Shown here: positions 1-49,124 of the stretch, piece by piece
Layout of the letters: each line of letters begins with the position of its first letter
How positions within the stretch are numbered: the first letter of the stretch is position 1
Assembly: GCA_947627375.1 (NCBI GenBank)
Contig: CANQVR010000001.1
Span: 1-49,124 of the forward strand
Reading direction: 5' to 3'
Length of the DNA stretch: 49,124 nt
Source of the DNA: an uncultured Bacilli bacterium
GTDB taxonomy: Bacteria > Bacillota_I > Bacilli_A > RF39 > UBA660
The notes under the pieces: model-generated
Database searches by the model: none
What the model was told of the DNA's origin: nothing
What the model saw: the letters and a program-made list of their open reading frames with translations, nothing else
Made by a program: the position numbers and the translations under genes

Positions 1-3
1 AAC

Positions 4-79
4 TGGTGGCTCCAGCGGGAATCGAACCAGCGACACAGGGATTTTCAGTCCCTTGCTCTACCGACTGAGCTATGAAGCC
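4..79 (-). tRNA. tRNA-Phe (anticodon GAA), CCA encoded
   Basis: Reverse complement GGCTTCATAGCTCAGTCGGTAGAGCAAGGGACTGAAAATCCCT...GGTTCGATTCCC...CCACCA folds as a cloverleaf. Anticodon loop is CTGAAAA. Confidence 0.95.
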
Positions 80-88
80 AAAATATAA

Positions 89-165
89 TGGCGGTTCCTA
101 CGGGACTCGAACCCGCGATCTTCTGCGTGACAGGCAGACGTGTTAACCAGCTGCACCAAGGAACC
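89..165 (-). tRNA. tRNA-Asp (anticodon GUC), CCA encoded
   Basis: Reverse complement GGTTCCTTGGTGCAGC...TCTGC-CTGTCAC-GCAGA...GGTTCGAGTCCCGTAGGAACCGCCA. Anticodon stem pairs and the loop carries GTC. Confidence 0.95.
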
Positions 166-169
166 AAAT

Positions 170-246
170 TGGTTGCGGGAAGAGGATTTGAACCTCTGAC
201 CTCTGGGTTATGAGCCCAACGAGCTACCGGACTGCTCTATCCCGCG
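170..246 (-). tRNA. Initiator tRNA-fMet (anticodon CAU)
   Basis: Reverse complement CGCGGGATAGAGCAG...TTGGG-CTCATAA-CCCAG...CCCGCAACCA. It has the C1xA72 mismatch and GGG/CCC in the anticodon stem, which are bacterial initiator hallmarks. Confidence 0.9.
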
Positions 247-259
247 ATGTAAATTTAAA

Positions 260-352
260 TGGCGGAGGAAAAGGGATTCGAACCCCTGCGCCGATTGCTC
301 GACCTCCTGGTTTTCAAGACCAGTCCCTTCAGCCAGACTTGGGTATTCCTCC
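260..352 (-). tRNA. tRNA-Ser (anticodon UGA), long variable arm
   Basis: Reverse complement GGAGGAATACCCAAGTCTGGCTGAAGGGACTGGT-CTTGAAA-ACCAG..., 93 nt with an extra arm, GGTTCGAATCCC T-arm and CCA. Confidence 0.95.
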
Positions 353-356
353 GTTA

Positions 357-374
357 TGGTGCCTAAGGCCGGAC
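357..374. repeat. Prophage att core, left copy (orphan 3' end of tRNA-Leu)
   Basis: TGGTGCCTAAGGCCGGAC is identical to 35227..35244, the 3' end of the intact tRNA-Leu. Identity stops on both sides of the 18 bp. Confidence 0.9.
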
Positions 375-395
375 GTAAATCCCCTTGGCAAAACT

Positions 396-425
396 ACTAT
401 ATCATTATATTATATAGTTTGTCAA
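396..425 (-). promoter_or_regulatory. Outward-facing sigma-A-type promoter at the prophage edge, aimed at tRNA-Ser/fMet/Asp/Phe
   Basis: The minus strand reads TTGACA (420..425), an 18-nt spacer ending in TGa, then TATAGT (396..401). It lies in phage DNA about 20 bp inside the att core and points out of the prophage. Confidence 0.55.
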
Positions 426-475
426 CGATTTTTTTCCATTTTTTACTCTATTTTTCCGTCCATTTCACCCACTTC

Positions 476-498
476 GGAGTAATTTTGGAGTAATTTTG
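476..498 (+). repeat. Tandem GGAGTAATTTTG motif x2 (candidate integrase arm-type sites)
   Basis: GGAGTAATTTTG occurs at 476..487 and 487..498. The same 12-mer occurs at 35164..35175 near the other att end, in the same orientation. Confidence 0.5.
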
Positions 499-509
499 TT
501 AATAAAATT

Positions 510-977
510 ATGCAATGTAAATATTTTAGAAAAAGAGTAAAAAAGAAACAATACTACTATTATTGTGTTAAACAAAAAAAGATAATCTATCATAGTAATT
601 GTAATAATTGTAAGTATAAAGAATACAAGATTTATAAACCTATTAAGAAAAGAACATATAAGCAATCTAAGAAAGAAAAAACACGATATAGTATAATTTA
701 TACTAATCTAAATAAATGTGCTGAATGTGGCTCTATATATAATATAGAAAGGAACGAAGTTTTTGAGGGGGCTTATAGAGGACGATCTATTAAGTATGGC
801 ATGATTGCGCCATTTTGTCATGATTGCCATAATAGGTTTCATAATGATTATGAAATGAACCTTAGATACAAAGTACGTTTTCAACAAGAATTTTTAAAAA
901 ATCATACCAGAGATGAGTTCATAAATATTTTTAAACAAGATTATATTTATATACAAAAAGTTCACAAAAACGATTGA
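510..977 (+). CDS. Cys/His-rich zinc-binding protein (NinG/HNH-like suspected); function unknown
   Basis: 155-aa ORF on the strand opposite the late genes. It has CxxC...CxxC and CAECG...CHDCHNRFH motifs, a basic N-terminal half, and no obvious SD. Confidence 0.55.
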   Translation: MQCKYFRKRVKKKQYYYYCVKQKKIIYHSNCNNCKYKEYKIYKPIKKRTYKQSKKEKTRYSIIYTNLNKCAECGSIYNIERNEVFEGAYRGRSIKYGMIAPFCHDCHNRFHNDYEMNLRYKVRFQQEFLKNHTRDEFINIFKQDYIYIQKVHKND

Positions 978-1082
978 TTTATTTTCGTATGTATGATATT
1001 TTTAAACAAGAGATATGATCTTAATAGTTAGGTGCACATCTCCGCTATATATTTTAAATATGTAGTTAAGGAGGTGATGCCT

Positions 1083-1121
1083 ATGCCGCACTATATATTT
1101 TTAACTTTAAGGTATTTCTAA
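1083..1121 (+). CDS. 12-codon leader ORF (MPHYIFLTLRYF) with a near-perfect SD
   Basis: AAGGAGGTGA lies at 1068..1077, with 8 nt between GGAGG and the ATG at 1083. The stop TAA directly abuts the ATG of the next ORF in the same frame. Confidence 0.35.
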   Translation: MPHYIFLTLRYF

Positions 1122-1193
1122 ATGGAATATTTAATAGTTGCGGTTATTATCTTAGTAGTTATACTGCTTATGATAATAGCCGTTAAGAAATAA
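1122..1193 (+). CDS. 23-aa hydrophobic peptide MEYLIVAVIILVVILLMIIAVKK (candidate type I toxin)
   Basis: Single predicted TM helix with a KK tail. The ATG is fused to the stop of the leader ORF (TAA-ATG). A convergent promoter and terminators lie downstream. Confidence 0.4.
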   Translation: MEYLIVAVIILVVILLMIIAVKK

Positions 1194-1200
1194 TAGGGGG

Positions 1201-1247
1201 TAAAAAGACAAAAGCACCTAACTTCAAAAAATGAAGTTTAAGGTGCT
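1201..1247 (-). terminator. Intrinsic terminator, minus strand
   Basis: The minus strand reads AGCACCTTAAACTTCA-ttttt-TGAAGTTAGGTGCT (14-bp stem with a 2-nt bulge) followed by TTTGTCTTTTTA. Confidence 0.6.
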
Positions 1248-1267
1248 ATCCAAAAAAGCGGAGACAC

Positions 1268-1307
1268 ACCTAACGACGAAAATTAGGTTGTATCTCTTTT
1301 TTATTTT
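1268..1307 (+). terminator. Weak intrinsic terminator, plus strand
   Basis: ACCTAA-cgacgaaaa-TTAGGT followed by tgtatcTCTTTTTTATTTT. The stem is short. Confidence 0.35.
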
Positions 1308-1352
1308 ATGAAAGAACATAAAATAAATACATTTTTTCAAGAAATGTTTATT

Positions 1353-1380
1353 ATTATACAACATTTCCTAAAAAAGTCAA
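1353..1380 (-). promoter_or_regulatory. Near-consensus sigma-A promoter, minus strand
   Basis: The reverse complement reads TTGACT-tttttaggaaatgttg-TATAAT with a 16-nt spacer. Confidence 0.55.
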
Positions 1381-1528
1381 TATAGAATGAGAAAAAATAG
1401 TATAATTACTAACCACACAGCTACTATCTCATATATTAAATATAACACAATTTATGAAAAAGTAAATACTTTTAATGAAAAATATTGAAAATTATAGTCA
1501 ATTATTAAAAAATATGAACTTTTATAAC

Positions 1529-1567
1529 ATAAAAAAAGACTTAAGAAATAATTAAATCTCTTAAGTC
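1529..1567 (-). terminator. Intrinsic terminator of the late/lysis operon
   Basis: GACTTAAGA...TCTTAAGTC forms a 9-bp stem immediately after the endolysin stop, followed on the minus strand by TTTTTTTAT. Confidence 0.65.
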
Positions 1568-1570
1568 CTT

Positions 1571-2461
1571 TTAATTGTTAGATACTTCATAAAGAGGTCC
1601 ACAATCGCACCTAAATCTCACTCCATCAGCTTCAAGTGTTGCTACACCATTTTTTAGATATTTAGTAGGTAAATCAGTTGCTACTACATTAAATATTTTA
1701 TCACAGGTCCAATAACCTCCTACTCTTAATACCCCATTATAATTTGGATTAGATCCATCAGCATTACACGTTGCTAAAGGCCCACATGGAATATAATCAT
1801 TAGCATCACATGGAGCACCATAACAAGTAGCATAACTCCCTACTGCGCCATTTGGATATTTATCATTAGGTTTTATTACTTCATTAATTTTAAATACTCC
1901 ATTGAATTTAACCTTGGATCCTACTCTTATTATTTGATCTGCTCCACTGCTAGAAGTACCACCATTTAATTTTTGCTGCACTTTGTTTACAAAAGTATTC
2001 CAATCACAAGGATTGCCTCTTCTAATATCATAAGGGCAATCTTTACCAGTCCAATGATTATGCTGATAAAGATAAGCACTCGCATTACTTACACCATATC
2101 TTTGCAGTATTTGTGCACAAAGCTCTGCAGCATTTTCAGTAGCCTGCAGAATATTACCATCAGAATTATCACATATTTCAATATTTATAGTTTTCATGTT
2201 ACCATCACCACGACCATCGCCTGCACACCACGCTACTTCGTTTTCAGGTATACATCTAACTGCTCTTGTATCATCAATTACATAATGCCAAGAGGTATAA
2301 TTACTCTTCCAGCTACCCCTTAATAGATTAGCATGAGCTATTGCGTTAGCTCCTTTATTCCAATTTGATGTGTTGTGAACTGTTATTCCTCGAAATCCAG
2401 TTCTTGAAAGTCCTGAACGACAATTATATCCTAAAGGCGCTAGCATTTCGATTATTTCCAT
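1571..2461 (-). CDS. Endolysin: N-acetylmuramoyl-L-alanine amidase (Amidase_2/PGRP type) plus a Cys-rich C-terminal domain
   Basis: The N-terminus MEIIEMLAP...ITVHNT...HYVIDD...AWCAGDG...EICD...HNHWTGKDCP matches PlyL-type amidases as I remember them. It is the last gene of the late operon. I chose the ATG at 2461 rather than the track start at 2491. Confidence 0.85.
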   Translation of the reverse strand: MEIIEMLAPLGYNCRSGLSRTGFRGITVHNTSNWNKGANAIAHANLLRGSWKSNYTSWHYVIDDTRAVRCIPENEVAWCAGDGRGDGNMKTINIEICDNSDGNILQATENAAELCAQILQRYGVSNASAYLYQHNHWTGKDCPYDIRRGNPCDWNTFVNKVQQKLNGGTSSSGADQIIRVGSKVKFNGVFKINEVIKPNDKYPNGAVGSYATCYGAPCDANDYIPCGPLATCNADGSNPNYNGVLRVGGYWTCDKIFNVVATDLPTKYLKNGVATLEADGVRFRCDCGPLYEVSNN

Positions 2462-2462
2462 T

Positions 2463-2564
2463 TTATTCATCATCTCCCTTGCCGTCTTCAATTATTCCAT
2501 TTTTTATTCCATCTAAAAAAGCTTCCTCATTTGAAAGCTCTGCGTGTTTTTCAAAAGTAGCCAT
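2463..2564 (-). CDS. Small acidic protein (33 aa), unknown
   Basis: AGGAGGA lies 9 nt upstream of the ATG at 2564. The ORF fills the gap between holin and endolysin, and its stop is 1 nt before the endolysin ATG. Confidence 0.45.
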   Translation of the reverse strand: MATFEKHAELSNEEAFLDGIKNGIIEDGKGDDE

Positions 2565-2566
2565 GA

Positions 2567-2773
2567 TTACCATTCCTCCTTTTCATCATTATATTTTTTA
2601 GTAGAAATGCCAAGTAATACTCCTAAGAATGTATCTATTGCTGTAATAGTTCCAACTATCTCTTCACCATAAGGTAAGTGCCAAATACTTGCTAATGCAA
2701 AATATAAAGTTCCAAGCGCTGGTAAAACTATTTGTGCTATATATTTCAATTTATCATAAGTTTCATTCTTCAT
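2567..2773 (-). CDS. Holin (Dp-1/LL-H-like small holin)
   Basis: 68 aa with two hydrophobic segments (IAQIVLPALGTLYFALASIW and GTITAIDTFLGVLLGI) and a charged C-terminus. It lies directly upstream of the endolysin. The start at 2773 has better SD spacing than 2782. Confidence 0.75.
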   Translation of the reverse strand: MKNETYDKLKYIAQIVLPALGTLYFALASIWHLPYGEEIVGTITAIDTFLGVLLGISTKKYNDEKEEW

Positions 2774-3071
2774 TATTATCATCTCCTTCTTTTACATCAT
2801 TTAATATATATTTTTCACACAACTTTTTTGTATAACTATCATAGCCTTTAGCTAAATAACTATCGCACACTTCTGCTCTTTCAACTTTAGGTATTTCTCT
2901 ATTCCAAATAATGGACTTTTGTGCTAATTTAGTAGTTGATTCTAAAATCTCATTTTGATCATTAAACCATGTCCCTATCTTCCAAAAGCCACCTAAAATC
3001 ACTGTCAAAATAGTTGTGAGTAATATAAAATATTTCCAATTTTTTTCTAAATTAGACATAAATTTATCCAT
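2763..3071 (-). CDS. Membrane-anchored protein, unknown (lysis-module neighbour)
   Basis: 102-aa ORF with an N-terminal TM segment (WKYFILLTTILTVILGGFW) and an acidic tail. Confidence 0.6.
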   Translation of the reverse strand: MDKFMSNLEKNWKYFILLTTILTVILGGFWKIGTWFNDQNEILESTTKLAQKSIIWNREIPKVERAEVCDSYLAKGYDSYTKKLCEKYILNDVKEGDDNNEE

Positions 3072-3103
3072 TTACAGTGCTATCCTCCTTTTTGTTTTAT
3101 ATA

Positions 3104-3511
3104 TTATTTTTTTGTATATTCTGCAACAATATAAAATGTTTCTAAAATATTATTAGCATACGCCTTTTGTTCTATTCCTATTTGCGTAGAAGATATGTAT
3201 AACATTATATCTACGTCACTTGTTGTTGGATAAGGAAGCGGAAACCAAAAAGTGGTTGGCGCAGGTTTGCAAAATCCATACAACTTAATAGGAACATCAA
3301 AATCAGATATGTTATGATTAATATAATATTTATTATTACTGAATTGCGGATTCTTAAAAGTAAAAACTTTTCTATAAATATCTTTATCGTCAACCCACTT
3401 TTGTCCTGTTTTTATTTCTTCGCTTATAGAAAATTTACCCGAATTCTCATATCTAGGAATTCTTGGATTTAATATTTCTCCTGCTTTATTTTTCAATACA
3501 TTTAATGCCAT
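3104..3511 (-). CDS. Paralog C of the triplicated small-protein cassette (candidate receptor-binding/fibre-tip protein)
   Basis: The N-terminus MALNVLKNKAGEILNPRIPRYE is shared with 3539..3949 and 3974..4366. The C-terminal ~110 aa are unrelated. Confidence 0.7.
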   Translation of the reverse strand: MALNVLKNKAGEILNPRIPRYENSGKFSISEEIKTGQKWVDDKDIYRKVFTFKNPQFSNNKYYINHNISDFDVPIKLYGFCKPAPTTFWFPLPYPTTSDVDIMLYISSTQIGIEQKAYANNILETFYIVAEYTKK

Positions 3512-3538
3512 ATTATCGGCTTATATTTTTCTCTTTTT

Positions 3539-3949
3539 TTAAGAAATATGATTTTTTAATTTTATACCGTAAACGCCTGTTAGGTGTCCAGTTCCAAAGG
3601 CTGCCTTGAATATATTACTTATATTTATTGAAGTGTCAGTATCAAAATATAGCTCAATAGTAATATAAGCACTTGCTTGTTCCATATAACATAAATCTAT
3701 CATTTGAGTTGATACAATCATAGTTTGTCTTATGAAATGAAGCTCCCCTTTTTCAACTATTGTAGGAGTGTTTGACGCACTTATTTCTATAGCAATTATG
3801 TCATAATTTCTTATACTATCTTTTAAATTAATTTTTCCAGTAGTTGTTTGATTGCCACTCCATAATTCATATATTCCATGTTTTTCATATCTAGGAATTC
3901 TTGGATTTAATATATTTCCTAACTTGTCTTTCAATACATTTAATGCCAT
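3539..3949 (-). CDS. Paralog B of the triplicated small-protein cassette
   Basis: The N-terminus is MALNVLKDKLGNILNPRIPRYEK. It shares 21-nt and 29-nt identical DNA blocks with paralog C at the 5' end. Confidence 0.7.
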   Translation of the reverse strand: MALNVLKDKLGNILNPRIPRYEKHGIYELWSGNQTTTGKINLKDSIRNYDIIAIEISASNTPTIVEKGELHFIRQTMIVSTQMIDLCYMEQASAYITIELYFDTDTSINISNIFKAAFGTGHLTGVYGIKLKNHIS

Positions 3950-3973
3950 AATTATTCATTATCGGCTATATGC

Positions 3974-4366
3974 TTATGGTATAGGTACTAATTTAACTAT
4001 AATGCATCTTGCATGTTCTCCACCTGAATTTGATAAAGTCCTAGCAAATGTATAACTTATATTTTTTTTACATTTCCAAACACCTCTTGCAATAAGAGGT
4101 CTACTTGCTGTATTACCACCCGCTTGTATATTGGTGAAAGAGAATATTTCCTCAGCATCTCCTACAGTATTTACTATATTAATTCTATTATCTCCTCCAT
4201 TGTTTCCCCAAGTAGCGCAATCACACATTATTTCTGCATAACAATTGAATTTTGGTGTGAAAGTGATACTTTCATTAGTAGACGTTATATATTCAATCGG
4301 CTTTTCATACCTTGGGATATGTGGGTTTAAAATATTTCCTAACTTGTCTTTTAGTACGTTACTCAT
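3974..4366 (-). CDS. Paralog A of the triplicated small-protein cassette
   Basis: The N-terminus is MSNVLKDKLGNILNPHIPRYEK. The SD GTGAGGT lies 7 nt upstream of the ATG at 4366; the track start at 4372 is too close to the SD. Confidence 0.7.
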   Translation of the reverse strand: MSNVLKDKLGNILNPHIPRYEKPIEYITSTNESITFTPKFNCYAEIMCDCATWGNNGGDNRINIVNTVGDAEEIFSFTNIQAGGNTASRPLIARGVWKCKKNISYTFARTLSNSGGEHARCIIVKLVPIP

Positions 4367-4448
4367 AAACATACCTCACTTTTAAAAGAAGAGAAAAACT
4401 ATTTTTAAGCCTTTCCCTCCTTTCTTGAGGAGTTAGTCGATAATACGA

Positions 4449-4457
4449 CCCCCCCCC
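4449..4457 (-). repeat. Homopolymeric G9 (C9 on the plus strand) tract
   Basis: Nine consecutive C at 4449..4457 in the intergenic region upstream of paralog A. This is the only long G/C homopolymer I saw in the window. Confidence 0.9.
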
Positions 4458-4504
4458 GTTAATTTTTAGTAAACTTTTCATAATTTATCACTTTCCTTTC
4501 TTTT

Positions 4505-4828
4505 TTAATCTGAAGCAGCAATTGCTGCTTGTAATTCTTCATCAGTACATGTACTATAAACAACTACATCATCAAAATTAAAATTTGCAATGTCTTCTAC
4601 TTTTTCTTCTAACGTAGTTACTTTAGTCTTTAAAGCTTCTTCTGATTTTTTTATTTCATCATCCTTTTTAGATAATGCATCTGCTTTTTCGGTTATAGTT
4701 TTATTCAACTCAGTTACCTTTTCTTCCACTTCAGTTGCATCATACATTTTCCTTGCAAACTCTAAACTAATCTCCGTATCAGTCGCCTTTACATTAATAT
4801 CTTCTGATTTTTTTAAATTCCTTGCCAT
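4505..4828 (-). CDS. Acidic coiled-coil protein, unknown (tail-fibre module)
   Basis: 107-aa ORF, E/K-rich with a heptad-like pattern, lying between the fibre gene and the paralog cassette. Confidence 0.6.
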   Translation of the reverse strand: MARNLKKSEDINVKATDTEISLEFARKMYDATEVEEKVTELNKTITEKADALSKKDDEIKKSEEALKTKVTTLEEKVEDIANFNFDDVVVYSTCTDEELQAAIAASD

Positions 4829-4843
4829 ATCAACTTATCCTTT

Positions 4844-6280
4844 CTATTTAACATTTTTAATGTATTCATCAATTGGTACTCCATTAATTTGTACTCTGCC
4901 ACCTTTTCTTTCGTCATAAGCTCCACCAATTGATACACAATTTTTGTATATTGCAATAGCTGGACTACCAGCACCGAGCAAAGTATTGCCACTTATATTC
5001 TCACTTAACTCATCATTTAAAATTACTTCAATAGTAAAATTACTCTCTAAAGTAAAACCACTAGCTCCTAAATCACCTTGTATTTGTTGCTCACAAGTAA
5101 AATCATTATTATTTGTTTTTACATTAAGTGTTGTGTTGCCATTTATCCACTCACTTGATCCTTCTCTTTTATATCTATAAGAAAAAGAAATGGTATTAGC
5201 TTTTACACCAAAATTACCATTCCAAAATTTACCTGAAAATTTCAAAACAACATCTTGCGATGTACCATTTTTTCTTTCAGCAGTTATACTTGTAAAATAA
5301 GGTTTAATATAGTTTATAAAATTTGTTTGTTCTACATTTTTAGTAGATATTTCAGTATTACCTCTGCTATCATATACAGTAAGTGTCATAGTTGGAGTTG
5401 TAATTGCATTTATTGTTAAAGTTTCTTCATAATTTGTAGTTTCTATAAATTGATTAGCATTAGTAAATCTATATTTAGATATAGTAGCTTTCTTTATAGC
5501 AGTTGCTGATGAAGTTATATTAGCAGTAGCATTTGAATAACCATTTATAAATTTTTTATTATCTCCAGTAAGTGCAACTGTTTTTTTATTACTATCATGA
5601 AAATCCCACTCACCTAAAATTGGATTAGCATTAACCATACTTATTGATCTATCAAGATATGATACAAATTGTCTATTGTTTGAATATAACAAATATCTTA
5701 ATGTTGCAGTATTAGTATTTTTTAAATATTCTCTTATTGTATCTCTTTCGTCAGAAGTCAAATTAAATGTATAAGATCCTGTATTTGCTATCCTTCTACT
5801 GAATAAATGTGTATTAGTCGGATTTATTTCTAACTCTGCTATTAAATCAAAATTTCCTGGATTAGAAAAATTAAAACTTGGATTCTCCTCGTCAGTAACA
5901 TTATTAGCGCTAGTCATATTAGCTTGTCTTAAAATTCGTGGTAGTGTAAGTGTACCTCCACAATCTCCATTGACATAAGTAGTCCTAATACTAGCACCAA
6001 TATAAGCATTAAAATTACCATTTCCATCATGTCCAAGAGTAAAATCTCTTTGAATAATAACATGATCTCCACGATTATATCTTGTGCCTATTCCTTGAAG
6101 TCCGCTTGTGTGAACAGATGCTGAACCACTTGACCAATTTATGTAATAACCTGTAACATGAAGTATTCCATAAAATCTAACAGTTGAATAATTACCTATC
6201 GTATTTTGCCCTAATAAATCATAAGCAAGTTCATAACTTGCTGTACTTGCTAATTGTACTATTCCTAATCTTGTTGCCAT
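4844..6280 (-). CDS. Putative tail fibre / receptor-binding structural protein (DUF859-like N-terminus)
   Basis: 478 aa. The N-terminus ...NTIGNYSTVRFYGILHV...HDGNGN...GGTLTLPRI resembles the siphovirus DUF859 pattern as I remember it. It follows the Tal-like gene. Confidence 0.5.
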   Translation of the reverse strand: MATRLGIVQLASTASYELAYDLLGQNTIGNYSTVRFYGILHVTGYYINWSSGSASVHTSGLQGIGTRYNRGDHVIIQRDFTLGHDGNGNFNAYIGASIRTTYVNGDCGGTLTLPRILRQANMTSANNVTDEENPSFNFSNPGNFDLIAELEINPTNTHLFSRRIANTGSYTFNLTSDERDTIREYLKNTNTATLRYLLYSNNRQFVSYLDRSISMVNANPILGEWDFHDSNKKTVALTGDNKKFINGYSNATANITSSATAIKKATISKYRFTNANQFIETTNYEETLTINAITTPTMTLTVYDSRGNTEISTKNVEQTNFINYIKPYFTSITAERKNGTSQDVVLKFSGKFWNGNFGVKANTISFSYRYKREGSSEWINGNTTLNVKTNNNDFTCEQQIQGDLGASGFTLESNFTIEVILNDELSENISGNTLLGAGSPAIAIYKNCVSIGGAYDERKGGRVQINGVPIDEYIKNVK

Positions 6281-6281
6281 A

Positions 6282-8345
6282 TTAGATTTCCTCCTCTATT
6301 CCAGTTATCCAAGTTTGATTGCCAACTTTCATTACCAATAATCCTGATATCTGAGCTATACCTTTAACTTGCAAATCATTTGTAATTATTCCTTTATCCG
6401 TAAATTCACTTATAACTTTATTTGTATTTTTATTAAGTATTCTAGTTCCATCAGCGTCTGCTCTAAAATATGTATTCATTGAACTTGATTCTATTTGAAT
6501 ACCTTTACCTATTTGAACAGTATCGGTAGTTGTTTCATTTATGCTATGACAATATGGTTGTAATACATAACCAGGATTACCCATTAAATTACATATATAA
6601 CAACTTGCATCACTATCACTGTCAAAAGTAATTGTAAGAGTATTATCTTTTACTTCTATTGTCCTTGAAAAATCATAGTAATCACCAAAAGCTTCCTCAT
6701 ACTCTTCATCAAAATAGTAAATATTATCTTCTTCCCAAATAACTGGCTCATCTTCATAATCAATTCTATATTTATCATTATCTAAAAATAGATCGTATTT
6801 AACACCATTGATTGTTACTGAGGTATTGGATAAAAATTTTAATTTTTTATAAAGAAAACCAATTGTATATATACCATTTTTTAAGTTTGTCACAACTTGA
6901 GTATGTTTACCATTGTTGAGTAACCAACAACTCATTTCTCCTGTTACCATTTGAATATTAGTGTTTGTATAAGGTTCTGCTGTTGTATCGTCCCAATAGT
7001 CAAGTCCAAAAAGTCCAATAGAATTCATAAATATATTGTTACCGGAAGTAGATTTAATAGTAAATTCTGAACCAGTTATATTTTGTCTTAAATTAAATAC
7101 TTCTTCTGATATTAATTGCCTATTTCCATCCTCATCTATATAATACTTATTATCTTCTACTTGCGTAGTTATATCATCTACTGTCTGAGTTACATTACTT
7201 AGATTTTCTCGAGTAGCACTTACATCAGTTACTACTCCTTCTATAACTTGATCTTGTTTGTTAACTCTTATTTCAGTATTTCTTACTTCTTTAGCAAGTG
7301 GACTCTTATATTGATATCGTGACTGTGTTTTTGTTTCAGCACTAGATTTAACAGTTTCTTTTATTCCACCATCAACTTGTAAAGAATAATTCAATACAAT
7401 AGTATCGAATTCCTGTTCTTCATTATTCCTTATAGTTACAATATCACCAATTTCATACCAACCATGACCTTCTACACTTAAATCACTAGGATGAAATTTA
7501 AAGCCATGTAATCCATCATATATTTGTTTAATTACGTCTTCTCTTTTTGCATCTAAAAATTGGTTATTATCAATTCTAAATTCAGTAAGACCGTTTTCTT
7601 TAATACTTTCTTCATCTTTCTCAAAGATATCTTCTCCAACTACTGGATCACGACCTAAAATCACATAGTTAATTTCACCATATAATTCTTCTATTTTAAA
7701 TGTTTTTAGATTATTATAAGTTAAAACCTCTAAACTTTCTTTTTTTATTGGATTAAAATAAACTTTATCATCTTGACCGATTATACACATAGAACATGTG
7801 ACTTCTGCTATTTGAGTTAATATATCACGATACGTTGTATCAGTTATATTTTCCCATAGTTCTCTATCTACGGTTATATCTCCATTTAACAAAGTTTCGT
7901 TTCCAAGTTCTAAGTTACATGCTTCGCATATTTTTTTAGTATAAGAAAATATATCAATTGGATATTCCATTTCTATAACTTCATAATTAATCATTGAGTT
8001 AATCATCTTATCATATCCAATTATTTTAGTCGTTTCTTTATCTTCTGAAGTAGATGTTTCGGTTATTAAAAATGAACCATAATCAATATACTCAAACTCA
8101 TTATCTACTGTTCTTACTCCTACAAAAACTTTAACCCACTTATCAAGTAAAATTTCACTATTTAAATATGATACTTCTAGTTTTCTCATTGCTGTTTTAC
8201 AAATAGTTGTTTCTGCACTTAATTTTAAATCTATTAGATAATTGCTAGAAGATATTTTTGTACCATCATCAAGTAATAAATATGCATCCAATTCTTTAAC
8301 TGGTTTTGTCATTGCTTCTTTAAATTTATCACTTATATTAATCAT
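6282..8345 (-). CDS. Tail-associated baseplate hub protein (Tal / prophage-tail endopeptidase-family position)
   Basis: 687-aa ORF, two genes after the tape measure, with an N-terminus typical of phage minor structural proteins. Confidence 0.55.
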   Translation of the reverse strand: MINISDKFKEAMTKPVKELDAYLLLDDGTKISSSNYLIDLKLSAETTICKTAMRKLEVSYLNSEILLDKWVKVFVGVRTVDNEFEYIDYGSFLITETSTSEDKETTKIIGYDKMINSMINYEVIEMEYPIDIFSYTKKICEACNLELGNETLLNGDITVDRELWENITDTTYRDILTQIAEVTCSMCIIGQDDKVYFNPIKKESLEVLTYNNLKTFKIEELYGEINYVILGRDPVVGEDIFEKDEESIKENGLTEFRIDNNQFLDAKREDVIKQIYDGLHGFKFHPSDLSVEGHGWYEIGDIVTIRNNEEQEFDTIVLNYSLQVDGGIKETVKSSAETKTQSRYQYKSPLAKEVRNTEIRVNKQDQVIEGVVTDVSATRENLSNVTQTVDDITTQVEDNKYYIDEDGNRQLISEEVFNLRQNITGSEFTIKSTSGNNIFMNSIGLFGLDYWDDTTAEPYTNTNIQMVTGEMSCWLLNNGKHTQVVTNLKNGIYTIGFLYKKLKFLSNTSVTINGVKYDLFLDNDKYRIDYEDEPVIWEEDNIYYFDEEYEEAFGDYYDFSRTIEVKDNTLTITFDSDSDASCYICNLMGNPGYVLQPYCHSINETTTDTVQIGKGIQIESSSMNTYFRADADGTRILNKNTNKVISEFTDKGIITNDLQVKGIAQISGLLVMKVGNQTWITGIEEEI

Positions 8346-8347
8346 AT

Positions 8348-8722
8348 CTAATAGCTCCTTTTTGAAACAGGTACTAAACTAACTGACATTTTTTTATAAA
8401 GTCCTCTATGTTTATCTAATATATCGGGCTCATAATCACTAGCATAATATTGAGCTATTGTTGTTCCATGTACTCTTACATCAAAAAACTCGACTGTAAA
8501 ATATGCTTGGTCGAGTAATTGTGAAATAAGTGACATTTCATCTTCAGTAGTAATGCCTATTTCTAAACTAATTTTAGGAAAGATACCGATGAGGGTAGCT
8601 CTTACATCTCCATTCATATTTCTATCAGCATCTTTCCATAATTTATTACGTCCAACTTTGTATGTAACTAATTTTGGTATTTTAACACCATTAATTTTTA
8701 GTAAGTCTCCGCTATATATCAT
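8348..8722 (-). CDS. Small tail component in the distal-tail-protein position
   Basis: 124-aa ORF whose start overlaps the tape measure stop (ATGA). Synteny is the only evidence. Confidence 0.45.
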   Translation of the reverse strand: MIYSGDLLKINGVKIPKLVTYKVGRNKLWKDADRNMNGDVRATLIGIFPKISLEIGITTEDEMSLISQLLDQAYFTVEFFDVRVHGTTIAQYYASDYEPDILDKHRGLYKKMSVSLVPVSKRSY

Positions 8723-11172
8723 AGATTAAATGTCACCTCCCCATTGGTTTCAAATAATTTTTTATTTGTACCGTCTATTACCTTATCAATAAGAGTATCA
8801 TCGCCAACATTGATAGTAATATGTTGAGGTGAATCATTATTTCCAGTATTTATTTTTTCAGCTAAATCATCCATCCAACTTGTATTTCTTTCAAGCGGAA
8901 TTACTGCTTCTTTACCAGCCTCACCAATAATTGCAGACGTCGGTTTATCTACAACTCCACCTTCTGCTAATTTAGGAATTTTTGGTATATTAATACCTTT
9001 TCCTCCAACACCAGGTACCCAATCCGGTACCTTAATATGATTTAATCCTGCAATAAAAGAATTTATAGCATCTATTATTACATTAATAGGGAATTTAGCT
9101 AATCCAATTAAAGCATTAAACACACCTCCGAATATATCTTTAATTCCATTCCATGCTTTACTCCAATTACCAGTAAATACTCCAGTAATATAGTCAACCA
9201 AACCACCAAGAGTTTGGAAAATACCTCCTACAGTATCGTAGATAACTGCCAATATACTTCCTAAAACTCCAATAACTAAATTGCTTAACATTGACCATGC
9301 TGGTGATAGTGTGTCTAATAAATAAGATACAATTGGTTGTATGAATTTATTGTATATTTCTAAAGCACCATTAACTAATTTACCTACAAAATCTATGACA
9401 TTATCTATCATACTTTTTAAATGTTCATCCCAAAGCCAAGATAAAGTCTCTAAAAATGGAGTAACAATTGGTTCTAACACATCATCCCAAATTTTTTGAA
9501 ATAATTCTATTGTTTTAACGCAGAATTCTCCTATATTGTCAACAAGTGGTTTACCATATTCGTTCCACTTTTCAACTAACATTCCAGTGAAATCTGCCCA
9601 TATATGTGTGATTATTTGTAAATATGGATCAATTGCATCCTGCCATATAGAATTAAATACTCCACTTATTCCATCTATAATTTGTGGACCCCAAGTATTT
9701 ATTCCTTCTGCCACATCAGTCCATATATTCGTAAATAATGTAGATATATTAGTAAGAATAGTAAAAACATTATCTTGTATGTTTGTCCACGTCATACTCA
9801 TGTTGTTGAATAAATCCGTTCCTAATCTTATTGCTAAATCTTTTACAAAATTAAATTGAGCTTCCAATAACTTAACATAAGCTTGAACAGGTTCACTATT
9901 CCAGATGTCTTTTAAAACGTTACCAACACCTTTAAAGACACCTTTTAAATATTCTGCTATTTCATCTGCTTTGGACTTGGTATTGTCTAGTCCAGTATCA
10001 AAACCACTTAAATCCATGTCTCCAATACCAGTGCTACCGCCACCAGAACCACCGCCTGATCCACTATCATCATTATTAGCTTCGTTTAAAACATTCATTT
10101 CATCAAAAGAAGCAAGTCCATTTAATTCTTTTTTTAGTTTTTTAGCTGAACCAGTAGCTTTGTCTAATCCTCCGGCTGTTGTTCCTCCTGCTGTACTTCC
10201 TAAATTAGCAACTGATTTTTTTACACTATCTACGTTCTTCTTCGTTTTCATACCAAATAAACTTGCAACTGAATTTACTGCCCATACACATGCTTTAACA
10301 AATCCAGCAATGTATGGAATCACTGCATTTATAACTCTTGCAATTCCTTGAAAAAAACTTGCGATATTAGAACGACCTATTGCATTTATAATTTCAGCTA
10401 TTCCTCTAGTAAATGCTGTCTTCATGTTAGTAATTGATGTCCCTATACCACCGGTAGAATTAAAAGCTTGTTCTTCAAAAGATTGAAAACCATTTACTCC
10501 CTCATGATTAAGTTCTACTATAGTTTTCATAAAGTCATTCATAGATACTTTTCCATTACGAAGTTGTTCTCCTAATTGATCAGCACTAACATATCCCATA
10601 GCTTGAGCTACTTGTTTTAATTGACCTGGCATTGCTTGTTGTAAGCTTCTCCATTCCATCATATCCGGTTTTCCTTTTGCATAAGCTTGAGATAATTGCT
10701 CAAGCGCTGATTGTTGTACTTGTGCTGACATACCACCAGCTAAAACTGCATTATTTAAAGCAAGAAACATTTCCGTACTTGCTTTTACATTACCATTCGC
10801 ACTTGTGAATTGTTGTACTGATGCTGCTGCACTATCAAGAGTTGTAGGTAATCCTGTTAATTTATCACTAAGTCTATTTATAGAAGCTTCTGCATCTTCA
10901 CTTCCTACTCCTAAATTAGACATTACATTAGTAAAATTATTAAGTATATCTACTCTAGATACTGCTCCATCTAGACTTCCCGAAATCATTTGTATTCCTT
11001 TGCTTAATAATCCTGTTACAACGTTAGCTTTTAAAAATGAACTAAACATGCTACTACCTGATTTATTAGCTTTGGTTTGTAGTCCTTGGATGTCGCCTTG
11101 CACTTTCTTCATTTCACTACGTATACTATCCGTATTGGCTGTTATTAAGACTTGTAATTCATCTATTGTCAT
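8719..11172 (-). CDS. Tail tape measure protein
   Basis: 817 aa, the largest phage ORF. It has helical and Gly-rich segments (GSGGGSGGGSTG) and W/F-periodic repeats, and follows the G/GT chaperone. Confidence 0.85.
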   Translation of the reverse strand: MTIDELQVLITANTDSIRSEMKKVQGDIQGLQTKANKSGSSMFSSFLKANVVTGLLSKGIQMISGSLDGAVSRVDILNNFTNVMSNLGVGSEDAEASINRLSDKLTGLPTTLDSAAASVQQFTSANGNVKASTEMFLALNNAVLAGGMSAQVQQSALEQLSQAYAKGKPDMMEWRSLQQAMPGQLKQVAQAMGYVSADQLGEQLRNGKVSMNDFMKTIVELNHEGVNGFQSFEEQAFNSTGGIGTSITNMKTAFTRGIAEIINAIGRSNIASFFQGIARVINAVIPYIAGFVKACVWAVNSVASLFGMKTKKNVDSVKKSVANLGSTAGGTTAGGLDKATGSAKKLKKELNGLASFDEMNVLNEANNDDSGSGGGSGGGSTGIGDMDLSGFDTGLDNTKSKADEIAEYLKGVFKGVGNVLKDIWNSEPVQAYVKLLEAQFNFVKDLAIRLGTDLFNNMSMTWTNIQDNVFTILTNISTLFTNIWTDVAEGINTWGPQIIDGISGVFNSIWQDAIDPYLQIITHIWADFTGMLVEKWNEYGKPLVDNIGEFCVKTIELFQKIWDDVLEPIVTPFLETLSWLWDEHLKSMIDNVIDFVGKLVNGALEIYNKFIQPIVSYLLDTLSPAWSMLSNLVIGVLGSILAVIYDTVGGIFQTLGGLVDYITGVFTGNWSKAWNGIKDIFGGVFNALIGLAKFPINVIIDAINSFIAGLNHIKVPDWVPGVGGKGINIPKIPKLAEGGVVDKPTSAIIGEAGKEAVIPLERNTSWMDDLAEKINTGNNDSPQHITINVGDDTLIDKVIDGTNKKLFETNGEVTFNL

Positions 11173-11842
11173 TTTTTAATAACACCTCCTAACAAAATCG
11201 TATTTCTCATTGCTATACTCTCTAAATCTTCACTTGTATGAGAAATAGATTTTCTTTCTTGTTCTTCTAAAAATGGAATTTTGGGATATTTTTTTGGATC
11301 GTTAAAAGCATAAGCTATATATTTACCTAGCATATAATTAAAATTGTCCTTTTCTCTTATTCTTTCTTTTTCTCTTTTTAGAAAGACTTTTTGGTGTTTT
11401 GCATATAATTTTGGAGTTAAAGTCCAAAAATAACCAATATCTAACCCAATAAATATTGCCTCTTCTTCTAAATCTCTCCATTTATCGCCAAAATAAATTA
11501 TAGATTTTCCATTTTTTCTTGTGCTTCGGTTAGACGTTTGTTCTTCATCGCACGTATTTTCTCCACATCTAACCTCCTTGATAAAAAACCATCTTTTATC
11601 AGAGCTTCAGTAATATCTAAAAGCAAGTCATCTTTTTCTCCATCTTTTAAATAATCGTCTATTACATTCATTGCAACATTCTTACTTACTCCATGGACTC
11701 CATTTTCATCAATAAGTCCTTTTTGAATAAATAAAGATAGCATACTAATGCTCGAATCAGATACACAATTTTCAATTGGTACTTTTCTCATTTGTTCTAT
11801 TTCATCTACTTTTGTAGCATTATATTTTAAATTTAATTCCAT
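11169..11842 (-). CDS. Tail assembly chaperone frameshift product (GT-like, -1 at GAAAAAAT, 11511..11518)
   Basis: A -1 frame of about 115 codons is open from the A-run to a TGA overlapping the tape measure ATG (ATGA). It has no start codon or SD of its own. Confidence 0.6.
11498..11842 (-). CDS. Tail assembly chaperone (G-like)
   Basis: 114-aa acidic ORF between the major tail and tape measure genes. An A6 run lies near its 3' end. Confidence 0.7.
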   Translation of the reverse strand: MELNLKYNATKVDEIEQMRKVPIENCVSDSSISMLSLFIQKGLIDENGVHGVSKNVAMNVIDDYLKDGEKDDLLLDITEALIKDGFLSRRLDVEKIRAMKNKRLTEAQEKMENL

Positions 11843-11857
11843 AATCTTTCTCCTTTT

Positions 11858-11894
11858 CTTTATAAAAAAATAAAGGGAGGTATCTCAACCTCCC
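11858..11894 (-). terminator. Intrinsic terminator/attenuator after the major tail gene
   Basis: The minus strand reads GGGAGGT-tgagat-ACCTCCC followed by TTTATTTTTTTAT. Confidence 0.6.
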
Positions 11895-11905
11895 AGTAAT
11901 TAGTC

Positions 11906-12361
11906 TTATTCACTTGCTGATGGTGTATATACTGGTATACCACTTACACGTAAGCTTGCACTAAACCCTACTAATCCATCAGGTGTTGCTTCTGCTGTTT
12001 TAAATGATTTAACAAAAGCCTTTAATTCCCATTTAGCACCACTTGGGAAAGTAACTGTCCAAGCTTCAGTAGATCCTGATTTAATTAAAGCCATCATTTT
12101 TGCAACAGTTTGTTCATCGTTAGTCTTTTTGATATAACCACCAAGACTAACTTCTCCTGCATCAATATCACCTTGCATGAATTCTTTAGCTCTATCGGGA
12201 CTATCTAAAGTAGTAACATCTTGTTCATCAGCTTCAACACCAATTTCACCAATTGATGTTAAACTTCCAACTTCCCAGTCTTCACCCTCTTGACCACTTT
12301 TAGTTTTGGTTAATTTTGTACCAATAGCTTTTATATCGGTATCTAAACTTTTATTTTCCAT
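11906..12361 (-). CDS. Major tail protein
   Basis: 151-aa ORF directly upstream of the chaperone pair, followed by a terminator hairpin. Its size and position are typical of phi13-type major tail proteins. Confidence 0.7.
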   Translation of the reverse strand: MENKSLDTDIKAIGTKLTKTKSGQEGEDWEVGSLTSIGEIGVEADEQDVTTLDSPDRAKEFMQGDIDAGEVSLGGYIKKTNDEQTVAKMMALIKSGSTEAWTVTFPSGAKWELKAFVKSFKTAEATPDGLVGFSASLRVSGIPVYTPSASE

Positions 12362-12382
12362 TAGTATTCTCCTCTCTTATCC

Positions 12383-12709
12383 TTATTTAATAAATCTTGT
12401 ATTAATATGAAAAACATTCCCTATATTAGGAATGTCTGCACTAAAACTTAATTTATAGAGATTTTCTCTCATAATGCTTTCTACTTCATTTAATACTTTG
12501 CTAGCTGTAACACTGTCCTCAGCCCATATATCAATGATAACTTCAATTGATTGATTAATAATTTCATTACTTAAATCAAGATCAACACTATTATCACTAA
12601 CATAAAAAATGATGGCTGGTAATTCGTTAAAAGTATCCGGTTGTATTTGTGATACATAATAATCTAAACTTTTCAGTATGTTATATATATCTTCTTTTGG
12701 TAAATACAT
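12383..12709 (-). CDS. Tail completion / neck protein (gp11-like position)
   Basis: 108-aa ORF between the HK97 gp10-like gene and the major tail gene. Confidence 0.5.
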   Translation of the reverse strand: MYLPKEDIYNILKSLDYYVSQIQPDTFNELPAIIFYVSDNSVDLDLSNEIINQSIEVIIDIWAEDSVTASKVLNEVESIMRENLYKLSFSADIPNIGNVFHINTRFIK

Positions 12710-12712
12710 TTT

Positions 12713-13189
12713 TTATCCTCCTTTAATACTTGATCGTACATTTTCTTTTAAGCTATCTTTAAACATTTGCTTTATACGTCTTTCATTGTTTTTAAGTGCT
12801 GGATACATAAATGGTTGGGCTTTTTGTCCACGTGTAACATAAAAAGTTTCTCCTCCATCGGGTGTATATACCCATGGGGTATTACGATATGATAGATTTA
12901 AACCTTTTACTTTATATGGATAACTACCACTACCTTTTATTCCAGTACCAAACTCAACGTATGGTGCATATTCTAAACTTGTATAGACTCTTCCTTTAGT
13001 GCTTTTATTATTTTTTTCAACACTCATGTGAATAGAGTTTTTTAAAGCACCTGTTTCACTCGGCGCTAAAAGTTTAGCTTGTGCTTCAACCAATGAAACT
13101 GCTTTTTTCATTGTTTCTTCAACATTTAAATTACCAAGCTTATCTAATTTTTTTATTAAACGATCAGTATTTTTTATAGTTACTGCCAT
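12713..13189 (-). CDS. HK97 gp10-family head-tail joining protein
   Basis: 158 aa. The pattern ...LDKLGN...AKLLAPSETGALKNSIH... matches the HK97 gp10 family as I remember it, and the synteny fits. Confidence 0.6.
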   Translation of the reverse strand: MAVTIKNTDRLIKKLDKLGNLNVEETMKKAVSLVEAQAKLLAPSETGALKNSIHMSVEKNNKSTKGRVYTSLEYAPYVEFGTGIKGSGSYPYKVKGLNLSYRNTPWVYTPDGGETFYVTRGQKAQPFMYPALKNNERRIKQMFKDSLKENVRSSIKGG

Positions 13190-13518
13190 TTTGTACCTAC
13201 AACCAACAAGTGACTATCACTAGGTATTCTATCTACTACTTTATAAATTATTTCTTGATATTGAATTATGTCATTTACTTTAACATTCTCAAAATCAGTA
13301 GTAATAGATATATCTATCTCATAATCTAAACCATAGTCTTCTTGAATTCTTTTACAACTAGAAAAACTTACATTACCTTTAAAAGTATCTTTTACATCAT
13401 AGCCCTTTGTAGTTACTCCTCCTTCTTTATCAATAGTACTTTTTTGTTCTAATATTGATATTTCTTTATCGTAAAATACACTAGCTATTTTGTTCTTCAT
13501 TGTCTTTGGAATGTACAA
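13180..13518 (-). CDS. Head closure / head-tail adaptor protein
   Basis: 112 aa. The TTG start is preceded by AGGAGGG at 6 nt, and the synteny fits. Confidence 0.55.
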   Translation of the reverse strand: MYIPKTMKNKIASVFYDKEISILEQKSTIDKEGGVTTKGYDVKDTFKGNVSFSSCKRIQEDYGLDYEIDISITTDFENVKVNDIIQYQEIIYKVVDRIPSDSHLLVVGTKWQ

Positions 13519-13909
13519 CGTTGACCCTCCTATAACGTGCTAATAAAGAAGAAAAACCAGTGAACAATTCTTCATCACTGGCTGTTGTAAAATATTTTTT
13601 TACTTCATTACTATAAGATATAGACTGACCATTGTCACTTATTGATACAATGTTCTCTTCTATTCCTGTATTATCTTCCTTACTTATTTCTACCTCTTTA
13701 AGACACTTTTTAAGTCCAGTGTTAATTACCTTTGCTAGTACACGGTATAATTCTTTAGGAATATCATCTCTTCTCAAATATAACATTACTCTATCTAGCA
13801 TTTCTTCTATAACAAAATCAATTAAACCTGTATTATTGTTTTCTATTTCATCAATATTAGTATTTATAATTTTTAAGTATTCTTTTATTTTTTCTATTGC
13901 TTCTTCCAT
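13481..13909 (-). CDS. Head-tail connector (gp6-like) protein
   Basis: 142-aa helical acidic protein, the first gene after the capsid region. Confidence 0.55.
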   Translation of the reverse strand: MEEAIEKIKEYLKIINTNIDEIENNNTGLIDFVIEEMLDRVMLYLRRDDIPKELYRVLAKVINTGLKKCLKEVEISKEDNTGIEENIVSISDNGQSISYSNEVKKYFTTASDEELFTGFSSLLARYRRVNVVHSKDNEEQNS

Positions 13910-13930
13910 ATAAATACCACCTCAACTTTT

Positions 13931-14305
13931 CTATTCACTAGGACTTAATGTTAGTCCTGTTAAATCCAACACTTTATTTGTTTCACCATTTTTCAAAGTG
14001 ATTTTTTGAGTGTTGGAATGTAATTGAACTACTAATATTCCATCTTCATCAAAAGTACCTTTTCCTTTTGTTTTAGCTTCGGATAATTCCCAACTAACAG
14101 TATCACCTTTAGTTGCTTCATCGCATTTAATAGCTAAGAAGTTTCCTTTAGCATTTCTTGAAAACTTAGGAAAACTCTCAACATATTTAGATGTACCAAT
14201 TAATTTATTCTCTTGAATTTGAATATTGTCTTGTAGTTCAGTTACATTTATCCCAAGAACTTCGCCCTCGGGTAAAGTTACTGTTACCTTTTTAGAGGGC
14301 TCGCT
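13931..14305 (-). CDS. Capsid C-terminal extension ORF, probably decoded by a +1 frameshift from the major capsid gene
   Basis: 124 sense codons with no ATG anywhere, no SD, and a 5' overlap with the capsid gene. It lies in the +1 frame relative to the capsid, and the junction is CCC-TAG. Confidence 0.55.
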   Translation of the reverse strand, partial: SEPSKKVTVTLPEGEVLGINVTELQDNIQIQENKLIGTSKYVESFPKFSRNAKGNFLAIKCDEATKGDTVSWELSEAKTKGKGTFDEDGILVVQLHSNTQKITLKNGETNKVLDLTGLTLSPSE

Positions 14306-15146
14306 AGGGTGTTGCTGTAATATCAGCAAATTTTATTAAATCAGGCATAACTGCTTTTGTTCCTTTTGAGAAAAAGAACTCTAAAGCTATATCATTTGAT
14401 AGTGGGATTTTTTCTGCTCCATATTCATCAGTTGTAACTAATTGAGCTACTGCTCCATCAATCATACAAATAGCATCTTTAGTTTGTCTATGATTACTAT
14501 AAATTCTAACTCTATGGAACATTTCATTAGTTAATCCATTTAAACTGTTAGGAACACTATCAATATAGTTTTCTATTTCTCCATAAATTTCAGGCTTAAC
14601 TGTAAGAACTAACATATCACGATCTACACCATCAACCCAATCATTAGTTGTTGTTTCAACTGATTGAATAAGTGCTTCTATTTTATCTTGAATAAGAGTT
14701 TTTGTTTCAGGGATAGAATATGAAGTACCTTCACTTTCAGCCTTAGTAAAGAACTCTTTATCTAGATATGCTATGACCTTTTTAGCATGATCTCCTTTTC
14801 TTTTTTCAGCCATACCAGCTAAACCATATAATTTAATATCCTTTTTAGCAATCTCTTCTACTATTTCTTTATCAGTATCTACATTGATTGTAACCTTACC
14901 AGTATTTCTTAATTTATCTCCTTTTGCATTTGTACGAGCTGTTCCTAAGTCATTAACTGTAGCATTTTTAAATCTATCGATCTCTACTGAACCAGTAGTT
15001 GGATCACCACTATAATTTTTGTTTTTAATTTGCTCTGATATTGCACCTTTTTGTATTAATTCAAGAACTTCTCCATAAGTTTCTGCTAATTGATCCTTTG
15101 TTTCAGAAGTATCAGTATAAATGCTTAATGCATCTTGTCTTGCCAT
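14304..15146 (-). CDS. Major capsid protein
   Basis: 280-aa ORF immediately after the scaffold gene, with a strong SD. Size and position are typical of a capsid gene. Confidence 0.8.
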   Translation of the reverse strand: MARQDALSIYTDTSETKDQLAETYGEVLELIQKGAISEQIKNKNYSGDPTTGSVEIDRFKNATVNDLGTARTNAKGDKLRNTGKVTINVDTDKEIVEEIAKKDIKLYGLAGMAEKRKGDHAKKVIAYLDKEFFTKAESEGTSYSIPETKTLIQDKIEALIQSVETTTNDWVDGVDRDMLVLTVKPEIYGEIENYIDSVPNSLNGLTNEMFHRVRIYSNHRQTKDAICMIDGAVAQLVTTDEYGAEKIPLSNDIALEFFFSKGTKAVMPDLIKFADITATP

Positions 15147-15176
15147 ATTATCACTCTCCTTTTATTTTTTTTGGCA

Positions 15177-15707
15177 TTAAAAAGCCGACACGATTGTTTT
15201 TTTCTTGTCGGTTTCTTCTTTCTTATTAGAATTAGAAAAGTCTTTTGGAGGATTACCTTTTAATTTATCAGTAACCCCGTTTTCTACTGATTTGTTATAA
15301 GTTTCTGCTAGTTTCTCTACATTTTCCTTGGTTTTAGTTTCATCTAAATCAACTACAAAATCCACTAAATTAATAGGAATATTTTTTTCTTGTAGCATTT
15401 CTTGAGCTTCAAGTCTTCTTTCACGTAATGTAATATTATCTTCACGTTCCCTAAGCTCTTTTTCTCGCTTGCTCTTAGCTTCTTTTTCTCTTTCTTCTTC
15501 CGTTAACTTAGCTTGTCGTCTTTCTTCTGCAATTGCGTCTTGCACTGCCTTAGAAATAGCTTGTTTGTTTTTAGTTTTTTCTTCATCCAAACGTGTAGCA
15601 ACAATCTTGTTAACGTCTTCTTGAGAAAATGTTTTTCCACCTTTTTCCTCACTATTAGTTGTAGCTGGTGTCTCTACAACTGGAGTATTAGTTTTGGTAT
15701 TTTCCAT
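15177..15707 (-). CDS. Scaffolding protein
   Basis: About 176 aa, highly charged coiled coil (EERRQAKLTEEEREKEAKSKREKELRERE), upstream of the capsid gene. The start at 15707 has better SD spacing than 15716. Confidence 0.75.
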   Translation of the reverse strand: MENTKTNTPVVETPATTNSEEKGGKTFSQEDVNKIVATRLDEEKTKNKQAISKAVQDAIAEERRQAKLTEEEREKEAKSKREKELREREDNITLRERRLEAQEMLQEKNIPINLVDFVVDLDETKTKENVEKLAETYNKSVENGVTDKLKGNPPKDFSNSNKKEETDKKKTIVSAF

Positions 15708-15750
15708 AATAACCATCCTTCCTGTTTTACGCCCATCGGCTAAATTAAAA

Positions 15751-15781
15751 AATGCACTAAATTTTAAAAAAACAGTGCATT
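15751..15781. terminator. Hairpin AATGCACT-N15-AGTGCATT flanked by A-run and T-run (bidirectional terminator-like)
   Basis: An 8-bp stem with an A-rich tract on one side and a T-rich tract on the other. It lies just upstream of the scaffold gene. Confidence 0.4.
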
Positions 15782-15826
15782 TTATATCTTTTTTTAAGAT
15801 TTTTGCACTAATTTAGTACATTTTTA

Positions 15827-15854
15827 TATGAAAAAAGACACAAAATAGTGTCTT
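15827..15854 (-). terminator. Intrinsic terminator-like hairpin, minus strand
   Basis: The minus strand reads AAGACAC-tatttt-GTGTCTT followed by TTTTCAT. Confidence 0.45.
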
Positions 15855-15993
15855 AATTCCAAAATATATAATATAATCCCTAACCCGCGTCTAGATTATA
15901 CGTCTCACCCCTATTAATAGGAGATGAACAAAAAATCAGTGGTGAGATTTCCAAAATAAAAACCCGATATTTCTATCGAGCTTTAAATATTAT

Positions 15994-16212
15994 TTAATTA
16001 TTTTTATTTATTATATAGTTTTCATTGTTATTATAATATTGATTATAACTATCAATAGCTTTTTTTGGAGCTTTATCCGTTAATATATATCGATTTCCTT
16101 TTGGTTTTTTAGCATCTTTAATTAAAAAATGTGGTACATCATTCACAGACCATTCTTTATTTTCAACATACCATTCTTTGTTTTTCATAAAATAAGGTTT
16201 TTCTTTCAACAT
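15994..16212 (-). CDS. Small protein downstream of the MuF-fusion gene (candidate cognate/immunity partner)
   Basis: 72-aa ORF whose start lies 1 nt after the MuF-fusion stop. It is K/N-rich, and I recognise no domain. Confidence 0.6.
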   Translation of the reverse strand: MLKEKPYFMKNKEWYVENKEWSVNDVPHFLIKDAKKPKGNRYILTDKAPKKAIDSYNQYYNNNENYIINKNN

Positions 16213-16213
16213 A

Positions 16214-17911
16214 TTATATTTTTCCTTTCAAATATTCTTTCATAGCTTTTCCCAATTCATTAGGTTTTCCACTTTCCATATTAGCAAAACATTCAGCAAA
16301 AAATTCTTGACTTTTTTCATGTCCATAAGTTGATAGATTATCCTTTATTTTAAAATCTTTATTGTTTTTTAACGCAATTCCATATATATCTTGAGATATT
16401 TTATCACATATTTTTTTCTCATATTCTGCAAATATTTTTTTTCTTAAGTTTGCTTTTTTTTCTATTTTTATTTGTTTTATAAAGCTATTATATTCTTTTG
16501 GATTATTTATATTATAAATGTTTATTAAATAATTTTCAACTAAATGACCAAATTCATGTGTTAAAGCATAGGTATCAACATTTTTGTTTTTACAAGGCAT
16601 AAAATTATTTTCTCTAATTCCTTGTAATACTGTATTATGATATTTATTATAATCATTATAATAATCTTGAGATAAATTTATACTTAAATAACTCATATCA
16701 TTAGTATGTGATGTAACAGCTATTGCATTTGTATTTTTACTACTGAAATGTAATCCTTTTTCTTTAACAAAATTAGCAATTTTAGGATATTTATCTAATA
16801 AATTATTCAATTGCTTTACATTAATTTTAACTAATTTTTCATCTAATAATTTTAATTTTTTAGTATTATAATAAATATTTTTATTTGATTGGAATATATC
16901 AGTTTTAGGTACAACTCCATCATATTGTTTTATCCATTCATTATAACTTATATTTTTTATTACTTCGTTTTCATCCGTAATAGGATTACGTGCTCTACGT
17001 TCTAAACTTTTCAATATATCATTATCTATATTAGGTATTTCAGTACACCTACAATTAACATGGAATTGCGGAGCATTTATTCCAACCTTCCTATCTTTTG
17101 TATCATATACTTTCATATCCAAAGCTTGACATTCTCTACAAGTCTTTATATCTAGTGTTGCTGTTACTAAATATTTATCAATACCCATTTCTCTATATGC
17201 TTCAAATTCTGCTTCATGATGGAAATGTATCATTTCATTTCTTGCTAGTCTTCTAGCATTATATTGATTACTGTTGAATCTTTCTCTTATTTGCCTTGTT
17301 GTTTTTTCTATTGACTGACCACTTAATAATGCTCCTCCTATTATTGTGGACAATTCATTAGCTAATTTATCAGTATTTTTCCAAATACGTTCTGAATAAT
17401 TTTTACCAGTCCATTTCTCATTTAGCATGTTATCTATTGTTTGCTCATCAAGTCTATTAAAATTAAACCCTAACTCCGTACCCATTTGAGTATCATATAT
17501 TGTTTTATAATAATTATCTTTTATTGTTCTTTTATGTGACAAGTCTTGTAGTTTCTTTTCATCTTTATAAATACCTTTAGCTTTAGCATAAACTTGAGCT
17601 TGTATTTCTTCTAATCTTGATATACGTGATTTGTAATTATCTTTCACATACTTGTTTAATCCTAATTTAGATAAAAGTTTCCATACCTTATTAGTTTCTC
17701 TTTCAGTTAGTTTTGTTTTAAGCATCTGCTTATCAATACCAACTTCTTTTGCATAATTATCATATATGTTTTCTATATCTCTTTGGATATTTTTGTTTGC
17801 TTGATCATATATTTTTTCAATTTTATTTATATACTTTTTACTGCTCTTTTCACTTTCTAGAAAACGATTTATAGAACGTTCTTCCCAGTATTTTCTATTT
17901 TGTTTCTTCAT
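16214..17911 (-). CDS. Head morphogenesis protein (SPP1 gp7 / Mu F-like) fused to a C-terminal HExxH metalloprotease-like domain
   Basis: The N-terminal ~330 aa carry MuF motifs (CRECQALD...HVNCRCT). The C-terminal ~220 aa carry THEFGHLVE and QEFFAECFAN, a Zn-metalloprotease signature. Confidence 0.75.
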   Translation of the reverse strand: MKKQNRKYWEERSINRFLESEKSSKKYINKIEKIYDQANKNIQRDIENIYDNYAKEVGIDKQMLKTKLTERETNKVWKLLSKLGLNKYVKDNYKSRISRLEEIQAQVYAKAKGIYKDEKKLQDLSHKRTIKDNYYKTIYDTQMGTELGFNFNRLDEQTIDNMLNEKWTGKNYSERIWKNTDKLANELSTIIGGALLSGQSIEKTTRQIRERFNSNQYNARRLARNEMIHFHHEAEFEAYREMGIDKYLVTATLDIKTCRECQALDMKVYDTKDRKVGINAPQFHVNCRCTEIPNIDNDILKSLERRARNPITDENEVIKNISYNEWIKQYDGVVPKTDIFQSNKNIYYNTKKLKLLDEKLVKINVKQLNNLLDKYPKIANFVKEKGLHFSSKNTNAIAVTSHTNDMSYLSINLSQDYYNDYNKYHNTVLQGIRENNFMPCKNKNVDTYALTHEFGHLVENYLINIYNINNPKEYNSFIKQIKIEKKANLRKKIFAEYEKKICDKISQDIYGIALKNNKDFKIKDNLSTYGHEKSQEFFAECFANMESGKPNELGKAMKEYLKGKI

Positions 17912-19262
17912 TTTCTATTTTTTCATTTTCTGATTTCTCTTCTTCATCAGAATTATGATTTTGAGATATTCCTAAATCAAAACGTTCCATATTTTCTTCT
18001 TTTTCTTTTGTTTTTGCTTCTATAACCTCATTTGCATCTTTTATAAATGATAATTGTGATATCAATGTTTCACTATCAACTACATCACTTAAATTATTAA
18101 TCATTTGTGATATTTCATAATCATTACTTGGTAAATTACGAGTAAATACTGCATCTACTTCTTCGACTGGTATTTCACCCATCATAGATTTTGTAGCTAG
18201 AAAATGATTATACAGTTTAAATCTTTCCATTAATCCTTTTTCCATGTAGCGCTCTTTATTTTTTATATTTTGCTCAAAACCAAGTAGTTTATATCTAATA
18301 GCTACTCCACTTGAATTACCAACAAAGTTCTGATCACTCATATTAGGAACCATACTTATTTTGTGTATATCATTTTCTATGTTTTGTCTTAAAACATCAA
18401 CATCATTTTCTTGTAATGTTTTAACTAAATATTCAACTTTACCATCAGCTGGAATACTTGCTATCATTCTATTTTCTCTTAATTGATCTGCTTGATCATC
18501 GTTAAAATCAAATCCATACATACATAAAATAGCATCGACTAATTGTTCTTTATCATTAACTCTATCACTTTGTAATAAGTTATACGCATCTATTAAGCTT
18601 ATTACTGACTCGAAATCTCCTAAATATTCAGGGTTGTTTTTATATTCTATCATTGGAACGTCTCCAAAAGAATGAAGCTCCTCTTCTCCATTTTTGGTAA
18701 GCCTTTTGCTATAGCATTTATAACTTACTTTCTTTTTTTTGTCAAAAAACATTATGTCCCAATATTTAAACTTATCTCCTGCTTTTATCGGTCTATAAAT
18801 AAGTCCAAATAATTTATTATGTTCTACTGTGTCATCATATACTATAATAGAATTTTTATTATCAATTTCACAACTTCTTGGCTCTGCGTTTTCATTTGCA
18901 TATACATATTCTCTTTGTATTCCAAAAATTGATACATCTTTGGCTATCTCACTATCTAAATCATTTATAGTTTGTTTCTTATATTCATCTAATAGTGGTT
19001 GTATATCATATCCATCATTTACTTGATAATCAACAGGATTACCAAGAAGATATGCTATATTAGTATCAGTAATATATTTAGCATGATTAATCATCACTTT
19101 ATTATTTTTTAATCTATCTTCTTTTGAACGATTACATATTGCTTGTTTTCCTAAATAATAATTTTCTAACTTTTTAAATCTATCACAATATGTCTCATTA
19201 TAATCAATAACGTCATTTAATATTTGATATGTTATTTTTGTATCTTTTGGTAATGTGTACAC
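17895..19262 (-). CDS. Portal protein (SPP1 gp6-like)
   Basis: 455-aa ORF directly after TerL. The GTG start has TAGGAGGTG 6 nt upstream. The C-terminus is acidic. Confidence 0.8.
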   Translation of the reverse strand: MYTLPKDTKITYQILNDVIDYNETYCDRFKKLENYYLGKQAICNRSKEDRLKNNKVMINHAKYITDTNIAYLLGNPVDYQVNDGYDIQPLLDEYKKQTINDLDSEIAKDVSIFGIQREYVYANENAEPRSCEIDNKNSIIVYDDTVEHNKLFGLIYRPIKAGDKFKYWDIMFFDKKKKVSYKCYSKRLTKNGEEELHSFGDVPMIEYKNNPEYLGDFESVISLIDAYNLLQSDRVNDKEQLVDAILCMYGFDFNDDQADQLRENRMIASIPADGKVEYLVKTLQENDVDVLRQNIENDIHKISMVPNMSDQNFVGNSSGVAIRYKLLGFEQNIKNKERYMEKGLMERFKLYNHFLATKSMMGEIPVEEVDAVFTRNLPSNDYEISQMINNLSDVVDSETLISQLSFIKDANEVIEAKTKEKEENMERFDLGISQNHNSDEEEKSENEKIENEETK

Positions 19263-19274
19263 TGCCTACACCTC

Positions 19275-20501
19275 CTATAATCCAATTGGCTTCTTATAAA
19301 CTTTTGCTTTTCTAATACCTTTAATATATTTGTTTAGTCCATACCTGATTGCATCAATAGTATGATTAAATGTATCTACTGGCTCGTTTATATATTCACC
19401 TGTTTTTTTATCTTTTTTCCAACTGTAATTATCTAATTCTTCTATTACTTTAAAGCATCTTTCATCAACAATTAATTCATATTGTTGCAACCATTGAATA
19501 CCATGTATAACACTGTCTTTACCCTTTTCGGTTGCTTCTATATTTACTCCACTCCTTTGAATTTCTGCTATACTCTTTGGCTCTGCACTATCTCCATAAG
19601 ATTTATCCTTAGCAAGTCCTAGTTTAATCATAACGTTTGCTATCTCATCGTTAAGCATACCTTTTCTGACATACTCACCTTTGACATATATTTTTTTGTT
19701 ATCTTCATCAATATATCCATTTACGATTGCGGAAGGATCATTTACATAACCAAAGTCTAACCCTATCCATTTCGGAAGTCCTGTTATCTCATCATCACTT
19801 ATTAATCTTTTTTCATAAATAGGAAATACTAATTTATCTAATGTTGCAAACTCACCAAGTGTATAAATTTTATAATAGGCTGGATTTCTATATTGCAAAT
19901 CATTTAAAGTTTTGACATAATCATCGGTTAAGAATTTATTGTCTTTATATGTAGTTTCAATTATTAATGTATCTAATGGTATATCTCCTATAAAGAAATA
20001 ATCATATACCCAATTCTTCTTTGACACTGGATTAAAGAATAGATATATTTGAGGAAATAACTCTTTAGGTCTTAAACGTAAATTTAACTGTGTAAAATCA
20101 TCTAGATTCAATTCGGTTGCCTCTTCTATGATGACATCAGTTATACCAGTAATTGATTTTATTTTTTCCGGATCATCTAATCCTTTAAATAAAAAAATAG
20201 ACCCATTTGGAAGTTCTATCTCTAAATCACTCTTATTGATTCTGCAAAATTCTTTTATTCCAACTTCACTTAACAAGTCTAATACAAGTTGCCAAATAGA
20301 AGCTTTTAATGTATTGCTAATCTTACGAACAAATAATACTCTACGTTTCATCTTCATTGATTTTAAAATCATTTTTTGACAACCACCATAAGATTTACCT
20401 GATCCAGCACCACCCTTATATACTTCAATACGATGTGTATAATCATCTATTATGTCATATATCCACTTATTAAACGCACTAGGATTTAGTTGTCTTTTCA
20501 T
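19275..20501 (-). CDS. Terminase large subunit (PBSX/Terminase_3 type)
   Basis: 408 aa with Walker A GGAGSGKS and a C-terminal nuclease-like region. Its start overlaps the TerS stop. Confidence 0.9.
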   Translation of the reverse strand: MKRQLNPSAFNKWIYDIIDDYTHRIEVYKGGAGSGKSYGGCQKMILKSMKMKRRVLFVRKISNTLKASIWQLVLDLLSEVGIKEFCRINKSDLEIELPNGSIFLFKGLDDPEKIKSITGITDVIIEEATELNLDDFTQLNLRLRPKELFPQIYLFFNPVSKKNWVYDYFFIGDIPLDTLIIETTYKDNKFLTDDYVKTLNDLQYRNPAYYKIYTLGEFATLDKLVFPIYEKRLISDDEITGLPKWIGLDFGYVNDPSAIVNGYIDEDNKKIYVKGEYVRKGMLNDEIANVMIKLGLAKDKSYGDSAEPKSIAEIQRSGVNIEATEKGKDSVIHGIQWLQQYELIVDERCFKVIEELDNYSWKKDKKTGEYINEPVDTFNHTIDAIRYGLNKYIKGIRKAKVYKKPIGL

Positions 20502-20890
20502 TTAAACCAATCACTTTCTACTTCTTTTACTTCTACCTTTTGTATGAAGCCACCTTTTGCTTTTGCTAATAATTCACTTGCTTTAATTCTATCTTTTGTA
20601 TCTTCAGCTGTATTATTGAATATCTTAGTCCAAAATAAAAAAATATCTTCTAATTCGGCAATACCCTCATTATCTATCCTTTTAGATATTTCTTTTCTAC
20701 GTTCATCCAATAATTCTTTAAACTTAATACTGTTTTGGTAACCCATAGCTCTTGCATTTTTGTTTGAATATCCTGCGTTAATTGTTGCAGTAGTATAATC
20801 ATCACATTTAATATATTCATCAATCCATTTTTGTTGTTTAGGTGTTAACTTATCTCCTTTTTTATAGACCCTTACATCTTTTACACTCAT
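20498..20890 (-). CDS. Terminase small subunit (P27/Terminase_2 type)
   Basis: ...LTPKQQKWIDEYIKCDDYTTATINAGYSNKNARAMGYQN... is the typical TerS HTH pattern. GGAGGTGG lies upstream of the ATG at 20890. Confidence 0.8.
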   Translation of the reverse strand: MSVKDVRVYKKGDKLTPKQQKWIDEYIKCDDYTTATINAGYSNKNARAMGYQNSIKFKELLDERRKEISKRIDNEGIAELEDIFLFWTKIFNNTAEDTKDRIKASELLAKAKGGFIQKVEVKEVESDWFK

Positions 20891-20911
20891 AGTTACCACC
20901 TCCAAAAAAAA

Positions 20912-21043
20912 CTATTTTTCTTCTTTTGTTTGTTTATCTTTTGTTTGCTTAGGTGCTTTTTTAATTCTTATTTCGTATTTAGTACCGAACAAAGTAATAA
21001 AAGCTTTACCGTTACTATCCGGTGTAATTTCTATAATTTCCAT
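20912..21043 (-). CDS. Small basic protein (43 aa), unknown
   Basis: GGAGGT lies 4-5 nt upstream of the ATG at 21043. The ORF fills the gap before TerS and is below the track size cutoff. Confidence 0.45.
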   Translation of the reverse strand: MEIIEITPDSNGKAFITLFGTKYEIRIKKAPKQTKDKQTKEEK

Positions 21044-21122
21044 AATAACCTCCAACAAAAAAAGATACTCTTTCTTGAGCACCCTTATTTTAAATTTTTA
21101 CAACTACACTATAACATATTAA

Positions 21123-21608
21123 TTACTGTATATTCACTGTATATTTTAATTTTTTTATATATTTTTTTATTTTTCTATAATAATTCTTCCAAATAGTTTG
21201 CGTATCTTTGTCATTTCTATAAGCTATTTCTTCTACTGCTTTAGTAATAGGTGTAGCATTAAAAACAATTTCATAATATAATTCATACTCTATTCCATTC
21301 ATTTTTGACAAGTGATCATTCATCACATTAAGATATGAAGTAAGCTCTTCTATTCTCTTTTGTTGAAAAGTTATTTCTTCACTTAAAGACATTCCTATAC
21401 CATAATCGACTTCATTAAGATCATGTAAATACTGTGCCATGTTATCTCTATCCTTTTTACCACCGTCAACCATTAACTCTTTTGTATTAGAAACAAGTGG
21501 AAAATATTTACGATAAAGTTTAGTCTTTTTATCAATTAAAAAATCTAATCTAGTTTTTGCAATGTTTAATTCACATTCAGTATTTGTATAGTCACGTATA
21601 GCAAGCAT
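21123..21608 (-). CDS. Putative late-gene transcriptional regulator (ArpU/RinA-like position)
   Basis: 161-aa ORF, the last gene before the packaging module, with a C-terminal HTH-like segment. The call rests on position only. Confidence 0.3.
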   Translation of the reverse strand: MLAIRDYTNTECELNIAKTRLDFLIDKKTKLYRKYFPLVSNTKELMVDGGKKDRDNMAQYLHDLNEVDYGIGMSLSEEITFQQKRIEELTSYLNVMNDHLSKMNGIEYELYYEIVFNATPITKAVEEIAYRNDKDTQTIWKNYYRKIKKYIKKLKYTVNIQ

Positions 21609-21625
21609 AAACTCCTCTACCCCTC

Positions 21626-21913
21626 CTATTTCAATATTTCTAATTTAGGTATATCAACCAAAGAATAACTAAAGTTAATACTTTTTAAATTTTTTTCTTC
21701 TTTGCCTCTTACATAAAGAATTATTTTTCTATTTTTAACTAAAATAACATAATCATATTTATTCATCAAAATTTTATCTACTGTCATATAATATATATTT
21801 TCATAACTATTTTTATAATATTTAATATCATCTTCTAATTTGTTATTTGTTAATTTTAATATTTTTATTTTATCATTTAATTCTTCGTATTCCTTATTGC
21901 TTAATACTTTCAT
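21626..21913 (-). CDS. Hypothetical protein
   Basis: 95-aa ORF with an SD (AGGAGGGAAT), in the early operon. Confidence 0.55.
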   Translation of the reverse strand: MKVLSNKEYEELNDKIKILKLTNNKLEDDIKYYKNSYENIYYMTVDKILMNKYDYVILVKNRKIILYVRGKEEKNLKSINFSYSLVDIPKLEILK

Positions 21914-21921
21914 ATTCCCTC

Positions 21922-22017
21922 CTACTTTTCATCAAATTTCAATCCAATAATTACTAATACAACTATTGTTGTTATAACTCCTAAGATAAATCCAACAATT
22001 CCTTGGCTGATATACAT
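21922..22017 (-). CDS. Small membrane peptide (31 aa)
   Basis: MYISQGIVGFILGVITTIVVLVIIGLKFDEK. GAGGTGG lies 7 nt upstream. It overlaps the 3' end of 21981..22169 in another frame. Confidence 0.4.
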   Translation of the reverse strand: MYISQGIVGFILGVITTIVVLVIIGLKFDEK

Positions 22018-22169
22018 TCTTTTTCCACCTCTCTTTTTTGTTTTATTACTTTTAAATATTCTTGATATTTTTTAAATGGTTTTAAATCTGATTCTTCAAT
22101 CTTTTTTAGTTTTTTATTTATATTATTTAATTTATGATCTAATTCTGCTATTTTGATTTCTCGATCCAT
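21981..22169 (-). CDS. Hypothetical coiled-coil protein
   Basis: 62-aa ORF in the early operon. Confidence 0.5.
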   Translation of the reverse strand: MDREIKIAELDHKLNNINKKLKKIEESDLKPFKKYQEYLKVIKQKREVEKECISAKELLDLS

Positions 22170-22171
22170 AG

Positions 22172-22501
22172 CTACTCCTTTGGCATTTCATAAATTACTG
22201 TTTTTGATAATGGTAATTGATATATGTGGTCACCAGTATAATCATTATAATTTTGCTTATTAACTGTATAAAATTGATAGCTTGTATTTATTTTATTTTG
22301 TATTTCAGCTAATACTTCTAATGCTCTTTCTTCTGATTTGTAAATACCTAGGTTTAGAAAATTGTATCCATAAGTATTTTGAAAATTAATAGAACATATC
22401 GCATAACTTAATTCTTCTATATTACTGATATACTTTCTAATTTCTAATTGTTCTACTTTAATAAGTCTTTTTTTATCTTGACTTCTTATCCATAAATCCA
22501 T
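22172..22501 (-). CDS. Hypothetical protein
   Basis: 109-aa ORF with GGAGGT upstream. Confidence 0.55.
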   Translation of the reverse strand: MDLWIRSQDKKRLIKVEQLEIRKYISNIEELSYAICSINFQNTYGYNFLNLGIYKSEERALEVLAEIQNKINTSYQFYTVNKQNYNDYTGDHIYQLPLSKTVIYEMPKE

Positions 22502-22524
22502 ATTTATACCTCCAATTTAAGTTA

Positions 22525-22559
22525 GTTTCCCCTCGGACGTTAAGCCCGAGGAGGGAAAC
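22525..22559 (-). other. GC-rich imperfect hairpin with no U-tract, just 3' of the lectin-like gene
   Basis: GTTTCCCCTCGG-acgttaagc-CCGAGGAGGGAAAC forms 12 bp with two bulges. It is unusually GC-rich for this genome. Confidence 0.7.
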
Positions 22560-22574
22560 ATAATACTCTTTTAT

Positions 22575-23171
22575 TTATACACTCTCGATAGCAGATTTGA
22601 GAACTCGTATAACGGGGCGGACCCCACGGTAGGTGTTGTACGCGCTCGGATTGCCCACATAGCCGCTGGAGTGGACAGCGAACACGCCGTTCGAGCTGTC
22701 GGAATACGGAGACATTGTCCAGTAACCATAATCTCCACTACATTTACGAATTTCCTCAGGTAGTTTTTCTACTTCTTCTTTAGTAATTAATCTTACATAA
22801 TCTACTGTTTCAATTCCATTTAAATTAGTGGTCATAGGCCTTAACTTATTTCTATCAAATTCACTTAAAAATTCAGTATTTAAAACTGCTCTTATAATGC
22901 TATCTCTCCATTTATTGTCATGAAGACTAAATATTACGTCTTTATCTCCATCTAAATATTCACTATCAAAAAAGTCATTAATTTCATCTACTGACATTTT
23001 ATCTTTCATAAATAAAGTTGTTGTATCATTATCCTCATCAATAACATACCAATCATAATTACTAAACTCTACAACTGGATATTCACTTTCTTTATATTTT
23101 TTTAATTCTTTTCTTGCTTTTTTTAATTCTTCTTCTGCTTTCTTAATTCTTTCTTCTATTTTTTCTTTCAT
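22575..23171 (-). CDS. Coiled-coil plus DUF6273/DUF1566-like (C-type-lectin-like) domain protein with an anomalous GC-rich 3' block
   Basis: 198 aa. The motifs W-YVID, NKWRDSIIRAVLNTEF, YWTMSP and GVRPVIRV fit the family pattern as I remember it. The last ~40 codons switch to GC-rich codon usage. Confidence 0.7.
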   Translation of the reverse strand: MKEKIEERIKKAEEELKKARKELKKYKESEYPVVEFSNYDWYVIDEDNDTTTLFMKDKMSVDEINDFFDSEYLDGDKDVIFSLHDNKWRDSIIRAVLNTEFLSEFDRNKLRPMTTNLNGIETVDYVRLITKEEVEKLPEEIRKCSGDYGYWTMSPYSDSSNGVFAVHSSGYVGNPSAYNTYRGVRPVIRVLKSAIESV

Positions 23172-23184
23172 TTTTAAATTCCTC

Positions 23185-23433
23185 CTATTTTTCTATTTCT
23201 GATTTGATTTTCTCAAAATCTTTAATAAATATTGATATATCATTTCCATTTGTTTTAAACCAACCTTTTTTTATTTTAATTCTTGTTAAATCTTCTAACT
23301 CAATACCTTTCATAAAAAATACTGGCAAATTATATTTAGAATAACTATTGTCTATATTTTTAGATCTAACTTCTATTGTGTAAAAATTATTATGCTTATG
23401 TATAATTTCTGATTTATCACTAATTACTAACAT
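23185..23433 (-). CDS. Tail-less paralog of the SSB-like protein at 27096..27470
   Basis: The 82 aa align by eye with the other protein: SD.S, Y..PV.F.KG..LE......IK.GW, F..DF. It lacks the acidic C-terminal tip. Confidence 0.55.
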   Translation of the reverse strand: MLVISDKSEIIHKHNNFYTIEVRSKNIDNSYSKYNLPVFFMKGIELEDLTRIKIKKGWFKTNGNDISIFIKDFEKIKSEIEK

Positions 23434-23750
23434 TATCTTTTTCCTTTTAATTCTTGTAATTTATCTAAAACTAAACTTAGTTCTTTTTCTTCTATTTCAG
23501 TTATTGATGTTTTCCTTCCATCCATTTCAAAAAAATACGTGGTAAGCATCGGTTTTATGCTTAACCTTTTTTCAAGCCATAATTCGAATTCATCAAAAAT
23601 ATTTTGATATTTATAGCCAAAATTAACACCACTTGTAAAAACGTCACGTAGTTCTTTTAATTCTTTATTTTCTTCTCTTAATAATCCATTGATTTTTTTA
23701 TGCTGTTCGTTTATTTCTTTTAATTCTTTGTTTTCTTTTTCTAATTTCAT
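23433..23750 (-). CDS. Hypothetical coiled-coil protein
   Basis: The start at 23750 forms an ATGA overlap with the upstream stop and has GGAGGA upstream. The track start at 23780 is less likely. Confidence 0.55.
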   Translation of the reverse strand: MKLEKENKELKEINEQHKKINGLLREENKELKELRDVFTSGVNFGYKYQNIFDEFELWLEKRLSIKPMLTTYFFEMDGRKTSITEIEEKELSLVLDKLQELKGKR

Positions 23751-24190
23751 TTTTCCTCCAACTTTTCTATTTCTAGCCATTTAATAAGTTCTCTTATAGA
23801 AACGACAGGATTTTCATAAATAACTGTACCGTCTGCTTCCCAACAACCTGCACTTGTTTCTATTTCGCTTTTGCTAAACCAAGCACCTCTTATGCTAGTT
23901 CCCCAGTCAATAAGTTCATATTTATTTAACAAATTACAAACTAAGATATAATTTTTATAATCATTTTGTTCTTCTATATAATCAAATGTAGTTCTATCTT
24001 GTATTGATTTCATTACTTCATATATTTTTTTGCCAAATTCTAAATCTAGTTCCTCATCGTAAGTAATAACGTCAAAAATATAACTACTTAAAAATATAAA
24101 TTTATAATCTTCTTTAGATTTATTGCCTTCAAAAGATTGTAAATAATCTTTATAACTATCATTAAACCATTGTATAAAATCATTTTGCAT
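23747..24190 (-). CDS. Hypothetical protein
   Basis: 147-aa ORF in the early operon. Confidence 0.55.
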   Translation of the reverse strand: MQNDFIQWFNDSYKDYLQSFEGNKSKEDYKFIFLSSYIFDVITYDEELDLEFGKKIYEVMKSIQDRTTFDYIEEQNDYKNYILVCNLLNKYELIDWGTSIRGAWFSKSEIETSAGCWEADGTVIYENPVVSIRELIKWLEIEKLEEK

Positions 24191-24593
24191 CTGTGTTCTC
24201 CAATTTTTCTTTTAGATATTTTTGATTTTTAATAAGCTGATTAATTTTTACTATATAAATATTTCTATCCTTAGCATTCGTATTCATTAAATGTCTTACT
24301 TTTTCATCATCATAAAATTCTATACTATCACATATCACATTTATTTCTTCTATATCTTCCCACTCTTTTTCTTCTGGTAAAATTTCAACATTTAGTTGTA
24401 GTAATATTGCTAAAAAGTTATTTCCAACTGTTCTTTTTAAATCTGTAGATAAAAAAGTACTTTTGTCTTGGCTTATATAATCTTCTTTATTATTATGCAA
24501 TCTATAAACTTTGTTAAAACAAATTATTTTTTTAGGTGCTTTACCATCTTTAATAAGTCCTATTAATTCATATATTGTTATTTCATTTTTCAT
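24180..24593 (-). CDS. Hypothetical protein
   Basis: 137-aa ORF in the early operon. Confidence 0.55.
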   Translation of the reverse strand: MKNEITIYELIGLIKDGKAPKKIICFNKVYRLHNNKEDYISQDKSTFLSTDLKRTVGNNFLAILLQLNVEILPEEKEWEDIEEINVICDSIEFYDDEKVRHLMNTNAKDRNIYIVKINQLIKNQKYLKEKLENTDAK

Positions 24594-24781
24594 TATTCAT
24601 CATCTCCATTTAAAATTGATAATATATTATTGACATTATCTTTTCCATTGTAAGCCTCTGGGTTTTCCAATATTGAATGTATTAATTTTATTGCTTTATC
24701 AATTCTTGCTTGTAATTCCTTTGTTTTTAATTCAACTTGTGTATCTACTATTGCGTGTACATCTTCATCAGTATAATTCAT
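24593..24781 (-). CDS. Hypothetical protein
   Basis: 62-aa ORF, tightly packed with its neighbours. Confidence 0.5.
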   Translation of the reverse strand: MNYTDEDVHAIVDTQVELKTKELQARIDKAIKLIHSILENPEAYNGKDNVNNILSILNGDDE

Positions 24782-25063
24782 CTATTCATCACTCACTTTC
24801 TCTACTAAATCAGCTTTTATTAAATCATCAATATATTCTTCTTTTACTGATACTAATAAATCTTCCCATCTTTGGTAAATTTCTCTATCTTTCACACTTA
24901 TTTCAATACTGGTATATGGTGCAACATGTTTCCAATAAATATATTCTCCTTTTATTCCACTGTCTCCACCAAATTCAACTGGTCTATTGTACCAGTCTTC
25001 TTGTAATTCATATCCATATTTCTCTAATTCTTTTAAATCAACATCATCTTTGATTTTTAACAT
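24782..25063 (-). CDS. Hypothetical protein
   Basis: 93-aa ORF. Confidence 0.55.
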   Translation of the reverse strand: MLKIKDDVDLKELEKYGYELQEDWYNRPVEFGGDSGIKGEYIYWKHVAPYTSIEISVKDREIYQRWEDLLVSVKEEYIDDLIKADLVEKVSDE

Positions 25064-25065
25064 TA

Positions 25066-25443
25066 TTAATCACCTACCTTATAACAATTATTTTCAAATT
25101 GTTCTTTAGTTAAAATTGTTTTAATATTTTTTTCTAATATCCAACTAAAATTAGTCTCTTCTAAATAACACTCGGTTGTTATTACACCAACATTTTCTAA
25201 AATATCCTTTTTTTCATTATATTTATGAAAATAATCTTCTACTGGAAAGCCATTAACATAATCTCCAATTTTAATTAAATCAATAGGATTAAAACTTGCA
25301 ATTATATTACCTGCAGAAACAAGTTCTATATCGTTTTTATATCTAATATTAAAATTATTATTTCCTTGATAACTTATTATCTGCCCTATTCCTAATTTTC
25401 TATTTGTTTTATTGTAACAATACATTCCTATTTCTATTTTCAT
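25066..25443 (-). CDS. Hypothetical protein
   Basis: GGGAGG lies 5 nt upstream of the ATG at 25443. The track start at 25461 is less likely. Confidence 0.55.
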   Translation of the reverse strand: MKIEIGMYCYNKTNRKLGIGQIISYQGNNNFNIRYKNDIELVSAGNIIASFNPIDLIKIGDYVNGFPVEDYFHKYNEKKDILENVGVITTECYLEETNFSWILEKNIKTILTKEQFENNCYKVGD

Positions 25444-25445
25444 TT

Positions 25446-25595
25446 TTACCTCCCAATGCATTTATCTATATCAACTTCATTCAATGGTGTGTTGTTACAA
25501 TAATCATCTATATTTTTTTGAATAACTATTCCAGTTATTATTAAAATAAATCCTATTAATGCTATGAGAAGTGCTATTATATTAAGTTTCTTCAT
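25446..25595 (-). CDS. Small membrane protein (49 aa)
   Basis: MKKLNIIALLIALIGFILIITGIV... Its start forms an ATGA overlap with the upstream stop. It is below the track size cutoff. Confidence 0.45.
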   Translation of the reverse strand: MKKLNIIALLIALIGFILIITGIVIQKNIDDYCNNTPLNEVDIDKCIGR

Positions 25596-25834
25596 TTTGA
25601 TTTACCTTCTTTACTAATTAAATTATCTAAATGTTTTAACATGAGTTCAAAATCATGTTTGCTTTCTTCGGATGTTTTCAAACATTTATCCATTTTAGCT
25701 TTTTTGAAACCTTCAACTTCTCTTTTAAATCTCTCAAATTCATCTACAATATATTCATAATTTTTAAATATAATTTTTTCTAATTGTTCTTTAGTTAAAG
25801 TTTTTAAAAACTCTTTTAATTTATCTCTTTCCAT
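25592..25834 (-). CDS. Hypothetical protein
   Basis: 80-aa charged helical ORF. Confidence 0.55.
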   Translation of the reverse strand: MERDKLKEFLKTLTKEQLEKIIFKNYEYIVDEFERFKREVEGFKKAKMDKCLKTSEESKHDFELMLKHLDNLISKEGKSK

Positions 25835-26231
25835 TTTTACCTCTTTCTAATATTTCTAATGTTTTTCTTACTATTTTTTCGTTATATTCTTGTCTATCTT
25901 CACTACTAAATATAATATATTTATTTAAACTTTTTATAGTCTCATCAATAACTTTATCTTTTTCTTTTAATTTCATTTCTAAAATATTAATTTGTGTATA
26001 ATCTTGTTTTTGCATTTTTAATTCATCAAATGCTTCACTCATAATGTTTATATATTCTTCTTTTTCTTCTAATTGGTGTTGTAAAGATTTTATATCGTAT
26101 AAAGCCTGTTCTATATCTTTACAGTGTTGTATACAATATTCTTCAAAATCACTTGGCGAGTGTAATCTATCTTGCTTATATAATTTATAAATTTCATCTT
26201 CGTCTATATACTCTTTTAATCTTTCTTGCAT
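25821..26231 (-). CDS. Hypothetical coiled-coil protein
   Basis: 136-aa ORF with AAGGAGTGA upstream. It is the first gene after the 26232..26436 intergenic region. Confidence 0.55.
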   Translation of the reverse strand: MQERLKEYIDEDEIYKLYKQDRLHSPSDFEEYCIQHCKDIEQALYDIKSLQHQLEEKEEYINIMSEAFDELKMQKQDYTQINILEMKLKEKDKVIDETIKSLNKYIIFSSEDRQEYNEKIVRKTLEILERGKNGKR

Positions 26232-26327
26232 TTTTTCACTCCTTTTTGATCTTCTATTTGTTCTTTTGGTAATTCAACTACATATTAAACTAATCAGTCA
26301 AACTCATAGTCGGCAAACTCACTGATT

Positions 26328-26356
26328 ATCATAGTAAGAGATAATTTTTGATACAA
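26328..26356 (-). promoter_or_regulatory. Candidate internal promoter TTGTAT-17-TATGAT
   Basis: The hexamers lie at 26351..26356 and 26328..26333 (minus strand). The -10 abuts the inverted repeat TAATCAGT-N22-ACTGATTA (26291..26328). Confidence 0.35.
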
Positions 26357-26436
26357 TAAAAGGCGATAACTTTATGGTAGAAAGCATGACTATTTTTAAT
26401 TGATTAATTGTTAATTAATTTTCTTTTTTTATTTCT

Positions 26437-26871
26437 CTATAATTTCAGCATAGCTATTTCTTCAGGAGACATTGTTTCTATGTCTAAATTTTGACATTCA
26501 TGTATAATCCCATCGATAAAAATAGCCATTTCTTCGCTGTTAAATTCACTACTGCCTTTGAAAATTTTATAATGCGTAAACACTTTTTTATCTACAACAC
26601 CACTACCAATTTTTTCATAATATTTACAATATCCATCCAAACTAGCATCACTTCTAATGCTGAATATTTCACTTTGTCCATAATCTTTTAACATTTTTAA
26701 ATATACTTCTTCTTTAGATAATCTTACTGCATCTGCTATTTTTCCAATTAACAACCAAGCATAAGCATTTTGAGATAAACTACGTTTTTTCTTTTTCTCT
26801 TTAACTTCAAAAATCTTTTCTCTATCTTGTTTGAATAGCCACTGAATTATCTCCTCAACTGTTCCTATCAT
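26437..26871 (-). CDS. NinB/Orf-family recombination mediator
   Basis: RSLSQNAYAWLLIGKIA resembles lambda NinB RSLDQNRKLWACLGDVS, and KGSSEFNSEEMAIFIDGII resembles QSTSRMRVGEFAELLELI. The size is similar (144 aa). Confidence 0.65.
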   Translation of the reverse strand: MIGTVEEIIQWLFKQDREKIFEVKEKKKKRSLSQNAYAWLLIGKIADAVRLSKEEVYLKMLKDYGQSEIFSIRSDASLDGYCKYYEKIGSGVVDKKVFTHYKIFKGSSEFNSEEMAIFIDGIIHECQNLDIETMSPEEIAMLKL

Positions 26872-26880
26872 ATTTCACCT

Positions 26881-27087
26881 CTAAAGTTTTTTGATGGCTT
26901 TTATTTCAATATCATATATTTTTTTCTTTCTGCCATCTAAATTTTTATGTTCAGTATATGGAAAATCAAAATCGCAATAACAGTAATTATGATCAAATAA
27001 CAAATCACATATTCCATTTATTTCATCTTTTATATGTTGTTTTTTTATTTTAATTTTTTCTATTTCTTCTTTTGTCAAATCTTCCAT
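26881..27087 (-). CDS. Hypothetical protein
   Basis: 68-aa ORF. Confidence 0.5.
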   Translation of the reverse strand: MEDLTKEEIEKIKIKKQHIKDEINGICDLLFDHNYCYCDFDFPYTEHKNLDGRKKKIYDIEIKAIKKL

Positions 27088-27095
27088 TTTTCCTC

Positions 27096-27470
27096 CTAAA
27101 ACGGCAATTCATCATCACTTACTTCAAAACGCGAATTAACCTCGTTTTCAGCAACTTTTTTTATTTCGCTTGTATTTGTGTTCATTGTAGTGTTTTCGCC
27201 ACTGCTAACTATATTAAAATCGCTTACAAAGATATATCTAACCATTTCTTTGTCCTTGTTTTCAAAAATACTTAACCATCCGTTTTTAATATTTATTAAG
27301 GTTTTGTTTTCTAACACTACACCTTTTTTAAACTTGACAGGTATATAATCTTTTAAATAACTGCCGTCTTCTAACTTTCTACTGATACCTACACTATAAG
27401 AAATCTTGCCATCTTTATTATCATGTCTAAATATCATATCAGCTCTGCTTTCATCACTAACTATTTTCAT
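27096..27470 (-). CDS. Non-canonical single-stranded DNA-binding protein
   Basis: 124 aa ending in the acidic tip SDDELPF; compare SSB DDD(I/L)PF. It lies inside the recombination module. Confidence 0.6.
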   Translation of the reverse strand: MKIVSDESRADMIFRHDNKDGKISYSVGISRKLEDGSYLKDYIPVKFKKGVVLENKTLINIKNGWLSIFENKDKEMVRYIFVSDFNIVSSGENTTMNTNTSEIKKVAENEVNSRFEVSDDELPF

Positions 27471-27622
27471 AAATCCTCCTTTTTTAATTTAGCTTCTAAT
27501 ATTTCTATATCAGATTTTAAAATTTCTTCTTTGTGTTTTAAACTTTTGTTTTCATCTTCTAAACCCCATATTTTTTCTTGTAACAAATGTATATAATCTC
27601 TTAATTCTTCTTCAGTATCCAT
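27467..27622 (-). CDS. Small coiled-coil protein (51 aa)
   Basis: GGAGGTG lies 7 nt upstream of the ATG at 27622. The ORF bridges the exonuclease and SSB-like genes with overlaps at both ends. Confidence 0.45.
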   Translation of the reverse strand: MDTEEELRDYIHLLQEKIWGLEDENKSLKHKEEILKSDIEILEAKLKKEDL

Positions 27623-28202
27623 TTTTTAGCACCTCCAAAAATTCATCTTTGTTTGGAAATTTACCTTTTTCTAAACATAAACTTAAATATTTCATTCTAG
27701 GGAAATATATTTCGTTTATCCATTTTTCGTTGTATTCTATTTCGTGTCTTGATAATCTATTTTTATCAATATCATTAAAATAATTTATATAATCATTTTC
27801 TAGCAAACCATAAGCGACTATTTCAGCATTATGAATATCACTTGCATACATTTGAACTTGAACTTGATTGACATAATCTTTATGTTTCTTTAAATCAAAA
27901 CCTTTTTCAAAATTATAGGTTTTAATTTCATATATTTTGTTATCAGTGTTTGCATCTAAATTAACTCTTAACCTATCTACAATTATTTGTTTATCTTTTT
28001 CAATATCAGTAATATTCAAAGCATCAATGATTTTGTGCTCGTAATAAGTCCCCGCTAACGTATATTTATTATCAAAATGTTTTGTAGGAAAGCCTAATTT
28101 TTCAAGCCACCATTTTTCAAATGTTTTTGTTTCCCAATTGCCAATAACATATTTAGTATCAGATGCTCCTATATAACCTTTTCTATCTTTATTTTTTATC
28201 AT
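27612..28202 (-). CDS. YqaJ/lambda-Exo-type recombination exonuclease (PD-(D/E)xK)
   Basis: The motifs GYIGASD, ...YEHKI, LDANTD and IYEIKT fit the YqaJ family. It is paired with an annealase gene. Confidence 0.7.
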   Translation of the reverse strand: MIKNKDRKGYIGASDTKYVIGNWETKTFEKWWLEKLGFPTKHFDNKYTLAGTYYEHKIIDALNITDIEKDKQIIVDRLRVNLDANTDNKIYEIKTYNFEKGFDLKKHKDYVNQVQVQMYASDIHNAEIVAYGLLENDYINYFNDIDKNRLSRHEIEYNEKWINEIYFPRMKYLSLCLEKGKFPNKDEFLEVLKNGY

Positions 28203-28851
28203 CTATTTTGTCTATGGCTTGTTCTAACTTATTTAAGATCGTATAGTATTGTAGATAAGAATTTAATACTTCTTGTGTTAGATTTAACTTTTCAGCAATA
28301 TCTTCATAACTCATTCCTCTTTGCATTTTTAAAGTTAATTTTTCTTTAACTCGTTCAGCTACTTTCATTATGTTATGTTTTGATAGATCATCCATTGCAA
28401 CATTTTCTTCGTTGATTTCAAGTCTGTTCCATAAATCAAAGCCTAATCCAGTGTGAATTGCAACTCCTTTAACAAACAATCTTGTTTGAGCATTCCATAG
28501 TCTTTGTTGTGACATCGAATTATCTTTTACAGGATTTGCTCCGTTCATTACAGGTCCTTGCATTTCAAAAACCAAATCATCTATTGTCACTTTAATTCTA
28601 GTTTCGTAAACTCTATTAATATTCCCTCGACTATCTTTAAATTCTTTATCGGTCATTATTAAACTTGATCCATTATTCATTGGCACTGGCTCAAAATAAA
28701 CTTTCTTTGCTCCTTTGTCGTGCAATAATTGTTTTATAACTGCCCAATTGACATAATCTGCTCCATCCCTTTTTTGAACGTGTTTATCTAAATTTACTTT
28801 TCGCATTTCATCAAAACTAGGCAACTTCTTTGTCTTTTTGTTTTCTTCCAT
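28189..28851 (-). CDS. Single-strand annealing protein (DUF1071/Sak3-like, Rad52 superfamily)
   Basis: ...GADYVNWAVIKQLL...MSQQRLWNAQTRLFVKGVAIHTGLGFDLW fits the Sak3-type pattern as I remember it. It is adjacent to the YqaJ exonuclease. Confidence 0.55.
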   Translation of the reverse strand: MEENKKTKKLPSFDEMRKVNLDKHVQKRDGADYVNWAVIKQLLHDKGAKKVYFEPVPMNNGSSLIMTDKEFKDSRGNINRVYETRIKVTIDDLVFEMQGPVMNGANPVKDNSMSQQRLWNAQTRLFVKGVAIHTGLGFDLWNRLEINEENVAMDDLSKHNIMKVAERVKEKLTLKMQRGMSYEDIAEKLNLTQEVLNSYLQYYTILNKLEQAIDKIDDKK

Positions 28852-29104
28852 TTTTTCTCACTCCTTTTGGTTTTTTTTGTTTCGACGTTCTTAAACTATC
28901 AATTTTCTTTGCTCTTACAATCACCCAATTTTCAGGGTGTTTGAATTTTTTTAACATTTTTTTTGCTTCAAAAATAGTAAATTTTGTTGCATCTTTTGAA
29001 TCTAATACATAATGCCTATATTCTAAATCTTTAAGATATCTTAAATAACAACCTGTATTTTTGTTATTTAGTAAATAAAAGTATTTCACTTTAAATTTCC
29101 TCAC
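28817..29104 (-). CDS. Hypothetical basic protein
   Basis: 95-aa ORF with a K/R-rich C-terminus. Confidence 0.5.
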   Translation of the reverse strand: MRKFKVKYFYLLNNKNTGCYLRYLKDLEYRHYVLDSKDATKFTIFEAKKMLKKFKHPENWVIVRAKKIDSLRTSKQKKPKGVRKNGRKQKDKEVA

Positions 29105-29309
29105 ATTCCTTTATATCTTCTATATCGTAATTTGTCATTATTTCATCTTCGTAATCCATATTTTGAACTCTATTAACTGCTTCAGTAATATCTTTTGCTT
29201 GCACTTCTATTACACTTTCAAAAGTACCTTCAACTACTACTTTAAACCATTTATTTTCATCCTCAGGTGGTTCAGGATAACTTCCTGCACCAAGTCCTCT
29301 TGTTTCCAT
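29091..29309 (-). CDS. Hypothetical acidic protein
   Basis: 72-aa ORF. Confidence 0.5.
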   Translation of the reverse strand: METRGLGAGSYPEPPEDENKWFKVVVEGTFESVIEVQAKDITEAVNRVQNMDYEDEIMTNYDIEDIKECEEI

Positions 29310-29320
29310 ATTTTTTCCTC

Positions 29321-29569
29321 CTAGCCTAATTTCTTTCTTTTTCGATTTGAGGCATCTAAAGATATTCTTCTTAACTCCTCTTTATTGATCCATTCAACGT
29401 AATTTTTAAGCATTTCCCCATACGAATTAATTTGATAATTTACAATTCTCACATATAATTCACTAACATTTACGTCTCTAAATTTACTTTGCATTTCTTT
29501 TATAAAAGATTTTCTATTTTTAATAACTTTATCTTTGTACAATTCAAATATTAATTCTTCTGCAAACAT
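29321..29569 (-). CDS. Hypothetical protein
   Basis: 82-aa ORF. Confidence 0.5.
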   Translation of the reverse strand: MFAEELIFELYKDKVIKNRKSFIKEMQSKFRDVNVSELYVRIVNYQINSYGEMLKNYVEWINKEELRRISLDASNRKRKKLG

Positions 29570-30249
29570 ACATCCCCCTCCAATTCTTCCAAAATATTTT
29601 TCATTTCTTCTCTTTCTTCTTTTGTTGTTTGTTCGTTTTGTGAATCCTTGTTAAACCATTTAGGAAGTTTTTGTTTAGTCTCTTTCTGATTCAAATAACT
29701 TTCAAATTTAGTGCCAAATAATGTTTCAGGTCTTAAATATTTTTCTAAATCAGTACCTTTCCATTCGGCAGTTTTTTTATCAATAACAACTATGAAGTCG
29801 TCGAGTTTGTAACCCTCGTTCAATCGTGCTTTGATTTTATTAATCGTTGATACAGTAGTGTTCTTATAATTAGTTCCTACTTTTTTATTTAAATATTCTA
29901 TTATTTTTTTTACATATACATTAACATTAGACATAGACATATACATCTTTGATGTGTTACCCGTTCGGTTACCCTTTTGGTTACCTGTTTGGTTACCCGT
30001 TTGGTTATCCATTCGGTTACTCATTCGGTTACTCGTTTGGTTTCTTTTTAAACTTTTTGTTGATTGATTTTTACTTTTATCTAAAGGTCTTTTTAAATTT
30101 ATAAACACTTTATTTTCTCTATCAGTTAAATTAGGAATCTTGTCTTCAAACATATACTTAAAAATTGATAAGAGTAAGTTCTTTTGTTCTTCTTCATTTA
30201 ACAAAGTTATTAAATCGTAATATTCTTCATAAATCGTAAAACTTTTCAT
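29551..30249 (-). CDS. Phage replisome organizer (DnaD-like; conserved phage C-terminal domain)
   Basis: The C-terminus VKKIIEYLNKKVGTNYK...IKARLNEGYKLDDF..VID.K..EW.G....KYLRPETLFG.KFE.YLNQ matches the family as I remember it. The central linker is made of N-Q/R-T/M-G/S repeats. Confidence 0.65.
   Translation of the reverse strand: MKSFTIYEEYYDLITLLNEEEQKNLLLSIFKYMFEDKIPNLTDRENKVFINLKRPLDKSKNQSTKSLKRNQTSNRMSNRMDNQTGNQTGNQKGNRTGNTSKMYMSMSNVNVYVKKIIEYLNKKVGTNYKNTTVSTINKIKARLNEGYKLDDFIVVIDKKTAEWKGTDLEKYLRPETLFGTKFESYLNQKETKQKLPKWFNKDSQNEQTTKEEREEMKNILEELEGDVCLQKN
29955..30050. repeat. 8 x 12-bp tandem repeat (GGTTACNNNTTN): candidate replication-origin iterons
   Basis: Units start at 29955, 29967, 29979, 29991, 30003, 30015, 30027 and 30039. 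The array lies inside the replisome organizer gene, and an AT-rich tract follows at 30050..30130. Confidence 0.8.
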
Positions 30250-30253
30250 TTTA

Positions 30254-30562
30254 TCAACTCCTTGTAGATTTCCACTCTAAAACATGTGTCATTCTTAACA
30301 TTTGATTAGCACGATGCTTAATATTGTTGATTGTCTTTTCTATCTCTTCGTCAGTTTTACAAATATAAAATCCACCTGACTTACCACTTACACTCCCAAC
30401 TATTAATTCAAAATTTTTATTTTCTCGTATATTTTGAATAATTTTTCTCATGCTTTTATCACTATTGATTCCAAATTTTGCTCGTAAATCTTGATTCTTT
30501 ATTAAATTTTCTTCTCCAAAGTGATTCTCAACTAAGTAATCATATACTTCTTGCTCTAGCAT
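30254..30562 (-). CDS. Hypothetical protein (possible winged-helix)
   Basis: 102-aa ORF upstream of the replisome organizer. Confidence 0.5.
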   Translation of the reverse strand: MLEQEVYDYLVENHFGEENLIKNQDLRAKFGINSDKSMRKIIQNIRENKNFELIVGSVSGKSGGFYICKTDEEIEKTINNIKHRANQMLRMTHVLEWKSTRS

Positions 30563-30675
30563 AAAACCACCTCATAAGTTGATTTTTCTACATTTTTATG
30601 ATAAAATGTAGACATCAATTTTATTGATGAGGGACTTATTGCCGCCAAGCTTTTAAGTCTTTTTTTATTTTCCAT
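30556..30675 (-). CDS. Small protein (39 aa)
   Basis: AGGAGGA lies 5 nt upstream of the ATG at 30675. The longer track ORF (to 30753) lacks an SD. Confidence 0.4.
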   Translation of the reverse strand: MENKKRLKSLAAISPSSIKLMSTFYHKNVEKSTYEVVLC

Positions 30676-30677
30676 AT

Positions 30678-30857
30678 TTATCCTCCTATTCCTGATACAT
30701 AAACCAAACCACCTAAACCTATCATAAAAGTTAAAAACGACATAATCAGGCATAGTTTATCAGCTTCACTCATAGTTGTTTTTTTATATCCCTTTTTACA
30801 CCGTTTCCCCTTTTTGCTATTCTTGTGAATAGCTTCCATTATTTTTTGATCTAACAT
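30678..30857 (-). CDS. Small membrane protein (59 aa)
   Basis: A basic N-terminus and the C-terminal TM segment LCLIMSFLTFMIGLGGLVYV. AGGAGA lies upstream. Confidence 0.4.
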   Translation of the reverse strand: MLDQKIMEAIHKNSKKGKRCKKGYKKTTMSEADKLCLIMSFLTFMIGLGGLVYVSGIGG

Positions 30858-30865
30858 AACATCTC

Positions 30866-30985
30866 CTATAAAACTACTAACAAAATTATCAATACATAAA
30901 GCAACAACAATACTGCAAGTAAAAGTACTATTATAATTTTTCCCACATGTAATTCATTAATAGTTTCCTCAAGCTCTTTTAACAT
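30866..30985 (-). CDS. Small membrane protein (39 aa)
   Basis: MLKELEETINELHVGKIIIVLLLAVLLLLYVLIILLVVL, with AGGGGTGA 5 nt upstream. Confidence 0.4.
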   Translation of the reverse strand: MLKELEETINELHVGKIIIVLLLAVLLLLYVLIILLVVL

Positions 30986-31092
30986 CGTGTCACCCCTTTT
31001 TTTAAATACTGTAATAGAATACTAAGAATGCAATAGTTTGAATAACATTAGCAATTCCTACTGTAATTAATAAACCTTTTATAGGTAATTCG

Positions 31093-31308
31093 TTAGTTAT
31101 TTTCTTCATTTCTGCTATCATTCTTTTCATCTCCCTTTTTATTTTTCATTGTTTCTTCAAAATACCACTTCGGTATTTTTCCTTGAATTGTAATCGCGTC
31201 AGGAAATTCTTTTTCAAAAGAGTTTCTTAACTTTCTTATAATCTCATAAGAAAGAGACTTCCCTGCCCCTGTAACTTTCATTACATCTTCAGCATTATAG
31301 TAATCCAT
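31093..31308 (-). CDS. Helix-turn-helix DNA-binding protein (excisionase-family-like or early regulator)
   Basis: 71 aa. ...AEDVMKVTGAGKSLSYEIIRKLR...IQGKIPKWYFEE is the HTH pattern common in Firmicute phage/ICE Xis-like proteins. Confidence 0.5.
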   Translation of the reverse strand: MDYYNAEDVMKVTGAGKSLSYEIIRKLRNSFEKEFPDAITIQGKIPKWYFEETMKNKKGDEKNDSRNEENN

Positions 31309-31531
31309 GTGTACTACCTCCTTATTTTTTTTAGTCTTGCTGGACTTGTTTTGTTTTTAATTCCTTCCTTTAAAATGTCCTAATTGTGATAATGAAATTA
31401 CTATTACAGCAAATCTTATAGGCACTATAGTAAATTGTCCTAATTGCAAAAGTGATATTAATCTAGTTGATGACGGTTTCTCTGATAGCATAAATCAATT
31501 ACAAAAACAATTTGACAATTTATTTAAATAG

Positions 31532-31654
31532 TTATTTAACTTCTATCTTGATACCTTTAATATCATTTAGAAGTTTTTTTATTTTTTCTAACTTTTCTAT
31601 CACCTCATCTGCTCCAGTAAGCGATACATGAATTGCCGTTTTATTATTTGCCAT
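31532..31654 (-). CDS. Small protein (40 aa)
   Basis: TAGGAGGGTAGT lies directly upstream of the ATG at 31654. Confidence 0.4.
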   Translation of the reverse strand: MANNKTAIHVSLTGADEVIEKLEKIKKLLNDIKGIKIEVK

Positions 31655-31722
31655 ACTACCCTCCTATACTTGTTTTATTTTTTAACTCGCTTTATAATTA
31701 ACCTTGAAAGCGAGGTGTTATA

Positions 31723-32163
31723 ATGTTTTTTAATAAATTGAAATATCAAATGTATAAACTATTAACAAAATTCAATAATTGCAAATCTTTAGATGAAACC
31801 AAACAATATATTTGTCAAAAATTTAAAATCGATAATGATAATGATTTTAATTTTATTGTTAGCCAATGTATAGATTTTGGTTTTATAGATGGAATTTCTT
31901 ATTCCAATAGTATTAGCAATCATATTCACATTATTATTCGAGATAACATTTTCATCACTTACAATGGCTACGAATTTTTAAAAAATTATCACACTTTTAT
32001 TAAAAAAATACTTTGGAATCTATTTTTGATTATTGCTACTGCTATAATCACCGTAAAAGTCAATGATTATTTTTCTAAAACTAATCAAGTTTCTAATGTT
32101 AGAAACCAAATCATCTCTAATAATCCCATTTGCATTAAAATTTGCAAGAACACCAAACAATAG
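31723..32163 (+). CDS. Lysogeny-strand accessory protein with a C-terminal TM segment (candidate exclusion/Abi factor)
   Basis: 146-aa ORF with GAGGTG 7 nt upstream, on the same strand as the repressor and integrase. The TM segment is ILWNLFLIIATAIITV. No domain recognised. Confidence 0.5.
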   Translation: MFFNKLKYQMYKLLTKFNNCKSLDETKQYICQKFKIDNDNDFNFIVSQCIDFGFIDGISYSNSISNHIHIIIRDNIFITYNGYEFLKNYHTFIKKILWNLFLIIATAIITVKVNDYFSKTNQVSNVRNQIISNNPICIKICKNTKQ

Positions 32164-32313
32164 CTTACAAATCATCTCATCATAATCCTTTACAAAAGTA
32201 TCAGGCTGTTCTTGATATTTTTTCTTTAATTCGTTAATTTCTTCTTCTATCCATTCTCTTTCGGATTTATAAGCAATAAATTCGTTAGATAATTTCTTTC
32301 TTTCTTTAATCAC
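32020..32313 (-). CDS. Hypothetical early protein
   Basis: The GTG start has AAGGAGGG 9 nt upstream. The 3' 144 nt overlap the convergent ORF 31723..32163. Confidence 0.5.
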   Translation of the reverse strand: MIKERKKLSNEFIAYKSEREWIEEEINELKKKYQEQPDTFVKDYDEMICKLLFGVLANFNANGIIRDDLVSNIRNLISFRKIIIDFYGDYSSSNNQK

Positions 32314-32386
32314 GACTTATTTACCCTCCTTTTCTTGTTTTTCATCCTTTGATAAACTTTTAAACATTTCTAACAAGTTCACTCAT

Positions 32387-32620
32387 TTAACCTCCTTCGT
32401 TTTGATTTTTGACTGAATAATCAAATAAATCTTCTAACGTATATTTTTTCTCTGATTTTGAATTAATTAAGTTTTTAAGCAAATTAGCTTCCTTAGTTGT
32501 AAAATCTGCTTTTCTATTTATTTTTAAGTTAGCAGTCCCTAAAGATTTTATTTGTAATTCATCTGCAACTTCTTGTTGAGTAATTCCTAAATCTTTTAAA
32601 ATTTTATTTAAATCTTCCAT
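32387..32620 (-). CDS. Cro-like XRE-family HTH regulator
   Basis: 77 aa with ...LGITQQEVADELQIKS.... It is the first gene of the lytic leftward operon, divergent from the repressor. Confidence 0.75.
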   Translation of the reverse strand: MEDLNKILKDLGITQQEVADELQIKSLGTANLKINRKADFTTKEANLLKNLINSKSEKKYTLEDLFDYSVKNQNEGG

Positions 32621-32691
32621 TCTTAACTCCTTTCTACGATTTTTCGTATATATAAGTTAAAAAAATAAGGTTTTTCTTAACTTATAACTCA

Positions 32692-32720
32692 ATTATATAC
32701 GGTATTTCGTATATTGTCAA
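32692..32720 (-). promoter_or_regulatory. Early lytic promoter, consensus TTGACA-17-TATAAT
   Basis: The minus strand reads TTGACA (32715..32720), atatacgaaataccgta, TATAAT (32692..32697). The spacer contains the operator motif and the palindrome ATATACG-N6-CGTATAT (32695..32714). Confidence 0.75.
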
Positions 32721-32749
32721 TACTAAATTTACGAATTTTCAAAAAATAT

Positions 32750-32778
32750 TTGATTTTTCGTATATTTCGTTATATAAT
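32750..32778 (+). promoter_or_regulatory. Repressor (lysogenic) promoter TTGATT-17-TATAAT
   Basis: TTGATT lies at 32750..32755 and TATAAT at 32773..32778. The spacer carries TTTCGTATAT and TTTCGTTATA operator-like repeats. Confidence 0.65.
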
Positions 32779-32804
32779 GAAAGCATGGAAAGGAGGTAAA
32801 TATA

Positions 32805-33461
32805 TTGGAAGAAGAACTAAAAAAGATGATAATAGAAAAATATGGATCAGTTATGCAATTTTCTAAAAAAATTGATGTTCCATACACAACAATTGACACT
32901 ATTTTAAAACGTGGAATAGATAATTCTAATGTGACTAACGTCATTAAAATATGCAAAGAATTAAAACTTTCAGTAGAAGAAATGGTAGATAATAAAAAAC
33001 TAATTTCACAATTAAATTTTGACAATGCCGAAATAATAGATATTGATACTAACATGATAAAAATACCTGTTTATGGTACTATAAAAGCTGGTATACCGAT
33101 AGAAAGTCAAACGGATATAACTGAATATGTAGAGATACCAAAAGACTGGACAAAGGGTGGCAAATCGTTTTATGGAATAAAAATTAGTGGTGATAGTATG
33201 TATCCTAAATATAATGAGGGTGATATCGTTATATTTGAATATATACAAGATTTTGAAACGGCAAATGGAAAAGATTGTGCTATTATGATAAATGGTAGTG
33301 AATCAACATTTAAAAAAGTTTTATTAAATGATCAAGGAATTGTACTACAACCTTACAATATGGGAGTATACGATGTTATGATGTATAGCAATCAACAAAT
33401 TGAGGACTTACCTATTAAAGTAGTTGGTGTTGCTAAAGAAAAAAGAGTTAAATTAAATTAA
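32805..33461 (+). CDS. CI/LexA-like repressor (XRE HTH plus S24 peptidase domain)
   Basis: The TTG start has GGAGGT 7 nt upstream. The N-terminal HTH is followed by the C-terminal motif GDSMYPKY...K(K)V, the self-cleavage Ser-Lys dyad pattern. Confidence 0.85.
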   Translation: MEEELKKMIIEKYGSVMQFSKKIDVPYTTIDTILKRGIDNSNVTNVIKICKELKLSVEEMVDNKKLISQLNFDNAEIIDIDTNMIKIPVYGTIKAGIPIESQTDITEYVEIPKDWTKGGKSFYGIKISGDSMYPKYNEGDIVIFEYIQDFETANGKDCAIMINGSESTFKKVLLNDQGIVLQPYNMGVYDVMMYSNQQIEDLPIKVVGVAKEKRVKLN

Positions 33462-33475
33462 GGAGGAATAAGAAA

Positions 33476-33853
33476 ATGAATAGTAAATTTTGTAGAGAAT
33501 GTGGAAACAAATTGGATATCAATGCTGAATTTTGCCCTAAATGCGGAACAAAATGTGGAACAAAACAATCTAATAATACATCTAGTAGTACACCACAAGT
33601 AAATTCAAATATGATATGCCCTAAATGTGGAAGTACTAATGTTAATGTTCAAGTAGTTAATGAAACTCAATTAGTTACAAAGCATCATGGAATATTTTGG
33701 TGGATTATCATAGGCTGGTGGTGGATTTTCGTTAAATGGTTAATTTTAACTATACCTGCCCTACTCGCTGCCATATTTATAGGAAAAAGAAAAAAGGTAA
33801 AAAATACAACAAAGAAAATAAAAGTGTGTCAAAGTTGTGGACACACATGGTAA
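33476..33853 (+). CDS. Double zinc-ribbon membrane protein (lysogeny-module accessory gene)
   Basis: It has CRECG...CPKCG and CPKCG...CQSCGH knuckles and a W-rich TM hairpin (IFWWIIIGWWWIFVKWLILTIPALLAAIFI). It lies between the repressor and integrase genes. Confidence 0.7.
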   Translation: MNSKFCRECGNKLDINAEFCPKCGTKCGTKQSNNTSSSTPQVNSNMICPKCGSTNVNVQVVNETQLVTKHHGIFWWIIIGWWWIFVKWLILTIPALLAAIFIGKRKKVKNTTKKIKVCQSCGHTW

Positions 33854-33884
33854 AAATAAAAAACCTCGTACGGCTAATACGAGG
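33852..33884 (-). terminator. Hairpin CCTCGTA-N7-TACGAGG with a U-tract only in the minus orientation
   Basis: The minus strand reads CCTCGTAttagccgTACGAGG followed by TTTTTTATTTTTA. On the plus strand no T-run follows. Confidence 0.45.
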
Positions 33885-33983
33885 CAGTACACAAAATCAA
33901 ATAGTCCAGCAAGACAATTCTTTTTTGTGCAATTTTATTATATCAAAAATTAGCCAATTTAACAATAATTGGAGGTAAAAAAA

Positions 33984-35153
33984 ATGAATTTAAAAGTATA
34001 TGAAAAAACAAGATATCAAAATATCTATAGACATAAAAAAAATGGAAATTATGTTATACAAATTAGTAATCCTAAAACAAGCATATCAAGAATGCCGAAT
34101 GGTAATAAAATTTGGAACAAAGATGATGCAATAAAAATTAGAGATAACAAAGAAAGCAAGCTCTTAAAACAGTCACAACTTTCTTCTAAGGTACTTTTTG
34201 GTACTGCATGGGACAAATATATCGAATGGTGTAAAAACGACCAAAATCAGAAATATAGTACCTATAATAAAAAAGAAAAAATATATAACAAACATTTAAG
34301 AATCTTGAAAAACAAAATAGTTTCTAAAATAACTGAAGATTATATGAAAAGATTTATAAGTGGATTAAGCACTACTGATAAGCAAAAAAATGAAGTGTTA
34401 CAAAAAGCATTGTTACCATTTTTTAATTGGTGTATGATTGAAGAAAAGATTATTTTAATCAATCCAGTTATACATATAAAAAAAATAAGAGTACAAAAAC
34501 CTAAAATAGATTACTGGACAATTGATGAAGTTACACAATTTTTTACATTCATTAATGAATATATTAATTCCGATATCGATATAAAACAAAAAGAAGTGGC
34601 ATATAGAGTTAAAATGTACTCTTCTATTACATTTGCGTTAGGAGATAGAATCGGAGAAACTAGAGCACTGTTTTTTGATTCTTTCGATGATATTAAAGAA
34701 ATAACTAATATAAATCATTCTATAGACTATAATCCTAACAATAAAATATTTATAACATCAACTAAAACTGTCGGATCTGAAAGAATTGTAGATACAAGTA
34801 AAAAGATTTTGCAAGATATAAAAGACTATAAAAATTTTTTAATACAAGATTTAGGCTATCCAGTTAAAAACGACTCACTAATATTTTTTAATTATTCTAC
34901 TAATAAACCTTTTTCAGATACCCTATTACGAAATAATTTTTATAAATTTTGTAAACTAGCAAAAGTACCAAAAATAACACCGTACGCTTTAAGACATACT
35001 CACGTTGCTACTTTAATGGCAGAAGGAAAGCCTTTATATCAAATAAGTCCAAGAATTGGACATACAAGATATGATACAACTGTAACTAAATACGGACATT
35101 TAGAAAGAACGATTAGAAAGGAGATAGCAAATACTACCGATAAGTACTTTTAA
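33984..35153 (+). CDS. int: Tyrosine integrase
   Basis: It has R (GDRIGETRAL), HxxR (ALRHTHVAT) and H...Y (IGHTRYDTTVTKYGH). GGAGGT lies 8 nt upstream of the ATG at 33984. It abuts att and tRNA-Leu. Confidence 0.9.
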   Translation: MNLKVYEKTRYQNIYRHKKNGNYVIQISNPKTSISRMPNGNKIWNKDDAIKIRDNKESKLLKQSQLSSKVLFGTAWDKYIEWCKNDQNQKYSTYNKKEKIYNKHLRILKNKIVSKITEDYMKRFISGLSTTDKQKNEVLQKALLPFFNWCMIEEKIILINPVIHIKKIRVQKPKIDYWTIDEVTQFFTFINEYINSDIDIKQKEVAYRVKMYSSITFALGDRIGETRALFFDSFDDIKEITNINHSIDYNPNNKIFITSTKTVGSERIVDTSKKILQDIKDYKNFLIQDLGYPVKNDSLIFFNYSTNKPFSDTLLRNNFYKFCKLAKVPKITPYALRHTHVATLMAEGKPLYQISPRIGHTRYDTTVTKYGHLERTIRKEIANTTDKYF

Positions 35154-35154
35154 A

Positions 35155-35182
35155 GAGTAAGTGGGAGTAATTTTGAGAGTAA
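35155..35182 (+). repeat. GAGTAA / GGAGTAATTTTG repeats (candidate integrase arm-type sites)
   Basis: GAGTAA lies at 35155 and 35177, and GGAGTAATTTTG at 35164..35175. The same 12-mer as at 476..498 lies about 45 bp from the att core. Confidence 0.5.
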
Positions 35183-35214
35183 AAAAAATAAAACCCTTTA
35201 TTTTATAAGGGTTT
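35181..35214 (-). terminator. Terminator oriented against read-through from the tRNA operon into the prophage
   Basis: AAACCCTT-N8-AAGGGTTT (35191..35214) is followed on the minus strand by TTTTTTTT (35181..35188). It lies 13 nt inside the prophage from the att core. Confidence 0.55.
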
Positions 35215-35226
35215 AATAAACATAGT

Positions 35227-35244
35227 TGGTGCCTAAGGCCGGAC
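35227..35244. repeat. Prophage att core, right copy (within the intact tRNA-Leu)
   Basis: Identical to 357..374. Confidence 0.9.
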
Positions 35245-35315
35245 TTGAACCGGCACGGGCTTTAACACCCGCAGGATTTTAAGTCCTGTGCGTCTACCTA
35301 TTCCGCCACTCAGGC
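35227..35315 (-). tRNA. tRNA-Leu (anticodon UAA), long variable arm; integration target
   Basis: Reverse complement GCCTGAGTGGCGGAATAGGTAGACGCACAGGA-CTTAAAA-TCCTG...GGTTCAAGTCCGGCCTTAGGCACCA. Confidence 0.95.
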
Positions 35316-35318
35316 ACA

Positions 35319-35394
35319 TGGTGATCTGTATGAGATTCGAACTCATGACCCTTTGATTAAAAGTCAAATGCTCTACCGACTGAGCTAACAGATC
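35319..35394 (-). tRNA. tRNA-Lys (anticodon UUU)
   Basis: Reverse complement GATCTGTTAGCTCAGTCGGTAGAGCATTTGA-CTTTTAA-TCAAA...GTTCGAATCTCATACAGATCACCA. Confidence 0.95.
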
Positions 35395-35402
35395 ATAATA
35401 AA

Positions 35403-35477
35403 TGGCTGCCTCGGTTAGATTCGAACTAACGCATGTCAGAGTCAAAGTCTGATGCCTTACCACTTGGCTACGAGGCA
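35403..35477 (-). tRNA. tRNA-Gln (anticodon UUG)
   Basis: Reverse complement TGCCTCGTAGCCAAGTGGTAAGGCATCAGA-CTTTGAC-TCTGA...GTTCGAATCTAACCGAGGCAGCCA. Confidence 0.95.
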
Positions 35478-35492
35478 ATAAATAAAATTAAG

Positions 35493-35577
35493 TGGTGGAG
35501 AGAGATGGATTCGAACCATCGAACTCAAAGAGAACAGATTTACAGTCTGTCGCGTTTAGCCACTTCGCTACCTCTCC
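35493..35577 (-). tRNA. tRNA-Tyr (anticodon GUA), long variable arm
   Basis: Reverse complement GGAGAGGTAGCGAAGTGGCTAAACGCGACAGA-CTGTAAA-TCTGT...GGTTCGAATCCATCTCTCTCCACCA. Confidence 0.95.
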
Positions 35578-35584
35578 AAAAAAA

Positions 35585-35660
35585 TGGTGCCGAAAGTAGG
35601 ACTTGAACCCACAACCTACTGATTACAAATCAGTTGCTCTACCAGTTGAGCTATTTCGGC
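35585..35660 (-). tRNA. tRNA-Thr (anticodon UGU)
   Basis: Reverse complement GCCGAAATAGCTCAACTGGTAGAGCAACTGA-TTTGTAA-TCAGT...GGTTCAAGTCCTACTTTCGGCACCA. Confidence 0.95.
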
Positions 35661-35669
35661 ACTTAAATA

Positions 35670-35746
35670 TGGTGGGCGATATAGGACTCGAACCTGTGAC
35701 CCCCTGCTTGTAAGGCAGGTGCTCTAACCAACTGAGCTAATCGCCC
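35670..35746 (-). tRNA. tRNA-Val (anticodon UAC)
   Basis: Reverse complement GGGCGATTAGCTCAGTTGGTTAGAGCACCTGC-CTTACAA-GCAGG...GGTTCGAGTCCTATATCGCCCACCA. Confidence 0.95.
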
Positions 35747-35771
35747 AAAAAAACTTGTGCTGACGACAATT

Positions 35772-35800
35772 AATATACCAGTTAACAGCACTTTTGTCAA
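35772..35800 (-). promoter_or_regulatory. Native tRNA-operon promoter TTGACA-17-TATATT
   Basis: The minus strand reads TTGACA (35795..35800), aaagtgctgttaactgg, TATATT (35772..35777). It lies about 25 nt upstream of tRNA-Val. Confidence 0.65.
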
Positions 35801-35828
35801 TACTTTATCAAAATTTTAATTTTATTTT

Positions 35829-36185
35829 TTAATTTTTTGGAATCTTCTCATAAGTTTCTTCAATCCAATTATCTAATTTTTTTTCTAAAGTTGAAAAACC
35901 TAACTCAGTTTCTTTTATTTTGTTTTTTCTTTTTCGATTTACACTATAATCTAGGTTTTTTATACTTAATTTGACATGACAATCTTCATCGTCTACATCA
36001 ATTACTTTAGCTTTAATTGTTTCTCCTTCTTTTACATAGTCTTCGATGTTACGAACGAAATTATCTGATATTTCAGAAATATGAATTAAACCACTGTAAT
36101 ATTCATCTAAACTAACAAATACACCATATTTTTCAATTCCTGTAACACATCCAGAGACTATCTGATTTTTTTTATACTTTGTCAT
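35829..36185 (-). CDS. S1-domain RNA-binding protein (general stress protein 13 / YugI-like)
   Basis: 118 aa. ...GCVTGIEKYGVFVSLDEYYSGLIHISEISDNFV...G..I.AKVIDVD is the canonical S1 motif. Confidence 0.8.
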   Translation of the reverse strand: MTKYKKNQIVSGCVTGIEKYGVFVSLDEYYSGLIHISEISDNFVRNIEDYVKEGETIKAKVIDVDDEDCHVKLSIKNLDYSVNRKRKNKIKETELGFSTLEKKLDNWIEETYEKIPKN

Positions 36186-36289
36186 AAACTTCCTCTTTTC
36201 AATATATATTGTAACATAAATTATCGATTTAGACCATACTCTTTACATAATCTTCACTTTAAGGTATAATTTTTTTGGTGATTTATTAT

Positions 36290-36526
36290 ATGGAAAAAGA
36301 AAATATTGAACTTAAAATTAGAGAATTAATCGATAAAATTAGACCTTTTTTAATCAATGATGGAGGAAATTTAGAATTTGTCAAATTTGAAGATGGTATC
36401 GTTTATGTTAAACTCTTAGGAGCTTGTGAAAACTGTGGAATGATGGACGTTACTTTAAAGGATGGTATTGAACAATTAATTACTAATGAAATAGAAGAAG
36501 TAAAAGAAGTTAGAAAAATAGATTAA
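36290..36526 (+). CDS. NifU-like Fe-S cluster protein (Nfu/YutI type)
   Basis: ...IRPFLINDGGNLEFV...V.LLGACENCGMMDVTLK.GIE is the CxxC NifU C-terminal-domain pattern. TATAAT lies at 36265..36270. The ATG at 36290 is preferred over the TTG at 36275. Confidence 0.8.
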   Translation: MEKENIELKIRELIDKIRPFLINDGGNLEFVKFEDGIVYVKLLGACENCGMMDVTLKDGIEQLITNEIEEVKEVRKID

Positions 36527-36543
36527 GACTATATTCTAATTTT

Positions 36544-37473
36544 TTATTGCTCTATCTTAGTAGATGTAATCCAATCTACTTTTTTTATGGGTTGAATTCT
36601 ATAGATAATTAAAAATATCTTTTTTAAAAATTTAATATATTCTTCTGACCTAGAAATTATTTTTAAAATATCTTTTTCTTGTTTTTTATTATTAATAATA
36701 TCTTCATAAATATCAAAATAAAATGAAGGAAATAATAATCTTCCAAATAATAGTTCATAATCTTCTTTTTGCCATGATAGTTTTCTTAAGAAATTTTCTA
36801 TATAAATATAATCTAATTCTTTCATTAAAAATAGTGATTTTAAATATTCACTGATATCTCTTGCTTTATAATCTATAATAATTGTAGTTGGATCATAAAA
36901 ATCTATTAAAGTAGTTTCGTAATGTAGTCTTCTATGTCCAATAGAAATATTTATATTTCTACTGAGTGACAATACTTGATTGATATAACTAATAGCGTTT
37001 TCTGATAATCCAATATAAAAGTTAATACTTAAAGATATGTTTTTATATTTGTCTCTAATATGTTGTAATTGATATTCGAAATAATCTATTTTATTAGACC
37101 ATAAATCAACCCAATTAGTTCTGTAAATGTTTTTTAATTTTAAATTATTTAAGTTTATTCTACTATTATTAATTTTTAATATATCATTAAAATCTATAAA
37201 TCTATCATCTTTTATTTCTAGTTTTAATAAAATATATGGAACATTATTAATAATAGTAATAATACTATTATTTCTATTTAAGATAATTTTATGAAATTTA
37301 TAATTATTTTGATATTCTATTAAAGTAAATATTTCCATAAGTTCTTCATATTTTCGATAACATGGTTTTAAAATATATTTATTTTTCTTTTTATAAATAT
37401 AATATTTTTTATTTTTATGATGTACTTGGATATCTTCTAAACCATAATAGTAATATAATTCGTTTTTCATCAT
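36544..37473 (-). CDS. CotS/YutH-like spore-coat-associated kinase-fold protein (tentative)
   Basis: 309 aa. The length, its position next to the NifU-like gene (as yutH-yutI in Bacillus) and the overall pattern suggest the family. No catalytic motif was verified. Confidence 0.35.
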   Translation of the reverse strand: MMKNELYYYYGLEDIQVHHKNKKYYIYKKKNKYILKPCYRKYEELMEIFTLIEYQNNYKFHKIILNRNNSIITIINNVPYILLKLEIKDDRFIDFNDILKINNSRINLNNLKLKNIYRTNWVDLWSNKIDYFEYQLQHIRDKYKNISLSINFYIGLSENAISYINQVLSLSRNINISIGHRRLHYETTLIDFYDPTTIIIDYKARDISEYLKSLFLMKELDYIYIENFLRKLSWQKEDYELLFGRLLFPSFYFDIYEDIINNKKQEKDILKIISRSEEYIKFLKKIFLIIYRIQPIKKVDWITSTKIEQ

Positions 37474-37512
37474 ACACCTCTTGTTTATATGTATGATAAA
37501 AGCTTTTTAGAT

Positions 37513-37538
37513 ATGAAAAAAGCATCCGTTGGGATGCT
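37513..37538 (-). terminator. Intrinsic terminator
   Basis: AGCATCC-gttg-GGATGCT is followed on the minus strand by TTTTTTCAT. It lies just after the stop at 37543. Confidence 0.65.
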
Positions 37539-37542
37539 TGTT

Positions 37543-38538
37543 TTACATAGTTCTACCTGATGATACTATTGGAGTAACTTTTCTTTCCACTCCTGTATCA
37601 TTTATAGCTTCTAATAAACTTTTTCTATATTCTTTAAGATCTTTAATTTGATTTTGTTTTTTCTCTTCTTCTTGTTTTGCTTGTTGTAATTCTTTTTCAT
37701 ATTTTGCTCGATCAGCTTTTACTCTTTCTTGAGCTTCTTTAGCTATAGTATCAATATCATTTTCTATTTGTTTTGCTTGTTCATCTAAGGCTTTATAACC
37801 ACTTGTTGTTTGATCTATATCCTGACGAAGTCTATCATTTTCTTCTTTATCACGTCTAATATCATCTATTACTGAATATCTAAATGAGTATTCATTAGCA
37901 CTTTTATTGTCATTTATTGAACTAGTAAAAGTATGAGCTTCTACTGGTGGGTTTGTTGTGACACTCAATTTATCAATTAAATCATTTGCCTTTTGTTCTG
38001 GAGTTGTTTCTTTTTCTACTACTTTTTCTTTTATAGTAGGATTAGTACTACCGAAAATAGGATTTCCAGTATTTCCATAAATAGAAACTTTTTCTTGTGT
38101 TTCTTCTGTAGCAATATTTGGTTCTGTTACTGATTCTTTTGCTTCTTCTGCTGCAGCAAAACTTTCATTTATATCATTGGCAATACTATTATTATTAGAA
38201 ACAACATTTTCTAGATTAATTTTTTCTTCTGGTTCTTTTAATCTATTTGTTATATCTCTTTTAGATTTATATTTTTTATTTAATGGCTCATTTGCATTTA
38301 TTGTTGGTATACTAACGTCATTTGGAACATCGTGTACCATAGTGTTTGGCATAACATTATTAACTATTGTTTCACTTTCCATTTTTGTAGGATAATTTAT
38401 ATCATTATTTTCTTCTACAGTTGGTGTTACTTCTTCATGGATTTTTCTTTTTCCAACAATCTCATTATATGTTTTTTCACTAAGTTTAAGTTTCTTTAAT
38501 CCAGCTAATTTAGCTTCTCCTATATTAAACACGTTCAT
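37543..38538 (-). CDS. Hypothetical protein, low-complexity N-terminal half plus C-terminal coiled coil
   Basis: 331-aa ORF. The C-terminal ~110 aa are E/K/Q-rich heptads. Confidence 0.6.
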   Translation of the reverse strand: MNVFNIGEAKLAGLKKLKLSEKTYNEIVGKRKIHEEVTPTVEENNDINYPTKMESETIVNNVMPNTMVHDVPNDVSIPTINANEPLNKKYKSKRDITNRLKEPEEKINLENVVSNNNSIANDINESFAAAEEAKESVTEPNIATEETQEKVSIYGNTGNPIFGSTNPTIKEKVVEKETTPEQKANDLIDKLSVTTNPPVEAHTFTSSINDNKSANEYSFRYSVIDDIRRDKEENDRLRQDIDQTTSGYKALDEQAKQIENDIDTIAKEAQERVKADRAKYEKELQQAKQEEEKKQNQIKDLKEYRKSLLEAINDTGVERKVTPIVSSGRTM

Positions 38539-38555
38539 TTAAAATCATCTCCATC

Positions 38556-38831
38556 CTATTCTGATTTAGAAAGTTTACGTAACACATCTTTAATGCGATT
38601 CCATTCACTTTCATCATTTATTCCTAATAATTTAGCATCTCCTGTTGTACGATCAACATTTGATACATATACTGTCACATTGCCATTTTCATCTTTTTCA
38701 TTTCTTGTGTAAACAACATATTCTTTTTGATTATCCTTAAATTCAAAGGCTAATATGACTTCTACTTCTTCGATAGAGCCATCTTCTTTTACAATCGACA
38801 TGATTTTTTTACCTAACTCTTTAGTCTCCAT
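38556..38831 (-). CDS. DUF1292 family protein
   Basis: ...DGSIEEVEVILAFEF.DNQKEYVVYT.....ENGNVTVYVS.V....G...L..I.DE.EW..I is the DUF1292 pattern. The start at 38831 is chosen by SD spacing. Confidence 0.7.
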   Translation of the reverse strand: METKELGKKIMSIVKEDGSIEEVEVILAFEFKDNQKEYVVYTRNEKDENGNVTVYVSNVDRTTGDAKLLGINDESEWNRIKDVLRKLSKSE

Positions 38832-38893
38832 ACTCATATCCTCCATTACTATGATATATACCATTTTATCATAAATTGAAATAATTTCAATAC

Positions 38894-39169
38894 TTATTTT
38901 TCATTTTTTATTTTTTTAAGCAAAAAATATCTTGCTCCATATGCGCAATAGTTTTCTATATAACTATCTAAGTTTTTAATATTATTTATTTTATTACCTT
39001 TGTCTTTAAAACCTTTCAATCTAAGTCTATCATAGGCATAGTCTCCAAATACATAATCAAAATCATCAAAATATTCAGTCATAAAAGACTTAGTTTCTTC
39101 TAAATCAAAACAATTATTTTCATTCTTGATAAGTTCATATTCTTTACCATTAATTTCATATTTTTTCAT
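38894..39169 (-). CDS. YutD-like protein (DUF1027)
   Basis: MKKYEINGKEYELIKN....FD.E.......EYFDDFDYVFGDYAYDRLRLKGF fits the YutD family. The start at 39169 has GGAGTG upstream. Confidence 0.65.
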   Translation of the reverse strand: MKKYEINGKEYELIKNENNCFDLEETKSFMTEYFDDFDYVFGDYAYDRLRLKGFKDKGNKINNIKNLDSYIENYCAYGARYFLLKKIKNEK

Positions 39170-39203
39170 GATTACACTCCTATCTAAATTCATTATAACA
39201 TAC

Positions 39204-39950
39204 TTATTCGGTAGTTGGTAAAGAAAATAAATTAGAATTAGAACTTCCTGCAAAATAAGTAGGTACTTTCCCTTGAATCATTTTAACTGTTAGAGGAACA
39301 TCTAAAGATACAGGTACTTCTTTTGTCGAGATAGGCATAGTAATTTTTTCAGTTACTTCTACATGGATGCTAACTTCAACATAAGCATTGTTAATACCAT
39401 AATTTTTTACTTTCGTTTTTAAATTAGTTATTACCTGCCCAATAAATGAAAGTTTAACTGGTATCATCGGGCCCATATTAGAAAGTAAAGATTTAGAAAA
39501 AACTATTCCAGCAGGTACTTCACATACTACTCCTTTTTTTAAATCAGTGAAATTTACTCCTTTAAAAGTATCTACAAAATCTAAATCTTTTATTTTACCA
39601 GCTTCTAATTTTTTTAAATTGGTATTTATTTTTTTATTGACAAGCTCTAAAACTTGATTTACTTTTTTAGTATTAAAATCCACTGTTTGAATTTCATCAC
39701 TACTATTTTTATTAATTTCAAAAACACTATCATCAATGTTTTCTATAACTTCATCGTCTATAGCTTGATTTATTAGAATAGTCGAAAATCTTTTTACTTC
39801 CGTTTCGGCATACCCTAAAATAATTGGACTTATTTTCCTATCTATTAAATATATTAATATTATAGAAATTAAAACTGCGATGAGCAAAGATGTAATTACT
39901 ATCTTTAATTTATTTCTCTTTTTTCTTGGTTTTAATCTTATTTTTTTCAT
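39204..39950 (-). CDS. yunB: Sporulation protein YunB
   Basis: 248 aa with a basic N-terminus plus TM, then ...AETEVKRFSTILINQAIDD..., typical of YunB. Confidence 0.7.
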   Translation of the reverse strand: MKKIRLKPRKKRNKLKIVITSLLIAVLISIILIYLIDRKISPIILGYAETEVKRFSTILINQAIDDEVIENIDDSVFEINKNSSDEIQTVDFNTKKVNQVLELVNKKINTNLKKLEAGKIKDLDFVDTFKGVNFTDLKKGVVCEVPAGIVFSKSLLSNMGPMIPVKLSFIGQVITNLKTKVKNYGINNAYVEVSIHVEVTEKITMPISTKEVPVSLDVPLTVKMIQGKVPTYFAGSSNSNLFSLPTTE

Positions 39951-39951
39951 A

Positions 39952-40182
39952 TTATAAATCTTTTTTGACTAAAATTACATCTTCACCAATTTTAGCTATC
40001 TCACTCCATCTTATTGTAATTTCTTCTTTGGAAAAAGATTTGAAAAGTCCTTTGTTAGGATCTATTACTAAAGCTTCTATGATTCCTTTATTGTCTACTT
40101 TTACATCTATGATACTTCCAATATTTTTTCCATCCGTAACATTGACAATGGTTTTAGTTTGCAAATCCGAAAGTAGCATCAT
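39952..40182 (-). CDS. YlmC/YmxH-family sporulation protein (PRC-barrel)
   Basis: ...LSDLQTKTIVNVTDGKNIGSIIDVKVD..G.I.ALVI..........EEITIRWSEIAKIGEDVILV fits the family, and it lies downstream of sigG. The start is uncertain (40179..40191). Confidence 0.75.
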   Translation of the reverse strand: MMLLSDLQTKTIVNVTDGKNIGSIIDVKVDNKGIIEALVIDPNKGLFKSFSKEEITIRWSEIAKIGEDVILVKKDL

Positions 40183-40255
40183 TTGCATCACCTATCACAA
40201 TAATATGCAAGTGAGAATAAATTTAGTAAATTTAAAATTGTGCCGAATGGCACAA

Positions 40256-41032
40256 TTATTTTAAAAGTTTTTTTATTTTATCTATAGCAGACTTTTCAAG
40301 ACGTGATACTTGAGCTTGGCTTATATTTAACTCCTCGGCTATTTCCATTTGAGTTTTGCCAATGACAAATCTTTCATCTAATATCGTCTGTTCACGCTTT
40401 TTTAAATCTCCAATCGCATCTTGTAAAGATAATTTGATATCTAAATTGTTGCTTTCATTTTTTTCATCTGCGATTTGATCATATAAATAAATTGTATCTC
40501 CACCATCGTTATAAATCGGTTCAAACATACTGACAGGATTTTTTAGGGAATCCATTGCTGTTACTACTTCATAGATGCTGACATCTAGTTTTTTTGCGAT
40601 ATCTTCAATTGTTGGCTCTTTTGTGTTTGTTTGAATCGCTTCTTCTTTTATCTTTAAAGTCTTATAAGCAATATCTTTTAAAGATCTACTTACTCTGATG
40701 GAGTTATCATCTCTTAAGAATCTTCTAACCTCTCCTAAAATCATAGGTACTGCATATGTTGAAAATCTAACTTCGTGAGACAAATCAAAATTATCAATTG
40801 CCTTTAAAAGACCAACACACCCTACTTGGAATAAATCATCCATATTTTCACACCTTGTGTGGAATCTTTTTAATATCGATAAAACTAATTTTAAATTACC
40901 ATTCACTAATTCTTCTCTTGCATGAAGATCCCCTGCTTGCATTTTCTTAAATAAATTAGTCATCTCCTCATTTGTTAAAACTTTAATATTTGCTGTATTC
41001 ACGCCACTTATTTCTACTTTATGACGTGCCAT
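40256..41032 (-). CDS. sigG: Sporulation sigma factor SigG
   Basis: Near-collinear with B. subtilis SigG as I remember it: KVEI.GV.T....VL.NEEM..LF..MQ.GD..ARE.LVNGNL.LVLS...RF, DDLFQVGC.GL.K.IDNFDL, FSTYAVPMI.GE.RR.LRD, SLFEPIYNDGGD.IY, GKTQMEIAEE..ISQAQVSRLEK. Confidence 0.9.
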   Translation of the reverse strand: MARHKVEISGVNTANIKVLTNEEMTNLFKKMQAGDLHAREELVNGNLKLVLSILKRFHTRCENMDDLFQVGCVGLLKAIDNFDLSHEVRFSTYAVPMILGEVRRFLRDDNSIRVSRSLKDIAYKTLKIKEEAIQTNTKEPTIEDIAKKLDVSIYEVVTAMDSLKNPVSMFEPIYNDGGDTIYLYDQIADEKNESNNLDIKLSLQDAIGDLKKREQTILDERFVIGKTQMEIAEELNISQAQVSRLEKSAIDKIKKLLK

Positions 41033-41038
41033 AAAAAT

Positions 41039-41070
41039 CTCCTTTCATACCTGTTATGATACGAAAGGAG
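41039..41070 (-). promoter_or_regulatory. Hairpin that would sequester the sigG SD in read-through transcripts
   Basis: CTCCTTTC-N16-GAAAGGAG. On the mRNA the 3' arm is the sigG SD (AAAGGAGA, 5 nt before the ATG at 41032). Confidence 0.5.
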
Positions 41071-41082
41071 TATTTTTATACT

Positions 41083-41541
41083 TTAAAGTTCTATATTCAT
41101 AATATTTTTGATATTTTTAAAACCTGTTTTTTGATATAACTTAACTGCATTAATATTTTCATTACATACACTTAATTCTATATATTTTATATTTTTTTCT
41201 TTAGTCCATTTTTTAAATTCGTTTATTAAGGAAGTTGCAAGACCATTATTTTGATATTTTTCTTCAACATATAAAGCATCTATTTTCGCAATATCATTTA
41301 AATATGCATCTCCTCGATTTACAATATAACCGAAAATATATGCGATTATTTTATTATCTTTTTCACATATTAAAGTACAGACATGATCACTTAAAATTTG
41401 GTCTTCATAGCATCTTTTAACAACGCATAATTCATTAATGTTTTTATCATACTTTTTTTCATCTACGATAAGTTTAGTTAATAGATTATTCAAATCTTGA
41501 CAATCACTTAAAGTTGCTTTTCTAATAGTATAATCTAACAT
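41083..41541 (-). CDS. GNAT-family N-acetyltransferase
   Basis: 152 aa. ...YVEEKYQNNGLATSLINEFKKWTKEKN...ELSV...N..A..LY.K.GF is the acetyl-CoA-binding motif A pattern. Confidence 0.75.
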   Translation of the reverse strand: MLDYTIRKATLSDCQDLNNLLTKLIVDEKKYDKNINELCVVKRCYEDQILSDHVCTLICEKDNKIIAYIFGYIVNRGDAYLNDIAKIDALYVEEKYQNNGLATSLINEFKKWTKEKNIKYIELSVCNENINAVKLYQKTGFKNIKNIMNIEL

Positions 41542-42218
41542 TTCTCATCCCCTTCACAAACTCTTTTCCTAATTTCTTTTATCCCTTCTTTATAAATATC
41601 TTTTAATTCTTTAGTTTGTTTTTTAGTAAGATTTTTATATGGGTCTTTTTGACTTTCGACTGTCGAAGTATGTAGAGATAAAATTTTTCCATCACGGACA
41701 AATACTACTGTTGGAAAATATAATCTTTTGATATTTTCATCATCTAATCCATCATATACTTCTGCTTTATCTCCTAAGAGTTCTAGTATTTTATAATATT
41801 CATCTGTTCCTTTTTTGTCTTCGACGATGTTTCCTGCTTCATCTTTTCTTTTTGTATCTCTAATAGATAGAGCATTAAAGTAATATATTTCTTCTAAATT
41901 TTCTTCTTCTTTAGCTTTTAATAAAACTGGAAGAGCATTACGACACCAAGGACATTCTGGAAAACCAAAATAAATAACTCCTGTACCAGTTTCTAATATT
42001 TTTATTATTTCTTTAGCACTTTTATATTTTATACCATTATTTGTAGGTATTTCGATGGTTTTATATTCTTTATCATCAGTAATTTTACCATTTAATTTTT
42101 CATATTCTTCTTTAAATTTTATTTCATCACTATTTTCTTTTTTGATACTACATCCAGCACTTAATAATATTAAACTAATCACCAAAATTATTACTACATA
42201 TTTTTTCACTTCGTTCAC
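41535..42218 (-). CDS. Thioredoxin-fold lipoprotein
   Basis: It has a lipobox (LLSAGC) and the CPWC redox motif (FGFPECPWCRN). Confidence 0.7.
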   Translation of the reverse strand: MNEVKKYVVIILVISLILLSAGCSIKKENSDEIKFKEEYEKLNGKITDDKEYKTIEIPTNNGIKYKSAKEIIKILETGTGVIYFGFPECPWCRNALPVLLKAKEEENLEEIYYFNALSIRDTKRKDEAGNIVEDKKGTDEYYKILELLGDKAEVYDGLDDENIKRLYFPTVVFVRDGKILSLHTSTVESQKDPYKNLTKKQTKELKDIYKEGIKEIRKRVCEGDEKC

Positions 42219-42280
42219 CTCTATATCTAGCGTAACATATTATTTAAATATTTTGTAGAAAAAAGAAAAAATTCTTAAAA

Positions 42281-43438
42281 TTATTTAAGAATCTTATAAG
42301 CATATTTCCATGATAATATTTTATCTACTGCTTCATTTAATCTTTTTAATAAGTTTTGATCTTTTGTTACTTCGGCTTTTATAATTTTTGTATCTTCTAT
42401 AAAATTCGAAGTAATAATCAAATCATTTCCTGATGAAAGTGCGAGTATAGGAGCACTTCCATTTTTGGTGTACTCTCCTATTGCATCCATTGCTAGATCG
42501 TCAGTTAGAATAATTCCTGTAAAGTTTAGTTCTTGTCTTAAAATATCATGAATCTTTTTAGATAATGAAGCAGGTAGCGTCTCATCTACTTTTTTAATGA
42601 CATTATGTGATACTAAAATAGCAGGTACTCCTTCAGTTATTCCTGAAGAAAACGGAATAAAATCATTAGTCTTAAAACTTTCATAATCTCTTTCATCTAT
42701 AGCAATACCTGTATGAGTATCGACATTATTTCCATAACCAGGGAAATGTTTTAGAGCTCCAGTTATATTTTTTTCTTTCATAACTTTTACTACTTCTTTG
42801 ATATATGAAGCAGTAGTATTAGCATCTTGTCCTAGACTTCTTTTATAAATAAAGTCTTCTGGATTTTGTGAAACATCAGCAACAGGTGCGAGATTCATAT
42901 TGATACCAAGACTTAATAATAGATCTGCTTTTTCTTGTTCTATTTCTTTTATTTTTTCGATATCACCTTCGTTATAGTAATCTTGTGGGGACTTGAATGG
43001 TTCACTTCTAAATTGAGGATATTTACTTACTCTATTTACAATTCCACCTTCTTCATCAACTGCGTACGCTAGGGGGATTTTACTATATGTATTAATATTT
43101 TTTAATTTTTCTTGCATCTCTTCTTTGCTGTTTTGGGCAAAATCTTTAGCAAATAATATGTATCCTCCAGGATTATAATCTCTCGTAATAGTATAAACAT
43201 CTTTATCTTCGTAACGTACTAAAAATATCTGTCCTATTTTCTCATCTAGAGTCATGCTTTTACGAAGCTTTTTCGCTTTTGCTTCATATTTTCCAAAAAT
43301 ACCAGTATATACTTTTTCTACTTTTTTCGGTTTTTTTACTTCTTTTTTTTCTTCTTTTTGATTAAAAAAGAAACATCCAGCTATCACTCCTGTTATAACT
43401 AAAATTATTAATATTATAGATACTATTATTTTTTTCAT
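42281..43438 (-). CDS. Glycoside hydrolase family 3 (beta-N-acetylhexosaminidase-like), membrane-anchored
   Basis: It has an N-terminal TM segment, then LDEKIGQ, ...GIN.NLAPV.DV and KHFPGYG GH3 motifs. Confidence 0.8.
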   Translation of the reverse strand: MKKIIVSIILIILVITGVIAGCFFFNQKEEKKEVKKPKKVEKVYTGIFGKYEAKAKKLRKSMTLDEKIGQIFLVRYEDKDVYTITRDYNPGGYILFAKDFAQNSKEEMQEKLKNINTYSKIPLAYAVDEEGGIVNRVSKYPQFRSEPFKSPQDYYNEGDIEKIKEIEQEKADLLLSLGINMNLAPVADVSQNPEDFIYKRSLGQDANTTASYIKEVVKVMKEKNITGALKHFPGYGNNVDTHTGIAIDERDYESFKTNDFIPFSSGITEGVPAILVSHNVIKKVDETLPASLSKKIHDILRQELNFTGIILTDDLAMDAIGEYTKNGSAPILALSSGNDLIITSNFIEDTKIIKAEVTKDQNLLKRLNEAVDKILSWKYAYKILK

Positions 43439-43448
43439 CTACTTACTC

Positions 43449-44183
43449 CTAAAATCTATTTACATTTTTTAAGAAATTTTTACTTTTTAGAAAAAGTCCA
43501 GTATATCTTTCGTAGTAATCATCTAAAAAGTATTTTATTTCTTTTAAAACATCATTTTTAACTTCTAGTTTAGTTATTTTCTCTATATCGACATAATAAA
43601 ACATCCTGATAAGTTTGATAGTCTTATCACTTACTAAAGCTTCGTTATGATAACAATCTTTACAAATATATCCTCCAGCAGTTGAGTTTAGAGTAATTAT
43701 GTTCTTTGGATTTCCACAAATACTACATCCATCGAGAGCGGGAGCAACACCTAAAAAGTTTAAAGCTTGTAGTTCTAAAATCATCGTTAATATTTCAGGA
43801 TTATATCCTTCTTCTATTTTTAGTAATGTATTTTTAAGTAAATCAAATAGTTGTTCATCTTCATTTTGTTTTGCAATTTGATTTATCAAATCTATAATAT
43901 AGGAAGCATAACTTACCTTTTTTAAATCCATAATGGTTTTATCAAAAGAATTGATGACATCAACACCAATCAAAGTAGATAAACCTTTTTCTTTATAATA
44001 AATATGGTAAGTTCCATACATTAGTTTACGACTGATTCCACGTAACTTACTTTTAATTCTTCTACTTCCTTTAGAAATAATTCCAATTAAACCATGTTCT
44101 TTAGTTAAAACATTTAATATTTTACTTGATTCACTATAATTTGTTTCACTTAAACTAATTCCTTCTATACTAATTATTTCCAT
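43449..44183 (-). CDS. recO: DNA repair protein RecO
   Basis: 244 aa with an N-terminal OB pattern and a C..C......C..C zinc motif (CSICGN...CKDC). The era-yqzL-recO synteny fits. Confidence 0.85.
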   Translation of the reverse strand: MEIISIEGISLSETNYSESSKILNVLTKEHGLIGIISKGSRRIKSKLRGISRKLMYGTYHIYYKEKGLSTLIGVDVINSFDKTIMDLKKVSYASYIIDLINQIAKQNEDEQLFDLLKNTLLKIEEGYNPEILTMILELQALNFLGVAPALDGCSICGNPKNIITLNSTAGGYICKDCYHNEALVSDKTIKLIRMFYYVDIEKITKLEVKNDVLKEIKYFLDDYYERYTGLFLKSKNFLKNVNRF

Positions 44184-44197
44184 ACCTTACCTCTTGT

Positions 44198-44293
44198 TTA
44201 ATTATTTTTAGATTCATTTTTCATTTTATTCATTAAGACAAAATATTTTATGTCTCCTGTTTGTTTAAATAAATTCCATAATAGTTCTTCCAT
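44198..44293 (-). CDS. yqzL: YqzL-family small protein
   Basis: MEELLWNLFKQTGDIKYFVLMNKMKNE... resembles B. subtilis YqzL. It lies between era and recO as in Bacillus, with GAGGTGG upstream. Confidence 0.6.
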   Translation of the reverse strand: MEELLWNLFKQTGDIKYFVLMNKMKNESKNN

Positions 44294-44333
44294 ATTTCCA
44301 CCTCTATTTATATATTGAGGAAATAATTATTTT

Positions 44334-45224
44334 TTATTCATCTATATCTTTAAGTCCTAATTCAACTAGATATTTTTCTTTTTCACGCCAGTTTTTTAAA
44401 ACTTTAACATAAGTAGATAAATAAACTTTTTTATTTAAAAATTTTTCCATTTCATATCTGGCTTTAGTTCCTATTTCTTTAATCATTCCTCCATTTTTAC
44501 CAATAATTATTTTTTTGATGTTTTCTCGGTCGACTACAATTACAACTGAAATGTTTACTTTGTTTTTTTCTTCATGATATTCTTCAGTAAAACAAGTAAT
44601 CGTATGAGGAATTTCTTCTTTTGTAAGTCTTAAAACTTGTTCACGAACAAATTCGGCCATCATAAATTTTAAAGATACATTAGTAAACTCTTCTTCACTA
44701 TAATATGGATTAGAGTCTGGTAAATAACTTTTAATACATTTAAGTAATGTAGTTATATTATCTTTTTTTAAAGCTGAAAGAGGAATGATTTCCTTAAAGT
44801 CATGTTTTTCTTTTATTTCAGTAATTCTTTTAATTAATACTTCTTTTTTGATTTTATCTATTTTGTTAAGAAGTAAAAAAACAGGTATATCATTTTTTTT
44901 GATTTGATTTAATATATATTCATCACCTTTACCAAAACCACTTGATATATCTACTAAAAACAAAATTATTTCTACTCCTTCAGTATTGTTATAAGCTTTT
45001 TTATTTAAAACTTTATTTAATTTATATATTGGTTTAGCAATACCTGGAGTATCGACAAAGATAATTTGTGATTCATCATCATTATATATTCCTTGAATTA
45101 CATTTCTAGTAGTTCCTACTTTATCACTTGTTATGGCAAGTTTGGTATTTAAAATACTATTTAATAAAGTACTTTTGCCGACATTTGGTCTTCCAACTAA
45201 GCTTACAAATCCACATTTTTTCAT
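44334..45224 (-). CDS. era: GTPase Era
   Basis: It has G1 GRPNVGKST, G3 DTPG, G4 NKID and a C-terminal KH domain (VIVVDRENIKKIIIGKNG). Confidence 0.92.
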   Translation of the reverse strand: MKKCGFVSLVGRPNVGKSTLLNSILNTKLAITSDKVGTTRNVIQGIYNDDESQIIFVDTPGIAKPIYKLNKVLNKKAYNNTEGVEIILFLVDISSGFGKGDEYILNQIKKNDIPVFLLLNKIDKIKKEVLIKRITEIKEKHDFKEIIPLSALKKDNITTLLKCIKSYLPDSNPYYSEEEFTNVSLKFMMAEFVREQVLRLTKEEIPHTITCFTEEYHEEKNKVNISVVIVVDRENIKKIIIGKNGGMIKEIGTKARYEMEKFLNKKVYLSTYVKVLKNWREKEKYLVELGLKDIDE

Positions 45225-45236
45225 ATTATCTTACTC

Positions 45237-46067
45237 CTATTTTAGTATCAGTATTATTTTGGGTACAAATATCATGAGTCCAATTACTGCAGAGACAAAA
45301 GCAAAAACTAAAACAGAGGCTGCAGCAGTATCTTTTACTTTTTTAGCAAGCGGATTAATTTCTGGACAAGCAAGATCTACCATGTGTTCAAATGTCGTAT
45401 TTAAAAGTTCGGCTGTTATGACAAGTCCAAATAACATTAGACAAATAATCCATTCATAATTAGTAAGACCGACTATTAAGCCTACAATTATGACTATAAT
45501 AGCTACGATTGTATGAACACATAAATTTTGTTCACTTTCATAAGCATCCATTAAACCATCAAAAGCATGACGAAAACTATCTACTAATCTTTTTTGATCT
45601 AGTGTCTTTAGATATTTTTTTTTATGTTCAAATTTATTCATAACAGCTTTTTGTTTTTGAATCATTTCTTCTTCCTCTTTAGGATTTTGATGATCATAAC
45701 CAAGTAAGTGATAAAAACCATGAACTGTTAAAAAAGTAATCTCTCTTAAAAAAGAATGTCCATATTCTTTGGCTTGACGTCTTGCGGTTTCAATAGAAAT
45801 ATAAATATCTCCTAGAACTCGATAATCATAAACATCGATAGTAGATGTTTGATCGTCTTCCAAAGCAAAACTAATAACGTCAGTTGGTCTATCTATTTTT
45901 CGATATTTCTTATTTAAAGAATGAATCTTTTCATCATCGACTAAAATTACATTCATTTCAATATGATCTAACTTTTCTATGGAAAGCGCTACTTTTAAAA
46001 CTTCTTTAATGCTTTCTATTTCTTTTATTTCTTCTTTAGTTTCATTAACTACTTCTATTTGATTCAT
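45237..46067 (-). CDS. ybeY-dgkA: Fusion: rRNA maturation RNase YbeY plus diacylglycerol/undecaprenol kinase DgkA
   Basis: A single 276-aa ORF. The N-terminal ~150 aa carry HGFYHLLGYDH, the YbeY Zn site. The C-terminal ~120 aa are three TM helices with SFRHAFDG...E.N...H and AELLNT..E..VDL...INPLAKKVKD.AA, which are DgkA motifs. Confidence 0.8.
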   Translation of the reverse strand: MNQIEVVNETKEEIKEIESIKEVLKVALSIEKLDHIEMNVILVDDEKIHSLNKKYRKIDRPTDVISFALEDDQTSTIDVYDYRVLGDIYISIETARRQAKEYGHSFLREITFLTVHGFYHLLGYDHQNPKEEEEMIQKQKAVMNKFEHKKKYLKTLDQKRLVDSFRHAFDGLMDAYESEQNLCVHTIVAIIVIIVGLIVGLTNYEWIICLMLFGLVITAELLNTTFEHMVDLACPEINPLAKKVKDTAAASVLVFAFVSAVIGLMIFVPKIILILK

Positions 46068-46078
46068 AAATTACTCCT

Positions 46079-46675
46079 TTATATTAGTGTTAAACAACAC
46101 ATTAGTAAAAATATTGATATGATATTGAGAAAAATTTCTGATTTAAAAAAGTCAGGTAATTTATCTGCAATTTTGTTCATTATTACATAAAGTAAATAAC
46201 CAATCATACCTCCTATTATATTTAACAAGATATCATCTACATCAAATATTCTACCAATAGATCTTTGAACACATTCTATAGAGATACTCGCTATTACTAT
46301 TAATGATAACATAACATATTTATTTTTTGGTTTGATTATTAAACTAGTAAAAAAACCATAAGGTAAAAATATAAGCATATTACCAACTATATTTCTAATA
46401 AAAAGTCTACTTCCTATTTTGTATCTTAAAATCTCTTTAAAAGGGATAAAATTATTTCTTGCAAAACTTACTACATCTCGATATGTTACTACTTGGAATA
46501 AACATAAAATATAAATTATAAATGTTAAATAAAGTAATTCTTTATATAAAACAAATCTTTCTTTTTTTTGAAATAAATAAGTAATACGTAAAGAAACAAT
46601 AATTATCGTCGATATTAAAACCATAGGCCAAGTAACATCTACTACTCCATGTATGGCATTAGAGAAAAAATACAT
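46079..46675 (-). CDS. VanZ-family membrane protein
   Basis: 198 aa, polytopic, with ...NFIPF... and DDILLNIIGGMIGYLLY typical of VanZ-like proteins. Confidence 0.65.
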   Translation of the reverse strand: MYFFSNAIHGVVDVTWPMVLISTIIIVSLRITYLFQKKERFVLYKELLYLTFIIYILCLFQVVTYRDVVSFARNNFIPFKEILRYKIGSRLFIRNIVGNMLIFLPYGFFTSLIIKPKNKYVMLSLIVIASISIECVQRSIGRIFDVDDILLNIIGGMIGYLLYVIMNKIADKLPDFFKSEIFLNIISIFLLMCCLTLI

Positions 46676-46676
46676 A

Positions 46677-47852
46677 TTATTCCTCCTTTACTTCCTTATC
46701 GTCTTTTGGAATTTCTTTATTCTTAATACTTATAGAATCAGTAATATCTTCCGATACTTTGAAAAATACTTCTACTAATATTTTACTCTTTTTTTCAGTC
46801 TTTTTCAAAACTTTTTTTGAAATAATAGTATCTTCTTTTTGTAACTGTTTTTCTAATTTTTCAGTGGCGAGAGTCAAAGCTTTCGAAGAAGCATTATTTA
46901 TGTTATATTTTTCTTTTCTTAATTTCACTTCTTTTAAATTAGTAATTTTTAAAGAAAGAGGTAAAATATTATTTTTAATAGTAAATTTATCTTCATTTTT
47001 ATAGTTTTTAAAAGATGAGAACAAATTATACGTTTTAGAAAAAATATTTAGTTGTAATACATTTTTATTTCTATTTGTATATTCTTTTTCAGTATAATTT
47101 TTGGGAAGTTCGACATCTACTTCATACCATACTTCTCCATATACTTTACCTTGCGCTCTAACTTTGCTTACTACATCCTCTTTATTTTTTATAAAGCCAC
47201 TAATTATAATATCTCCTTTTTTAACATAGTCATATTTCTTTTTTTGAATTTCTCCACTAGAGGCTTCAATTCTTAAAATCATCGCATCTTTTTTGGCTAC
47301 AATATCTTGTTCATCGCCTATTTTTTTTAACTTATCTTTTTTTCTTTCTTCGACATTGACAATATAAGTAGTACCTGATTCTTTAATTTCTAACCATTCT
47401 AATCTCTCTTTTTCTTTTTCTAAAATTTTTTTGACAATTTTTTCACGTGCTTGAAAAGAGACTTTAAATCTATATGGTTTTAAATTATATTCTTCTAGAT
47501 CTTTCTTAACAAGATTTCTTATTTCTTTATTACTATGAACTACTTCAACTCTAAAAATTAAAGAAGATAAAAAAGTAAGGAGTAAAAAACCAATAAACAA
47601 CGCTAAAAGAAAAAAAGTATATTTTTTTAAAAGTCTTTTATATTTTATTGGTCCATAAGTATTAACAATATCTATTTTATATATCGATTTTAGTTTTTTT
47701 ATTTTTTCTAAATTTTCATCATCTACAATTATAAAGCATTCTTTTTCTTTTATTTCACTATAATTAAAATAGATTTTAAATCTTACTAAATCATTTATTA
47801 CCTGTCTAAAATCTTTACCACTAATTTTTAGTTTATAAAGATTTTTAATCAT
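46677..47852 (-). CDS. yqfD: Sporulation protein YqfD
   Basis: 391 aa with a single central TM segment. The yqfC-yqfD synteny and size are typical. Confidence 0.75.
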   Translation of the reverse strand: MIKNLYKLKISGKDFRQVINDLVRFKIYFNYSEIKEKECFIIVDDENLEKIKKLKSIYKIDIVNTYGPIKYKRLLKKYTFFLLALFIGFLLLTFLSSLIFRVEVVHSNKEIRNLVKKDLEEYNLKPYRFKVSFQAREKIVKKILEKEKERLEWLEIKESGTTYIVNVEERKKDKLKKIGDEQDIVAKKDAMILRIEASSGEIQKKKYDYVKKGDIIISGFIKNKEDVVSKVRAQGKVYGEVWYEVDVELPKNYTEKEYTNRNKNVLQLNIFSKTYNLFSSFKNYKNEDKFTIKNNILPLSLKITNLKEVKLRKEKYNINNASSKALTLATEKLEKQLQKEDTIISKKVLKKTEKKSKILVEVFFKVSEDITDSISIKNKEIPKDDKEVKEE

Positions 47853-48096
47853 GAAAATCTACCTCTATTCTTTTTATTTTTCCTGACAATAACACCTCGT
47901 CTTCGACTAATTTAATTAAAGTTAGATTTTCTCCATATATTAGGACTTTCCCTTTCGTTGTTTTGATTATAACTTCTTGATCAGTTAAAGATAATATTTC
48001 TTTATAGTTTACAATATGTAATTTATATGTATATAAAGTAAGTTTAAATTCTTTATCGATCAGGTATCTAGAAACTTTTTCTATCATAAAGATCAC
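47845..48096 (-). CDS. yqfC: Sporulation protein YqfC (YabP/YqfC family)
   Basis: 83-aa ORF overlapping the yqfD start, with a pattern of ...I.NYKEI......EV.I.T..G...I.G..L. Confidence 0.7.
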   Translation of the reverse strand: MIFMIEKVSRYLIDKEFKLTLYTYKLHIVNYKEILSLTDQEVIIKTTKGKVLIYGENLTLIKLVEDEVLLSGKIKRIEVDFHD

Positions 48097-48127
48097 CTTA
48101 CTTTAGACTATGAAAAAAGAAGAGTAT

Positions 48128-49027
48128 TTAGTCCTCTTCTTTTAATCTATCTAATGTTATGTTACCAAGATAACCATCTTTTAAATCTCTCACTATAATA
48201 TTTGAGACTTTCTCGTAATCAGCAACTCCACCACGAGCAAGCGCTCCTCTTTTTTTAGCAATCATCTCATAAGTATCAATAAAGTCTTCATCTAATTCTT
48301 CGATACCATATCTATTTTTTAATTGCTCGGGATATAATTCATGCATCTTTTTCAATACGAAGATAGCAAGGTCATCAATATTTAATATTTCTTCTTTAAT
48401 AGAAGATAATGCCGCTAAAACTCTCGCACCTTCTTGATCAGTAAGTTTTGGCCATAATACTCCTGGAGAATCTAAAAGTTCGATATCTTTATTAATTCTA
48501 ATCCAAGATAAGTTTTTAGTAACTCCAGGCCTATTTCCGATTTGAGCACTTTTTCTTCCTACCAAACGATTTATTAAAGTGCTCTTCCCAACATTTGGTA
48601 CACCTACTATTAACGCTCTAATACTTCTTGGTTTAAGTCCTTTTTTGATCCTTTTTTCCTGTTCTTCTTTTAATATTTCTTGGCTGGCATCGATTACTTT
48701 AGTAACTTTATCATGGACTAAATCTAGTGGTATTACAGTATAACCTTTATTTTCATAATATTTAATAAACTTATTTGTTTGTGTTTTATCACATAAATCA
48801 TATTTAGTCATTATTAAAATTTTAGGTTTTCCTCTCGTCCATTCATCTATATCAACTATTTTAGATGACATAGGCATTCTAGCATCGATTACCTCATAAA
48901 TTATATCTACAAATTTTAAATTTTCTTTTACTTGTCTTTTCGTTTTGGCCATATGACCTGGATACCAGTTGATTACGATTTTTTGCACCCCCTGTTTTTT
49001 ACTATTATTACTCATTTTCATCACCAC
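48128..49027 (-). CDS. rbgA: Ribosome biogenesis GTPase A (YlqF/RbgA), circularly permuted GTPase
   Basis: It has INWYPGHMAK, then G4 TKYDL before G1 GVPNVGKST and G3 DSPG. The start is uncertain (49015..49027). Confidence 0.9.
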   Translation of the reverse strand: MVMKMSNNSKKQGVQKIVINWYPGHMAKTKRQVKENLKFVDIIYEVIDARMPMSSKIVDIDEWTRGKPKILIMTKYDLCDKTQTNKFIKYYENKGYTVIPLDLVHDKVTKVIDASQEILKEEQEKRIKKGLKPRSIRALIVGVPNVGKSTLINRLVGRKSAQIGNRPGVTKNLSWIRINKDIELLDSPGVLWPKLTDQEGARVLAALSSIKEEILNIDDLAIFVLKKMHELYPEQLKNRYGIEELDEDFIDTYEMIAKKRGALARGGVADYEKVSNIIVRDLKDGYLGNITLDRLKEED

Positions 49028-49124
49028 TTTTCTTCTATTTTCTTTGCCTCATCTATATATTGATAATTTAAGCTATTACTTTTAGATATAGCTGATTTTT
49101 TCGTTTCCTTTTCATATAAATCTT
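49021..49124 (-). CDS. 3' end of an upstream host CDS (partial; product unknown)
   Basis: The frame is open from the window edge, ...DLYEKETKKSAISKSNSLNYQYIDEAKKIEEKW-stop. The stop overlaps the rbgA start region. Confidence 0.3.
   Translation of the reverse strand, partial: DLYEKETKKSAISKSNSLNYQYIDEAKKIEEKW

What the first reader, a model, noticed from the sequence alone, without database searches (positions are those of the whole stretch)
1009..1380. Type I toxin-antitoxin-like module at the prophage end: leader ORF coupled to a 23-aa hydrophobic peptide, convergent antisense sRNA and long-range 5'/3' pairing
This non-coding-looking gap lies between the endolysin terminator and the zinc-finger gene.

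**What the sequence shows.**
- A 12-codon ORF with a near-perfect SD (AAGGAGGTGA). Its TAA stop directly abuts the ATG of the next ORF.
- A 23-codon ORF encoding MEYLIVAVIILVVILLMIIAVKK, a single TM helix with a KK tail.
- A near-consensus convergent promoter on the opposite strand (TTGACT-16-TATAAT, 1353..1380).
- A good minus-strand terminator (1201..1247). Together these define a ~140-nt ORF-less RNA, about 100 nt of which would be antisense to the 3' UTR of the peptide transcript.
- A weak plus-strand terminator at 1268..1307.
- The segment TTAGGTG-cacat-CTCCGCT (1028..1046), complementary to AGCGGAG-aca-CACCTAA (1257..1273). This could close the 5' and 3' ends of the peptide mRNA.

**Why it matters.**
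- Convergent 3'-overlapping antitoxin RNAs are the design of the prophage-borne txpA/RatA and bsrG/SR4 systems of B. subtilis.
- Leader-ORF coupling and 5'/3' fold-back recall hok/mok/sok.
- At 23 aa the peptide is at the short end for Gram-positive type I toxins, and it does not resemble any family I can name.
Basis: partly seen in the sequence, partly recalled or inferred. Interest (0 to 1): 0.6.

Follow-up and report, generated by a model that had tools for sequence, protein, structure and literature searches.

The report
New type I toxin-antitoxin-like family
The gap at the prophage end holds a self-contained, evolutionarily conserved two-RNA module encoding a tiny membrane peptide, built like a type I toxin-antitoxin pair, from a family not in the libraries searched and whose toxicity is untested.

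Summary

Alone, the 23-aa hydrophobic ORF means little: 9 such ORFs occur in the window. Comparison makes it real. I found 45 distinct homologous modules in gut MAGs labelled Bacilli, Tenericutes or Mollicutes.

All encode a 16-29-aa peptide that starts MEY and then runs hydrophobic. Codon position 2 is the conserved one.

The modules share:
- a fixed-distance plus-strand promoter;
- an anti-SD/SD hairpin;
- an SD-led upstream ORF;
- a minus-strand terminator just after the stop codon;
- a plus-strand terminator further on;
- in most, a convergent promoter.

The 5' UTR pairs with the 3' UTR over 26-41 bp in 42 of 42 members. Covariation and a G·U excess on the plus strand support this pairing.

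Homology to the nearest relative runs from one -35 box to the other (about 972-1381).

The module is not prophage-specific. Most copies lie between housekeeping genes.

No Pfam, NCBIfam or Rfam family matches.

Best reading: a new type I toxin-antitoxin-like family that joins hok/aapA-style mRNA closure and an overlapping upstream ORF with Bacillus-style 3' antisense overlap. No expression or toxicity data exist.

The parts
972..1381 (.). Whole module, taken as the block of homology to the closest relative (L053, genome G211)
   Evidence: The pairwise alignment has 80% mean column identity. Similarity begins near the plus-strand -35 box and ends just after the minus-strand -35 box.
974..1002 (+). 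Promoter-like site for the peptide mRNA, TTGATT-17-TATTTT. It is weak at 8 of 12. The predicted start is about 1009-1010.
   Evidence: In the family this site scores at least 10 of 12 in 30 of 45 members, against 4 of 45 on the opposite strand. TATAAT is exact in 31 of 45. The distance to the AGGTG motif is nearly fixed.
1009..1304 (+). Predicted peptide mRNA of about 295 nt
   Evidence: Folds at -98.9 kcal/mol with z = -9.7. It is the third most stable of 978 windows of 300 nt. It aligns with 41 relatives.
1007..1047 (+). 5' arm of the long-distance 5'/3' interaction. It includes GAGATATGATCT, TTAGGTG and CTCCGCT.
   Evidence: Duplex with 1256-1299 at -39.5 kcal/mol over 30 bp. The same interaction is found in 42 of 42 relatives. 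Covariation supports it.
1035..1043 (+). Anti-SD CACATCTCC. It pairs with the SD in the minimum-energy fold.
   Evidence: The unpaired probability of the SD is 0.02 in the window.
1068..1077 (+). Strong Shine-Dalgarno AAGGAGGTGA. Its core GGAGGTG is invariant in the family, although the search pattern required that core.
1083..1121 (+). SD-led upstream ORF of 12 codons, MPHYIFLTLRYF. Its TAA stop abuts the next ATG.
   Evidence: A start codon lies 5-9 nt after GGAGGTG in 45 of 45 relatives (an ATG in 44, a CTG in L056), but the frame, length and peptide sequence are not conserved.
1122..1193 (+). Peptide gene of 23 aa, MEYLIVAVIILVVILLMIIAVKK, the candidate toxin
   Evidence: There are 40 distinct homologous peptides of 16-29 aa. 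Codon-position entropies are 1.58, 0.68 and 1.63.
1202..1247 (-). Intrinsic terminator of the antisense RNA: hairpin 1247..1213 followed by a U-tract 1212..1202
   Evidence: In the family the A-run upstream on the plus strand reaches at least 7 of 10 in 39 of 42. A T-run after the hairpin occurs in 0 of 42.
1256..1302 (+). 3' arm of the long-distance interaction together with the terminator of the peptide mRNA (hairpin 1261-1296, T-run 1297-1302)
1300..1327 (-). 5' stem-loop of the predicted antisense RNA
   Evidence: An equivalent hairpin has z below -2 in 16 of 41 relatives, and the minus strand folds better on average. This is weak support.
1197..1346 (-). Predicted ORF-less antisense RNA of about 150 nt. 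It overlaps the mRNA 3' UTR by about 105 nt and does not overlap the peptide ORF.
   Evidence: The promoter comes and the fold (z = -6.8). The geometry is conserved. No transcript data exist.
1353..1380 (-). Promoter of the antisense RNA, TTGACT-16-TATAAT, 11 of 12
   Evidence: Both hexamers are identical in L053 while the spacer differs.

Best explanation
Window 972-1381 is one autonomous gene pair of a new type I toxin-antitoxin-like family.

**The mRNA**
- A plus-strand mRNA of about 295 nt encodes a 23-aa membrane peptide: MEY, then a hydrophobic stretch, then KK.
- The mRNA is held in a closed, poorly translatable form in two ways.
  - An upstream anti-SD pairs with the strong SD.
  - The first 40 nt or so pair with the last 45 nt or so. 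This is a 5'/3' long-distance interaction that replaces the terminator hairpin after transcription.
- Ribosomes that do load at the strong SD start an upstream ORF that runs into or over the peptide start. That ORF either couples to peptide translation or competes with it.

**The antisense RNA**
- A convergent RNA of about 150 nt without an ORF starts at a strong promoter.
- It ends at a terminator placed right after the peptide stop codon.
- It is fully complementary to the mRNA 3' UTR, the same segment that the 5' UTR binds.
- It most likely silences the mRNA by forming a duplex that RNase III cuts, as in txpA/RatA and bsrG/SR4.

**What is shown and what is inferred**
- Shown: conservation of the peptide, the mRNA fold, both terminators and the module boundaries.
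- Inferred: transcription of both RNAs, peptide toxicity, the mode of repression and the role on the prophage (retention or exclusion).
For: **Homologues**
- 45 distinct modules were found.
- The motif pattern hit 10 places in 9 of 401 family genomes. The reversed-pattern control hit 0.
- 43 of 71 genome-contig loci are members.
- 1 of 4 viral loci is a member.
- About 11 of 80 metagenome loci are members.

**Coding signal (codons 6-16, outside the search pattern)**
- Entropy by codon position is 1.58, 0.68 and 1.63.
- Amino-acid differences in codons 6-13 are hydrophobic-to-hydrophobic in 4281 cases against 82 others.
- There are 43 distinct coding sequences and 40 distinct peptides.

**mRNA closure**
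- The 5'/3' duplex is -28 to -51 kcal/mol with 26-41 bp in 42 of 42 members.
- RNAalifold predicts the end-to-end helices as the consensus structure.
- 88.4% of cells are paired, against 80.4% in shuffles (0 of 500 shuffles reach the observed value).
- 21 of 35 pairs changed on both sides, against 12.3 in shuffles. Slid controls gave 32-49% paired.
- Cognate 5'/3' partners average -24.4 kcal/mol and non-cognate partners -18.9.
- G·U outnumbers A·C 90 to 28, so the pairing is selected on the plus-strand RNA.

**Convergent transcription units**
- The minus terminator has an A-run of at least 7 of 10 in 39 of 42, and a T-run after the hairpin in 0 of 42.
- The plus terminator has a T-run in 35 of 42.
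- The plus promoter scores at least 10 of 12 in 30 of 45, against 4 of 45 on the other strand.
- The minus promoter scores at least 10 of 12 in 25 of 41, against 13 of 41 on the other strand.
- Homology to L053 ends at the two -35 boxes.

**Translation signals and autonomy**
- The SD is sequestered: mean unpaired probability 0.22.
- A start codon for the upstream ORF lies 5-9 nt after the SD in 45 of 45.
- The module is autonomous. It has varied neighbours and both orientations. Several assemblies hold two copies.

**Literature (passages read)**
- SD sequestration and 5'/3' long-distance interactions are hallmarks of type I toxin mRNAs (PMC6733600).
- Typical sizes are an mRNA of 150-400 nt and a toxin of 20-60 aa (PMC8594479).
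Against: - There are no transcript, toxicity or rescue data.
- Minus-promoter support is only moderate. The best-scoring site lies 6 to 136 nt from the terminator, so some picks are probably decoys.
- Blocking the 3' UTR in silico changes SD accessibility only from 0.22 to 0.14. It does not change accessibility of the peptide's own start region, so no clear antisense-driven switch emerges.
- Some peptides are very short (16-17 aa) for a membrane-spanning toxin.
- The window's toxin-side promoter is weak, 8 of 12, so this copy could be poorly expressed.
- All homologues were found with a pattern that demanded AGGTG, GGAGGTG and ATGGARTAY. Invariance of those motifs is therefore by construction, and more divergent members were missed.
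- The long-range structure tested was derived from the same sequences.
Confidence: 0.65

Rival explanations
1. It is a genuine small membrane protein gene with a cis-antisense regulator, but the peptide is not a toxin. It could be, for example, a regulatory or accessory membrane peptide, so the pair is not a toxin-antitoxin system.
For: - All the conservation evidence fits this reading equally well.
- Many copies lie between housekeeping genes.
- Several peptides have only about 11-14 hydrophobic residues.
Against: - The elaborate silencing of translation is what the literature describes for toxin mRNAs. It comprises SD sequestration, a 5'/3' lock, an overlapping upstream ORF and a convergent antisense RNA (PMC6733600 and PMC4147584, passages read).
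- The module sits in unrelated contexts, is found on phage and conjugative DNA, and occurs in duplicate copies. These traits suit a selfish module.
Confidence: 0.22
2. The product that matters is the longer SD-led ORF of 32-59 aa in most members. The MEY frame would then be a by-product of T-rich third codon positions.
For: - That ORF has the strong SD at ideal spacing in 45 of 45 members.
- It stays open across the peptide region in 38 of 45.
Against: - Its third codon position would be the most conserved one (entropy 0.68 against about 1.6), the reverse of a coding signature.
- Its frame relative to the conserved nucleotides changes: offsets 1, 2 and 0.
- Its length ranges from 12 to 59 aa, and it runs through the terminator hairpin.
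- NNT codons cannot be stops, so the frame stays open for free.
Confidence: 0.05
3. It is a miniature mobile DNA element (MITE-like). The 5'/3' complementarity would be its terminal inverted repeats, and the ORFs would be incidental.
For: - The unit is about 300-400 bp with roughly 40-bp imperfect inverted ends.
- It is found in many contexts, near tRNAs in 9 of 44 loci, and sometimes twice per genome.
Against: - Mismatches in the repeats are G·U on the plus strand 90 times and A·C 28 times, which points to selection on RNA pairing.
- The peptide frame shows 3-base periodicity.
- Conservation extends beyond the repeats to both promoters.
- Copies are few and diverged: mean column identity is 46%.
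Confidence: 0.04
4. It is a chance ORF among ordinary terminators of the neighbouring genes.
For: - Hydrophobic small ORFs are frequent, 9 in the window.
- Promoter-like sites are not enriched.
Against: - There are 45 conserved homologues with covariation.
- The module keeps its parts whatever the neighbours are.
Confidence: 0.01

Closest known systems
txpA/RatA and bsrG/SR4 (also bsrE/SR5 and yonT/SR6) of Bacillus subtilis mobile elements
   Same: - The peptide mRNA and the ORF-less antisense RNA converge and overlap at their 3' ends. The overlap is about 75 nt for txpA/RatA and about 120 nt for bsrG/SR4, and about 105 nt is predicted here.
- They lie on prophage or prophage-like DNA.
- The SD is sequestered in a stem.
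- Basis: passages of PMC4147584 and PMC8594479.
   Different: - There is no sequence relation. Pfam, NCBIfam and Rfam gave nothing.
- The toxins are longer: TxpA is 59 aa (PMC4147584) and YonT is 58 aa (abstract in the listing), against 16-29 aa here.
- By the T1TAdb text, those antisense RNAs also overlap the ORF. Here the antisense terminator lies after the stop codon.
- No extensive 5'/3' closure or SD-led overlapping upstream ORF is mentioned for them in the passages I read.
hok/mok/Sok of plasmid R1
   Same: - The 3' end of the full-length hok mRNA must be cleaved before it refolds and Sok can bind (PMC4147584). [quoted passage not shown]
- An upstream ORF (mok) overlaps the toxin ORF and governs its translation (PMC4147584 passage).
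- Here an SD-led upstream ORF overlaps the peptide ORF out of frame in 38 of 45 members.
   Different: - Sok binds the 5' region over mok. Here the antisense RNA is complementary only to the 3' UTR.
- hok/sok is a Gram-negative family with no sequence similarity to this one.
- Coupling between the upstream ORF and the peptide is not shown here. It could equally be competition, because the two starts are often only about 16 nt apart.
aapA/IsoA of Helicobacter pylori
   Same: - The primary transcript is locked by a 5'/3' long-distance interaction.
- Successive anti-SD elements are present.
- The toxin is small: AapA1 is 30 aa by the abstract listed.
- Basis: PMC6733600 passages.
   Different: - IsoA overlaps the 5' part and the SD, and it acts on a 3'-truncated mRNA.
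- Here the 3' strand of the long-distance interaction is itself the antisense target.
- It belongs to the Epsilonproteobacteria and has no sequence relation.
Fst/RNAII (par of pAD1) and SprA1/SprA1as
   Same: - The host group is Gram-positive and the RNAs converge.
- The antisense RNA does not cover the ORF (PMC8594479 passage).
- The peptide design is a short polar start, a hydrophobic helix and a charged tail. This description of the design is recalled, not taken from a call.
   Different: - In those families the RNAs interact outside the overlap, at the 5' translation-initiation region (PMC8594479).
- No Pfam or NCBIfam family of any kind matched the 8 peptides tried above noise (best E-value 0.11).
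- No Rfam match to RNAII-type antitoxins was found.

Membership tests
Type I toxin-antitoxin system (generic definition) | Small hydrophobic, membrane-type protein encoded on a short mRNA of 150-400 nt | tested here: met
   The peptide is 23 aa and the predicted mRNA about 295 nt. Forty distinct homologous peptides are under selection for hydrophobicity. The size range comes from PMC8594479.
Type I toxin-antitoxin system (generic definition) | A non-coding antisense RNA from the same locus that base-pairs with the toxin mRNA | tested here: inconclusive
   The minus-strand terminator is conserved in 39 of 42. A convergent promoter scores at least 10 of 12 in 25 of 41, against 13 of 41 on the other strand. 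Both hexamers are conserved against L053. No RNA data exist.
Type I toxin-antitoxin system (generic definition) | Poorly translatable primary transcript, with the SD sequestered by an anti-SD and/or a 5'/3' interaction | tested here: met
   This was tested in silico only. Mean unpaired probability of the SD is 0.22. The 5'/3' duplex occurs in 42 of 42 and covaries. The hallmark itself comes from PMC6733600.
Type I toxin-antitoxin system (generic definition) | The peptide is toxic when overproduced, and the RNA prevents this | not testable with these tools
   This needs expression experiments.
Known type I toxin protein families held in Pfam or NCBIfam | Profile match of the peptide | tested here: not met
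   Eight peptides were scanned at E up to 10. Only noise matched, with a best E-value of 0.11 to unrelated membrane families. No toxin family matched. Profile searches have little power on peptides of 22-29 aa.
Known antitoxin RNA families in Rfam (13 type I families according to PMC8594479) | Covariance-model match on either strand of the module | tested here: not met
   No match at E up to 1 in window 1-3000, nor in 12 family loci. Only tRNAs and sub-threshold noise appeared.
hok/sok family | Antisense RNA complementary to the 5' leader and mok start | tested here: not met
   The predicted antisense RNA ends at 1197-1202, downstream of the peptide stop codon.

The most novel reading that the evidence does not exclude
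The antisense RNA and the mRNA's own 5' UTR are alternative partners for one and the same 3' segment. The antitoxin RNA is in effect a perfect-match mimic of the 5' UTR.

This would give a three-state device:
1. a closed state in which the 5' and 3' ends pair, stable and silent;
2. an antisense-bound state, cleaved;
3. an open state, in which the SD-led upstream ORF is translated and feeds or gates the peptide start.

The device would control membrane toxins as short as 16-17 aa. It would be spread as an independent module through the small-genome gut Bacilli and their phages.
Probability: 0.3. Interest if true: 0.7.

Novelty: new variant of a known kind. Interest (0 to 1): 0.58.

Why it matters
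[quoted passage not shown] By one paper's account they are known from only three phyla (PMC12390103 passages).
- This adds a family of at least 45 members from uncultured gut bacteria with genomes near 1 Mb. Gene callers miss the peptides there because they are under 30 aa.
- The alignment comes with a ready-made set of natural compensatory mutations for a roughly 30-bp 5'/3' mRNA lock.
- It combines regulatory parts so far described in separate families: a hok/aapA-type lock, a mok-like overlapping ORF, and a Bacillus-type 3' antisense.
- On the prophage it may act in prophage retention or phage exclusion, which can be tested in laboratory strains.

Tried and rejected
**Searches that found nothing or too little**
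- Similarity to deposited phages: no match.
- BLAST of the module against its own genome: only itself.
- BLAST against 60 relatives: only short AT-rich hits of 26-67 nt, with E no better than 2.9e-6.
- Exact 20-mer in IMG/VR: 0 hits.
- Back-translated first 10 residues in IMG/VR: 0 hits.
- Endolysin as an anchor in IMG/VR: no locus returned.
- Zinc-finger protein as an anchor in IMG/VR: one locus (L017), which lacks the module.
- A second copy in the window's own genome, sought by pattern: none. That assembly is 85% complete.

**Protein-level look-ups of the peptide were not possible**
- The ESM Atlas was queried with the natural 36-aa fused form from L110. The best score was 0.77, below the level of a lead.

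**Expression and modelling**
- Sequencing runs: no RNA holder listed. Only DNA runs of rabbit gut metagenomes hold the stretch, some of them possibly the source sample. I did not lay reads.
- An antisense-driven SD switch was modelled by blocking the 3' UTR. The effect was small, so I do not claim it.
- An automatic pick of the first hairpin after the stop codon was noisy. I replaced it with counts by alignment column.

**Literature**
- Keyword searches turned up no description of this family.
'Not described' is therefore provisional.
Full report
**Setting**

The window starts with four tRNA genes on the minus strand, at 4-352. An 18-bp direct repeat, TGGTGCCTAAGGCCGGAC, lies at 357-374 and again at 35227-35244 (family D5).

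Between the two repeat copies are:
- a tyrosine integrase at 33969-35153;
- an S24/HTH repressor at 32805-33461;
- a Dp-1 holin at 2567-2782;
- an Amidase_2 endolysin at 1571-2491.

The finding therefore sits 0.6-1.0 kb inside one end of a prophage of about 35 kb. It lies between a Cys-rich ORF at 510-977, which has no Pfam family above threshold, and the end of the lysis genes.

The genome is a 1.24-Mb assembly, 85% complete. The stretch is held by DNA runs of rabbit gut metagenomes.

All listed features are at the stated places (coordinates are under 'parts').

- 1007-1047 pairs with 1256-1299 in three helices of 30 bp in all, at -39.5 kcal/mol.
- 1000 shuffles gave -11.8 ± 3.0, best -28.7.

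Stability of the predicted RNAs:
- The plus-strand RNA 1010-1312 folds at -98.9 kcal/mol, z = -9.7.
- Among 978 windows of 300 nt on both strands of the 49 kb, only the tRNA cluster is more stable. The module has 31% G+C against 53% for the tRNA cluster.
- The predicted minus RNA has z = -6.8.

Two things are not significant on their own:
- The window holds 9 hydrophobic ORFs of 17-40 aa, one of them only 200 nt away at 1448..1377.
- Promoter-like sites are no more frequent than in shuffled sequence.

**Finding relatives**

DNA similarity searches failed.

The neighbouring Cys-rich protein has homologues in 29 of 400 genomes of the same family. Beside three of them I found small ORFs that begin MEY and continue hydrophobic, with alignable flanks.

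A motif pattern taken from these four sequences hit 10 places in 9 of 401 family genomes. The reversed-pattern control hit none.

A slightly relaxed pattern gave:

| Collection | Loci returned | Family members |
|---|---|---|
| Species-representative genomes | 71 | 43 |
| IMG/VR | 4 | 1 |
| Metagenome contigs (loci fetched) | 80 | about 11 |

The non-members were two other recurring sequences plus scattered chance hits.

After removing 8 records seen twice, 45 distinct modules remain. Depositors label the hosts almost always as uncultured Bacilli, Tenericutes, Mollicutes, Erysipelotrichaceae or Firmicutes from animal and human guts. A few carry other labels, which may reflect binning or transfer. 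I did not test that.

**The peptide is a real gene**

- There are 43 distinct coding sequences and 40 distinct peptides of 16-29 aa.
- In codons 6-16, outside the part fixed by the search pattern, entropy by codon position is 1.58, 0.68 and 1.63.
- Amino-acid differences in codons 6-13 are hydrophobic-to-hydrophobic 4281 times and otherwise 82 times.
- This is selection for a hydrophobic helix. The tail is polar or charged: KK, NKK, DKITNPPKSH, NSRH and others.
- No Pfam or NCBIfam family matches 8 representatives at E up to 10 beyond noise.

**The mRNA architecture is conserved**

*Promoter.* A promoter with a score of at least 10 of 12 precedes the module in 30 of 45 members, against 4 of 45 on the other strand. 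TATAAT is exact in 31 of 45. Its -10 box mostly ends 20-27 nt before the AGGTG motif. This places the start at a conserved (A)GAGATA.

*Order of elements.* After the start come GTTAGGTG, a CCTC-type anti-SD, and GGAGGTG with a start codon 5-9 nt later in 45 of 45, an ATG in 44.

*Upstream ORF.* It is conserved only as an initiation site.
- In 38 members it is out of frame, 32-59 codons long, and runs over the whole peptide ORF.
- In 5 members it ends 13 nt into the peptide ORF.
- In L110 it is fused in frame.
- In the window it is in frame but closed by the TAA that abuts the ATG.
- Its frame stays open for free, because the T at peptide codon position 2 becomes its third position. Its 'third position' is also the most conserved one. 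I therefore read it as regulatory, not as a product.

*Peptide start.* Many members also have a weak SD of their own (AAGGA, AAAGGT) 6-9 nt before the MEY start. That SD often lies inside the first codons of the upstream ORF (output). Coupling and competition are thus both possible.

**The 5'/3' lock**

- In 42 of 42 aligned members the first 50 nt or so pair with the last 60 nt or so, with 26-41 bp at -28 to -51 kcal/mol.
- RNAalifold, run on a MAFFT alignment made without structural information, returns the end-to-end helices as the consensus. Examples of pair types are UA 18, CG 18 and UG 4 at one pair, and UA 14, AU 10, CG 10 and UG 6 at another.
- On a 35-pair structure, 88.4% of cells pair, against 80.4% in shuffles. 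21 pairs show changes on both sides, against 12.3 in shuffles. In both cases 0 of 500 shuffles reach the observed value. Sliding the partner by 1-3 columns gives 32-49% paired.
- The innermost helix covaries between subfamilies. By eye the pairs are CTCCGC:GCGGAG, CTCCAC:GTGGAG, CTCAGTCC:GGACTGAG and CTCTGTTC:GGACAGAG. It is the worst-aligned helix, at 63.7% paired.
- Cognate partners beat non-cognate ones, -24.4 against -18.9 kcal/mol.
- Non-Watson-Crick cells are G·U 90 times and A·C 28 times. The pairing is therefore selected in the plus-strand RNA and not as a DNA inverted repeat.
- The caveat stated by the tool applies: the structure was derived from these same sequences, and relatedness inflates shuffle tests.

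**The antisense side**

- Right after the stop codon comes a hairpin, (R)CACCTAA…TTAGGTGY. An A-rich run precedes it (at least 7 of 10 in 39 of 42) and a T-run never follows it (0 of 42).
- That hairpin is a terminator for the minus strand only.
- The next hairpin carries the T-run for the plus strand in 35 of 42.
- The two terminators are thus crossed. This makes sense only if two convergent transcripts overlap by roughly 80-110 nt.
- Beyond the plus terminator, a minus-strand promoter of at least 10 of 12 is found in 25 of 41, against 13 of 41 on the plus strand. The shuffled mean score is 8.7 against 10.0 observed. TATAAT is exact in 28 of 41.
- Its position varies, so some picks are probably decoys.
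- In the closest pair (window and L053) both hexamers are identical while the spacer differs. Similarity stops just beyond the two -35 boxes. L053 lies next to ffh, not in a prophage.
- A 5' stem-loop of the antisense RNA is significant in 16 of 41, which is weak support.
- No Rfam family matches the window or 12 relatives.

**Context**

Eighty-five neighbouring ORFs of 34 loci were scanned.

| Neighbour type | Loci |
|---|---|
| Peptidase_M23 (phage-lysin-type domain) | L050, L051, L052, L058 |
| Peptidase_M15 with PG_binding (phage-lysin-type domain) | L054 |
| Serine recombinase | L082 |
| Type IV coupling protein | L119 |
| Housekeeping genes (ruvA, ffh, miaA/mutL, infB/rbfA/uvrC, a gyrA/parC-type gene with rplU, typA, glmS, alr, Mn-catalase/cotJB and others) | at least 12 loci |

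- A tRNA lies within 2 kb in 9 of 44 loci.
- Four assemblies hold two copies.
- The window's own genome has one copy, on the prophage.
- The module is therefore an independent unit that also rides on mobile DNA.

**Mechanism**

Shown:
- a conserved peptide;
- a conserved closed mRNA fold with the strong SD mostly paired, mean unpaired probability 0.22;
- crossed terminators;
- module boundaries at the two promoters.

Inferred:
- The antisense RNA pairs with the 3' UTR and leads to RNase III cleavage, as described for RatA and SR4 (PMC4147584, passages read).
- The 5' UTR and the antisense RNA compete for the same 3' segment.
- The peptide damages the membrane.

I tested in silico whether antisense binding tightens SD sequestration, as SR4 does for bsrG. 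The change is small, 0.22 to 0.14, and the peptide's own start is unaffected. I do not claim this step.

In the window copy the toxin-side promoter is weak (8 of 12) and the antisense promoter is strong (11 of 12).

**Comparison with known systems**

- The geometry is that of the Gram-positive 3'-overlap families (PMC4147584, PMC8594479).
- The mRNA lock and the overlapping upstream ORF are those of hok/mok. The lock is also that of aapA (PMC4147584, PMC6733600).
- Membership in any of these families fails on sequence and on RNA models. Membership in hok/sok also fails on where the antisense RNA binds.
- I file it as a new variant of a known kind. Confidence is 0.65 that it works as a toxin-antitoxin pair. 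Confidence is above 0.9 that it is a genuine conserved peptide-plus-structured-mRNA module.

**Papers**

- Passages read with the find function: PMC4147584, PMC8594479, PMC6733600, PMC12390103, PMC2887945.
- Search listing or abstract only: PMC6563280, PMC5416894, PMC5848175.
- No supplements were opened. The supplementary tables of PMC2887945 list predicted novel toxin ORFs, and the T1TAdb family list may bear on novelty. I did not see either.

Noticed in passing
window 357-374 and 35227-35244 (also 35585-35607): An 18-bp direct repeat, TGGTGCCTAAGGCCGGAC, brackets the prophage. The right-hand copy looks like the 3' end of a minus-strand tRNA next to the integrase. A third, 74%-identical copy lies 358 nt further on, which suggests a tRNA cluster there too. 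I did not run the tRNA finder beyond 3000.
   Followed up: partly
window 510-977 (+), with upstream 440-500: A Cys-rich 155-aa ORF with CxxC and CHxCH motifs has no Pfam family above threshold. It has homologues in 29 of 400 family genomes and in one IMG/VR contig. In that contig the upstream non-coding stretch ('...ttttactc...agagtaatttt(a/g)gagtaatttt') is also conserved. It usually sits at an element end.
   Followed up: partly
window 3104-4372 (-): Three tandem paralogous ORFs of 132-136 aa share a conserved N-terminus (MALNVLK.K.G.ILNP.IPRYE) but have different bodies. They lie just upstream of the lysis genes (one search repeats D1 and D3). They may be alternative tail-tip or receptor-binding cassettes.
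   Followed up: no
window 27017..26937 (-): A second ORF of 26 aa, MEYVICYLIIITVIAILIFHILNIKI, starts with MEY and is hydrophobic. It lies inside the early operon. It has none of the module's flanking motifs and is probably unrelated.
   Followed up: partly
L071, L072, L083, L086, L089, L090, L096, L103, L108, L109 and about 14 metagenome loci (for example L137, L139): The same motif pattern recurrently hits another conserved sequence in rumen MAGs labelled 'Clostridiales' or 'Clostridia'. There the reading frame begins MEYIILEGLTFISSHMAMTRGHT and has a variable end of 34-196 aa, which suggests a non-coding or decaying element. A third recurrent hit, a 46-aa ORF starting MEYLVLAAGEEAARGK, occurs in a MAG labelled Thermus (L079) and in matching metagenome contigs.
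   Followed up: no
L052, L107 and L129, about 20-70 nt after the module's terminator: A solitary extra 3' element of another subfamily (GGACTGAGAAACACCTAGC...GTGTCTCTTTTTT) follows the complete module, as seen in the outputs. It may be a remnant of a second module or an exchanged antisense part.
   Followed up: no
L087 (downstream of the module); L061, L063, L067 and L102 beside tRNA-Arg: Two different subfamilies occupy the same tRNA-Arg-adjacent site in different genomes: peptides MEYLILLLLILIVLERLMNFKD and MEYLMAVVLILSLILFIIVVLAIILK. In L087 the 3' half of the first type follows a full copy of the second (outputs). This looks like turnover or replacement of modules.
   Followed up: no
L092, L069, L082: These are possibly decayed members. 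L092 has a 12-aa truncated peptide. L069 lacks the usual 3' hairpins and terminator. L082 has a 16-aa peptide that ends early.
   Followed up: no

Follow-up and report, generated by a model that had tools for sequence, protein, structure and literature searches.

The short GC-rich island in the 3'-terminal part of a lectin-like prophage gene is likely to be the variable region (VR) of a target of a diversity-generating retroelement (DGR), the reverse transcriptase (RT) and the template repeat (TR) being provided in trans, now or formerly, by a source outside of the prophage. The island lies in the window, i.e. the whole stretch of 49,124 nucleotides analysed here, on contig CANQVR010000001.1 of an uncultured Bacilli bacterium. 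A preliminary description of this DNA had proposed an orphan DGR-type VR on a DUF6273/C-type-lectin-like scaffold. This proposal is supported by the adenine-patterned variability of the region, by related TRs in the chromosomes of other, related gut bacteria and by a prophage which is complete in the window without RT or TR, because of which the VR can be called an orphan. The prophage cannot diversify this VR by itself. It is very likely that the VR was written by adenine mutagenesis of the DGR type. The supply of RT and template in trans, now or formerly, is the step we infer, the most likely source being a host-chromosomal DGR of the multi-TR-array type, as in related uncultured Bacilli.

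Features of the window

22575..23171, minus strand: target gene of 198 aa, N-terminal helix followed by a DUF6273/C-type-lectin-like domain (ORF, Pfam, AlphaFold2, Foldseek)
22615..22711, minus strand: VR, CTCCGTATTCC...GGGGTCCGCCC, 97 nt, corresponding to the GC island (composition, column pattern, adenine-biased mismatches)
22613..22625, minus strand: IMH-like G/C run GGGGTCCGCCCCG (VR/TR homology stops right after GTCCGCCC)
22526..22558, minus strand: GC hairpin TTTCCCTCCTCGGGC-TTAAC-GTCCGAGGGGAAA without U-tract, candidate DGR target-recognition hairpin (fold, conservation)
357..374, no strand: left att repeat of the prophage, TGGTGCCTAAGGCCGGAC (18-nt exact direct repeat with 35227-35244)
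35227..35244, no strand: right att repeat of the prophage, the 3' end of tRNA-Leu(taa) (direct repeat with 357-374)

Based on the att repeats and an integrase gene at 33969..35153, a prophage of ~34.9 kb (~375-35226) could be delineated, which is therefore located wholly inside the window. The target gene closes the early/replication module, with the gene for the small terminase following ~1.7 kb downstream. Era and the sporulation protein YqfD are encoded in the host flank, which marks the host as a low-GC Firmicute.

Compositional island and cis-elements

The coding sequence 22575..23171 is AT-rich up to residue ~153, followed by 34 G+C-rich codons dominated by NNC (SPYSDSSNGVFAVHSSGYVGNPSAYNTYRGVRPV, residues 154-187). 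The island noticed earlier at this 3' end is real: positions 22611-22712 have a G+C content of 62.7%, and the peak 102-nt segment (22613-22714) reaches 63.7%, the top value across the whole 49 kb, with z=6.6 against a non-tRNA background of 27.3% (sd 5.5%). The other GC peaks of the window are host tRNA genes (4-352 and 35227-35746), and these tRNA clusters rank below the island. The NNC bias holds as well, with 20 of the 34 island codons being of this type compared to 8/164 elsewhere in the gene (Fisher p=2e-12). The A content drops to 16% in the island versus 44% in the remaining coding sequence.

The G/C run and the GC hairpin described past the stop codon are both present. The G/C-rich run closes the VR, and TR and VR diverge immediately beyond it: after the boundary, the VR reads GTCCGCCC followed by CGTTATACGAGTT, and the TR units of two related Bacilli (see below) read GTCCGCCC followed by ACTCGATARTGTT. 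The sequence GGGGTCCGCCC is common to the VRs and 17/18 of these TR units, the remaining unit having GGGGTTCGCCC. The hairpin starts 17 nt beyond the stop codon of the target gene and is located between two co-directional genes, the start of the following one, also on the minus strand, being at 22501. The 76-nt hairpin region folds with -22.3 kcal/mol (z=-3.2), and none of 200 shuffled sequences was equally stable. The related loci L003, L020, L021 and L022 have a matching hairpin 3' of the VR, and so do the chromosomal targets of L025 and L027, with a compensatory change from G-C to A-T in one pair of the stem (CTCGGGC..GTCCGAG versus CTCAGGC..GTCTGAG). Its distance to the G/C run is ~56 nt in the window and ~56-100 nt over the phage and chromosomal VRs. 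The hairpin would probably help in target recognition.

Target protein

Residues 146-189 of the target match Pfam DUF6273 (E=2e-6, above the gathering score), and the VR is located at the 3' end of the part of the gene encoding this domain. In published DGRs, DUF6273 serves as a C-lectin-like target domain, and the VR maps to the C-terminal end of the domain (PMC10743442, PMC11792537, bioRxiv 10.1101/2024.10.15.618418). Pfam and the literature thus bear out the DUF6273/C-type-lectin-like scaffold assumed at the outset. The check by structure prediction that had been suggested was run with AlphaFold2 and Foldseek and indicates the same domain behind a coiled-coil neck. The AlphaFold2 model (pLDDT 87) has a long N-terminal helix (residues 2-27), which forms a coiled-coil-like neck in the predicted structure, and then a globular domain. 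In Foldseek, phage proteins with DUF6273 rank first (E=8e-7 for the best of them). Against the PDB, the top match is the DUF6273-containing IgA peptidase of Thomasclavelia ramosa, followed by weak matches to proteins with a neck and a lectin domain (the collectins CL-K1 and SP-D, and CD23). The VR part of the target matches the PHROG 'Hoc-like head decoration'.

Hypervariability among relatives

The homologs of the target protein, 47 in number, are all small phage proteins or C-terminal domains, and in the protein alignment SP....GVRPV is the sole strongly variable stretch. Among 13 natural variants of a single lineage, identity is 95% outside the VR stretch and 54% within it, with up to 9 residues per variable column and with variable and invariant columns being interleaved. 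At the DNA level, ATGTCGCCGTCCTACTTC and GGCTACGGCGTCCGCCCAGTTAT are strictly conserved in six divergent phages, flanking a mosaic of variable and invariant columns. In the subfamily formed by the window, L003, L020, L021 and L022, 40 of the 72 core columns are variable, 31 of these 40 at codon positions 1-2, and only 3 A are found among the 32 invariant core columns. The alignment of homologs that had been proposed as a check therefore confines the variation to specific columns of the VR block, mostly at codon positions 1 and 2. Two loci, L008 and L009, differ by 6 nt only, all fitting AAC/AAT/TAC template codons. An in-frame stop is present within the VR of L004, an IMG/VR copy; such a stop codon would be the occasional outcome expected of random mutagenesis.

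The sharp compositional boundary of the island might also reflect a horizontal patch from a high-GC homolog, or amino-acid constraint by the lectin fold, with no retroelement involved; the boundary is the one observation in its favour. We consider this explanation extremely improbable. All family members that were examined have such an island, although they are phages or genomes of 25-30% GC: the VR block has a GC content of 49-61% in 8/9 related loci and a weaker 42% in L007, on a background of 25-30%. The phage collection contains neither a DNA nor a protein match. As up to 9 amino acids occur per column, the fold does not dictate the variable residues, and the adenine-specific mismatches reported below are not expected from either transfer or selection. 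The high-GC patch, which had been listed as an alternative, is thus left unsupported, as adenine depletion of an AAC-rich template suffices for an island found throughout the family in low-GC genomes. A DGR-written VR is retained as the reading of the island.

Tandem template arrays in related Bacilli

The GTDB genome collection was scanned with the invariant frame CTCCGNATTCCNNC...CGCG. This returned the known VR of L003 and one new place, contig CANRNO010000011.1 (L025), a MAG of an uncultured Bacilli bacterium from a 'Lapin' sample. It carries a tandem array of 13 units of ~282 nt (12.8 copies according to TRF), each unit being an AAC-rich non-coding copy of the VR frame with the end GGGGTCCGCCC, followed by ACTCGATARTGTT. 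The array is located immediately downstream of, and convergent with, a gene for a 1060-aa surface protein, whose C-terminus is a VR of the same frame as that of the window, followed by a hairpin of the window's type. A second MAG contig, CANQHJ010000021.1 (L027), is syntenic and has 5 units, oriented like the target gene.

The unit at 13919 of L027 and the adjacent VR are a textbook TR/VR pair: they differ by 12 substitutions, of which 12/12 are at TR adenines and 0 elsewhere. The A content is 39% in the TR versus 20% in the VR. The same bias is seen when VRs are compared to the TR consensus of the 13 units. The VR of the window is mismatched in 17/27 A columns versus 7/42 non-A columns (p=1e-4), that of L020 in 13/27 and 2/42 and that of P0048 in 14/27 and 2/42, respectively, and all six VRs tested show A-biased mismatches (p=1e-4 to 1e-5). 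The exact template of the window VR is not among the 18 units, which come from other genomes, and the best single unit has 5 non-A mismatches over 69 nt; against the homologous TRs of related genomes, the window VR has 5-7 non-A mismatches. Its 3' part, ACC TAC CGT GGG, calls for a unit with ACC AAC CGT GGG, of which the features occur in units U02, U07 and U09 and the combination is absent from the units.

A blastn search of one unit against INPHARED identified the intergenic TR of phage nd12 (80% identity over 59 nt). This TR is followed directly by genes for an RVT_1 reverse transcriptase and for a 'tentaclin' target with DUF6273. Because of this match to an RT-adjacent TR, the units are homologous to a canonical DGR template. 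RNAalifold on the 18 units predicts a long-range stem enclosing the TR (GGTTRARTT 5' and RAYTYAACC 3' of the TR), a stem of TCGATA with TATCGA that surrounds an inner hairpin (TAAYTAY/RTARTTA), a small hairpin (GGGG/CCCA) where the TR ends and an AT-rich terminal hairpin. Of the 59 predicted pairs, for which 97.8% of the cells are paired, 19 are changed on both sides, versus 10.3±1.7 in column shuffles (0/500 as high) and 2-6 when the partners are slid by 1-3 columns. The L025/L027 units hence have the properties of DGR template RNA, being AAC-rich and non-coding, with A-to-N differences and a structured spacer.

The arrangement also recalls RT-independent conversion, in which the TR-like units would be silent donor cassettes and the island a conversion patch. 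The arrays directly adjoin the expression gene (in inverted orientation in L025), the P0048 VR resembles a mosaic to which several units contributed, one array is adjoined by a gene for an Rpn-like recombination nuclease and no RT is present on the sequence examined from either array contig. However, conversion should copy faithfully, yet the VRs differ almost solely at unit adenines (12/12 in L027), and the units are AAC-rich non-coding RNAs with covarying structure, homologous to the RT-adjacent TR of nd12. Moreover, no Rpn-like gene is found beside the L027 array. Taken as a whole, conversion is highly improbable, and DGR-type mutagenesis remains the preferred explanation for the island.

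Searches for a reverse transcriptase and a template

No RT was retrieved by an RVT_1 Pfam search of the window ORFs of at least 290 aa outside 12.5-33 kb, nor is one present in the precomputed Pfam annotation of the genes in 12.5-33 kb. A tblastn search with the DGR RT of nd12 against the window and 32 other loci (432 kb in total) gave nothing at E<=10, and no DGR-clade RT was found within the element. The same holds for the 10 kb upstream on the window's contig, the flanks of P0055 and the array contigs (22.8/23.5 kb of CANQHJ010000021.1 and 21.5/28.6 kb of CANRNO010000011.1), and Pfam on the unannotated ORFs beside the arrays did not reveal an RT. Avd was likewise not encountered in these general searches of the window.

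As for a TR in the window, ungapped sliding comparison gave a best match of 60/151, which is noise, and a repeat search gave none. Neither the window nor L001-L009 yielded a candidate when scanned with adenine-compatible matching (A=A, C=A/C, G=A/G, T=A/T). The covariance model of the post-TR RNA, run on the window with filters off, reached at best 10.5 bits (E ~1), and over 353 kb it found nothing besides the 18 training units. No TR was found within ±10 kb of eight homologs or in the 10 kb upstream on the window's contig. Pattern scans of IMG/VR (for the TR of the window VR, the TR of L008/L009 and the conserved post-TR motif) gave 0 matches, so that a cognate TR of the window VR was absent from the window, the upstream 10 kb and IMG/VR alike. 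A match in L006 at position 8488 (82/140) was rejected as TR, being the VR of a second paralogous target gene. The target gene had no match in INPHARED by blastn and tblastn, a TR unit had none in the plasmid collection, and the metagenome scan yielded 3 loci only. Rfam detected nothing on the array and only tRNAs in the window.

The Pfam, tblastn, sliding-match, repeat, adenine-compatible and covariance searches thus confirm that the window contains no RT and no TR, as first reported. Of the further expectation that relatives would carry a TR next to an RT, the first part stood, with AAC-rich same-frame copies and mismatches at adenines (12/12 in L027; 17/27 versus 7/42 for the window VR). 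The second part did not: the window VR's own TR and RT were not found, and no RT was found beside the L025 and L027 arrays on the contig sequence covered.

These results bear on a further explanation, in which an ancestral DGR wrote the block, the compatible RT and TR have since been lost, and the segment is now a frozen fossil. This is a serious possibility, though held at less than even probability. It is favoured by a complete prophage and 59 kb of contig without RT or TR, and by the literature precedent of phages retaining DUF6273 targets without a DGR. In addition, seven contigs, which stem from several samples, carry the identical window protein, this protein is alone in its 90%-identity cluster, and no near-identical VR variant of it exists in a collection of 5.8 billion proteins; because of these identical copies and the single-member cluster, no VR variant of the window phage lineage has been seen. 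On the other hand, the cis-elements are intact (an open frame, a G/C run equal to that of the TR units and a preserved hairpin stem), the composition has not decayed toward the 27% background, and related lineages are clearly undergoing diversification in nature.

Proposed mechanism

In the mechanism put forward here, an AAC-rich template RNA with the frame CTCCGNATTCC..GGCAATGTC..GGGGTCCGCCC would be reverse-transcribed by a DGR reverse transcriptase, which would misincorporate opposite the template adenines. The cDNA would then replace the 97-nt VR, with the G/C run setting the 3' boundary and the downstream hairpin probably assisting target recognition. Fixed template positions would keep G, C and T, the non-A positions being ~77% G+C. 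As the template adenines (39% of the TR) would be scrambled to any base, the VR would become A-poor (16-20%) and G+C-rich, and its NNC codons would be inherited from AAC/AAT template codons. In quantitative terms, the island is accounted for by scrambling of template adenines on a G/C-rich fixed frame.

The arrays are located outside of the window, and their link to the window VR is suggested at the sequence level by the frame, the boundary element, the hairpin and the A-biased mismatches that they have in common. Because one G/C boundary element is common to all units, any unit could rewrite any compatible VR, whether chromosomal or on a prophage. Compatibility with a host system, as opposed to decay, is favoured by the intact cis-elements, by a G/C boundary element that the window VR shares unaltered with the TR units, by the hairpin in common with the chromosomal targets of related Bacilli and by the absence of compositional decay toward the background. 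We put the chance that this host has a compatible DGR which still acts on the window VR at about even. That the DGR of this host has the tandem TR-array organisation is put forward tentatively. Equally tentative is the full picture, in which the DGR target of a temperate phage without a DGR of its own would plug into a host DGR with structured template arrays of 5-13 units, unlinked to the RT and located beside a large surface-protein target.

Novelty and significance

As an orphan or remote VR of a DGR, borne by a target with DUF6273, the window feature is of a kind already known. For tandem arrays of 5-13 structured template RNAs with no RT on the contig sequence examined, no description was found in full-text literature searches; these returned only computational mentions of DGRs with two to six TRs and of remote targets (the latter in PMC5758913). 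The tandem TR arrays may therefore be a new DGR architecture.

In AT-rich genomes, a short and sharply bounded GC/NNC island that a lectin-like gene carries at its 3' end is a direct footprint of adenine mutagenesis, and as a practical detection rule it can flag DGR targets missed by RT-centred pipelines. A complete prophage with a fully equipped target and no DGR indicates either DGR action across host and prophage or targets that outlive their DGRs; surveys to date have treated phage DGRs as self-contained. If functional, the arrays (13 and 5 units) would be a multiplexed DGR, which bears on the diversity obtained per RT and on the engineering of programmable mutagenesis. If the host-DGR reading is true, cassette-like combinatorial choice (mosaic VRs) would be added on top of adenine mutagenesis, and one machinery would diversify both host and prophage proteins.

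Comparison with known systems

Phage DGRs with DUF6273 targets are those of nd4/nd12 ('tentaclins', Mtd-like target 2), the Faecalibacterium prophages Lelie, CP11, Roos and Pioen, and Toutatisvirus. Toutatisvirus has small single-domain targets 17.5 kb from the TR, and some Toutatisvirus phages have kept the targets with the DGR being absent (PMC10743442, PMC11792537, bioRxiv 10.1101/2024.10.15.618418). The window resembles the nd4/nd12-type DGRs in having a DUF6273 target with the VR at the C-terminal end, and the AAC-rich TR of nd12 is 80% identical over 59 nt to units of the L025/L027 type. It differs from these phage DGRs in that the whole prophage has no RT or TR, in that the target gene is located between the replication and packaging modules and in that the sole matching TRs are chromosomal and come from other genomes.

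In Bordetella phage BPP-1, the mtd gene carries a VR with an IMH and a downstream hairpin/cruciform, served by an avd-TR-brt cassette. The window gene is similar in its C-lectin fold, its VR at the 3' end, its adenine-specific differences, its G/C-rich element where TR/VR homology ends and its GC hairpin downstream. However, this hairpin is located ~56 nt past the G/C run, after the stop codon, whereas the hairpin of BPP-1 is directly adjacent, and the window gene has no avd-TR-brt cassette nearby.

The vlsE/vls system of Borrelia and the pilE/pilS system of Neisseria have silent cassettes beside an expression site of which the sequence is a mosaic. Likewise, the tandem non-coding donor units of L025/L027 adjoin an expression site that resembles a mosaic. 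Unlike those cassettes, the L025/L027 donors are AAC-rich structured RNAs, and the adenine-specific changes point to reverse transcription, not to plain gene conversion.

Finally, cellular DGRs such as those of Treponema denticola and Legionella have trans-served targets more than 100 kb from the RT, as well as multiple targets with one VR frame in common; Wu et al. (2018, PMC5758913) argue that a pairing of remote targets with phages is not to be expected. The published targets of this type are chromosomal and in the same cell, whereas the target in the window is on a mobile prophage, and the candidate donor described here has many TRs instead of one.

Template-repeat arrays and their target

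Two of the comparison loci carry tandem arrays of diversity-generating retroelement (DGR) template repeats (TRs), each next to a surface-protein target of ~1060-1088 aa:

L025 (CANRNO010000011.1), 11660-15340: AAC-rich tandem TR array, 13 units (~282 nt)
L027 (CANQHJ010000021.1), 13520-14940: AAC-rich tandem TR array, 5 units (~282 nt)

Each unit in both arrays has a covarying RNA structure. Relative to the target, the array is inverted in one of the two genomes and co-oriented in the other. No reverse transcriptase (RT) was found on the examined sequence of either array contig.

The variable region (VR) of the 1060-aa protein in L025 (11399 region) was compared with four individual units of the adjoining array (U04, U06, U09 and U10) and appears mosaic-like. 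The 5' part is best explained by units with AACCGTGTC, the central part by the one with GTCTGGTCGG and the 3' part by the one with GGCGTGACC, in each case with A-to-N changes. Such a mosaic would fit successive partial retrohoming from different templates.

Regarding the surroundings of the arrays, a gene of the recombination-nuclease type (Rpn-like, HTH_Rpn_C) directly adjoins the 13-unit array together with a short paralog of it (L025 15551-16787), and neither is present next to the 5-unit array of L027. In addition, a second hairpin with the design of the GC hairpin that follows the VRs (GATTCCCTATTCGGGC..GTCCGAAAGGGAATC) is located at L027 13418-13452 and at the corresponding site in L025, after the terminator of the target gene and before the first template unit.

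VR-like blocks in related loci

A second contig of the same MAG as L025, L026 (CANRNO010000005.1), encodes two more large proteins of 1151 and 1207 aa, and neighbouring genes resemble those of type IV pili (T2SSF, prepilin peptidase). Each of the two proteins contains two VR-like GC blocks (12185, 13373, 18598 and 19927), all ending in GTCCGCCC. An orphan VR-like island with a GC content of 59%, compared to 26% for the genome, lies within a 763-aa DUF6273 protein (L031 11446-11553; ENA ERZ4903442 contig_12591). This gene is flanked by DarT/NADAR toxin-antitoxin genes, and no TR or RT occurs within ±10 kb of the island.

In the homolog of L004 (IMGVR_UViG_3300029619_000274), the VR (about 6900-6995) contains an in-frame TAG stop (…SPSYFYS*GFACEF…), the kind of product that random adenine mutagenesis would sometimes make. 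Another phage, L006 (IMGVR_UViG_3300006217_002168), carries two paralogous DUF6273 genes (8100-8714 and 9585-10274), whose VR DNA is much more similar than the remainder of the genes, suggesting a shared template or gene conversion.

Other features of the window

The following repeats and paralogs were identified in the window:

357-374 and 35227-35244: att repeats, 18 nt
3104-4372: three neighbouring paralogous small ORFs, 135, 136 and 132 aa
29956-30051: a 12-nt repeat (GTTACCCGTTTG and variants) in eight tandem copies, within ORF 29551..30249

The att repeats place the prophage insertion in the 3' end of tRNA-Leu(taa), at a site flanked by two host tRNA clusters. The small ORFs, which separate the tail genes from those for holin and lysin, share a conserved stretch of ~59 nt at their 5' ends. 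The ORF containing the 12-nt repeats has DUF6291/Phg_2220_C domains (replication protein), and the repeats probably serve as iterons at the origin of phage replication.
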